This document shows positions 1-64,000 of a stretch of DNA of 64,000 nucleotides, in pieces. The stretch's first letter is position 1; each line of letters opens with the position of its first letter. The translations under genes were made by a program, and so were the position numbers. The stretch covers positions 123,566,001 to 123,630,000 of the forward strand of contig OZ024740.1 of the NCBI GenBank assembly GCA_964016885.1, read 5' to 3'. The notes beneath the pieces are model-generated. The model saw only the letters and a list, made by a program, of their open reading frames with translations, was not told where the DNA came from and ran no database searches. This DNA is from Eledone cirrhosa. Lineage: Eukaryota.

Positions 1-1531
1 GTAGTTTTTCTAGCACGATCGGCCTTCCATATATTGACGGTCGTTGTTATTATCCCAAAAGTAACGTTTTGGCCCCGATTGCCCTCCGTAGTTACTAACG
101 GTCTGTGTACACTTGAGTCGGGCAATGGCACGTGCGGACACGATTACCTTCGTAGGAATTCAATTTGATTTATTTTACTGCATCTCCTCGTATGTATTTA
201 TTTTGAATGTATTATCCGTGGTGGTGGGTCTTGCCTAATGTGGTATTTCTGTGTTTAATATCAGCTTTGACCCGGGTGTCCTACGCTGTGTGTGTGTGCG
301 TGTGTGTCTGTGTATACATTTATATGTGTATGGGTGTAGGTGGTTGTATATGTCTGTATATAAAAATATATATATATGTATACCGTCTCTGCATATGCAT
401 GTGGTGTGTATATGTGCATATACGTGCAGAACATATTGGTGTGTATAATCTTGAGATGTCCCAATGCGGTGACTTCATGATATTGGCTCTTGAAGCTATT
501 TTTTATATATCTTTTGTATGCGCTGTTGAGTATGCATATTAACCCGCCTGACCCAACTGTATTTGCTTGCTTTCGGCTAGCCCGCCTGCACCTGCTTGCT
601 TCCGGCCCACTTGTCTGCCTCTTGCTGCTGCACGTGAATTCTCCTACCTTCCTTCGATGTACCTCTGTTGACCATTGGACTCCTGCCCGGGTGTGAACCG
701 GTTTGTGATTACCCCACCGCTCAACTGTGTGAATGCACACCCGTGACTTTCGAGTGAACTTTTGAGACTGCCCAACCTGGGACGTCTCCATTGCATTGCA
801 ATGGTCAAGTGATACTGATAACTGTGACACTTAGGGCCTTCGAGGGCCCCTGATATATTCAAGAAATATATTCTAAAAAAATATATATCTTATCTCAATT
901 TACTTTATTTTATTTTATTTTATTTCATTTCATTTTATTTAATTTTATTTATTTTATTTTATTTAATTATATCTTATATTATATTATTTTATTTTAGTTT
1001 ATTTTATTTTATTTTATTTTATTTTATTTTATCTTATTTTATTATTATATTATATTATATTTTATTTTATATAATTTTAATTTTAATTTTATTTTATTTT
1101 ATTTTATTTTATTTTATTTCATTCCTTACCCTGTATCACTATTATCTGTATATTTTATATGTATGTTTTTTATATTTTATTATTATGTCTATTTTTTACC
1201 TATTTTATATTTTATTATTATGTCTATTTTTTACCTATTTTTCACCTATTTTTTATCTATTCTTACCTACTCGTATCTATCTTATCTATTCTTGTCTATT
1301 CTCTTATCCATGTGTATGCTTGTATGTAACTATATGTTGACAGCACCCCGCCCAACTGTGACTGATAGCACCCCTTATTTTTCAATTATTTTTCAATGTT
1401 TATTTTTCAATGTTTATTTTTATTTTTATTTTTATTTTTACTTCCTCAATATTTTTTATCCTTTATTATTTTTTATTCTTTATTTCTTCGATGTCTTGGA
1501 TTTGTTATTGCTTGTGTGATATGTAATCAAC

Positions 1532-1589
1532 CTTTATGCTCTGATGAGTCCCACTTATAGTGCGGATGAAACAATGTTAGCAAGTAAAG
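1532..1589 (+). ncRNA. Minimal type-I hammerhead ribozyme at the 3' end of a non-coding PLE-type UTR (about 1-1720)
   Basis: ctttatgct CTGATGA GTCC-cacttatagtgc-GGAT GAAAC aat GT T agcaagtaaag: stem I TGCT/AGCA extended by CTTTA/TAAAG, canonical core, very short stem III. Confidence 0.75.
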
Positions 1590-1720
1590 ATATGCATATG
1601 CTATAGGCGTTCTTTGTTGTTGATTATATCACGGCTCTGTCCTCAGACATCGAGCTAACCTTATACTGCCTGTTGGATAAGTGGAGTGTTATACACCCCT
1701 GATCCTCTCCCTAATATACT

Positions 1721-1799
1721 ATCTATATATATATATAAATATATATATATTTATATATATCTATATATTTATATATATATATATAAATGTATATATATA

Positions 1800-1849
<50 letters not shown>

Positions 1850-2903
1850 TCTATATATAGTTATATGTTTATATATATATATATATGTTTATATATATAT
1901 TTATACGTTTATATATATATATATATGTTTATATATATTTATATATGTTTATATATGTTAATATATGTTTATATATATATATATGTATAAATAATAATTA
2001 CTGTTTATATATATATATTTATATATGTTTATATATATATATGTTTATATATATATATATGTTTATATATATATAAATGTTTATATATATATATGTTTAT
2101 ATATATATATATGTTTATATATATATATGTTTATATATATATATATATATATATATTTATTGGTATGGACACGTGATGCGCATGAAAGTCGATAGCTGTA
2201 TAACAAAGTGCAGGGCAATAAAGATAGACGGTAGTCACGGAATAGGCAGACCTAGAAAAACCTGGGACGAGCTGATAAACTCCGACATCACACACTTACA
2301 CCTCTTCAAGACAATGTCACTGGACCGAGACCTTTGGCGGTACTCAGTAACAGAGAAGACCCGCCTTACCTAAATATATAGTAAAACCTACTCCAGCCAG
2401 TAGGCATCTCTAACAAAATACACCCGTCCCACCACCCCCACCCCATCCACACCACCCCATTCTATGTAAAGTTATGTTGGTGCCGCGCCATCCAGGCCGA
2501 AGCAAATGAGATCGTGTAGGTGTCACGACAAAAAAACACACAGTCCACGCTGTAATATGGCCGTGTAGGCAACACGGTAAAAACCTCCCAGACCCACACT
2601 GTAAATGTGGTTGGTGTTAGGAAGGGCATCCAACTGTAGAAAACCTGCCAGACAGTCCTATGCGAGCAAGACAATCACTCTTGCCTCAAGTGGGACTACC
2701 CCCGTCCAAACCCATGCAAGCGTGGAACACGGACGTTAAACGTTGATGATGATGATGATGATATGTTTATATATATATATATATATATGATTATATATAT
2801 ATATGTTTATATACATATATATGTTTATATAGATATATATATGATTATATATATATATAGATATATATCTATATATATATATATATATAAATATATATAT
2901 ATT

Positions 2904-2934
<31 letters not shown>

Positions 2935-2991
2935 AAATGTATATATATATATTTATATATATATTTATATATATATATATATGTATATATA
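1721..2991. repeat. (TA)n array with TGTTTATA variants, interrupted by an RTE 3' fragment
   Basis: Directly visible. Confidence 0.95.
2161..2762 (+). mobile_element. 5'-truncated RTE LINE 3' end
   Basis: Encodes WYGHVMRM...GRPRKTWDE (RTE C-terminus), then a 3' UTR and (GAT)n tail; similar to 47666-49750. Confidence 0.85.
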
Positions 2992-3034
2992 CGATTTATT
3001 AAACAAATGGAAACTATATTTATAAAACCATATT

Positions 3035-3100
3035 TATTTCATTATACATATTTCAGGGATACCATATTAAAAATATGGCATGCCTTCGTCAGATAAAATA
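3035..3100 (-). ncRNA. Hammerhead ribozyme (PLE pLTR)
   Basis: Reverse complement: TATTTTAT CTGACGA AGG..CCT GAAA TATGTA T A ATGAAATA. Confidence 0.75.
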
Positions 3101-4525
3101 CAATATATAAACAGTTTCATAAATAATTTTGACGTACCATATTATAAGCGACCATCAAATTAGAAGCTGTCTGGGTAGTGAATTGTTTATAATTATTTAG
3201 TTATAGTGTTAAGCACAGTTAGAAAAAAGACGGAGAGAAAGAAAAAACTGGAGATAAAGAAAAAGCAAAAACGGAGAGGGGGGAGGAAAGGAAGAGAGAG
3301 AGAAAATATAAATATATAGGAAGAAGTGAAAGAGAAACAATAGAGAAATAGGAGAGGCAAACGAAAGCGATAGATACATAATAATTCATCATACACAAAG
3401 ACAAACTCAAGAGAGAGGAGAAAGTGCTATAAATAGAGAGAGAAGGATACAGTTACATCTTTACGTCATGTCATATCAATTTGAATTATCAATTCATATG
3501 AAATGGATAATAAGAATGCAAATATCAATATTCATGAATGAGACAGATATATAATATGAGAAAATAACATTGTTCAATAATGACCATATGTTTAGTTTAA
3601 AACTCTAAGGTCAATATACCAAAATCTGAGATAATATCTTCAAAAAATTACCCTATTTATAAAAATACGGAAATATATATGTATATATATATATACACGT
3701 ATATGTACTTTCTGAAAAAAGAAAAAAGAGAAAATTATGTCTAACTCTAGTCAATAATATAGACATACACATGACTTCACCTGATTAATTTCATAATTTC
3801 TTGTGTCATACAAAAAATTTCTTGTGTTATAAAAATTTCACTGTATATATACATAAATATACGATTAATATTCATGTTCTCACATATATGATTACCGTTT
3901 ATGTATTTAATATTATACATATCTGTAACATATACAAAACCATACCTATATATATATATATATGTATATATAAAATCTGCGTGAGTTTTCCAGCATCTCT
4001 ACGCACATATATACAGACACATGAACACATAAAATAAACTGTATAAATCTTCTATATGCATGTTAATACACATATGGCCCCTGTATAGAGATATTCAAAT
4101 ATCAATATATCAGCACAGAAACATAAAAACATTAAAATACTTTCAACACATTATAGAGTATCTCAGGCCAAAAACAATATGCTTCATATATTTACTACAG
4201 AAATGTACCCTTCCCATATTTCAAACAATATATTGCAAAGTTATTTATAAGCTATCAGAGTCAAATAAATAAAAACCAAAAATTATTCAACAAAAATTAT
4301 TTAAAATATTTTGAAGACCCAGTGATTCTACGGATGCCCTTATATTTAGTATAGAAATTTATCTTGCGTAAAATTTATTTAATACATTGGGAGCATATAC
4401 ACTTTAGAGTAGTTTATTACATCTTTGTTAATATTTAGGAAGGAGGTTTAAAAAGAAAAAGGTGAAGGAATCAAATGATTTATCGTCAGGTTTCATATAT
4501 TAACTAAATTTCTTAATTAATTATA

Positions 4526-5880
4526 CTACATTTTAAATTTATATTTATATTTAAACGTTGAGTTCAATCTATGTCTGCAGCAACTGAATAAATTGCTCCT
4601 TAAATTAAGGGAATTTTTGGACTTTAATATAAAGAATACCTCCTCCACACAGAGATCACATGTCTCTGATGAGGAATTAAAGGAAATTCCCTTTGAGACA
4701 ATATTCCAAAACATCGAATACTCAACATTATCTCGTTTAAGTTGCCAGAGTAGGCTTGATAGCGAAGTTGAGGATTTTTTGTTTGGATCTGTGAAAGAAT
4801 TCTTATGATTATTGAAGCGAAGTTTAAATTCTGTCGAGGTGGAACCAACATAGTTGAAAGAATTTAAGTTAGTTTTAACATTACAGTTGTATACATTTTT
4901 AACTAAGCAATTGTTATTTAACGGACAGTTAGATTTATTTCTACAGTTACAGTTATTTAATTGAATATTGTTTGGGTTATTATTGGTATATTGGTTAGGT
5001 TTTAAATTCCTATTATTAATTCTGTTAATATTTTGTGCTAAATTTTTGGTGGACGAGTAAGTTAATTTTATAGTATGTCTATTAAAAATTGAGTAATATT
5101 TATGTGTTCTAGGGAAGCGTTTGTCAAGAGCATTAAAGAATAGTTTAGCAATATGGGTTTTAATATTTAGTGAAAAAAGGGGGGGGGGGCACACCATATT
5201 ATATTTCTAGTTCTATTTCTTTTTCGGCTTTTGGAATTATTGTAATGTTTTCTATTATAGTTGTTAATGTTGTTACCGTAATTAAAATTGTTATTATGTT
5301 GGTTAGTTTGCTTATTATTATCGATGTACTTAATTTTATCACTATATCCTGCTCTACCTAACGCTTCATTGTAATATTGCGCTTTTTCATCAAAAATATT
5401 TTTATTAGATGAAATTCTTGAAATTCGTTCTTGAACAGAGTTCACTATAGTATTTTTAACAGATCTGGGGTGATTAGAGTTAAAATTGACATAATTCAAG
5501 TTCTCATTTAGTTTGGAAAATGGGTAGTGAAGACATGTGTTGAGATTTAGTGTTACATCCAGGAAATTGACTATTCTATGGTTATTCTCTATTTCTATTT
5601 TTAGATTAAGGTAATTAAAAAATTGTATAATTTGTTTTCTTTTTCTATTTAGTTCACAGTTATTATTTTCAATAAGTAAAAGCATGTCATCACGATATAA
5701 TCCTCCGGTTACACCTGGTATTTTTCTATGCAGCGAATTAATTATAAATAGGCCCACAAGGTCCGTTACCTGAGCTGAGTCAGATGATCCGATAGTTATG
5801 TCAAAATTATTATCTCTATCTGCCCTAGTCCATAGTTGGTTACTAAATTCTATCAATGTTTTCCTTGCCGATAATATGCA
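4526..5880 (-). pseudogene. PLE RT (LYRDD) + GIY-YIG endonuclease, frameshifted at the G-run near 5180
   Basis: FDITIGSSDSAQVTDLVG, GGLYRDD, FLDVTL, SNHP; CNCx5CPLxxxC linker; YVGST...RFNNH; CDLC; CRHR. Confidence 0.9.
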
Positions 5881-6398
5881 TTTCATTGCTAGTTTTACAA
5901 ATAATATGCATTTCATTGCTAGTTTTACAAATAAGCTTTGACGTGCCCTATTGAAATGCAACCATTGTTTTTGGAAGTCATCCGGATAGTGATTTGTTAA
6001 CTCAACTTAACATGACATGACGTAAAGTGTTCATAATCTCCCTCTCTCTATATATAACATTTCTCTCTCTTGAGTTTTTCTATCTGTCTGTTGACTTAAT
6101 ATCTCTCTGTTGCTTTCCTCTGTTTTTCTTATTTCTTCCTTTTTTCTTCTTTCTTCCTTTCCTCCATTCTTTTCTTATCTCTTTCTTTTGTTCTCCATGC
6201 ATCTATCTCTCTCCGATATTTCTCCACGTTTTTTCTTTCTCTCCGTCTTTTTCTTTCTCTCCGTCTTTTTCCAATTGTCCTTAACACTATGACTTATTAA
6301 AGTAATATAAACAAATCACTATCCGGATGACTTCCAAAAACAATGGTTGCATTTTAATAGGGCACGTCAAAGCTTATTTGTAAAACTGTTATATATTG

Positions 6399-6463
6399 TA
6401 TTTTGTCTGAGGAAGGCATACCATAATTTAATTTGGTATCCCTGAAATATGTATAATGAAATA
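6399..6463 (+). ncRNA. Hammerhead ribozyme (inverted pLTR)
   Basis: TATTTTGT CTGAGGA AGG..CCT GAAA TATGTA T A ATGAAATA. Confidence 0.75.
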
Positions 6464-6503
6464 AATATGGTTTTATAGATATAGTTTCCATTTATTAATA
6501 TCG

Positions 6504-7705
<1,202 letters not shown>

Positions 7706-7706
<1 letters not shown>

Positions 7707-8189
7707 TATTGGTAAACGGAATAGAAAATGCTGACAAATTGTTCACAGTTGAAAAATGGTTTAATTAGGAATAAAAGAGTATTAGTGATTGTATGGGTTA
7801 GTATTCAGTTGTGGTTTTAAGTTTTTAAGTTTTTACCGGTTGCGAATTTCTAAATGCTTTTCAAAAATAATTTTGAGATAGAGTGTCCGTGCTGTTTGCT
7901 CTGATCTGATTAGTTTTGGGAATTCTACCTGTTTTTATTTTAAAAAAATGGCTCCAGCGTTATTTTTGTGTTGCAAAAATGCTTGTGGTCAAAACAATTT
8001 TGATTGGTCGGTAGAGGTCATGTGAATGTAAAAAGTTGATTTTGCGCCAAGACTGTTTTTATGTTAAAATGTTAGAAAAGTGGCTCCAGCAAAAATTGTG
8101 GTCAAAACAATTTTGATTGGTCGGTAGAGGTCATGTGGATAACAAATTGGTTTTGCGCCAAGATTGAGAAATGACTCTTTCACAACAAA

Positions 8190-8221
<32 letters not shown>

Positions 8222-8222
8222 T

Positions 8223-8268
<46 letters not shown>

Positions 8269-11043
8269 TAGTAGTAAGGTGTTCGATGCTGCGACAATAG
8301 CCACCAGCGATGTGTGTCAAATGGCTAACGACTTAGTGAACAACTATTCGACCAGTACAATGAGGATGAATCATTAGCCAGAAATAGAAGCAATTACACC
8401 CCTTCAAAAGGTAGAAATAAAATCCTGGACGAATTCTGTGAACACATCACAAACTTCCCTTACCAACACTTGCACAGACAAAAACACAAGCCAAACCTCA
8501 ACAAGAAAGAATGGGAAGAATTAAATAGATTAAAAACCGACAGAACCATTACAATTAAAGAGGCTGATAAAGGGAGTACAGTAGTCCTAATGGAGACAGA
8601 ATTCTATATCAACTTAGCGCTCTCCACTTTGGAAAACGAAACATACTACGAAAAGGCTGAACACTACAATCAACAGAAAATTATGAGAAACCTAAAAACT
8701 CTAATCAACCAATACAAAGAAGGACTCACTAACAAGGAATTCAGCTTCATCACAGACTTCACAAGTAAATCCAGCCTTTTCTACGGTATCCCTAAAGTAC
8801 ATAAAAGCGAATCAATCAGTAGGGCATGCAAGGAAGCCACAGACATAGTCATCAATGTCCCCTCACCCAATGATCTCAAATTAAGACCTATAATAGCAGG
8901 CCCCGCTTGCGAAACGCACCGTCTTAGCAACTTCATTGATACCCTTCTCAAACCCTTCCTCAAGCACATCAAAAGCTATATAAGGGACGACCTAGATATG
9001 CTCAATCACCTCCCTAATATGCCACTTTCTGAACAAACCCTACTAGTGACGTTCGATGTAGTCAACCTATACTCCAACATCCCCCACAACCTAGGAATAG
9101 AAGCTATCCAATTCTGGCTGGATAACTTCCACAATGAACTCCCACAACGCATCAAAAAAGAATTCGTGATAGAGGGACTCAAATTTATCTTGGAGAACAA
9201 TTACTTCGTTTTCAATAACAAACCCTACAGGCAGAAATCTGGGACCGCTATGGGAACGAAAACAGCCCCTACGTATGCCAACCTAGTCATGGGATACCTG
9301 GAAATAACCCTCTACACTAAAGTCCTAAACAAATTTGGAAACACCCTCCACTTACACATTGAAAGGAACTGGAAGCGATATCTTGATGACTGCTTCATCC
9401 TTTGGCACGAAAACATCGAAAAACTTAAAGAATTTCACACCCTTATTAATGGGCTCAACACAAATATTAACTTCACGATGGAATACAGCCATCAACAACT
9501 CCCCTTCCTCGACATCCTCATTAAGATCCATAACAAAAAAATAGAAACAGACATATACTACAAGCCCACAGACTCCAAGCAATACCTCCCCTTCAACTCT
9601 TGCCACCCTAGACACGTTAAAATTAATATTCCCTACAACTTAGCCAAGAGAATCTGTACTATAGTCTCCAATAAAAACATCTGCTACTTACGGCTACAAG
9701 AACTGAAGGACACACTCATAGGCAGGGACTACCCTGCATCACTAATTGACAATGGAATCCAACGTGCCCTAAAACTCAGTACCCAGGACCTTAGACACCC
9801 TAAAGTAAATCAACCAAAACTAAAAGCTCTTCCATACATCTCCACACACAACCCCCTCAACAACGAGGCCTTTGACACCATCCTCCAGAACATCCCTGTA
9901 TTGAAAAAAGACCATAGAATGAACCAAATTCTACGAACACACGATATCATAAAGAGCAAAAGACAATCCAAGTCAATGAAAAACATCTTAACACATGCCA
10001 AAGTACTGCCAACCACAACAACGAAACCCACAGTAAAAAAATGCGATAGACCCAACTGTGGCATTTGCATCAACCTAATAGAGGGTTCGGAATTCTATTT
10101 CAAAGATGGACAACGTTTTATAGTAAAACACAATTTCACATGTGCATCGGAAAATTTAATATATGTATTAACTTGTTCAGGTTGTCGAGAACAATACATA
10201 GGCCAGACCAAAAACAGCCTCCGCCAACGCATGACTGTCCATAGATCCCAAATTAAAATACGGGAATACAGGAAAATACCACTGAGTGAACACATTGATA
10301 CCTGCGCCGCCCAAAATCATTCCAACTTCAGAATCTTTCCCCTCTACAAATTTAAAGATAATGCCACCCACACCCAGCGCATCAGCAAGGAATCTTACTT
10401 CATTAACAAATACGGACCCCGTCTAAACACTTCTCCCTAAGACGAACCCACAACATACACACGTCAACATACATACCTACATCAGCACACATCTCTACCC
10501 ACATATAAACACAATGACACGCGTAAACACACATGCTCTATGGTGCAATACAAAAAAATATATGTGCATATATATGTATGTATATATGTATATATATATA
10601 TATGTAGTGAAAATATATATATCTGTGTGTGTGTGTGTATATATATATAGTGAATATCATTTCACACCTTTTATTGTTAAGATTGTTGATGTTCTATTAA
10701 GAGAACCGATTTTACTGAAAAAATCGAATAATGTACACCATTTTACCAGGGGGGAAAAAAATACTGGTCCACCCACACACGCACACACACACACACACAT
10801 ATATACACAAACACATACACACGCGTACATCAACATACAAAGAGACTTATACACACACACACACACACACGCACTTCTCCGTATAAGACAAATGCTGAAA
10901 AATATCTTTTGACCTTCGAATGAGTCTGCTGTGTGTATGTACGCACACACACACACACACACACACATACACTTATCTTAATAGCCATTTGACACACATC
11001 GCTGGTGGCTATTGTCGCAGCATCGAACACCTTACTACTACTA

Positions 11044-11087
<44 letters not shown>

Positions 11088-11482
11088 TTGTTGTGAAAGA
11101 GTCATTTCTCAATCTTGGCGCAAAACCAATTTTTTATCCACATGACCTCTACCGACCAATCAAAATTGTTTTGACCATAATTTTTGCTGGAGCCACTTTT
11201 CTAACATTTTAACATAAAAACAGGTAGAATTCCCAAAACTAATCAGATCAGAGCAAACAGCACGGACACTCTATCTCAAAATTATTTTTGAAAATCATTT
11301 AGAATTGCGCAACCGGTAAAAACTTAAAAACTTAAATCCACAACTGAATACTAACCCATACAATCACTAATACTCTTTTATTCCTAATTAAACCATTTTT
11401 CAACTGTGAACAATTTGTCAGCATTTTCTATTCCGTTTACCAATATATAATAACTTGTGTGTTACACCTCTATTCTTTTAAC

Positions 11483-11483
<1 letters not shown>
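7706..11483 (+). mobile_element. Penelope-like element (Neptune-like) with an inverted pLTR at the 5' side
   Basis: 7706-8328 is an inverted copy of about 10982-11446; open RT-EN frame between them; extra tail 11447-11483. Confidence 0.92.
8330..10440 (+). CDS. PLE RT + GIY-YIG endonuclease, uninterrupted but 5'-truncated
   Basis: Frame is open from the inversion junction; ADKG, FYGIPKVHK, LRPII, FDVVNLYSNIP, GTAMGT, RYLDD, FLDI, CxxxxCxxC linker, IYVLTCxxC..YIGQT, RMTVH, EH. Confidence 0.92.
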
Positions 11484-12583
<1,100 letters not shown>

Positions 12584-12821
12584 TGCATGCTACTGTACGT
12601 CTGTATACATATATGTATGTACGTATACATACATACTTACATTTAAGTAAGTGCCATACTAAGAGTGAGAAATGAAATTTCGTTTTCATTTTTTTAAACT
12701 TGTCGTTTTCGGTATGCCTGACCGATTTAACTCACTCAATATGCAAATTAGGCTGCTCAGCCGTTAATTTTCATAAGGAAAGTATATACTTTCGAACGTT
12801 CAACTATCTGGCAGATGGGTA

Positions 12822-12866
12822 AACGGTGCTGATGATAGCTAACAAGCGTGAAACTAGTACATCGTT
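12822..12866 (+). ncRNA. Minimal hammerhead ribozyme in a short non-coding insert (12640-13060)
   Basis: AACGGTG CTGATGA tagctaacaagcgt GAAAC TA GT A CATCGTT; palindromic stem III (ACTAGT). Confidence 0.8.
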
Positions 12867-13024
12867 CCTGTGTCAGTGTTGAACAAAAAGGTGACGTGGT
12901 TGCCTTAACACCGTATGGCATAAATTCAGGCTGTTCGGCTTGTTGACAAACAAGCGAACAAAGCTGCGTTATAATAAACGTCGGCTAAACTGATGCGTGC
13001 ATATATGTATGTGTACCTGTATGC

Positions 13025-13065
<41 letters not shown>

Positions 13066-13115
13066 TGCTACTGTACGTCTGTATACATATATGTATGTAC
13101 GTATACATACATACT

Positions 13116-13292
<177 letters not shown>

Positions 13293-13459
13293 ATATTTAT
13301 ATATATATACAGTATTTTCCGTTGTGTTGTAATATAAATATTACACACAGTAGATTATCAGCTCACGTAGAGTTTGCTCGACGGTTCCAGTTGTAGTTCC
13401 AAAAGTAATCCGGAGAAAAATAGAAAGATTTGAATGGATACAGTTTAGTTGAAAGGAAT

Positions 13460-13579
13460 TTATTGACACGTGTTTCTATAACAGTTACATAACCTAAAAC
13501 AGCTGCTATCTACAAACTTTTAGTTATGCAGACATTCAATATTTCAATGTTATTATTTACTGTCATTTCATCAGAATAA
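13460..13579 (-). ncRNA. Hammerhead ribozyme with large stem II insertion
   Basis: Reverse complement of 16695-16814. Confidence 0.75.
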
Positions 13580-14143
13580 TATTACTGAGGACCTATTTAG
13601 TTTTTATAGAGAATATTAGGAGGGAGGGGTGAAGTTGTTAGAAGAATAGTTGAAGGAGTGGTTTTTCGATAGCAGTGAGAATTCTTGGTGGCAGTGAGTA
13701 ATTAGATTCCCATCTGTTGTTTTGACATTTTTTATAGAATATATTATTGGTTATTTTTCTAAATCTATAGAAGGATTAGAGATAGTAAAGATATGCGTGG
13801 TTGGTTTTGTGTTTGCACTTAATTAACATTCAGACTTAAATTTTTCTTTCAAGTGTACGTATCCTTTCACCCACGCATTCATACACACATATATTTGTAC
13901 ACCTCTACAAAATACATATACTCACAATTCACATATTCATGCTTACATATATATATACACATGCATACACATATATATACACACATGTATTCATGTACAT
14001 ACATACGCGCTCATGTGTATACATTTTCATACTCAACTTATCTTTATATACACACGTATAGACATACACATATATACATACATACTCTAGTCCATGTGTA
14101 CACACATACACATACATACACATCTATATACACATACATACAT

Positions 14144-14234
<91 letters not shown>

Positions 14235-14814
14235 CACTTTAATACATGAATACACTTACATCTAACTATACACATCAAACATATATATATATTTACTTAT
14301 TTATATACATTTTCACATATATATACATACTTATGGACGTTTTTAGACACATTCATTATCGCATATTTGCACCTATTCTCATCAGCATATCTTTCCATTA
14401 TTAGTGTGGTAATTTAAGGTTATTAATATATGTTGAGAAGAGATTGTTTTTATATTTGTCTAACTAGATTAAGGTTTATATAGTTGGGGGATGTCCCTCT
14501 TTTATGTAATATTCGGCTTGTAGTGGGAAAAAAGGGTTTTAGTTCTGTGACGGCAGAATAATGTTCGTTCAATTCTGTTATTCAGCAGTTTCCTCTTGTG
14601 TGTGATTATGTGATAAATCTCAAGATTACACAATTTGCAGAAATTTTGGCTCCTGGAAAAGCTTTGGGTTTTAGCTAATTTTTCCCATTTTAGGGTAAAC
14701 TTTTGATCGCTATCCCTGAGCGTCCAAGCTTTTTCTGCTAAAGTTGTTACATTTCTTTGGCTCTGGTGTTTTATTGAGTAAGAATGCCTATACAATCGAG
14801 ATTTAAACGATGTT

Positions 14815-15766
14815 GCCGAGTACTACGATAACGCACTTAGTAAAGCAGGCTACCTCAACAAAATAGAGTACATAGATGGGAACAATCAAAACACCCAAAA
14901 TAAATCCCACATAGGTAGATATAATAACACAACACCAAACCACACTTACTACCATAGTATGCACACCAGTAAACCAACAAACAAAACTAATAGAAAGCGA
15001 TGCAAAGAGTACTTATGGTATAACCCCGAATACAATAGTTCCATTAGTACAAATTTACCAGTACTCTTCTTTAAAATAATTAAAAGACATTTTCCCACAT
15101 CACACAAATACCACAAAATCCTAAACCCTACCACTATAAGACTGTCATACTCTACAGCGTTAAACCTTGAACAACACATAAAAAAGATCAATACTAGAAG
15201 GTTAAACGAAAACACTAAGAACTTAAGTACAAAGAACACAAAAAAAAACAGTAGACAATACACTACAGAACATAAATAAACCACACCTAAGTTCGTCCGC
15301 AATACTACTCCAGAGAAAACCCAACGTACACAACTGTAACTGCACCTATCCTGACAACTGCCCCCTCGGCAATAACTGCCTGGAAAAAAATATTATTTAT
15401 AAGTGTACCATTAAATCCGGAGGCAACGAGTGGTATTACGTGGGATCAACGGCAACATCGTTTAAATCTCGATTGTATAGGCATTCTTACTCAATAAAAC
15501 ACCAGAGCCAAAGAAATGTAACAACTTTAGCGGAAAAAGCTTGGACGCTCAGGGATAGCGATCAAAAGTTTACCCTAAAATGGGAAAAATTAGCTAAAAC
15601 CCAAAGCTTTTCCAGGAGCCAAAATTTCTGCAAATTGTGTAATCTTGAGATTTATTACATAATCACACACAAGAAGAAACTGCTGAATAACAGAATTGAA
15701 CGAACATTATTCTGCCGTCACAGAACTAAAACCCTTTTTTCCCACTACAAGCCGAATATTACATAA
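14815..15766 (+). pseudogene. PLE RT thumb + GIY-YIG fragment
   Basis: YYDNALSKAGY, WYNPEY, LSYST, CNCx5CPLGNNC, YVGST, RLYRH, CKLC, CRHR; frameshifted. Confidence 0.88.
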
Positions 15767-16033
15767 AAGAGGGACATCCCCCAACTATATAAACCTTAAT
15801 CTAGTTAGACAAATATAAAAACAATCTCTTCTCAACATATATTAATAACCTTAAATTACCACACTAATAATGGAAAGATATGCTGATGAGAATAGGTGCA
15901 AATATGCGATAATGAATGTGTCTAAAAACGTCCATAAGTATGTATATATATGTGAAAATGTATATAAATAAGTAAATATATATATATGTTTGATGTGTAT
16001 AGTTAGATGTAAGTGTATTCATGTATTAAAGTG

Positions 16034-16130
<97 letters not shown>

Positions 16131-16694
16131 ATGTATGTATGTGTATATAGATGTGTATGTATGTGTATGTGTGTACACATGGACTAGAGTATGTATGTAT
16201 ATATGTGTATGTCTATACGTGTGTATATAAAGATAAGTTGAGTATGAAAATGTATACACATGAGCGCGTATGTATGTACATGAATACATGTGTGTATATA
16301 TATGTGTATGCATGTGTATATATATATGTAAGCATGAATATGTGAATTGTGAGTATATGTATTTTGTAGAGGTGTGCAAATATATGTGTGTATGAATGCG
16401 TGGGTGAAAGGATACGTACACTTGAAAGAAAAATTTAAGTCTGAATGTTAATTAAGTGCAAACACAAAACCAACCACGCATATCTTTACTATCTCTAATC
16501 CTTCTATAGATTTAGAAAAATAACCAATAATATATTCTATAAAAAATGTCAAAACAACAGATGGGAATCTAATTACTCACTGCCACCAAGAATTCTCACT
16601 GCTATCGAAAAACCACTCCTTCAACTATTCTTCTAACAACTTCACCCCTCCCTCCTAATATTCTCTATAAAAACTAAATAGGTCCTCAGTAATA

Positions 16695-16814
16695 TTATTC
16701 TGATGAAATGACAGTAAATAATAACATTGAAATATTGAATGTCTGCATAACTAAAAGTTTGTAGATAGCAGCTGTTTTAGGTTATGTAACTGTTATAGAA
16801 ACACGTGTCAATAA
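16695..16814 (+). ncRNA. Hammerhead ribozyme with large stem II insertion
   Basis: TTATT CTGATGA aATGACAGT...ACTGTTATa GAAAC ACGT GTC AATAA. Confidence 0.75.
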
Positions 16815-16852
16815 ATTTCTTTCAACTAAACTGTATCCATTCAAATCTTTCT

Positions 16853-17871
<1,019 letters not shown>

Positions 17872-19048
17872 AGTGTTGAAAAACCACATATGCTTGAAAT
17901 ATTTAACCAAGAAACAGACAGGATGACAAAATGAAAATAAAAATATATTATCATAATACAAACCGCCTCAATAACCATTATATCTCTCGGACAGATTATC
18001 CCTAATCTGTTTCGCCCTGAGTGTGTTTGTAACAGATAATCCTGGGCTTCATCAGCGAGAGTTTGCAATTAAATGTCACAAACACTGGCCTAGCGTGCGA
18101 AAGAAAAGAATTACGCAAAGGTCAAACGGGAAGAAGGAAGAGGAGGAGGAGGAGAGGTAGTAACAGAGAGTGAGTGAGTGAAGGGTGAGGAAGAGGCTAA
18201 CAGAGAGAGTGACTGTTAGAGAGGGTAAAGATACAGAGAAAGAGGAAGCAGTAAGAACGAAATAGACGGGTCACAGCAGGAGAAAAAAATATGCGTAAAT
18301 ATGAAAATAAACGTGCTGCGGAGTTGCAAATGGGTTACATATGAATAAAGTGGTCCTTTATCAATGATCTTCCAACCATCATCGGTATTTCTTCGCTTTA
18401 AAGACCATATATCTCCGGTTGGTCCGAGCAACCGCTAAAGAAAGTCGTTGAGAAATGTAAATAAAGGGAACAGCGAGAGTGTAAACAAACACAGATGGTG
18501 AAGCAACGAAACGTGAGGAAGAGCGAGTCAAGTCCAAAAATTTCCATGAATATAAGTTCTGTGAAATCGTGAACGAGAGAGAATAAAGACCGTCAAACCT
18601 GTTTCAAATGTGAGCAAAGAAGGAATTTCGCACAGGTCTAACGGGAGGAAGAAGGGGACTAGTCTGTGAATTCGGTGAACATAAGTTCTGTGAAATCGTA
18701 GACGAGAGAGAGAAAAAAGGCGAACCAGCCTGACCAAGCGTGCGAAAGAAAAGAATTACGCACAGGTCAAACGGGAAGAAGGAGGAGGAGGAGGAGGATA
18801 GGTAGTAACAGAGAGTGAGTGAGTGAAGGGTGGGGAAAAGGCTAACAGAGAGAGTGACTGTTAGAGAGGGTAACGATACAGAGAAAGAGGAGCAGTAACA
18901 TCGAAATAGACGGGTCACAGCGGCAGAAAAAGATATGGGTAAATATGAGAATAAACGTGCTGCTAATTTGCAAATGGGCTACATATGAATAAAGTGGTCC
19001 TTCATCAGTGATCTTTCAACCATCATCGGTATTTCTTCGCTTTAAAGA

Positions 19049-19052
<4 letters not shown>
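17872..19052 (-). mobile_element. Non-coding PLE-type 3' end with an HHR and an internal direct duplication of about 320 bp
   Basis: HHR at 17984-18061; 18092-18410 resembles 18737-19052; (TA)n on both sides. Confidence 0.65.
17984..18061 (-). ncRNA. Type-I hammerhead ribozyme with full stem III
   Basis: Reverse complement: CTCTCG CTGATGA a GCCC..GGGC GAAAC AGATTA ggga TAATCT GTC CGAGAG. Confidence 0.85.
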
Positions 19053-19124
<72 letters not shown>

Positions 19125-19250
19125 TGGGAGTTACCAGTTAGACTAGTAAGTCCATATGCTACTATGTACTTGATATTTGCGAAAGTAGAGCATATGGATA
19201 ATTAGAAGTTAGTGCCTGATGTCTGAGCTCTGACATCGGGCAGTAACATT

Positions 19251-19313
<63 letters not shown>

Positions 19314-19489
19314 TGTATGATCCAGACTACAATGACAAGTGGTTCTGGCTTGACTGTTGACAGGCTGAAATTCCTTGACATCACAGTCATGTTCATACTT
19401 CTATATATATCCATTCTGCATCTTTCCATGCATTGAGTTCCCCAATGATTTGTAGTGCCCTTGGACTTAGCAGCACAGACACACACACA

Positions 19490-19563
<74 letters not shown>

Positions 19564-20044
19564 ATATATATATATACACACACACACACAAACCTACATC
19601 CCTACCTACCTGCCTCTGAAATATTCACACAACAAAAGCAAAAAATAATTTCTTCATAATAAAAAAAATATTTTGTCATTGAAAGTGAAATTCTCAAGTT
19701 TATTGTGAATAAACATATCGTATTTGTTTTCATATACAACTCTATTATGCACAACACTATTACCATGTTACTGCCCATTAATTATTACCAGACAAGTTCA
19801 CACTATATGCAGATGAGTATCTTCAGCAAAATCTAAGGAGGCTCTAACCAATTTTCATTTCAGTACCAGTTGACGCACTGTCACAGATGGGAGATTAACA
19901 AATCTTGAATCAGCTATCTAGCCACTGAGATATCTGCGACATGTCTACAGAACAAAGAGAAAAATAAACTTTACATAACAAATAAATATCTTATCTTTGA
20001 TATTGAGGCTCCTGTATATGTTCTCATAAACTCTGTCTCTCTCT

Positions 20045-20177
<133 letters not shown>

Positions 20178-20224
20178 ATATACAATATATTAATAAATGG
20201 AAACTATATTTATAAAACCATAAT

Positions 20225-20289
20225 TATTTTATTATATATATTTCAAGGGCGACCAAGGTAAATTATGGTGCGCTTTCATCAGATAAATA
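20225..20289 (-). ncRNA. Hammerhead ribozyme (pLTR)
   Basis: Reverse complement of 24311-24376. Confidence 0.78.
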
Positions 20290-21635
20290 CAGATTTGTTT
20301 TATAAATAAATATTGACATACCCGGATTAAAGACAACCTTAACGGTTGAAATTCGCTGGGTAGTGGAGATAATTGAGAGTGATACAAAGTTGTGAGTGAG
20401 TATGCAAATGAGTGTCAGAAGAATTGAAAAAAACAACGGTTTATTTAAATTAAATTGTTGGAAAAAATAGATGCAAAAGGGAGAGAGACAAACATTGAGA
20501 GGGAGAGAGATAAAGAGAAAAAAATTGAGAGCGAAAGAGAAAAGAATATTTTAAAAAATATTGAAAAAAAGAGGGAGAAAGAGTAGTGAGAGGGAGAGAG
20601 AAGAAAGAGAAAGAGGGGCGAAGTGAGCGAAGATTAAAATTGCATATAGATGAGTAGTCAGAACGTAAATATATCATTCATTATGTTATGTTTATATTAT
20701 TTATAAAGGTAAAGTTAAAAAATTAAATTAATGATAAAAAATCTTTACAAAAGAATATTGTTATAATTTAGTTAAAAATTTAACCAGAAATTTAATTAAA
20801 ATTTAATTAGTATTTAATTAAAATTTAATTAGAATTTAATTAAAATTTAAATGTAAGTTTGGCAAAATTATACCCAGCCAGAGTTTCTTAATAGTTGTAA
20901 GTCAAATCTTAAACATCAAATATTTATGAAGATTTACGAGAGTTTAGAAAGTAAAAATGATTTAATTAGCAGTATATATTAAAACAATTTACAATTTCGA
21001 CTATAAATTAAGACTATAAAGATTGAGATTATAAAAACAATAAGAACGTTTAAAGAAAGTTAAAAGGGATTTTTTTAAAACCCAAATGACTCCAAGGATA
21101 GATAAAAATCACTACGAAATGTATAAGAAGTTATAAAAGTTCATCTTAAATATAATTAAAATATAAGACATAATTATTTCACACATATATAAATAATATA
21201 AATGATTGGATATATATGAAAATACATAAGTATTAAAAATAATTGGATATATATTAAAATACATAAGTATTAAACATGTTTAGAATATTGGAAGAAGTAG
21301 GGGTAATGGAAGATATGAAAATAGTGGTTTTTCGTATCTTTCAAAAGAACTTTTCAAAAATGTAATCATAAGTTTTACAAAAATTTCCAGGAGGTGTTTC
21401 GAAGGAAACTTTTAGAATTTTTCAAAACATTGTCATAAAAGAATTTCTGAAGGTAGGATTGAAAAGTGCGATAATATAAGTATTAGAAAGTAAAGGTTTT
21501 AAGGAGTAAATTAAAATTAATAAGTGTACTTTATATATTTATAAGGTTAGAATTATATTGATATATATAATCTGAGGGAAGAGATTATAGGTGTTTGGAT
21601 GTAGAAAACCTTATGGAAAGAAGAATGAACATATA

Positions 21636-22540
21636 TTACATTTTATATATATATCTAAAGGTTGAGTTTAACCGATGTTTACAAGAACTAAATAAATTAT
21701 TCCGCATATTAATAGAGTTCTTAGATTTCCGTATAAAGAATATTTCCTCTACGCAAATGCTAAAAAAGTTGGATAGGGCTGTGTAGGATGGCGCTTTGTA
21801 GACACTATTCCAGCTTAAAGAGTAGTTTATATTCTTGGATTTTAAATTCCATAATAAGTTGTATAAAGAAGTTGAAGATGCCTTGGTAATATTCGTAAAG
21901 GAATATTTATGTTTATTGAAACGAGATTTGAAGTCTGCCGAAGTAGAGCCGACATAGTTGAAGGAATTATCTTTGGTTTTGACATTACAATTGTATACTA
22001 TATTTTTAACTGAACAATTATTATTTAGAGGACAGTTAAATTTATTTCTACAATTATAGTTATCGGAATTTATATTATTGGGAGCCGTAACATTATATTG
22101 GATATTGCTAGAGATATTAATGCTATTCTGGTTAAGTTTTAAGTTTCTATTATTAATTCTATTAATATTCTGCGCTAAATTCATAGTGGTAGAGTATGAT
22201 AATTTAATAGTATGTCTATTAAGGATTGAGTAATACCTGTGCGTCTTGGGAACACAATTATCTAGAGCTTTAAAAAATAGTTTAACTATTAGAGTTTCAA
22301 TTCTTAATGAGAAAGGGGGAGCAAACCATAATATATTTCTAGTTCTATTTCTTCTTTTGATTTTCGAGTTAGAGCAAGGTTTCCTATTATAATTATAATT
22401 ATAGTTATGGTTAATTGGCACATCCTTATTATCAATATATTTAATGTCATTATTATAGCCTGCTCTACTTAAAGCTTCCTTATAATATTGTGCCTTATCT
22501 TCAAATATATTTTTATTCGCTGAAATTCTAGAAATACGTT
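21636..22540 (-). pseudogene. PLE RT thumb + GIY-YIG fragment
   Basis: WFAPPFS, KLSYST, NCRNKFNCPLNNNC, YVGST, RFNKH, CKHR. Confidence 0.88.
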
Positions 22541-23881
22541 GCTCCTTAAATTCTAGAAATACGTTACTCCTTAAAACCTTTACTTTCTAATACTTATATT
22601 ATCGCACTTTTCAATCCTATCTCCAGAAATTCTTTTATGAAAATGTTTTGAAAAATTCTAAAAATTTCCTTCGAAACACCTCCTGAAAATGTTTTTAAAA
22701 CTTATGATTACATTTTTGAAAGGTTCTTTTGAAAGATACGAAAATCCACTATTTTCATATCTTCCATTACCCCTACATCTTCCAATATTCTAAACATGTT
22801 TAATACTTATGTATTTTCATATATATACAATTATTTTTAATACTTATGTATTTTCATATATATCCAATCATTTGTATATGTGGAATAATTATGTCTTATA
22901 TTTTAATTATATTTAAGATGAATTTTCATAACTTCTTATACATTTCGTAGTGATTTTTATCTATCCTTGGAGTCATTTAGATTTTTTAAAAATCCCTTTT
23001 AACTTCCTTTAAACTTCCTTATTGTTTTTATAATCTCAATCTTTATAGTCTTAATTTATAGTCGAAATTGTAAATTGTTTTAATATATACTCCTAATTAA
23101 ATCATTTTTCCTTTCTAAACTCTCGTAAATCTTCATAAATATTTGATGTTTAAGATTTGACTTACAACTATTAATAAACTCTGGCTAAATATAATTTTGC
23201 CAAACTTACTTTAATCAATTAAACTATACCTGTTTTTTTCTCCAATGCAAAATACTATACATTCAAATAATTGATAACCTATAACATAAAATACCCATCT
23301 AAACCTATATAGTATTAATACATCTTAATACATTTTAAAATACTTCTTCTTGTAATATATCTTATTGTAATTAATTAAATTTTAATTAAATTCTAATTAA
23401 ATTTCTGGTTAAATTTTTAACTAAATTATAACAATATTCTTTTGTAAATATTTGTTATCATTAATTTAATTTTTTAACTTTTCCTTTATAAATAATATAA
23501 ACATAACATAATGAATGATATATTTACATTCTAACTACTCATCTATATAAAATGTATTTCTTCGCTCACTTCGCCCCTCTTTCTCTTTCTTCTCTCTCCC
23601 TCTTACTACTCTTTCTCCCTCTTTTTTTCAATATTTTTTTCAATATTCTTTCTCTCTCCCTCTCAATACATTTTCCTTTCTCTCTCCATCTCAATATGTG
23701 TTCTTTCCTTCACTCTCTCTCAATATTATATCTCTTCTCTTTTTTCTTCTATCTCTCTCGTTCTCTTTCTATTCTCTTCTCTCTTCCATCTCACTATTCT
23801 ATCTCCCACCCTTTCAATATATTTTTTTTCTCTATCTCTCTCCCTCTCAATGTTTTTCTCTTATCTCTCTCCCTCTCAATT

Positions 23882-24149
23882 TTTTGTCTCTTTCCCTTTT
23901 ACATCTATTTTGTCTCTTTCCCTTTTATATCTATTTTGTCTCTCTCCCTTTTACATCTATTTTGTCTCTCTCCCTTTTACATCTATTTTGTCTCTCTCCC
24001 TTTTACATCTATTTTGTCTCTCTTCCTTTTACATTTATTTTGTCTCTCTCCCTTTTACATCTATTTTGTCTCTCTCCTTTTTACATCTATTGTGTCTCTT
24101 TCCCTTTTACATCTATTTTGTCTCTCTCCCTTTTACATCTATTTTGTCT
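23882..24149 (+). repeat. 26-bp minisatellite, about 10 copies (TTTTGTCTCTCTCCCTTTTACATCTA)
   Basis: Directly visible; only one unit is present in the opposite arm (about 20463-20492). Confidence 0.9.
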
Positions 24150-24310
24150 AATTTAAATAAACCGTTGCTTTTTCAATTTTTCTGACACTCATTTGCATAC
24201 TCACTCACAACTTTGTATCACCCTCAATTATCTCCACTATCCAGCGAATTTCAACCGTTAAGATTGTCTTTAATCCGGGTATGTCAATATTTATTTATAA
24301 AACAAATCTG

Positions 24311-24376
24311 TATTTTATCTGATGAAAGCGCACCATAATTTACCTTGGTCGCCCTTGAAATATATATAATAAAATA
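24311..24376 (+). ncRNA. Hammerhead ribozyme (inverted pLTR)
   Basis: TATTTTAT CTGATGA AAG..CTT GAAA TATATA T A ATAAAATA. Confidence 0.8.
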
Positions 24377-24547
24377 ATTATGGTTTTATAAATATAGTTT
24401 CCATTTATTAATATATTGTATATTTACTCCACACGCTGTTGAGTGCTTTATATCAGTTATAAAAATGTTTAAGCTTGTTGAATCCCAACAAATTAAATAT
24501 ACCCTCTGCATATATATATATATATATATATTTAATATAGAAATGGC

Positions 24548-24592
24548 TTCTACAGGACTAGAACTGTTTCAATCGAAGGAAATCATCAGGAA
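24548..24592 (-). ncRNA. Degenerate hammerhead remnant
   Basis: Reverse complement: TTC CTGATGA ...GAAAC AGTTCTAGTCCT GTA GAA; a related copy lies at about 34365-34411 (+). Confidence 0.5.
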
Positions 24593-24824
24593 TATACATA
24601 CTCTCATATATATATTTATCATCATCATCATTTAACATCCATTTTCCACACTAGCATGGGAACAATTATGTATATATATATTTATATTGTATATATATTG
24701 TGAATTACTGGTGATGATAGCAATATGAGCACATGGTGCACAGGCAAAGTGTATATGATATGAAAAAATGAAGTTTCATTTACATGTATTTATGTTTTTA
24801 TTGAGTATCGACTTGTTTGTCAGA

Positions 24825-24876
<52 letters not shown>

Positions 24877-24881
<5 letters not shown>

Positions 24882-25320
24882 CAACTCCTCTCTCTTCTCC
24901 AGCGTTCGAATAGTCCTCACATTCAAAGTGCCCATTTTGATGGCTCTTCTGCAGGACAAAACTGCATTCTTTATATTTGTCTCAGAGACAGCTGATCCAT
25001 CATCCACTGGCCCTCTCTGTGGCTCTAAGCCAGCAGAGTCATAACGACCCGGCTGCTCCTTGACAGTGTAATTAGGGGCTCTAACTCTAGTGCTGTTAGA
25101 TCGACTCTCCATATTTCTTTTCAATGGCTGACAATACCTTACCGGCGCCACTCGAATAAGGTAGTTATTTAACCCATAAATGGAGCCCTAACAGGTACTA
25201 CCACCCCGGGACAGGGCAGACCTGGGAGTCATGACAACTAACGGGTAACTCCACATTCCCCACATCTCCTGAACTCCCGAACTGGAGCCTTGCCACTGGA
25301 TATAGTTTAATGTCATACCC
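24877..25320 (-). mobile_element. Inverted copy of the 5' UTR and ORF start of the adjacent RTE-type LINE
   Basis: Same peptide (AVSETNIKNAVLSCRRAIKMGTLNVRT) as 25412+, on the opposite strand. Confidence 0.9.
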
Positions 25321-25328
25321 ATTGTCCT

Positions 25329-28300
25329 GGGTATGACATTAAACTACATCCAGTGGCAAGGAGCAGCCTGGTCGTTATGACTCTGCTGGCTTAGAGCCAC
25401 AGAGAGGGCCAGTGGATGATGGATCAGCTGTCTCTGAGACAAATATAAAGAATGCAGTTTTGTCCTGCAGAAGAGCCATCAAAATGGGCACTTTGAATGT
25501 GAGGACTATTCGAACGCTGGAGAAGCGAGAGGAGTTGGGACATCTGTTCGAGGAGAGTGGTATACAGATACTTGCGATCCAAGAACACAGGATTCTACAC
25601 GATGAGCCCGTGAGGAGTGTGATGATCGGGAGGAAGAGCCAGCTCATCACTACATCGGCAGTGAAGAACACAACAAATGCTGCAGTAGGAGGAGTGGGTT
25701 TTGTGTTCAGTGCAAAAACCAATCTGTTGGTGAGGGAAATCCCCGCGAGTGTTGAGGGTGACCTTCAATGGAAACCCAAGAGGGACAGTCATCTCAGCCT
25801 ATAGTCCAACCGAGGGGGACAGTGATGTGAATGCCGAGGAGTTCCATGAGGAGGTGTGTAGAGCTGTCAACACCACTCAGGCACACAATATCCTGCTTGT
25901 TTTGGGGAACTTCAATGCACATCTGAGTAAGGAGGGCAGTGAAGATCCTTGCTGGTACTTCCATAACAACACCAACCGAAATGGAAGACTACTGAGAGAC
26001 ACCCTGCTGGAGGCGAACTTGATGGCGACCAACCTAAGGTTTAGGAAGAATCTGGGGAAGATGTGGACCTACATCTCAGATATGCACCTGTCCAAGTCCC
26101 AGATTGATTTCATTCTGGTGAGGAAAAAGTGGCGGAATAGTGTTCTGAACACGGAACCATACAGCTATTTCAGTACACTGGGTAGTGACCACCGGCTTGT
26201 TATGAGTGAGGTCTGTGTGAGCTTAAGAAAGAGCAAGGCTCAGCCCCGGAGAACAATCTATGACTGGGGAGCTTTCAAGGAAGATGATAAGCTACAGGAG
26301 AGGTTCACAGGGGAAGTGAGAAACAGGTTTAGTGCTCTGTGTGGAGAGTCAGAGGAGAGAGAGATTGGATGGACTGAGGAGAGTGTGACGAGGAGGTACG
26401 GGCACTTCACCAATGCAGTGGCGAAAGCAAGTGAAACCCTGGTGCCGAGGAAAAAGAACAAAGGGAAGCACGTCAGCTCTGCAAACCCAAAAGTGTGTGC
26501 AGCCAGAGAAACACCTGAAAGCTGCCAGGGACCAATTCTATGCTGATCCTACGGAGGAGAGGATGGAGACTGTGGAGGTGATGAGGGAAGAGCTCTGTAC
26601 CGCTTACACTGAGGTCAGAGAGGAGGCACTGATAGAGAAGATCAGAAGTGTGGAGAGAGCGGTTGACAGATCTGGATGTAAGGAGAGCTGGATGATCATC
26701 AACGAGATCACAGGGAGGAAGAAAAGGTGTTCAAGTCAGATCCAGGGAACGGGGCCCGAGGATAGGGGGAGGAAATGGCTAGACCATTTTAAGACTCTAC
26801 TAGGAGAGCCACCCTCCACAGCCCAGAGCACTGGGGAGATCAGGCGACTGTTTGAGGAACTGGATGTTGAGACAGAGCCCTTCACCAGAGAGGAGCTTCA
26901 GAGAGCCAAGAAGAAGATCAAGGAGGGCAAGGCTCATGGAGAAGATGGAGTGGCATCAGAGGTGATGAAGAGGTGTGATTTTGATGATATCATCCTGGGG
27001 TTCTGTAACGGGGCACTGGAGAAAGGAGTTGCCCTGAATCAGTGGAGGATCAGTAACATCGTCCCAGTGCCAAAGAAGGGAGATCTCTCTAACACCAACA
27101 ACTACCGGGGGATCTCACTGACGTCACCTGTGGCAAAGACCCTCAACAGGATGATTCTTAACAGGATCCAGCCTGAGATGGGGAAGAAGCTCAGGGACAA
27201 CCAGAACGGCTTCAGAGAGGGTAGATCAACCACCAGTCACATCCTGATGCTGAGGAGGATATTAGAGGGAGCTAGAGCAAAGTGCCTTCCTGTGGTCATG
27301 GTTTTCATTGACTTTAGGAAGGCCTTTGATTCTGTGGACCGTTACTGCCTGATGAAGATCTTACAGGCTTATGGAATCCCCAAGAGGATAGTGGGCCTGA
27401 TATCACTGCTCTACACCAACACCAAAGCCCAAGTCATTACACCTGATGGGATGACAGAGTTCTTTGAGATACTGGCTGGAGTGCTCCAGGGCGATACATT
27501 GGCTCCCTACCTTTTTATCATCTTTTTGGACTATTGTATGCGTCTTGCACTGGAGAAACACCAGGACTCTGGTTTTACTGTAGCACCGGCTCAGAGCAGG
27601 AGAGTTGGGGCGAAAAAGGTATCGGATGCTGAATTTGCCGACGACATAGTTTTGGTGACAAATACAGTGAAGGAGGCAGAGGATTTGATGCGGGAGGTTG
27701 AGACTGTGTCGATGAGTGTGGGGCTGAGAATGAATGAGACTAAAACAAAATATCTGGTAGAGAATGTTGAGAAGCCAGAGGGGATCACTAATGTAGGCGG
27801 GAAGCCGCTGGAATTGGTTGAGGACTTCCTGTATTTGGGAGCAAAGATTGGGAATACGGAAGATGATGTGGTTGAGAGGAAGAGCAAGGCCTGGGCGGCG
27901 TGTCACAGCTTGAGATCGGTGTGGAAGTCGGACCTTCGTAGAGACCTGAAAATCCGCCTCTTCATTGCTGTAGTGGAGTCTGTGCTGCTGTATGGGTCTG
28001 AGACTTGGACACTGACCAAAAGACTCACTCAGATGGTGGATGGGTGCTACACGAGAGTGCTGAGGATGGCTCTGAACATTAATCAGTATACACTGAGGAT
28101 GAAAAACTCAGAGCTGTATGGGAGCATCCCAAAAGTCAGCTCAAAAGTGACACAGAGGAGACTGAGGTTGGCTGGACATGCTCACCGACATCCAGAGTTG
28201 ACATTGCACTCAGTGCTCCTTTGGGAGCCCCTACATGGACACACTAGAAGAGGAAGACCAAGGTAAACATATGTTGATGCCCTAAGGACAGACACTGGTC

Positions 28301-28400
28301 TGTTGGAGATGCAGGATATGGCAGCGATAATGAGGGACAGAGACCACTGGAGAGAACTCGTCCATGGATGTCGGGAATTTTACCCGCCTTAGATAGATAT
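25329..28400 (+). mobile_element. Near full-length RTE-group LINE (APE endonuclease + RT)
   Basis: GTLNVRT, AIQEH, AYSPT, GNFNAH, QIDFIL, SDH; PKKGD..NYRGISL, QNGFR, FIDFRKAFD, GVLQGDTLAP, FADD, RRGRP; frameshifts near 25745 and 26515, stop at 28264; TAGA/TA tail. Confidence 0.92.
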
Positions 28401-29148
28401 ATATATTTATATATAACCAAAAGCCTGTATAAACAACTTGTATTTATTGCATTATATTAAGTGCTTTATTTCTGATACAAATGTCATGTTTTGACCCAAA
28501 AGTTTAATGAATCGATCCCCAGTAGTTCCAGCCACATCTGGGGGTAGGGGATGGTATCAATTACTATAGAGACCTCTCAGCTAGAGGAATCAGAGTTTCA
28601 ATGTTTTTATTCATCTTTTATTTTGATAGAATATATTTATTATGCCTGTATTTATCATGCCTGTTTACTGGTTTATTTGAATTTACATAAAAACATATTG
28701 CTTAGATTCATATATAAATGACATATCGTAATCATTATCATCCAAATTGTCAATGTTTTTATGTCAACTTTTTCCTGCTAGCATGGGCTGGAGGAGATAG
28801 TTTGAGGCAATGTCTTACTGCTAAATACCCTTACACCATACCCATTCTAAACACTAGAATTCACACAGTCATATATGCATATACATAAATAGTGAATTTA
28901 TATCCATTTGCATTTAGTCTAATTACACCTTTGTGTGCAAGGTCAATATTTTCATTAGGTCAATAAGACAAGCATCTTGGGTGTAGATCTTAGAAAAGTG
29001 CAATAGTGAAACTTAATCGATCACAGTTTTATACAAATTTGATTAATTAACTTAAAGATATAATAATTTAATGCAATCAATATGTAAAACATGAAAGAGC
29101 TTTGCAGCATAGCAGAAATGTGGGTCAAATCCCCCCCCCCCCCCCCCC

Positions 29149-30012
29149 AACGCACCTGGGATGCCATCCAGTGCAGCCTGGCCTCAGACAGGCTCACACG
29201 CCAGCTCGACCAGCACTGCCTTGCTTGTTTTCGTGAGGCTTCTAAACCCCACAGTGGTGTCTGGCTCCATGCCCTGCTCTCCTTCTCCACCGGCATACAG
29301 CTAGACAACCATAGCCTGCACATCGGCATTTCCCTGAGGCTCGGCCTCAGGATCTGCCAGCCACACCAATGTCGCTGCGGTTCCACCGTGGACTCTTTCG
29401 GCCTCCACCCGCTTTCCTGTTGCCACAATGCCTGCCGCATTCCACGCCATGCTGCTCTCAACGAGGTCATTAAGCATGGCTTGGACACTGCAGGCTTCCC
29501 TTCCCAGCTCGAGCCAGTGGGGCTGGATTGAGGGGTCAACAAAAGGCCAGATGGTATGACCATCTTCCCGTTCTGTGGTGGCAAACCCCTCGTCTGGGAT
29601 GCCACTTGCACCGACACTTTCTGCAGCCGCGACCTGGTGCAGTCTGCGACTGACCCAGGTTCTGCTGCATGTCGGGCTGAGGAGGCCAAACTCCTCAAAT
29701 ACTGGCCGCTCTCCGACACGTTTGCAGTCGTGCCCCTGGCAGTGGAGACTTCTGGTGTCCTCGGCCTCAGGGCTACCTCCTTACTCACCACCATAGGCGC
29801 TGAGCTGGCCAGCCGTAGTTGTGAGCCCCGCGAGTTGGAGTGGCTTTTCCAGCGCGTCTTCCTTGCCGTCCTCCCTTCTGTCCTCCGGGGCTGTGGGTGG
29901 GCCCCATCGCGTAAAATGTTTGTAAATATGACAACAATCTATCCAACTAACGATATATTATGTTCATTTTTATTAAAAACTTGTGTAAATCCTTAAAAAA
30001 AACCCAAAAAAA
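29149..30012 (+). mobile_element. CRE-clade non-LTR retrotransposon 3' fragment (zinc knuckle + restriction-like endonuclease)
   Basis: SGVWL, LRLG, CRCG..GLHPLSC, RHAALN, LEPVGL*..KRPDG, WDATC, K..KY, VPLAVET.G; A-rich tail at about 29995-30012. Confidence 0.85.
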
Positions 30013-30439
30013 CCTGTAACATAATTTTACGTCAGTGGGTGGGGATTGTGCAATAGAAAATAAAGGCTTAGTAATTTTCTTAGAGTGTTTGGAGCAAGAA
30101 GTTTCGAAAACTATATTCTTCAACTGGCCAAATTGTAATCTGGAAGTATTTTATCTGGGAGAATGGGATGCATAAGTAGGAGAAGGTAGCATGCATTGTA
30201 GGACTAACCTAGAACACTAAATACACAGGTAGCATCCCTGTTCGTGCATTTGATTTCACAGCAAGAGTAAATGCATACTAAGAAATCAGTAGTTAAAAAC
30301 ATTAATTCTATGCTTTAGTAAATCCTGAGAGATGATAATCAAGACTCGAGTAAAGAAGCACACAAACTGAACAAAATAGAGGCATTTAACTACAGTTTTT
30401 GTTTCTTGTACCATCAAGTGAAACTCTTGACAAATGCTA

Positions 30440-30700
30440 AGTGGTCATAATGGAATTTTCATGAGGAAATATGATCACTGGGTGAAAAAGTGCCAGGAAA
30501 TTCCAATGGAAGAAATTCACAGAAGTTGTAGACCACGAAGGACCTAGGCAGAAGTAGTGAGAACTAGTTTCAAATTGCTAAAACTCACAGAGAAGATGAC
30601 AAATGTACACAGCAAGTGGAGCGATGCGATAGACCCATCCAACTCATGCAAGTGTGGAAAAATGGTAAAAAAAACAACAATGCTGATGATAGTGATTACT
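30440..30700 (+). mobile_element. Old degenerate RTE 3' end
   Basis: RPRRT*AEVV-like peptide and ccatccaactcatgcaagtgtggaa 3' motif similar to the other RTE tails. Confidence 0.5.
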
Positions 30701-31380
30701 ATAGACGTGCTTTCCCATTGCATTTCCCCTGGCCTATTTTTACAAGATGTCTTTTCATCTGTTCATCTGACATGACTTGGCACTTATTTTTTTCATGGAT
30801 TGAAAAGATCACAGAACTCATTCACTTACCAAGAGTTGTGGGACTGGTCATTCCAATTGCTAATATTATCTACTGGTCACAAATCCTGGCAGAAGCAACA
30901 ATGTGCAATAGAATACCTTCCTCAAATACACAACACATGATCTCACAACCTCACTATTGTGAATCCAAGCATCTCTCCACTAAGACATGTGCCTAAGAAG
31001 GTAAATATGTGAATCAAATGCTATAAAGTATTTATGTACATCACATTAATAATTCTGCCAATCCACCATTATTGACTAGTAATTTATTTTATCGAACTGA
31101 CAAAGGTGGTGAGTATAGCTGACTTCAGCAGGGTTTGAAATCAGAATGGAAAATGCTGGTACAAATACTGCAAGATATTTCCTATACACTAAGGATGTTA
31201 TTAATTGTCTACTAATTTTTAGTCGTAAAATATGTTGAACCAGGGTGTTTCTATTGTTAATTAGCTTCAGTCAATCCTCATTGAGCAGATATATAAGAAA
31301 ACATCCTAGCCATAATCATATTGTCTTTTATATTACAAACTGAACATATTTAGCATTACGTTATCAAATACATCCCATCG

Positions 31381-31565
31381 AGCGGTGGATTGGCAGTATC
31401 GGTAGAGGGTCGGATGCCATGCTTTGAAGCATAGAGTTACCTCCCTGTATGATCTGAGTTCAAATCCTGTCAAGGTTAATTTTGCCTTTTATCCTTCCGG
31501 GGTCGATAAAATAAAGTACCAGTAATGCACTGGGTAATTGCTGGCCTTGTGCCAAAAGTAGAAAC
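31381..31565 (+). mobile_element. tRNA-derived (CORE-type) SINE
   Basis: A-box-like TGGCAGTATCGG, B-box GAGTTCAAATCC, then ccttccggggtcgataaaataaagtaccag; degenerate minus-strand copies near 31085-31170, 35120-35210 and 43730-43855. Confidence 0.75.
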
Positions 31566-32186
31566 AATTATCAAATACATCCCTCTCCTATTCGAAGGGT
31601 GTAGTTTGAGAGAAATCTGGGTAATATTTCTATCAGATTGAATGAGGAGAGGAGACATAGTTGTTGTTTAGCTAAAAGTCAACTCTTATTAAGTGATTCA
31701 GCCATCACAACCTTTTTTCTTAAGCTATTTACAATCACACCTTAAAAGTCGTTGAAGTTTGATTTGAAGAAGATTTATTTGACAGCTATATTTAGCAGCT
31801 CAAACAACCACCTAGAAATTTCTTCAATACAGAGGTGTTGTACTAAAATTGTTCACAGCTTCAAAGAACATCTAATATTACATACATTACTTAGACATAA
31901 CTAAATGCAAAGCACAAATTCTATTGTTATTACAAAGTTTTCCACATTGTTAATGTGATTTTCTCATGTCAGTCTATTGAATTATGTGTATCTTGGTGAT
32001 GCATGAAGTGTAGTTGTGTTGTTATTTAGAGCCATTGCAATATAAAACTAGAAAATTTGTCTAGCTCCTCTATCCCAGAATACTGACTGTTGACTGCATT
32101 GGCCATCATAACTCATATGTTATGCATTTTATGTGAGTACACATATATTCAGACATATGAATATATTTGTGTGTATATATATATAA

Positions 32187-32250
<64 letters not shown>

Positions 32251-32624
32251 GACACAGTGTTTGTGTCTGTGAGAGCATGCCTGCATAGCATATATATACA
32301 CACACACACTCTCATTATATATATGTGTGTGTGGGTGTGTGTACAGACATATATGCATACATATACATACTGAACAGGTTTATACAGATATAAATACATG
32401 CAATTAAACATGTATATATGTTTGTGTGGGGCTGAGAGACAGTAAGAGAGAGAAAGAAACACAGAGGTAGAGAAAGAGAGATAAAGACAGAATAAAAAGA
32501 TTTGTTTGTTTGAGTGAGAATAAAAAATGAATAGTTTGTCAAAGACATACACACTCCATTCTGGTTCTTTCATGCTGTCAAGTTTGTCACAGAGCTTCTG
32601 CAACTTTGATTATGTTCCTTTCAT

Positions 32625-32675
<51 letters not shown>

Positions 32676-33269
32676 ACATACATACATATATGTATACATA
32701 CATATATACATACATATATATACATATATGTATACATATATACATACATACATATATATATACATATGTATACATATATACATATATGTATACATATATA
32801 CATACATATATATATATACATACGTTTGCATATATACATATATGTATACATATATACATATATATAAATATATATATATATATATAAAGTTGATGTGTGT
32901 GTGTGTGTGTGTGCCTATTTCTAGTTCAATACTACAGTTACCAACCTTTATTTGCATGAACATTTTATTGCCTGAAGAAAATCTAGGATTTTATTACTTT
33001 AAACAGTGCCATGTAAATAAACATGTTATGGATGTAACTGTATCCGAGCATCAGACCTCTCACAAAAGACACATAAAATTCTGAGCTAAATGCTATCGAA
33101 AGACAGACATATTGATATCTAAATAAAATAATATTCACACATATCAGATATGATAATAATACTACTACTACTAATAATAATGACAAAATCAACAATAATA
33201 ATAATATCAATATAAATAATAATGATAAGTTATATTAGTAGTTCTTATAGTAATAGCTACATATATATG

Positions 33270-33343
<74 letters not shown>

Positions 33344-33797
33344 AATATGTATATATACATGTGTGTATATATATATATACACACACCCATATATGTATAT
33401 AGTTACTAGTTACTGTGAAGTTTATCTGCAAAAGTTGCGTAATGACTTCTCATTGATAAGCAGGTAGAGCACTCTGTGTCAGTTGTATCAATCCAGCTAA
33501 GCAGTAGCAATCAAACATAACAGAGTTATCATGTATGAAATAAACGTTCTCCGGACTTTTGCGAAGATGCCAAAAACATATTGACCCACCCACATAATTG
33601 TGTTAACATCTAATGATGTTATGCTGGTGTAGGTTGCTGTTATAACAGTTGCACAATGCCACTATGCTGGTGTCACAGAAATATTTATAATAAATATGAT
33701 TAAGTAACTTCTGTCTCAACGTTTATTTCTTACATAGGTTTCATGCATATATAGATTTTGGCCAGTATCGGCCCAGGCCATATATAGATATATATAC

Positions 33798-34304
33798 ATG
33801 ACAGCTGCATAAAAAGGTGCAGAGCACTAGAAGTCGATGGAAACCGCGGAGTGGGGAGACCCAAGATGACCTGGGATGAGGTGATAAAAGCCGACCTTAC
33901 CCAATTACACCTCTCAAAGGCAATGACACATGACCGTGACCTCTGGCGTCATGCAGTAATACAGAGTACCCAACCTCCAATGGGTACAAGCTGAAGCATA
34001 TAGACAATATGCCCCCACATCCCCCACCGCAAGGTGGTCGTGGAGGTGCCACGGCAAAAAAGCACCCAGCCCACTCTGTAAAGTGGACGTGTAGGCGCCA
34101 CGAAAAAGCACCCAGCATTCACTGTAAATGAGGTTGGTGTTAGGAAGGGCATCCAGCTGTAGAAATCAAGCCAAATCAGTTCCTGTATGAGCAAGGCGTG
34201 GTCAGCCGACCAGACACTGCCCACAACAGGACAACCTGTCTAACCCATGCTAGCGTGGAAGAACGGACGTAAAACGGTGATGATGATGATGATGATGATG
34301 ATGA
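33798..34304 (+). mobile_element. 5'-truncated RTE 3' end, same family as 47666-49750
   Basis: Near-identical reverse complement of about 47666-48150; (GAT)n tail. Confidence 0.9.
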
Positions 34305-34518
34305 TACATATATATTGTACATATGATATGAAGAGTCTCAATGTAAATTGGCAGGTGACCACTGTTTGCTGATGACTTCTGACAAATAAAACAGTTCTAG
34401 TCCTGTCGAAGTAATTTCTATAATAAAATGAATATATATATATATATCATCACCATCATCGTCATCACCGTTTTATGTCCATTCTTCCATGCTAGCATGG
34501 GTTAGATGGGTTGTCATA

Positions 34519-34750
34519 TAAATCTTCAACCATGGTTTCTGGAACTCAAGAAGCAATATCGGTAATTTCAAGACATTGAAATAACCAATATTGGAAGAAT
34601 TTCAGTTCTTTCATCAGAAGGAGAATTGTTTCTGAGGAATTTTCCTCCTGATGAAGGAATTTGAATACTTCCAATATTGTTTATTCCAATATCTTGGAAT
34701 TACTGATATTGTTTCTTGAGTTTGAGAAACCATGGTTGAGGAATTATATA
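34519..34750. repeat. About 230-bp imperfect palindrome made of two back-to-back hammerhead motifs
   Basis: Plus: CCTC CTGATGA..GAAAC CATG GTT GAGG (34644-34741); minus: CTT CTGATGA..GAAAC CATG GTT GAAG (34524-34620). Confidence 0.8.
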
Positions 34751-37509
34751 AGTAAAAATAGACTTATCTTAGCCTACAAATATACTTTACTGTTTATTTA
34801 ATTGATGTTTTCCCTTTATCCACCCACCTCCTGATCATGCTGCTTTGAATAAGCCATGGCAATGTTGGGTAGTGAGTAATTCATTAGCCTTATTTTGATG
34901 TCATGATAAAATATCTCCAATGCACTTGATAAAGTTGTTGGCATTCATACAATAACAACATAGAGTTAATAGGATCCAGCATGCAATGCTGATTTCATAA
35001 TTACCTCTTGAGTACTGGGGTTGTAAAGTAGTAGGCCTTATATGGATGTATATGTCAATAGGCATGCATGTACAGAAATACATATACACACTATATCTAG
35101 TTGTAACAAGCCTACAATTTTAGAGGAGGGGTAAGTCCATTTTATCGACCACATTTTGATTGGTACTCTAATTTATTGACCCTGGAAGTATGAAAGGCAA
35201 GTTGAGCCTACTGGATCATACATTTACATATTTCACATTGTTTTTTTATTATATATTAGTAGTATTTTTATGTCTTTTTCATTGGAGAGAAGGTAAAACT
35301 CATAATATCAAACCTCCAATTTATCGTTGTAGAAAATCAGGCCTGAAGGTTTGCATCAGTGAACTTTACTACCCAAAGGTTTTGTATTGCAGTTAAATCA
35401 GCCACAGATGAATCCTCTGAGCATGAACAGTCCCTATGAAAAACTAGCACATATTTTCCATCGACTAAATTTCAGTTATAAGGCTTTAGTTGAACCATAT
35501 GATTAGGAAAGTGTGTCCAAAGAGCCACATAGTGAGACTGAACTTGAAAAAAAAATAGTTGCAAAGCAAACGTCTTAATGACACATCCAAACAAGTGCTT
35601 ATGTTAATAAAATGAAGAAAGGAAATGTAAATGATTTTAGACAAGTAATATATGTACTTTGATTACAAAACCACTTACAAATTTATATTATACCATAACA
35701 CAAATATGGCTCCAAATATGAAGCTTTGTTATATCACAGCTGTTACACTATAGCATCAGATGGAAGTAAATATTTGCTCAGTCTTGTTCTTACTTCTTTA
35801 TATCACCATAACGTTATCTCATTAAACCTTCTTCTGTAAAACATTCCTGACAAGTCTTGAAAATGTACCATTATTATAACAAATAAGATATGAAGAAATC
35901 TTTGTTATAAAATATATCATCTTTCTAGACAAATCAGCAATTTTGGTTTGGTACCAGATATTTCTTTATGATATGCAAACTCTTTCTATGTAGTAGTATT
36001 AATTAGTTGCCTAAGATATGTAAAAATCTCACATTACCAAAGCACCTATATGCAATGGGAACTTTTTTCTAGTGTTAAATAGAAATTATTACAAATGATA
36101 TCTACGTATATACACTATGACAAATTATTTAAATACGTGGATATCTGGCAGAATCTTGAAGAGAATTATGTGGTATACACATTTCAATGTTTAAGAAAGT
36201 TATCAGTTAATGACACTACATGTGAATGCATGTGACCTAAAAGGTATGGTGTTGGACTCACAATTATAATGTTGTTTGTTTGATTACTGAATTAAAGAGT
36301 ATTGTTGGGTAAGCCACTCCATTTCACGTTACATTAGTCACCCAGTTGAAAAATAAATTGAGTACTAAATCGAGCTGAGGGTTGTAACAGACTGGCATGT
36401 CGCAGAAGGGAAGGGATCCATGATTGGATGGGGGTCTCAGACATGAAAATATTTAAAAACCTCTTATCAGATGGAATCTCATGGGAGGCCAGCTAAACCT
36501 GTGTGGGTGTGAATTGTAATAACAACTATATTTTATAAAAAAAAATGTTTATACATAGAAGGCGACAGCAATACAAATACTCATCAAATATAAACAATAA
36601 TAATATTAAAGATATTAAAATACTACAATAGAAATATTTAATTGGTCCTAGTTATATTTCAAGGAAAACATTCATTTTACAAATAAGCTAAGAGATGTGT
36701 TTGTTATGGTGCATGCTGAACTATGAATGAGAATAAAGGGATCATATGATGTGAGGTAATATGGGGCTGTGATCATTTGTGTTTCACAGAACTGTCAATA
36801 TCTGTTGGCAATGGAAAGTATTTGAGTGAATTAGTAAAGTATATGATGTAATGCATAGCAATTATCAGGTATTAAATGGTAAAGAGACGTTTTGATATCT
36901 TGGAGGGGGATAAACTGTGTCGGGTCTAATTTCTAACCAAAAACTTACTTCATGAAAATGTTTTCAAGTAGCCCTGCCAAATTACCAATGGATTGCAGAA
37001 CTCAATCTTTTCCTGAATTATAAGTTTTTAGTTTGATACATGAATATAGCGAGATCTCAAAACTTATAATCTAAATGATATTAGTTATCCACATGTACCA
37101 TTTATAAATTTTAGAGTTTGTTTAGTATTATATATGAGGAGGAATAATAAATTCATTAGATGTAAAAATATCAAAGGTTTGGAACTAGAAGAGAGGAAAG
37201 AATAACATTTATTCCCATATACATACATTCAAATGCACACATCATAATCTGGCTCAGCTAGATTATGAACAATCTTACAGAACAGGCAAGTTTCATTTCT
37301 TTCCATGTATATAAATATATATACACACACACATACAGATTTGGAGTTACCAGTTTAGACTAGTAAGTTAAGTACACAATACTTGGGAAAATAGAGTGGA
37401 TGTACAGTGAAAAGTTATTACAAATGGCTGAGCCCACACTGTTTCAACAACGAGTGGATAACATTGAAAATGCACGAGTTCAGCCGTCAGGCACTAACTT
37501 TCCCCTATA

Positions 37510-38058
37510 TCATCATCATCACTATCGTTTAACGTCCATCTTCCATGCTAACATGTGTTAGACGGGAGTTGTCCCAATTTGAGGCAAGGTTGGTCGGGTG
37601 ACCATGTCTCGCTCATATAGGACTATCTGGCGGGTTTTCTATGGCTGGGTGCCCCTCCTAACACCAACCACATTTACAGTGTGGACTGGGAACTTTTTAC
37701 TGTGTTACCTACACGGCCACATTACAGCATGGACTGTGTGTTATATTTATCATGACACCTACAAGATCTCGATCTCATTATCTCATTTATTTGGACTGGA
37801 TATTGTGGTACCAACTTTATAGAGAGAAGGTGGTGTTGGTGGGAGTGGGAGGATGGAGTAGGGGTAGTGGATTGGGGTGTATATTTGATTAAGAGGTGCC
37901 TCCTGACTGTAGGTATCGCTTTGTACATAGGCAAGGCAGTTCTTCTGTATTACTGTGTGTCACCAACGATCTCGGCCCAGTGACATTGTCTTAGAGAGGT
38001 GCAAGTGTGTCAGGTCGGAATTTATCAAGTCGTCCCAGGTTTTTCTGGGTCTACCTAC
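37510..38058 (-). mobile_element. RTE 3' end fragment, related to 2161-2762
   Basis: (CAT)n start and reverse-complement similarity to 2250-2762. Confidence 0.85.
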
Positions 38059-38094
38059 TCTGTAAATTCGATCAATTTTTTGCAATATATATAT

Positions 38095-38300
38095 ATAGGA
38101 AAATATTTGACCCCGACTGCGGAGCTCAAGCCGTTTCGACGGCTATTTCTGGCTACATCTTGAGTCCAGAAATAGCCGTCGAAACGACTTGAGCTCCATC
38201 GTCGGCGTCAAACTTTTTCCTATTACCCACTCTACTACCCTAAGTACTGAGTACTCTGGTGCGTTATGGTCCACCTGGTTCCTTACCACACCTCGTTCGT
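38095..38300. repeat. About 130-bp palindrome (38095-38223) plus unpaired tail; probably a collapsed PLE end
   Basis: ataggaaaa..gagctcaagccgtttcgacggctatttctgg / ccagaaatagccgtcgaaacgacttgagctc..ttttcctat; only the CGAAAC half of an HHR core is present. Confidence 0.7.
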
Positions 38301-38617
38301 TATATAGTGATATTATATGCAATAAGCATCCAATTTAACACAGAAATAAAAGGAAACTACATTGTAATGCTACTTACTCAGAAGAAAGAGAAAACAAAAG
38401 TAAGTTACATTTAAGGAAAATGTAGGAAAATGTACAATATTATTATTACAGAGGAAAATGTACAATATTATTCCTTTTTAAGGGTTTATGATAATAGCTG
38501 GTATATGAGTAAGCAAAAAAAATAACATAAGTTGCAAAAAGAAGGAAACATAAAGGTGCCTCAAATGAATGTTATATTTGTGTGTGTGTATATATATATA
38601 TATATATTTATTATAAG

Positions 38618-38695
38618 AACAGATTAAAATTTAAGGAAAGAATCGCTGCTTTCAGCTTTAATGGGATCTTCTGAAACTAAGAAGTCAATTTGTTT
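38618..38695 (-). mobile_element. Solo pLTR/HHR remnant of the 51553-54810 PLE family
   Basis: Reverse complement: tttCAGAAGAtcccattaaagctGAAAgcagcgattctttcc. Confidence 0.7.
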
Positions 38696-38699
38696 AACA

Positions 38700-41600
38700 G
38701 AGTAGATGGGTTTTCCCATTTGAGACAAGTCAAGTCAGGTGACCATGTGTTGCTCACACGGAAATGTTTTGGGCTAGCTTTCCATTTCTGGATGCCCTTC
38801 CTAATGCTAAACATATTCAGAGTGTGGACTGGGTGCTTTTTTGTAATACCAACATGAGGACTTTACAGTTTTGATATGCACTTTTTGTTGTGGGAACAAA
38901 ATGACTTTATAGTGTGAACTGGGCACAGGGGTGGGTGGGGGTGTAGTGTAAATGTGTGGGGGAAGGGGGAGGTGTTAGAACATGGTAGGAGTGTTAGGGC
39001 ATGGGAGGTATATGGGAGGGGAGGATAGGCGTTAAGTGGTGCATACTAGAATGTATACTTCGAAGGTGGGTCTTTCATGTTACTGCATAATGCCAAAGAT
39101 CTTGATTCTATGTCATTGCCTTTGAGAGGTGTGATTATGCAAGGTCCACTTGTATCAGCTCATCATAGGTATTCCTATTGCATAGCATCCATCAACCTTT
39201 ATTGCTGTGCAACTTTTTATACATCTGTCATCCTTCATAAGAATCACACAGCCATATCAAGGAAATCTCCTCTCTTGCACACTGCATCTGATCCCTCTTA
39301 TTCCCACTTTCTCTCCCAGTTCGTGTATATTACTGTTACACATCCATCAGACCATGCAGGCATCATTTTCCAATCTTCGCAGGTTTTCTGCACACAGAAG
39401 CCAGTTCTCACTACCATGCAACATTGCAGTGTGTATACATGTATCATACAATCTGCCCTTCATTATGAGGAAAGCCCTTTTGTAGTTGGCAGTGGTAGTA
39501 GTTCTCTGAACTTTCTCTTGTTACTATACTTTCAAAACATCCTCTGCCACTGCTAATTTGGTCACCCAGGTAATGGAAACTGCTAACTATATCTACAGAG
39601 CACACTGAACATTTGAAGGAGCTAGTATCCTGAGGGCCCTTGCTACTTTCTGAAATTGTGAATCAGCCACATATAAAATCTACCTTCTTTGCTAGCAAGC
39701 CTGAGATCTCACTATATATCTTGTGAACCCTTAATTTGTATTTTGGACATATGATGGAATTTCTACAAACTACTTTCTTGCACACTATGCAAGGCCATTT
39801 TCCTGTAGGAATGTGAGCCCTGTTTTCCTTTCTACATATTAAGACTGTAGTCTTTGACAAGTTAAATTTAAGACTTTTTTTTATTCCAGGTCATGCTTCT
39901 AGATTTAGAATTTCTTCTCTTATTCTACCAGAGTTTCAGCTATAAGAGTTAGATCACCTGCATACAGAAGTTCCCATGGGTAGCCAGTCTTAAGCACTTC
40001 AATTATAGCCAGCAGGACAATAATAAACAGGATAGAGCTAAGGATGGAGTCTTGATGGACACGTACCTTCTAAATTCTTCCCTATAGTCATTGTAAATTC
40101 TAATCTTGTGGACTGTTTCCCTGTACATGGCTCATACAGCCCTCACATGCCACTTGTCTACTCCTAGTTTTCTAAGAGCTCACCAGTTAATGGAATAAGA
40201 CAGTCTGTCAAAGGCTTTCTCCAGGTCAATACATGCCAAGTAGACTTTACATTTAGCGAGGTACTTCTCCTGCAGTTACCTCACAAGGAGGAGAGCATCC
40301 ATGGTACCTATCCACAAAAATCCAAACTGCATATCATCTACATCAACTCAATATTTAATCAGCTGAGACCTTAATGATCTGGTGAACCAATTTGATGCCT
40401 TTATAGTGTTCTACCATCTGCAAGCAATGCCTGGGCTGGTTTGGACATGCTTTGAGACTTCTCCCGGAGAGACTGGCAAACCAAGTACTTAAATGGATCC
40501 CGCAGGGAAGCAGACGGAGAGGGCGACCCAAAATGAACTGGCGCCAGACAGTTGAGAGGGACCTGAGTGCAACAAACAGACAATGGTGGGACGCTGTGCA
40601 ACTGGTTGCTGACCAAACGTGTTGGAACATTATGATTGCCTCATGCGTCGCAAGACGCGGGAGTTTCTGAGTCTGAGTCTGATAGTGTTCTGACTAGAGC
40701 ATCTTATTTGCCCTTATAGCAGTTGATGATGCTGCTGCTACACAATTCATTGCATATAACACAGTTTTGTATTAATTGATCTACACTACAGGTGGCTATG
40801 TTGTAACCCTTCACACCAGATGCTTTCAGCATCACAGCAATTATCCCCAAAGTTTCAGCTGCTTTGCAAGTCTTCATATTGCTTGCTTTGATTGTATTAC
40901 TATACTATTGCTAACTTTTACAGCAAATCCCTCTGTTGGGTCAACTTGCGGCAAAATATCTTCCTCCTCATTTAGTAGTCTTTCATATTGTCTCATACAT
41001 GCTACCTTCTTTTCAGTGTCAGGGCGGGCAATTACTCCATTATCATCATGGTTACACTTCTCTACACTATCAGAATCTTCCCTGACACATGTTTCCCATT
41101 TTGCCATTCTTTCCTTGACTGTATTTCGGCTTTAGTTGTCTCCTCCATTCTACTGTTTCATGACTAAGTCTCTATCCTTTTCCCTAGAGACCTGCTCCAA
41201 CTACAGATTTCATTTGACGCCTTCAGTAGGTTATTATTCGGGAATTCCCTGTGCTCCTCTATATTTTATGTCTCTATTTGCTCTTCCTTACTGCCATAAG
41301 CATCAAACAACATACCTTTAAGTTTCTTACTGGCTGTGGCATCCTTTAACTTCCATATTCTTCTCCTCCAGATTTTTCTTTGTCATTGAATTCATCTAGC
41401 CTTAACTATAAGGTTGCTAACTATTAGGTTATGTTGTGAGGTGCATTCTTCAATAGGTAAGAACTTTGTATTTACATCCATCACTCTGCCATGTCTTCTG
41501 GTAAGGATAAAATCTATCTGGCTGGTGTGCTCCCTGATCTATAGGTGATCAAGAAATTCTCTCAATTTTTGAAGTACGTGTTACTGATAGATAGATCATT

Positions 41601-42170
41601 GGCATCACAGAATTGCTCATTTCTATCATCAAATCAATAACGCTCATGTATCCTGTCAAAGCCATCGTAGTGTTGCCTGACATGCCCACTAACTTTGTCT
41701 GCAATGATTATGAAGTCACCATCACTTATTTGGGAAGTCATGTGCATTAGGGACTCGTAGAATCTGTCTTCTTGTGCATCCAGCAAACCAGATTGGGATG
41801 CATATGCAGATATGACACAGTTGTCATATTTAATACTAGTATAATTTTAATGATTCTGTCATTTAATCTATTCACGTCAATTATCTTATGTACCCATTTT
41901 AATGCTAACATAATCCCTACTCCACCCAGCCTGTAATTTCTCACCCAGAAAACATTAGCTGACATCCCCCTCAATCTAGTCTCTTGTACACTGAATACAT
42001 CAACTTTCTCTCATTCAAGTATTTCTACAATGTCTCCTGATCCTTCTTTTATCATGCCTAAGTTGATGGTGCAAACTCTGAAGTTATGAACTTCACTGGA
42101 AGAAGATGAAAGCTTGTGGAGGGGAGTGAGAGATTAATTGGTGTTTGTTTCCCATGTCTGAAATAAAGAA
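38700..42170 (-). mobile_element. Old degenerate near full-length RTE LINE (PHD-bearing family)
   Basis: APE remnants at 41500-42070, RT remnants at 39900-41000, GKWPCIVCKKVVCRNSIICPK; many stops. Confidence 0.85.
40413..40681 (+). mobile_element. Nested RTE 3' fragment with a 10-bp target-site duplication
   Basis: WFGHALR..WIPQGSRRRGRPKMNWRQTVERDL; (CTGAGT)n tail; ATAGTGTTCT at 40403-40412 and 40682-40691. Confidence 0.9.
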
Positions 42171-42819
42171 TTGCATTTGCATGGTCATCCAGTGATGCAA
42201 GGTGGATTCATATTCATCTTTAGGAATCCTTCAACTCTCCAGCTCGGTAGTCCATTTGTCATACCAAACAACAATCAGACCGAAAGCAATGATTAGTAGA
42301 AGGAGTAGCAAAATGATAATTATTGCAGTAGAAATTGAGTATAGAGTGTAATGTATTTGCACTGCCAATATTTGAATGGTCTAAATGGCAATAGTGGTGT
42401 GTGAATTGGAGTAGGAGGGAAAATGGAGGAATATAAGAATGGAGAGAGAGAAAATATTTTGAAGACCAAGGAAAAAAATAGGAAAGGCAGAAGGGAAAGT
42501 ATTTTTCAAGTTTTGATTGAAGATATATATATATATACAATAGTAATATTTATGAGAGTAAATTTTACTCATTTACTAGGTCTATTTTAGCTCATTACTA
42601 GGTGTATTTTAGCTCAATGCTATGATAGGATCGAGCAGAGCCAGTATATAGTTACAGTGTGCTTATAAACCAATTAAAAGTTCAAGACATAATCACTGAC
42701 AATTGTTTCTTCCCATAGAAATATACCACCAAGAACAAATTATTTTATTTAATAATTTGCTATTAGTTAGCATAAACTATAGGAATCATCAAAGTTTAAT
42801 TACATCCAAAATGATTAAT

Positions 42820-43140
42820 AAAATATCAATAGAAATCATTCAAGAGCAACAGATGTACTGAGGGAAAGTGTAGGAATAAGAATATAGCATACATAGGTGA
42901 AGCAGCCTGTAGCATAGGAGAAAGGATAAGTGAACACTGGCCAGAACTCCAGGATGGGAAAACTCATCAGTAATCCACCAACATGCCAAAATAGAACATA
43001 GAGGCACATTAGAGAACATAGAGATAAAAATTATATCCACACACAGAAAATATACAATGCTCAGACAAATCACCGAGGCAACAAATATAAACGAGCTCCA
43101 ACCAAAATTAAACAGAAAACATGAATGGAATAGCAACATT
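42820..43140 (+). pseudogene. Degenerate PLE GIY-YIG C-terminus (Nematis-like), not called in the ORF track
   Basis: Manual translation: AYIGEAACSIGERISEH...HAKIEH...LRQITEATNINELQPKLNRKHEWN. Confidence 0.7.
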
Positions 43141-46100
43141 ATAACTAGTAATTAAGGATAAAATGAAGACACAGATACACACAACAACCAAACTAACAAA
43201 AAAAATCAAACACACACTGATAGAACAAGTAAATAAACATATAAAAAAATAAACACATACACCCGAATGTAATGCATGCTCAAACTAAGCACACAACATA
43301 CAAAAACAAGATGGTGTAGGACAGAACAAAGGAGAGACACACAAAATAAAAACTTAGATGAAAGAGCTGTGACAATATATAAACAATCTTCCGGTTATCG
43401 AACCAACCAACCAACCAACCAGAAACTTTTAATAAATTGAAGTGAAAACCAACAGGTGTGTGTATTTTTATTGGCACGATGACCCTCACAAAGATAACCT
43501 ATTGTTATCCATTAGTATTAAGTGGAACTTGACAAAGCGGACCAAGGAAACTATGTTTCCATTAGTCTTTTCATTGCTGATAATATCTACCAGTTTTAAC
43601 TCCTGGCAGAAAGTGTAATGTGAAATAAATTGTCTTGTTCAAGTACATATATCACCTAGTCTTGGAATCATAATCATGACCTTATGATTGTGAATCCAGT
43701 TCTCAAACCACTGAGTGATATGTCAACATTATTTATCCATCCCCAAAAAATGAAAAGTAAAGTTGGCTTTGGTGGGGTTTGAAATTCGAACACAGGGAGC
43801 TGAATCAAATGCCAAGGCATTTAATCCAATGAAATAATTACTCTGTCAATTCTGCACATAGAACATACAAAGAGCAATGTAAATCAAAATTCCAGCTGCT
43901 GTTGCTATAATTGAAGTGATCACCTTGCATGATGCTTTTATGGTTCAGTTGATCATTCTTGTAGTATTTCCTTTCATGTATCTCAAGATAATTACTAAAG
44001 TGCATTTGTTGTACTCAGCTAACACAGCCACGTGAACTACATCATAAAACATGATGTTAGTTGTTACAAAGCATTATGTGGCTGAATGCTGTTCATGGTG
44101 ATTTAAACAGTAATGTACCTTTATTCATTACGTCAACAAAGAAAGAAGCCTCTACAAATTCACATCAAAACTAAATATATGAAAATCTCAAGTCAATGTG
44201 AAGCCTCTAAGCAGTCAAGCTATATGTTAGAAATAAAAGCTACATTTATCTTTATCTAAATGATACTATCTTTAAAAAATGGAAAGACACCATCGCTAAT
44301 ATAATTCTTGATACACTATTCCTGAAAACAAGACAAAGTGGTTAATACTGGGGTCAAGTAATAACAACACCAACATCAATAATTTATCTTAAGACGAAAA
44401 GAAATTTAGTGAATGAGAACTCGATTTGAAAAAAATAATATATTTTATTCTTAATTTGGCATGGTAATAGATTTATAGGGAATTGAGTCAGTCAGGCCAT
44501 TCCATATATGATGGCACATCAAGCATCAGTTTTCTAGAGTTACATATGCTTCTATGTTTGCCAGTGTCTATTAACTCTCTTTGAATCCGCCATAAATGTT
44601 CAACACCATGTGGCCAGTAGTCATCCTCAGGGTCATGTCCATGTCAATGCTGTTTTCACAGATCTATGATACAGCTGCTACCGATCATGACCACCTACTT
44701 GCAGTCATAATTTTGTTACCATATCTTGGAGTTTTCAGAATGCTGCTCTTCTTGAATCTTTGTTTGAAGATGATCATGACTAGTTTTCAAAGTTAAAAGT
44801 GGTTGGTTGGAAATGTTGTGACAGTATACTATGGATGGTTGCTCTTTCTGACACTAACCGTGACATATTTTAAGTAAGGTACTAAGCTTCATCTATTAAA
44901 CCTTTGAAATATAGGACTTTTTATGCATGAAAAACACAAAATAGTTATGAGTAGAATTACAGAGGATTGGGCTCTGCAAAGTTTATATACCTAAGACACA
45001 CCATATTACTATAGGACAATTACAACATAATCAGAATATATAGGTCCATTGACAGACACACTGCTAGACTTTAACAAACATATCTTCTTATTCTAAGTTA
45101 ATTATATATTAAAATGTTATCAGATTGCATCTAGATAAGACAATATTGCTTGTCACATCCAAAATATTTCTAGATTTAAAAACCATAAAATACACTCAGA
45201 AGCTCTTGGTTTTTCTAGAAATATTCAAATGCTGAAGCTGGATTTCTACCGCTAGAATTCATCAAAGCACCAACATCTCATTTTATATAATTTTCATATA
45301 AATGTCATTTAATACACATTTAATTGGTGATATTTGATATCAAGCAACGTTCTATATTATAACTGTATAGCCCTTTTGTCTGGCTGTCAAACAAATGCAA
45401 TGATCTGACAAAAAGGTTCTGATATTCTTTTCTTTAGTATTCATAAAGCACAAAGTCCTTCTCCAGAGTGCAAGTCTGGGCAAGGAAGACTGGCATTCAT
45501 TTCTGCGAACCAATCTCACCTTTCCATACCACCAAAGGAAAGGTATAACACAGATTGGCACCTGTGTTGTTTTTTCTAAAGAGTGAACTGGGACAGCATT
45601 GAAATAAGTTTTGCCAAGGAGACAATGTGCTATTCAGTCAAGTAATCAAAACTACAATATTACGATCATTATTTCAACACTCTAACCACCAGGCTACATA
45701 CCTAACAGTAGTAAATATGGTGAAGCTCATCATCTTCTTGTAACACACATATTAATATTTGGACCTAGCCTTGAAATGTAACAAAACATTCATTCAGTGA
45801 TTTTCATTATTTTAGCATGCCTTAACTCTCACAATATTTTCAAAATCTGACTATCTTAACCTACAAAAGTTAAATATATTAACCAAGGACAAAATACATC
45901 ACTGACCATTTAGATTGTAGCACCAACTTTTAACGATCTTGTCATCCCTGACTCTTAACATTGGATATATTTAAATAAATAAATTATTAGATTGATAAAT
46001 TCACAATATCTTTAATCCACCTGAATCAATCCACCTGAAACTGCCCCTTGTTTTATACTATAAAACTGTCTGTTTTAAATTGTTCATATTAACACCTATC

Positions 46101-47047
46101 ATCATGATTTAATGTAAGAACTTTATATTAGAGTCCAAACAAAGGCTAATGTAGTGCAAAATTGTACAAAATTCTTGGTAATTTTCAAAATCAATTGAAA
46201 CATGTGGTTATTTGATTTCCTAGGAAATATATTAATGAAAGAGTTAAGACTAAGTTAATTAAAAACAAAATGCATTAATTTTACCTGCTTACGTCGTTTT
46301 ATTGTTGCCAAATATTATATAATTTGCAATCCTATTAATGCCCAACTTATGTGGTATAAGCTAGCATATACAATGAAGATTTGACACTTTATATATTTGC
46401 ATATTAAATCTATCCTTTTTATTGCTGGAGTTGTTCATCAAATGAGAAACAGATGTCACCATTTGTTGGTCGTGTGGAAGGAAGCTAGTAAAATTATGTC
46501 TCTATCACACAGCAGACATATGTATGTGGCAAATTTTAAACTATTGTGCATCTGTTCAGGAGTTAATCAGCTTAAATGCACTGCCACTGTTCCAATTCTA
46601 ATGAAGGAGATGGTGTTTATAATACTGAACATCTATTATTAAAATTCAATTGCAGTGAGAGCCATAAATAAAAATTCTGTATTAATATAGTGCACAAATC
46701 AGTATAATTCTGTGTGATGTATTCAAAGTGTAGTATCAGTGATGAAGATACTGAAAGAATTTGATAGTTAATTCTCTGTTTTTGCAAAGCGTATCATACT
46801 ACAAGAATTGATGGGGATGAAAATTACATAGAGTTAAAATAGATGCATATAGAATGATATTTAACAGAAAAGTATAATGCATTGAGCTTATCAATTCATG
46901 TCTGATTTAAATGATCAAAATGATGCTAGAACAATGTAAATACACAAACTCTAAGCAGCCACAAGAAAGTAATCCTAAAGGCTCTTAGTGAATTGGTCAC
47001 AGGGTTATTTACTTTGGTAAACGCCACTGCAGACCAACCACTAAATA

Positions 47048-50000
47048 AATTCGATACAGATATAATAAGGTTAACAAACTCGCTCGTGAGTGAACTGTCC
47101 GAGAGCCGGTCGCCAAAAAACCAAGATGTCTCTTTTCTCCCTCCTTTATAATCCCTAGACCGGAAGTTCAAGGAATCTTCTAGAATTCAACGGGAAGTAA
47201 CTCCAAATAGTTTTTTCTCCCCGGGCAAGGTGGCGCTTGTCGCTACAAGGCTCCCCTCCAGACGATAGTTGATAATAACCGTAAGGTCATTGTAGCGAGG
47301 AGCCGTAGAATAAGGAGCAAGGTACATAAATTACAATGGTTTATAACAGAAGCAAAGTATGAAAATAAACATGCAGAAAAATTTAACTGGAACAATACAA
47401 TTCAAAACAGTACAAGGGAGCAAGGAAAATAGTGCTCAAAATAAGTTCAACATTTTTCAAAGTCAAATAGTTAATGCTACTAGGGGTTAGACGAATATTG
47501 TTTTTGAGAGTTTCCGTGGCCATATTACTGTCCTGCCACTTCGTGTGACATATGGTTGTGTGGTATGTGGTGTTTGCGGTGGAGGTGAAGGTGTTTGTGT
47601 GGGAGTGTATGTGCGAGGTATGTCAGGCAATGATATGAGACTTTCAGAGAAAGCTTTCTTTGCTCTCATCATCACCGTTTTACGTCCGTTCTTCCACGCT
47701 AGCATGGGTTAGACGGGTTGTCCTGTTGTGGGCAGTGTCTGGTCGGCTGACCATGCCTTGCTCATACAGGAACTGATCTGGCTTGATTTCTACAGCTGGA
47801 TGCCCTTCCTAACACCAACCTCATTTACAGTGAGTGCTGGGTGCTTTTTCGTGGCGCCTACACGTCCACTTTACAGTGTGGGCTGGGTGCTTTTTTGCCG
47901 TGGCACCTCCACGGCCACCTTGCGGTGGGGGGGGGGGCATATTGTTTATATGCTTCAGCATGTACCCATGGGAGGTCGGGTACCCTGTATTACTGCGTGA
48001 CGCCAGAAGTCACGGTCGTGTGTCATTGACTTTGAGAGGTGTAGTTGGGTAAGGTCGGCTTTTATCACCTCATCCCAAGTCATCTTGGGTCTCCCCACTC
48101 CGCGGTTTCCATCAACTTCTAGTGCTCTGCACCTTTTTATGCAGCTGTCATCCTTCATACGCATCACATGTCCATACCAGCGTAACCGCCTCTCCTGCAC
48201 GCAGCATTTGATTCCTCTTATGCTCAGTCTCTCTCTCAATTCCTTTATGCTTTGTCGTTCACGTATATTACTGTTACACATCCATCGGAGCATGCAGGCT
48301 TCGTTTCTCTCTAATCTACGTAAGTCTTCCACCTTCAGCGCCCAGGTCTCACTACCATGCAACATCGCTGTTCGGATACACGCATCATACAGTCTGCCTT
48401 TCATTCTGAGGGAGAAGCCTTTTGCAGCTAGCAGTGGTAGTAGTTCCCTAAACTTCTTCCATCCCGTTCTTACCCTAGTTATTGTACTTTCTGAGCACCC
48501 ACCTCCGTTGCTAATTCGGTCACCTAGGTAGCAGTGGCTGTCTACTGTTTCTACAGGGCCCTCCCAGAGATTGGTGGTACTTGTTTCCTGTGGCTGTTTG
48601 CTTGCTGTTTCAGCACAGCTGCTGCATGTGAATCCTACATTCTTAATTAAGCTTCCTGAGATCCCGCTACATCTCTTGTGTACCCATTGTTTGCATTTGG
48701 GGCAGAGAATGGAGTTCCTACCTACACCTTTCCTACATACTGAGCAAGGCCATTTCCCTGAGGGGATCTGGGTTCTGTTTTCTCGTCTACTTACAAGGAC
48801 CTTAGTCTTTGTCATGTTGACTTTGAGGCCCTTTCTCTCTAGTCCCTGCTTCCAGGTTTGGAATTTATTCTCTAGTTCTACCATAGATTCAGCTATGAGT
48901 GCGAGGTCATCAGCATACAGGAGTTCCCATGGGCATCCGGTCTTAAACTCCTCCGTTATTGCCTGCAGGACTATGATGAACAGGAGAGGGCTAAGAACAG
49001 AGCCCTGGTGGACCCCAACCTGTACGCTAAATTCCTCGCTATACTCATTGCCAATCCTAACTTTGCTGACTGCTCCCCTATACATGGCTTGTACCGCTTT
49101 CACAAGCCATTCATCTACTCCTAGTTTTCTAAGAGCCCACCAGATTACTGCACGTGGAACTCTGTCAAAGGCTTTCTCAAGGTCGACAAATGCCAAGTAG
49201 AGTGGCTTACTTTTAGCTAGGTACTTTTCCTGTAATTGCCTCACAAGGAAGAGGGCATCAGTGGTGCCTTTCCCTGGTACAAACCCAAATTGCATCTCGT
49301 CTATATTCACCCGGTCCCTAATCAGCTGTGCTATAACTCTTTCTGTTACTTTCATGACCTGGTCCATCAACTTTATACCTGTATAGTTTCCTCTATCTAG
49401 TGCATCGCCTTTACCTTTGTAGCAGTTGACAATGATGCTACTGCACCAATCTTTTGGTATGGCCCCCTCTAGTATTACCTGGTTAACGATACGTGTGGTT
49501 ATAGTGTGACCTACAGACCCAGATGCCTTCAGCATCTCGGCAGCTATACCCGATGGACCGGTTGCCTTCCCTATCTTCATATCTCTGATTGCCTTACTTA
49601 CTACGCTGCCGCTGACTTGTACTGCTGGTCCCTCTATAGGGTCTACGTGGGGTAGGGTCTCTTCTTCCCATGCATTCTCCTCATTTAGTAATCTATCATA
49701 ATGACTCTTCCATGCATCTTTCTTCTCAGCACTTGTGAGGGCAAGCTCACCAACGGATATTACCTCTTTTCGACCATTGACAGCCACTGTAAAGTGTTTT
49801 GGTGTGTGCGAAAGCACACGAAAAGGTCCATTATAATGTGACGTAAGAGGTCCCTTGGCGGAATCATTCCGTATGAAAATGTGTGTCCACGTAGAGATGT
49901 CCGACAGGACAACAGAAGAAATAGACTGGTCACGAGGGTTCATTGGTGGAAGATCCGAGAAATACGAACGAATCCTGGTGACATATGATGCTGGGTCAAG

Positions 50001-50726
50001 ATGCGATGAATCCACCGGTGCTAACATTTGACCAGGAAGAGTCAATGTGGTATCATAAAGAAGTTCAGCAGAAGAGAAACCTAAATCTGTCTTAATGGCA
50101 GAACGACAACCAAGAAGCACGATTGGCAAGGCAGTAATATGGCCACGGAAACTCTCAAAAACGATATTCGTCTAACCCCTAGTAGCATTAACTATTTGAC
50201 TTTGAAAAATGTTGAACTTATTTTGAGCACTATTTTCCTTGCTTCCTTGTACTATTTTGAATTGTATTGTGCCAGTTACATTTTTCTGTATGTTTATTTT
50301 CATACTTTGCTTCTGTTACAAACCATTGTAATTTATGTACCGTTTGTTTTTCTTGCTCCTTATTCTACGGCTCCTCGCTAAAATGACCTTACGGTTATTA
50401 TCAACTATCATCTGGAGGAGAGCCTTGTAGCGACTAGCGCCACCTTTCCCGGGGAGAAAAAACTAATTGGAGTTACTTTCCGTTGAATTCTAGAAGATTC
50501 CTTGAACTTCCGGTCTAGGGATTAATTTGATACAGATATAATAAAGTTAATAAACTCGCTCGTGAGTGAACTGTCCGAGAGCCGGTCGCCAAAAAAATCA
50601 AGATGTCTCTTTTCTCCCTCCTTTATAATCCCTAGACCGGAAGTTCAAGAAAATCTTCTAGAATTCAACGGGAAGTAACTCCAATTAGTTTTTTCTCTCC
50701 GGGCAAGGTGGCGCTACTCGCTACAG
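47048..50726 (-). mobile_element. Rearranged Ty3/Gypsy LTR retrotransposon remnant (integrase C-terminus, PPT, LTR pieces)
   Basis: PIVLLGCRSAIKTDLGFSSAELLY..LPG, YNGPFRV, TRSGRTV (49751-50129 and 47487-47665); PPT GGAGGGGAGCC followed by TGTAGCG at 47247; second LTR-start copy at 50525-50726. Confidence 0.85.
47666..49750 (-). mobile_element. Young 5'-truncated RTE LINE inserted into the Gypsy integrase
   Basis: Open RT frame (YKGKGD, QFGF, FVDLEKAFD, GVHQGSVLSP, YADD), PHD-like C4HC3, WYGHVMR; (GAT)n tail. Confidence 0.93.
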
Positions 50727-51494
50727 GCTTCAACGAGGCTATAAAATAATTAACAATAATAAAATATCTGAATATTTTAGCTAACATCTGTACACTAAAA
50801 TGATATATCAATAACAAGGTTGTACATATATTGTGGATGACATTGATATTTAATATTATATACTATTAGAAAAATACAATAAAGTAAATATAAAAATATA
50901 TGCATGATTTATCCTTATAACACCAATTGTTAATTGTTGACAGAAAGCTATAAAACTGAAAGCTTAAATGAGTTCTAATGTTCCTTTATATTTGAACAAA
51001 ATCATTGTTGGCAAGCAATTACGATATTAGATGATTGTGATATGACATGATATGACACACACACACATATATATATAAAATTATAATTGGTGCTCTGAAA
51101 TAGCGATATATATATGAATGTATATATATTGTATTTTGCAATACACTGTATGCTTATTTAAAATAATTTTGAAGACCTTACGCTATTGTTTTAAAGTAGT
51201 GAATATGTCACTTACTTCTTTTTTCAGCAAACAAAGGGAGATAAGCTGACAAATCTATGTTTCATACTGTTGGTATTCCTCAGAGCTTAGCACTTCCTTT
51301 GTTTGTTGAAAATTATTAATGTTGGATTCTTATAGAATTCCAGTAATAATCAGGAACTGATTATACAGAGCGGTTGCCGGTCAAGTAAAAACTGAAAATT
51401 AGAATTAGTGCACTGAAATAGCGATATAGATGAATGTATGATTATTACGGGAATTCTATAAGAATCCAACATTCATAATTTTCAATGTGGTTAG

Positions 51495-51558
<64 letters not shown>

Positions 51559-51763
51559 ATAATAATAAAATTGAAGACTAAAATCCAAAGAGGGCTCGAT
51601 AAGGAAAATATATATCAAATATATAAGAACCGTAGAGCAAATATTTATTAAAATAACAGATTAAAGTTTAAGCAAAGAATCGCTGCTTTAACCCTTAACA
51701 GGATCTTCTGAAACTAACAATATTGGCTCCCTCGGTTGAGCACTCTACTGACTTATATTCATC

Positions 51764-53810
51764 ATGCAGAAACAACATCTGAATATTTCTACAAAGCAGG
51801 AAAACATACCTAAAACTCGTGAAACAGACGCGTTCATTAAAAGGTTGCGTTGGTGTGCCTTTTATTTCTATAATCCGCGAAAAGCAGACAACAAACAGGA
51901 TAAATTTGGATTTAAAACCTATAATAACACTCCGTGGAACACAGCATTGCTACCCTTCGAAAATGATGTCTTGGAACTCATTCGGAGTATCAAATTTCGG
52001 AATAGGAGCAATTCCTTCCAGCAAGACCTGAAGAATAGAATTCGTTCTATTAAGGATTCTAACGCCGTGCACGTCCATTCCGACAAAACTGGCAACCGAT
52101 ATCTTAAAACTAATCGGTGCGTCATCAATGAAATCAACGATGCTGGGTTTAAAATCTCATCTGATCTCAACATCCTGGACCGGACCGAACCTCTGGACCC
52201 TATCTCTACCCACTTTACCCTGAAGGATCACAAATCCAATTTTCCGAACAACCCCTCTATTCGGCTTATTAACCCTACGAAGTCCGATTTAGGTAGACTT
52301 GGTAAAACGATTCTTGATAGAATTACCTGAAATTAGAACTTTGGGCCCTCTCGCACTGTGGAACAATTCTTTCGCGGTGATTGATTGGTTCAACGGCATA
52401 TGTAACAGGGAACATTGCCGTTTTATCCAATTCGACATCAACAATTACTACTCCTCCATCACTTTACCACTTCTCCTTAGAGCTATCAATTTTGCTAAAA
52501 CACTCACAGTGGTTAAAGATTTCGAAGTTGATGTCATCCTTAATTTCCGAAAGTCGGTGATTAATTTCGACGACTCTATTTGGATTAAAAAATCCAATAG
52601 TACCCCATTCGACGTGAGTATGGGCGCCAGTGACTCTGCGGAGGTTACTGATCTTATTGGCCTTTTCCTTCTTTTCTCTATCAAGGACGAATTCCCCAAC
52701 GCGGGCGGTGGTTTGTACCGTGACGATGGTCTTTTGACCATGACTAAGTGCGGACCTCGTGCTTGCGACAGGTTCAGAAACGAACTCACAGCCTTCTTTA
52801 AAGGCTTCAACCTCTCTATACAGGTTGAGGCCAATCTCTCGGTCGTTAATTACCTCGACGTTACCCTCAATTTATTGAATGGGTTGTATTACACGTATAG
52901 AAAGCCGAATGATACGCTTAATTACATAAGTAAGCATTCCAACCATCCTTCCAGCATAACCAAGAACCTGGTAAGAAACGTTTCGTTGAGGCTTTCCCGT
53001 CTTTCCACCAACGAGCGCATTTTCAACGACCATTCCACTTATTACAATGAAGCTCTTGCTCGAAGTGGATTTGTCGATAAGGTAGCATATACAGAGTACG
53101 AAAATAGACCTAGAAGAAATAGATCCCGTCGCATTTGTTGGTTTAACCCACCATATAATATGGAGGTGGCCACACCATTAGCTAAGATCTTTCTTTCCCT
53201 TATTACGAAGCATTTTCCCCCTACACATAAATATAGTAAAATTTTTAATAGAAATACTATTAAAATTTCTTACTCTACGACTCCTAACCTTGCACATAAC
53301 ATCACAGCTTCAAATTTAGCTAAACTACCTAGCCGTAGGAACACGTGCAACCCTGTAGTTAGTACTAACTGTAATTGTAGGAATCGGGCTGATTGGCCCC
53401 TATCCGGGAAATGCCTCTCTAGTAACATCGTCTACAAATGTAAGGTTGTAACACCCACGTCCCGTAGGGCCTACATAGGATTAACCGCCAAGAGTTTCAA
53501 GCAGCGTCTTTACATGCATACCCATTCTTTTCGTTACCCTCTAAGAAGGCATATGACGTCACGTTCAGCTTATATCTGGAGTCTAAAAGACAACCACACC
53601 CAATATAAGTTACACTGGGTGATCCTAGCTAGGGCTAGATCGTATAACGGAAATAAAAGACCATGTGACCTCTGCGCCGCTGAGGCCCTGGAAATACTCT
53701 ACGCCACAGACCACATCTTAAACAAAAAATCTGAGGCAATTTTGGCTTGTAAACATAAATTGCACAAAACTTTCCTGTATTACAGCCCTACGTTATACCC
53801 TAACGGATAG
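51764..53810 (+). pseudogene. Naiad-like PLE RT + GIY-YIG with small deletions and frameshifts
   Basis: FIKRLRW, SDKT, TLKDHK, RLINP, QFDI..YYSSI, FDVSMG..D.AEV, LYRDDGL, SNHP, WFNPPY, YIGLT, CDLC, CKH. Confidence 0.92.
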
Positions 53811-54737
53811 CACGATCTATACGTGGATATTTTACATCTTGATGTGGGAGCTAAGTATATGTTTGTTTATTCCTTTACTTATTTGCATAGGTAAGTATAT
53901 ATTACCCGTATGTTTTGTGAAGGTATGTATACCTTCTCGTACGTATATTTGACTGGTATGGCGTATAATGTTTAAATATTCTGGTATTTAGGGTTTGGCT
54001 ATGCGTATACGGGAGTTTTGCGTCTGCGTGAGTATGGAGGTTCGTACGTATGGTGGGTGTGTGTATATGTGTACTTCTTGTTTTAGTTGACTTACGTCTC
54101 CGAACATTCGTGTATTTATATGTAGGTATGTGTGTGCGCTTGTTATATACGTATTTATTTACTTACATACGTTTATATTATTATTTATTTATTTGTACAC
54201 AAGCATACACACACACACATATTTATATGTGCGTGGTTTTGTATACCTATGGTAAGGTTTTGCGTATGCTTGTGTATGTACGTATCTGTTTACGTGTATG
54301 TATTTATTTGTTTCTATTACTTCTGTATTGTATTTATTTACTTTGTTCTTAACTCTGTAGCGGAGATTCATTTGGTTTCCTAGTTAGAATTTTAGTCTAC
54401 GACTTCTGCTATACCATTTACGTGGTTTTGTCTTTGCGTGCTATTGTTCTCCACGATCCACATATGACTTATTATCTTCGTTTTTTCGTTCATTGCCAGA
54501 GAACGTCTCTATGCACCACCTAAGAGAACATTAGTATACGACCTCTTTTATACCATAAACGTGGTTCTGTCTTTGCGCGTAATGGTTTTTCACCGCTCCT
54601 ATTAATGACGTATTATTCGTTTTTCCCCGTTCTTTGCCAGCGAACGTTTCCACGAGCCAAAGTATCGTCTTCCTGTCTTCCTCCGGTTGCAACGTTTTTT
54701 GAAATATCCACTTCTGCGTTTACAGATTGACTTTGTT

Positions 54738-54788
54738 AGTTTCAGAAGATCCCGTTAAGGGTGAAAGCAGCGATTCTTTGCTTAAACT
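54738..54788 (+). ncRNA. Hammerhead-like motif with variant core CAGAAGA
   Basis: AGTTT CAGAAGA T CCC gttaa GGG T GAA AGCA gcgattctt TGCT T AAACT; further copies at 51665-51715 (-), 56536-56586 (-), 59310-59359 (+) and 38628-38678 (-). Confidence 0.7.
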
Positions 54789-54824
54789 TTAATCTGTTAT
54801 TTTAATAAATATATATATATATAT

Positions 54825-55763
54825 ATACATTTAAAGTGTACGATAAACACGAAATGTGTTTACATTGCAACAGACAAAGTTAGCCGTTAATGAAATAAAC
54901 TAATAAAAGTGAATACAATTTATCTGTCTCGATATAAGTCAATAAAGACAATATTATATTGGCAACAGCCATGATTCCTGAACATATTTAAATTTCAAAA
55001 TTCAAACCTGTTCTGTAGACGAATTTGAACCTCGAAACCCAAATAAGTTTCGCAACGGTGGAATGTGAATTGAAAAATAAAGAGAATCGAAATGGAATAG
55101 AAATAAAAGAGTGAAATACCCAAATCTTCTGTGCTTATCAACAGGAATCCAGTAAGATTAGTCTATCACACATCAAAAATTTTGCAGGACTGACTACACG
55201 TGGGTAGGCAGGCCAGAACTAGCTATCCCACATTCACGGTGCTAGAAATCCTGCATAAGCGGCTGTTATTTCTAGCACCGTGAATGTGGGATAGCTAGTT
55301 TTGGCCTGCCTACCCACGTGTAGTCAGTCCTGCAAAATTTTTGATGTGTGATAGACTAATCTTACTGGATTCCTGTTGATAAGCACAGAAGATTTGGGTA
55401 TTTCACTCTTTTATTTCTATTCCATTTCGATTCTCTTTATTTTTCAATTCAAATTCCACCGTTGCGAAACTTATTTGGGTTTCGAGGTTCAAATTCGGCT
55501 ACAGAACAGGTTTGAATTTTGAAATTTAAATATGTCCAGGAATCATGGCTGTTGCCAATATAATATTGTCTTTATTGACTTATATCGAGACAGACAAATT
55601 GTATTCACTTTTATTAGTTTATTTCATTAACGGCTAACTTTGTCTGTTGCAATGTAAACACATTTCGTGTTTATCGTACACTTTAAATGTATTAACTGCT
55701 CGGAAGAGACCCTTCCTGGAGCTTAATTATTGTAAACGACTGAGAGTTTATTCTCAAAATATA

Positions 55764-55765
<2 letters not shown>
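54825..55765. repeat. Near-perfect palindrome of about 870 bp (arms 54825-55249 and 55268-55692) plus a tail of about 70 nt
   Basis: atacatttaaagtgtacgataaac...gtttatcgtacactttaaatgtat; few mismatches; (TA)n on both flanks. Confidence 0.9.
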
Positions 55766-55838
<73 letters not shown>

Positions 55839-56509
55839 ATGCATATGTATGTGCATATGTGCATAAATGTATGTATGTGTATATATATCTGTGAGTGTAT
55901 GTGTATGTATATCTACGGATGTGTATATACATGTGTGTGTGTGTGCATGTATATATACGGGTGCGTTAACGTGTGTGTGTATGCGTGCGTATATAAACGC
56001 GCGCCTCTCTGTGTGACTATTTCTGTGTTAACGTAAGCACACAAGCTACTCTGAATGTATCTTCTCACTGTGTCTCTGTGTGTATGTGCGGGTGGGAGTG
56101 TGGGCTGACAAACAGCAGTCATTTTGCCGACGGGGCAGTGAGTGAGTGACAGCTATCATCCTGACGATAAGCGGGCTGCTAGAAGTGGTCAGAATAATGA
56201 TGTAGTCACTAACTAGTGACCAACTCAAGGACACGCAAAGCGGATGGAGGTGGACGATATGCGCTTGTAGGGCCAGAAAACACCAGAAAGAGGATTTGTT
56301 CCGAAATCAATAGTCATGTCCGAGGAACCTGCGAGTATAGAGTCAGGTAGATCCACACATGGATCGCACCTCGAGCTGTTCGCCGGGGAAACACTTACAA
56401 CAGACAATAAATTGAGTTCTGATGCATCACTGACTTTTCGTTTTCCATTCTATAATACTCTGCTCTGTAGGAGCATAGAGTGCTACCATTATATATATAT
56501 ATATATATA

Positions 56510-59470
56510 TAATATTCATTAAAATAACAGATTTAAGTTTAAGCAAATAATCGCTGCTTTCACCCTTAACGGGATCATATGGAACTAAAAAAATCAATCT
56601 GTGAACGCAGAAGTAAATATATCGAAAAACGGTGCAACCCAAGGAAAACAGGGAGACGATACTCTGGCAATGCACGGAGCTCTAGGGTTCTTATATATTT
56701 GATATATATTTATCCTTATCGAGCCCTCTTTGGATTTTAGTCTTCAAATTTATTATTATTACTATTTGGCTTCCTCGGTTGAGCACTATATTGACTTATA
56801 TTCATCATGCAGAAACAACATCTGAGTATTTCGACAAAGAACATACCCGTGCCAATCAGGAAGACATACCTAAAACCCCTGATACAGAAAACAGACTGGT
56901 TCATTAAAAGGTTGCGTTTACGTGCATTTTATTTCGATATTCAGGAAAAAGCGGACAATAAACAGGATAAATTTGGGTTTAAAACTTACAATAACCCTCC
57001 GTGTAACCCAGCATTGCTACTCTTCTAAAATTATGTCTTGGAACTCATACGGAATATCATGTTCCGGAATACGAGCAATTCCTTCCAGCAGGACCTGAAG
57101 ATTAGAATTCATACTATTACGGATTATAATGCCGTGTACGTACACTCCGACAAACGTGGCAATCTGTATCAAGTGGAGCATAGTACTTACCATCAACTGC
57201 TACATAATGCCGTAACTAAGGATTACCGTAAAACTTATCGGAGTGTCATTAATGACAACAACGATGCTGGGTTTAAAATCACCTCTGATCTGAACATCCT
57301 GGCCCGGACTGAACCTCTGGACCCTATTTCTCCCCACCTTACCCTGAAGGATCACAAATCCAATTTCCCCAACAACCCATCTATTCGGCTTATTAACCCT
57401 ATGAAGTCCGATTTAGGTAGACTTAGTAAAAGGATTTTAGATAGGATTATACCTGAAAATAGAAACTTGGCCCCTTTTTCACTGTGGAACAATTCTTTCG
57501 CGGTATTTGATTGGTTCAACGGCATATGCAACAAGGAATATTGCCGTTTTATCCAATTCGACATCAATAATTACTACTCCTCAATCACTTTACCAATTCT
57601 TCTTAGAGCTATCAATTTCGCTAGAACGCTCACGCTGGATAAGGATTTCGAAGTTGATGTCACCTTCAATGCCCGTAAGTGGGTCATTAATTTCGACGAC
57701 TCTATTTGGATAAAAAATCTAATAGTAAGCATTCGAACCATCCTGCCAGCATAACCAATAACCTGGTAAGATACGTTTCTGTGAGGCTTTCCCGTCTATC
57801 TACAAACGAGCATATTTTCAACGATCATTCCACATATTACAATGAAGCTCTTGCTCGGAGTGGATTTGTCGATTACTATACCGAGTATGAGCATAGACTT
57901 AGGAAAAATAGATCCCGACGGATTATATGGAGATGGCCACGCCATTAGCTAAGATCTTTCTCCCCCTTATTAAGAAGCATTTCCTCCCAGCACATAAATA
58001 TAATAAATTTTTTAATAGAAATACCATTAACATTTCTTACTCTACAACTCCTACCCTTGCACATAACATCACTGCTTCAAATTTAGCTAATTTACCTAGC
58101 CGTAGGAACACGTGCGACCCTGTAGCTAGTACTAACTGTAATTGTAGGAATCGGGTTGACTGCCCCCTATCCGGGAAATGCCTCTCTAGTAACATTGTCT
58201 ACAAATGTAAGGTTGAAACAAACGTCCCAGAGGGCCTACATAGGGTTAACCGCCAATAGATTCAAGCAGTGTGTTTACATGCACACCCATTCTTTTCGTA
58301 ACCCACTAAGAAGGAATATGCCGTCACTTTCAGCTTATATCTGGAGTCTAAAAGACAACCACGCCAAATATATGTTACACTGGGAGATCCTAGCTAAAGC
58401 TAGATCGTATAACGGGAATGAAAGACCTTGCGACCTCTGCGCCGCTGAAGCCCTGAAAATACTCTGCGCCAATGACCACATCTTAACCAAAAATCTGAGG
58501 CAATTTCGGCTTGTAAACATAAATTGTATAAAACTTTCCTGTATTACAGCCACTCATTATAACCTAGCGGATAGTACGAACATTATGCGGATAATTGACG
58601 TCCTGATGTGGTAGCTAAGTATATTTTATGTTTATACCATTACTTATTGGTATAGGTAAGTATATATTACCTGTATGTTTTGTGAAGGGACGTATACTTT
58701 CTCGTACGTATATTTGCTTGTATTTGTTATAGGTGTATATATTACATTATATATACTGGTACATGTGTATATGTTTATGTGTATACGTGTATTTTGTGTT
58801 TGCGTGTGTATGCGGGTTTGCACGTATATAGGGTGTGTAGATGTGTATTTTGTGTTTTGGTTGACGTAGTTTAGCGAACATATGTGTATTTACCTGTAGG
58901 TATGTGTATGCGGGTTTGTATGTGTGCGCGGGTTTTTGTATGTGTGCGCGTGATTTTGTTTACGTGCTTGTATATACATACACATGGTGTGTGTTTTCGC
59001 GTATGCATGTGTATGTACGTATATGGATGCGTGCATGTATTTGTTTAATTATTGTTGATTTCATTAACTTCAGTAATTTATTTACATTATTCTTAACTTT
59101 GAAGCCGAGATGCATTAGATTTCCTAAATAGAATTTTAGTCTAAGACTTCATTTATAGCAGAAACGTGGTTTTGTCTTAGCGTGTAATTGTGCTCCGCTC
59201 CACATAATGAAGTATTATCTTCGCTTTTGTTCCGCTCATTGCCAGGGAACGTCTCCACGAAACACCTTAATAAATATTTACTTCTGTGTTCACAGATTGA
59301 TTTTTTTTTATTTCAGAAGATCCCATTAAGGGTCAAAGCAGCGAAACTTTGCTTAAAATTTAATCTGTTATTTTGATAAATATTTGCTCTAGAGTTCTTA
59401 TATATTTGATATATATTTATACTTATCTAGCCCTCTCTGGATTTTAGTCTTCAAATTTATTATTATTACT

Positions 59471-59472
<2 letters not shown>
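56510..59472 (+). mobile_element. Second, more degraded copy of the Naiad-like PLE family, with the RT core deleted
   Basis: ORF remnants 56807-58567 are homologous to 51764-53810; about 330 bp missing near 57725; inverted pLTR at 56510-56668. Confidence 0.9.
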
Positions 59473-59518
<46 letters not shown>

Positions 59519-59523
<5 letters not shown>

Positions 59524-59718
59524 CACCATACCGAGAACAATTGTTCACCTTAGCGGATCCTCAGTTCGTAATATCCATTACGACCTGAGGGTCCGGTAAG
59601 GTGAAACAATTGTTGTCGGTATGGTGAACTAACTGTTGTGTAACGAATTCTACCTAACTTGTCCCATGGACTGAGTGCTCTACCACTACGGATATTACCT
59701 TCCAGTGTTCTACCACTA
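59519..59718. repeat. About 112-bp double-hammerhead palindrome (59519-59631) plus tail
   Basis: Plus: CGAC CTGAGGG tccggtaaggt GAAAC AATT GTT GTCG; the minus arm has CTGAGGA. Confidence 0.75.
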
Positions 59719-59850
59719 TAGTATATATATATATAGTATATATATATATATGGTATATATATATAGTATATATATATAGTATATATATATAGTATATATA
59801 TATAGTATATATATATAGTATATATAGTATATATATATAATATATATATA

Positions 59851-59888
<38 letters not shown>

Positions 59889-60064
59889 TAGTATATATAT
59901 ATATATTAAATATATATATATATATATATATAGTATCTATATATATATATATATATATAGTATCTATATATATATATATAGTATCTATATATATATAATA
60001 TATATAGTATCTATATATATATAATATATATAGTATATATATATATTAAATATATATATATATA

Positions 60065-60104
<40 letters not shown>

Positions 60105-60136
60105 TATATATATATATTAAATATATATATATATAG

Positions 60137-60169
<33 letters not shown>

Positions 60170-60528
60170 TAGTATATATATATATATATAATATATATAT
60201 AGCATATATATATAATATATATAGTATATATATATATTATGTATATAAATATAGTATATGTATATATATATATTATATGTATATAAATATAGTATATATA
60301 TATATTATATGTATATAAATATAGTATATGTATATATATATTATAAGTATATAAATATAGTATATATATATAGTACATGTATATATATATATAGTATATG
60401 TATATGTATATATAGTATATGTATATGTATATAGTATATGTATATATATATAGTATATGTATATGTATATATATAGTATATATGTATATATCTAGTATAT
60501 ATGTATATATATAGTATATATGTATATA
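59719..60528. repeat. (TA)n array with TAGTA variants
   Basis: Directly visible. Confidence 0.95.
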
Positions 60529-61262
60529 TTCATTAGTTAAGCAAAACAAGACCACACATTTCAAAAGGAAGACATTATTAAAAGATTGTCAACATATTTT
60601 ATTTTGATGTAAGGAATGTAGAGAATAATAATAATACTATTAATAATAATAATAATGTCCGTTTACAATTGTTTCGCTACTCCATATAATATTTCTGGAT
60701 CAAATGACTATATATCATTATTGATCTGGTTCCGTTGAAAATAATTAACATAGTTAAAGATAGAGCGGCTCATCGGAACTTCAAAGGAATATAAATTAAA
60801 ATACGGAAAGAATGTTACATAAATTAAACTATGTTAATTATTTAATACAAATTTAACTATGTTAATTATTTTCAACTGAACCAGATCAATAATGATATAT
60901 AGTCATTTGATCCAGAAATATTATATCGAGTAGCGAAACAATTGTAAACGGACATTATTATTATTATTAAAATTATTATTATTATTATTCTCTACATTCC
61001 TTACATCAAACTAAAATATGTTGACACTCTTTTAATAATGTCTTCCTTGTGAAATATGTGGTCTTGTTTTTCTTAACTAATGAATATTTCCAGTTCTGTG
61101 CGCCTAACATCTGCATGAACCCAGCCACCTAACTGCTTTCCACTGCATATTGCACATTAAGCACATGCCTTTACGCTTTGGCTTCTAACTAATTCACCAA
61201 TCTCTCCTCTCCTATCTCTTTTATCTCCATCACTCTCTCTAAGATTGGTTACTCTTGAACTG
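60526..61262. repeat. About 560-bp palindrome (60526-60757 and 60853-61087) with an HHR remnant, plus a tail of about 175 nt
   Basis: Minus strand: GTT CCGATGA GCCGCTCTAT...ATGGAGTAGC GAAAC AATT GTA AAC. Confidence 0.75.
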
Positions 61263-61656
61263 TGTATATATGTATATATATAGTATATGTATATATATAT
61301 ATATATATATATTGTATATGTATATATATAGTATATATATATATATATATTATATGTATATAGATATAGGATATGTATATTAATAGAGTATATGTATATA
61401 TATAGTATATATATAAATGAAAATAGAGAAATTAATGTGAGCAAGAAGCCAACAGTAATTCATAATATATTACGTCAAGATAGCAAATATTTAACGTAAG
61501 ATATGGGAAAATAATTCAATTTCAATTCAAAGAAAGTCAAGACAGAATTTTTATCCACAGATTTTGTGTAATCCAGGTAAAAAAACAAATAGAGTCTTAA
61601 CTCAGAATAAAATTAAGGGTAAATACTTATCCTTCAATTTGGAAAAATCTACAATT

Positions 61657-61737
61657 GCTCTATATACTCTTAAAAAGACTATTTCACGAAACATTTCAGT
61701 GGGGTTAGTCACCGTTGGAGTCGTTCATCAGTAGAGC
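61657..61737 (-). ncRNA. Type-I hammerhead ribozyme in a short non-coding PLE end (about 61415-61780)
   Basis: Reverse complement: GCTCTA CTGATGA ACGA...TCGT GAA ATAgTCTT ttt AAGAgTAT A TAGAGC. Confidence 0.8.
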
Positions 61738-61964
61738 TCAACACGATAAGTAAGATCCACAGATAAAATATGCCAAAAGTATATATATATACTATATACC
61801 AATATATATTATATATATATATACAGTATATAAATATATAGTATATATAGTATATGTATATATATATAATATATATATATATAGTATATGTATATATATA
61901 TAGTATATGTATATATATATAGTATATGTATATATATATAGTATATGTATATATATAGTATATA

Positions 61965-61995
<31 letters not shown>

Positions 61996-61999
<4 letters not shown>

Positions 62000-64000
62000 T
62001 AAGAGGAATTCCAACTTTGTCTGATTTACTCGTTTTATTTACAATCCTTTAACATTTATAATGGTATTATAATGAAATAGTATGATAGAATATTAAATGT
62101 GAAGTGTTAATTGAACAAGTACTTTCATGCTTTCGCATTCTTCAGGTTCATAATGTGTGGTGACAGTCAAGTTTGCAATTTTCAACTGTAATGAGATGGG
62201 TAAATTCTGTACCTTATATACAGTGAAAAGTGGCTCCAGAATGCTAAATCTTGCAAACTGTATTTCGACCAATCAGTGTGTAGTTTCACTGAATTACTAA
62301 AGCTGATTGGCTTAGGCGTCACGGTTGGTTGAGCATGTCTAACGACCACTAATTGATCCTATCCAAAGAATCAATTGTTTTTCTATTTTTAGAAATGATG
62401 AAAATAGCATTTACTAATAATCATCACCATCAATATCACATTTATTATTATTATTATTTTTGTTGTTGTTGTTAGTGGTCGTAGTCATAGTGATAGTAGA
62501 AGTAATACCCCTAAGCATTATTATTGTTCATTTATCTTGGGTTTGAATTTATCAATAAAATTATTTTCTTTGATTTTTCTCTTGATTTCACTTGGGCTGT
62601 GTAATTTGTAGAATGGGAATATTATAAATATTCCCTGACCACATGTTGCTAGATGGTTACTTAGAGGTATCTGACGGACATTTGGGTCTCTGATTTGCTG
62701 ACGGTGTACCCGTGCACCTTCCGATAGTGCATTTCCAGTTTGACCGACATATAATTCTTCACAATTCGGGCATTTAATGCACTAAATTAGATTTCTGCTT
62801 TTGCAGTTGATATTTGCATTTGGGAATATTTTTCAAGTTTTTGTTTTCATATATTGACCGGCGTGTATGGATTGACATGTGCCGCATCGACTATCATTGC
62901 ATTTAGATACAGTGAATGATTGGTCTTTGTTGTTAAAGTCAAACTTTGCCTTTGTTAGTAATTGCTTCAAATTTTTCGGCTGTCTTTTACTAAGAGTCAA
63001 AGATCGATCTGTGATTAAGCCTTTTAATTCATTACTTTGAGCAATGATCGGTAGGTTTGCTTTGGCAGTGTTGAAGATATTCTGGTGACATGGGTTGTGT
63101 GTCATTATAAATGGTATGACCAGTTCTTGCTTTCTTCTTCCTTGGGTTGTCCTAAGTTGTTGTATAGGTATTTTTATAGCCCGCTGTATGCCATTTTCTA
63201 TAAGTAGAGAGGTGTATTTTTGTTTGAGCAAAAATTCTCTTAGTTCTGTTAGGCGTTTGTACCTGGTATTCGTATCTTCTACAATGGTACAAATTCTTCT
63301 GGCTAGGCAGTATGGGATGTTGCGTTTTGTATGAGGTGGATGGCACGACTTAAAATTCAGATATTGATGGGTGTCTGTGTGTTTATAATATATATCCGTG
63401 GTAATGGTGGTGTCGTTTTTTATTATCATTATATCTAGGAATGGTAATTTGGTCCTACTCATCTCTTTTGTGAATTGGAGAGATGGGTGTATGTTATTCA
63501 GGAGGATATTGAACTCATCCAGAGTATCTAGAAATTCTGTCCAGATGATGAAACAGTCGTCAAGGTATCTCTTCCAAGATTTTTCAATGTACTTTCTAAA
63601 GTCAGTACTATATTTTTCCTCAATTTCTTGGTAGAATTGTTGTTCTAAGTATCCCATTACATAGTTCGCGTAAACGGGAGCAAACTTCGTTCCTATCGCT
63701 GTGCCTCTAATTTGGATGTAATTCCTTCCATTGAAGAAGAAAGTGTTGTTTTCCAGAATAAGTTTAACTGCGTCTAATATAAATGGCGCTGTGAATCTGA
63801 TGGGAATCACTTCTCTATGTTTTTCCACCCAGTATTTAACCGCCTTTATTCCTAAACCATGTGTAATGTTGGTGTAAATGCTTACCACTTCAAAACTAAG
63901 TAGAAGTGAATTCGTTTCCGTGGTTTTTGGGAGATGGGACAGGAAGTCGATATCATCCCGGATGAAACTGGGTATGTGAATACATAGTGGTTTCAAAATA
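61996..64000 (-). mobile_element. Neptune-like PLE running off the window end; RT + GIY-YIG frameshifted near 62833, ending about 62523
   Basis: GTAIGTKFAP, RYLDD, FLDI, SCHP, CNDSRCGTC, CPNCEELYVGQT, LSNHLATC; pLTR with CCAAT, TATA and HHR. Confidence 0.92.
62112..62150 (-). ncRNA. Minimal hammerhead ribozyme (pLTR of the last PLE)
   Basis: Reverse complement: TGAAC CTGAAGA ATGC gaaa GCAT GAAA GTAC T T GTTCA. Confidence 0.88.

Follow-up and report, generated by a model that had tools for sequence, protein, structure and literature searches.

The window (the whole 64,000-nucleotide stretch of Eledone cirrhosa DNA that was analysed) contains two broken insertions, copies A and B, of a very abundant Penelope-like element (PLE) family. 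The copies are 79-88% alike in the body and the ORF is broken in both; judging from their sequences, they are separate insertions of the same family. We number element positions so that the short (S) end is 0 and the long (L) end is +89; the leader is 41 nt.

To the left of copy A lies a (TA)n target tract (51,498 to 51,555). Copy A begins with an inverted arm (51,553 to 51,720, minus strand) that has an L end, the tail, and the hammerhead and reaches element position -79. Its main arm, on the plus strand, starts at +87 to +90 and comprises the leader (51,723 to 51,763), a frameshifted ORF (51,764 to 53,810, with the ATG at 51,764), a 3' UTR with an internal 139-nt repeat (53,811 to 54,737), a type I hammerhead-like motif with the Hydra layout and the core CAGAAGA (54,738 to 54,788; the predicted cut is after 54,783), and the S end at position 0 (54,789 to 54,812), followed by (TA)n. 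The first-pass annotation recognised this short 3' end but placed it at 54,810 instead of 54,812. In copy B, the inverted arm (56,511 to 56,678, minus strand) has the S end and reaches about -168. The main arm (plus strand) starts at +3 with an upstream copy of the tail in sense orientation (56,679 to 56,765), which runs into the leader (56,766 to 56,806) and the ATG at 56,807 as first described, except that it starts at 56,679 rather than 56,678. The ORF relic (56,807 to 58,575) is frameshifted, contains stops, and has lost about 320 nt of the RT to a deletion. At the 3' end of copy B, a hammerhead-like motif with a changed G12 extends up to the S position (59,309 to 59,383), followed by another tail (59,384 to 59,472) with the L end at +89, and then by (TA)n. 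The two tail copies inside B are 95% alike over 87 nt, and the inverted tail and hammerhead of copy A match the 3' end of copy B (59,472 to 59,311) at 91%. The claim that two sibling copies have swapped long and short ends was confirmed, with the first coordinates correct to within 1-2 bases.

The ORF of copy A has RW and DKT motifs, an RT (YRDD), a linker, and at the C-terminus an endonuclease of GIY-YIG type (CxxC..E, N..E..CxH) with the motif YKC..AYIG. A Pfam scan of three ORF pieces gave 0 families; there are 699 homologs, with single proteins of up to ~740 amino acids. DKT, instead of DKG, is found at residue 111 of frame 1 in copy A and in 73/74 homologs of at least 650 amino acids. The RWK motif reads RWC in copy A and RW[KR] in 66/74 homologs; the CxCx5C linker is present in 73/74, is intact in copy B, and in copy A has W in place of its last C. 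CxxC and CxH lie beside a conserved E and N (CDLCAAE and NKKSEAILACKH in copy A). By eye, we found no CCHH in the copy A endonuclease. An N-terminal endonuclease (a trait of Naiad and Chlamys) was not found either; the endonuclease motifs are C-terminal. Several traits of EN+ PLEs are present: RT and GIY-YIG in a single ORF (broken in A and B), partial tandems, an inverted 5'-truncated copy, and a tail on one end. The Hydra clade, as described in the excerpts of PMC8557442, similarly has a C-terminal GIY-YIG-type endonuclease without CCHH, DKT, the CxCx5C linker, CxxC/CxH around E and N, a (TA)n target, a 3' type I hammerhead layout, an inverted 5'-truncated copy, and a tail on one end. By the same excerpts, the tail is 30-40 nt in described Hydra elements (89 nt here) and the unit is mostly under 3 kb (~3.2 kb here). 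As far as described features can be compared, the CAGAAGA core and the ~30,000 ends also set our family apart, and its hammerhead differs in sequence from the listed Hydra-1_oBim row. On its motifs and layout, the element is filed as a Hydra-type Penelope-like family with a variant hammerhead core.

The 3.0 Gb genome contains roughly 30,000 end repeats of this one Hydra-type family. The 25-mer preceding the short end has 29,755 exact matches genome-wide, of which 13,549 continue into TATA (a short end) and 13,293 into the tail. Exact counts for long ends are 15,048 into TATA and 443 into the leader. Because these counts are high and those of the reversed-pattern controls are 0, the end patterns are not due to chance. 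The two fixed start points that the first-pass annotation had proposed are supported. The further idea that the start sites anneal to (TA)n fared less well, as they share just 3-4 bases with it, which cannot be distinguished from target sequence. S or L ends were flanked by TA in 268 of 286 cases. In contigs from a public sequencing run, loose ends likewise lead into (TA)n at both of these points, although the sample is possibly the same one; the three contig sets all come from one sample and confirm DNA ends only.

The 89-nt tail is the sequence upstream of the ORF leader, much as had been claimed. Natural runs from the UTR through the hammerhead, tail, and leader into the ORF are present in three loci (L018, L027, and L030). 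Together with the 443 exact tail-to-leader junctions, these runs support the earlier suggestion of a terminally redundant template, in that the template would exceed one unit in length.

Two samples of two-armed insertions (50 and 54, for a total of 104) were analysed, and the rule of one short and one long end was fixed as a prediction ahead of sample 2. It held in 97 of the 104 insertions (47/50 in sample 1 and 50/54 in sample 2); the exceptions are one with two S ends, one with two L ends, and five with S and a partial or degraded tail. With all 7 exceptions counted as misses, p is ~1e-21. The genome-wide totals for short and tail-bearing ends (13,549 versus 13,293) also favour the pairing. 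No partner was detected for 87/306 ends (47 and 41 singles, less a presumed overlap). Among 21 long insertions, the long arm has the L end in 11 and the S end in 10, so the reciprocal end use first noticed in A and B extends to the family.

The two arms of one insertion agree at 224 of 245 polymorphic sites (137 expected), and rare variants were shared by both arms 10 times in 57 pairs, whereas shuffles give 0.005 per pair. Partner arms are closer to each other than to other arms in 34 of 36 long overlaps. The L arm overlaps the stretch copied by the S arm in 76/99 cases and ends without reaching it in 23/99; the 76 overlaps count against a single RNA template, which would have to be read twice. 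Double reading would not be needed if the same two-strand priming used two RNAs from one source locus, with an asymmetric dimer forcing one S and one L end. A common source locus would also give the shared variants, which inter-arm gene conversion could explain as well. The arms of copy B differ structurally, as two RNAs would allow, yet among the loci compared each variant is confined to B. We consider two RNAs unlikely: an extra source of asymmetry is required, and arms stop jointly in the -74 region (see below), which is simplest with one shared RNA 5' end.

Fold-back or self-priming, in which the cDNA (or an antisense template, as in the excerpts of PMC3846280) copies itself and an endonuclease trims the second end, would likewise give variants common to both arms and would suit the microhomology or palindromes at many junctions (an overlap of 1-19 nt in 59/104 insertions). 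However, fold-back requires the second arm to be nested within the first. In 10/21 long insertions the S arm is long yet the tail is on the short arm, and 23/99 L arms stop short of the S-arm stretch. These non-nested pairs largely refute fold-back, and some junctions (L135, L185/186, and L286) have a separate G on each arm, so we regard it as very improbable. In classical L1-type twin priming, the second primer would instead use the RNA's upstream end repeat, with the main cDNA stopping exactly at that point. This fits copy A (+87, partner L), copy B (+3, partner S), and L120 (+19, partner S), and 6/10 arms over 2.9 kb stop at +19 to +135. But L141, L148, and L266 (partner S) stop at +81 to +102, L078 (partner L) stops at -5, and L110 stops at +135; most long copies break the rule that the main arm stops where its partner starts. 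Furthermore, partner arms extend into the UTR and ORF by 440-1,640 nt, and most pairs overlap on the template. We give twin priming of this kind hardly any credence.

Of 306 arms, 24 stop at -74 (74 nt upstream of the short end) and 16 at -71, for a stop rate of 0.13 versus 0.006. The -74 stretch resembles a 3' splice site. Both arms stop in this region together (14/8/3/72, odds ratio 42). Genome-wide, the base before -74 is T in 17,262 cases, G in 1,451, and C or A in 1,155, while all non-A letters before -73 combined come to 930. In 11 of 20 G cases inspected, the G is in neither the template nor the partner arm; another 3 of the 20, and the -71 stops, are accounted for by the palindrome TTCNGAA and partner sequence. 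In sample 2, G precedes only 7 of the 21 arm ends near -74, as against T in 12 and A in 2. The sequence at -74 is TTAGTT, which we take to be initiator-like (Inr), and position 54,738 in copy A (-74, the first base of the hammerhead motif) is a putative transcription start. The extra G is likely a trace of the cap, as extra 5' G is interpreted in PMC11702581, but could alternatively have been added without a template where the enzyme pauses next to the U-tract. Two other ideas were rejected. A spliced short first exon does not account for the stop, as at most 1-2 upstream letters are common to the 20 G-bearing junctions, though the stretch may act as a splice site in other transcripts, and a template jump that retains the cap is not seen, with 0 G at -75 among the 156 arms that run on.

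None of the 19 arms that read through from the tail into the leader and ORF starts at -74: the start lies further upstream in 14 and at -5 to +19 in 5. Because none starts at -74, a second, longer RNA class is needed, and the candidates for its source are a tandem source, host read-through, a template jump, or a circle. The first-pass annotation had suggested a hammerhead-processed, possibly circular, template. As proposed in PMC4209133, the hammerhead would cut the transcript, the unit would circularise, and the RT would copy the circle to give permuted over-unit copies. Consistent with this, 14/19 read-through arms pass -74 upstream without a break, tandem duplicates inside a single arm are nearly identical (1-5 differences per 200-300 columns), and mini tandem units of ~370 nt exist. 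However, 0/306 arms begin at the predicted cut (-28), and just 5 stop in -31 to -25 (rate 0.003, below the neighbouring rate). Arms stop at -74 with an extra G instead, and a circle has no end to produce such a stop.

The hammerhead itself is altered. Its layout agrees with the Hydra rows of File S2 in PMC8557442, but the canonical core is absent: the core is CAGAAGA in 195/195 arms, a fixed U4-to-A change, whereas the Hydra cores in part 2 of that file are all CTG. According to the excerpts of PMC9901934, mutants of the CUGA turn have low activity, though those of PMC3088659 report that a U4C variant retains some activity in vivo; the excerpts covered by our literature searches contained nothing on the exact U4A change. 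Rfam at the gathering score gave 0 matches, the fold energies of five stretches were no better than shuffles (z from -0.5 to -1.8), and no covariation was seen in this family, which is too uniform. A type III or opposite-strand register with the cut at -75 was rejected by eye, as the stems fail to pair. Given U4A, self-cleavage of the mini tandem derivatives is doubtful. As the main route, a template that is cut by the hammerhead or circular lacks support, and we consider it quite unlikely, though the over-unit read-throughs leave some room for it.

What we observe directly is two fixed ends, their one-to-one pairing, variants shared between arms, and a pile-up at -74 with an extra G, with none at the hammerhead cut. 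We think it probable that insertions have one S and one L end because both strands are primed, at two sites, on a single RNA that is capped and terminally redundant. The element's protein would cut both strands of the (TA)n target, and cDNA synthesis would be primed from each cut end on this shared RNA: at S from one end and, 89 nt further on, at L from the other. This RNA would comprise the end repeat, leader, ORF, UTR, and again the end repeat with the tail, and a major RNA class would start, capped, at -74 in TTAGTT. The S and L start sites appear to share TAT|TTG(G)CTC, and each is probably bound by one half of a protein dimer. Both cDNAs would stop at variable places and be joined head to head, often via 1-7 nt of microhomology; A and B would look reciprocal because the further-running cDNA becomes the main body. 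More tentatively, and at somewhat less than even odds, all complete insertions might be made by a dimeric RT-endonuclease seated on two related motifs that lie 89 nt from each other on a single capped RNA, with one motif per cut strand and the template copied twice, and the hammerhead, no longer cutting, might now act as a protein scaffold or promoter start.

For the most part, what was first described is known PLE anatomy: the tail, the inverted end repeat, and a pair of start sites have all been published (Craig 2021, Arkhipova 2013, and Frangieh 2024, in the parts available). New here are the strict S and L pairing with either end long, the shared rare variants, and the joint stops at -74 with G; the excerpts covered by our literature searches contain no statement of one-S-one-L pairing or of a cap G in PLEs. 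In vitro, the Poseidon element PAc of Anolis (PMC11167929) likewise has two internal RT start sites that bound the tail, and both strands of an AT-rich target are cut and extended. For PAc, the hammerhead cut is dispensable, sequence downstream of the start sites is needed, and a protein dimer is predicted. Its start sites lie within the ORF, whereas ours lie upstream of the 41-nt leader; no strand difference in start site was seen in that study, whose available parts make no mention of one-S-one-L pairing or of a 5' stop that is capped. Penelope families of Adineta vaga (excerpts of PMC3846280) have direct and inverted pLTRs with an optional tail on one, a pLTR and tail that run into the ORF start, and an Inr-like element in the pLTR, as here. 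They were explained by self-priming on an antisense template, which the non-nested arms here speak against. In L1 twin priming (excerpts of PMC11702581), as here, both target strands prime on one RNA, inversion junctions have microhomology, and complete 5' ends have an extra G. The L1 arms derive from neighbouring stretches of the RNA that do not overlap, and inversion happens only occasionally, while here the arms do overlap, both start sites are fixed, and insertions are inverted as a rule.

Several ideas have been published on how the tail and the head-to-head repeats of PLEs are made, and the sole in vitro study maps two start sites, with later steps unvalidated. About 30,000 young ends give population-scale rules (S with L, a shared template, a stop at -74 with G, and none at the ribozyme cut) which discriminate among circle, self-priming, and endonuclease trimming ideas, and the copying step is testable with the existing assay. 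If a dimer does act on one RNA in this way, target-primed insertion would have a second fundamental mode, one with no need to prime the second strand at the 5' end, which would account for how Penelope-like elements generally come by their tail and inverted repeat. Animal non-LTR retrozymes (excerpts of bioRxiv 10.64898/2026.07.22.740005) are short tandem units from a PLE end repeat with a hammerhead; the likeness is to our mini derivatives and does not extend to copies A and B.

The two Penelope-like element (PLE) copies, A (51553..54812) and B (56511..59472), are separate insertions, each in a (TA)n tract. Their bodies are 79-88% identical, and the ORF is broken in both. (Element coordinates are counted from the short end S, with 0 at window position 54812; the long end L, which carries the 89-nt tail, is at +89, and the leader spans +90 to +130.) Copy A consists of an inverted L arm (+89 to -79) and then a sense body from +87/+90 to S, while copy B consists of an inverted S arm (0 to about -168) and then a sense body from +3 to L. 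When we re-examined the window, both copies had the reciprocal layout described by the first-pass annotation. Immediately after copy A is a near-perfect palindrome (54825-55692; 425-nt arms, 99% complementary, 18-nt spacer), which does not match this PLE. A solo short-ended arm of the family adjoins a TA tract at 38604-38693 (minus strand).

The first-pass annotation also claimed that the tail is the 5' leader region of the ORF. By exact pattern matching across the genome, the 25-mer that precedes S has 29,755 copies and continues into TATA in 13,549 of them and into the tail in 13,293. Tail ends continue into TATA 15,048 times and into the leader 443 times. Furthermore, UTR, hammerhead, tail, leader and ORF run uninterrupted in three loci of the family (L018, L027 and L030). 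These junctions and continuous runs bear out the claim and imply that each tail begins the following unit, as has likewise been published for PLEs from Adineta and Anolis.

We examined the sequence around 25-mer matches in two samples of 79 segments each, one built on the first 100 matches and the other on 102 additional matches from the same contig; the latter were drawn from the short and tail lists, with the 10% that have other continuations left out. In the first sample, 47 of 50 head-to-head pairs had one S and one L end. For the second sample, the pairing prediction was recorded beforehand, and 50 of 54 pairs had one of each (SS = 0, LL = 0). The seven exceptions are one SS pair, one LL pair, and five pairs of S with a partial or degraded tail. 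No partner was detected for 47 and 41 ends, respectively, and 10 junctions were read-through. Most pairs are small (under 500 nt in total for 62 of 104). Among the 21 insertions with an arm of at least 1 kb, the long arm carries the L end in 11 and the S end in 10. Given the S+L pairing, copies A and B therefore exemplify two outcomes of a single rule that are equally frequent. TA adjoins 268 of 286 ends, and the motif TAT|TTG(G)CTC is found at both start sites.

Most likely, both strands of the (TA)n tract are cut; each cut strand uses one and the same RNA as template, with priming at S for one strand and at L for the other; the cDNAs halt at the RNA's 5' end or before; and the two cDNAs are joined head to head. 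In vitro, a Poseidon element has two start sites, and both strands are cut and extended; a dimer is predicted, and the hammerhead cut is dispensable (PMC11167929). Outside older subscription papers and some supplements, our literature searches turned up neither strict S+L pairing nor a cap G described for PLEs. We infer the pairing rule, the shared template and the cap reading (below) from genomic copies alone.

The two arms of a pair seem to derive from one source: they carry the same variant at 224 of 245 polymorphic sites, where 137 would be expected, 57 pairs hold 10 rare variants common to both arms (0.005 per pair in shuffles), and in 34 of 36 long overlaps an arm is closer to its partner than to arms of other insertions. 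The same similarity would arise through gene conversion or from two RNAs of a single locus. Fold-back copying could not account for it, because 23 of 99 L arms stop short of the stretch copied by the S arm and because S arms are often the longer of the pair.

Arm starts (n = 306) cluster at -74 (24) and -71 (16), with 56 across -76..-70; the background stop rate is about 0.006 per base. Stops near -74 coincide between paired arms (14 pairs with both arms, 8 and 3 with a single arm, 72 with none; odds ratio 42). Hammerhead stem I begins with the A at -74, which lies within TTAGTT, a sequence that we take to be initiator-like; the -71 stops coincide with a palindrome, TTCNGAA, used as microhomology. 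Genome-wide, the letter preceding -74 is the template T in 17,262 cases, G in 1,451, and C or A in 1,155; at the control position one base on, the three letters together number 930. Of 20 G junctions read, two of which (L192 and L193) are apparent duplicates, 11 have a G that is absent from both template and partner; in 3 it is derivable from the partner and 6 are undecided. Work on L1 (PMC11702581) interprets an additional G at complete 5' ends as copied from the cap, and the G before -74 might be read likewise.

The first-pass annotation instead proposed a hammerhead-processed, possibly circular template, as does PMC4209133. However, no arm (0/306) starts at the predicted cut (-28) and just 5/306 start in -31..-25. 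The hammerhead-like motif (-74..-24) has the same layout as the Hydra rows in File S2 of PMC8557442, but its core is changed, to CAGAAGA from CTGA.GA; the variant A is fixed in 195/195 arms, and an Rfam search gave no match. What survives of the proposal is that such a template may account for some of the copies that exceed one unit. Of 30 tail-to-leader loci, 19, copy B among them, continue into the ORF. As these start further upstream (14) or at -5..+19 (5) and never at -74, longer templates exist. Their source might be tandem elements, host read-through, template jumps or circles, which are indistinguishable on these data.

The other 11 loci (L063, L067, L070, L071, L073, L075, L076, L077, L081, L084 and L089) are mini units, as are L006, L012 and L014. 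In these 11, sequence is retained through the tail, the leader and the beginning of the ORF as far as +160..+207, after which it jumps to the end repeat; a unit of ~370 nt (breakpoint +198/-169) recurs with a common flank. The mini units look retrozyme-like and suggest that a cis region downstream of L is needed. This agrees with a region immediately downstream of L that binds protein, comparable to one in the Anolis element (PMC11167929). Eight of 12 near-full-length arms, including copies A and B, stop within +3 to +135 of the upstream repeat (the statistics are weak), perhaps at a putative bound protein.

By its sequence, the family carries the marks of the Hydra clade, whose insertion target is (TA)n (PMC8557442). 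In our view the family is a new one of Hydra type, an already known kind, and its insertions leave a mechanistic footprint that is useful and can be tested. Just 5' of the hammerhead, 54718-54745 looks like a branch point with a pyrimidine tract and an AG; PMC4209133 describes a D. virilis intron that terminates at hammerhead helix I. The window also contains ORF relics of other PLE families whose Cys linker and endonuclease motifs are similar (4526-6006, minus strand; 14782-15766, plus; 21636-22586, minus) and, from another PLE clade, an uninterrupted 703-aa RT plus GIY-YIG frame (8329-10440, plus).
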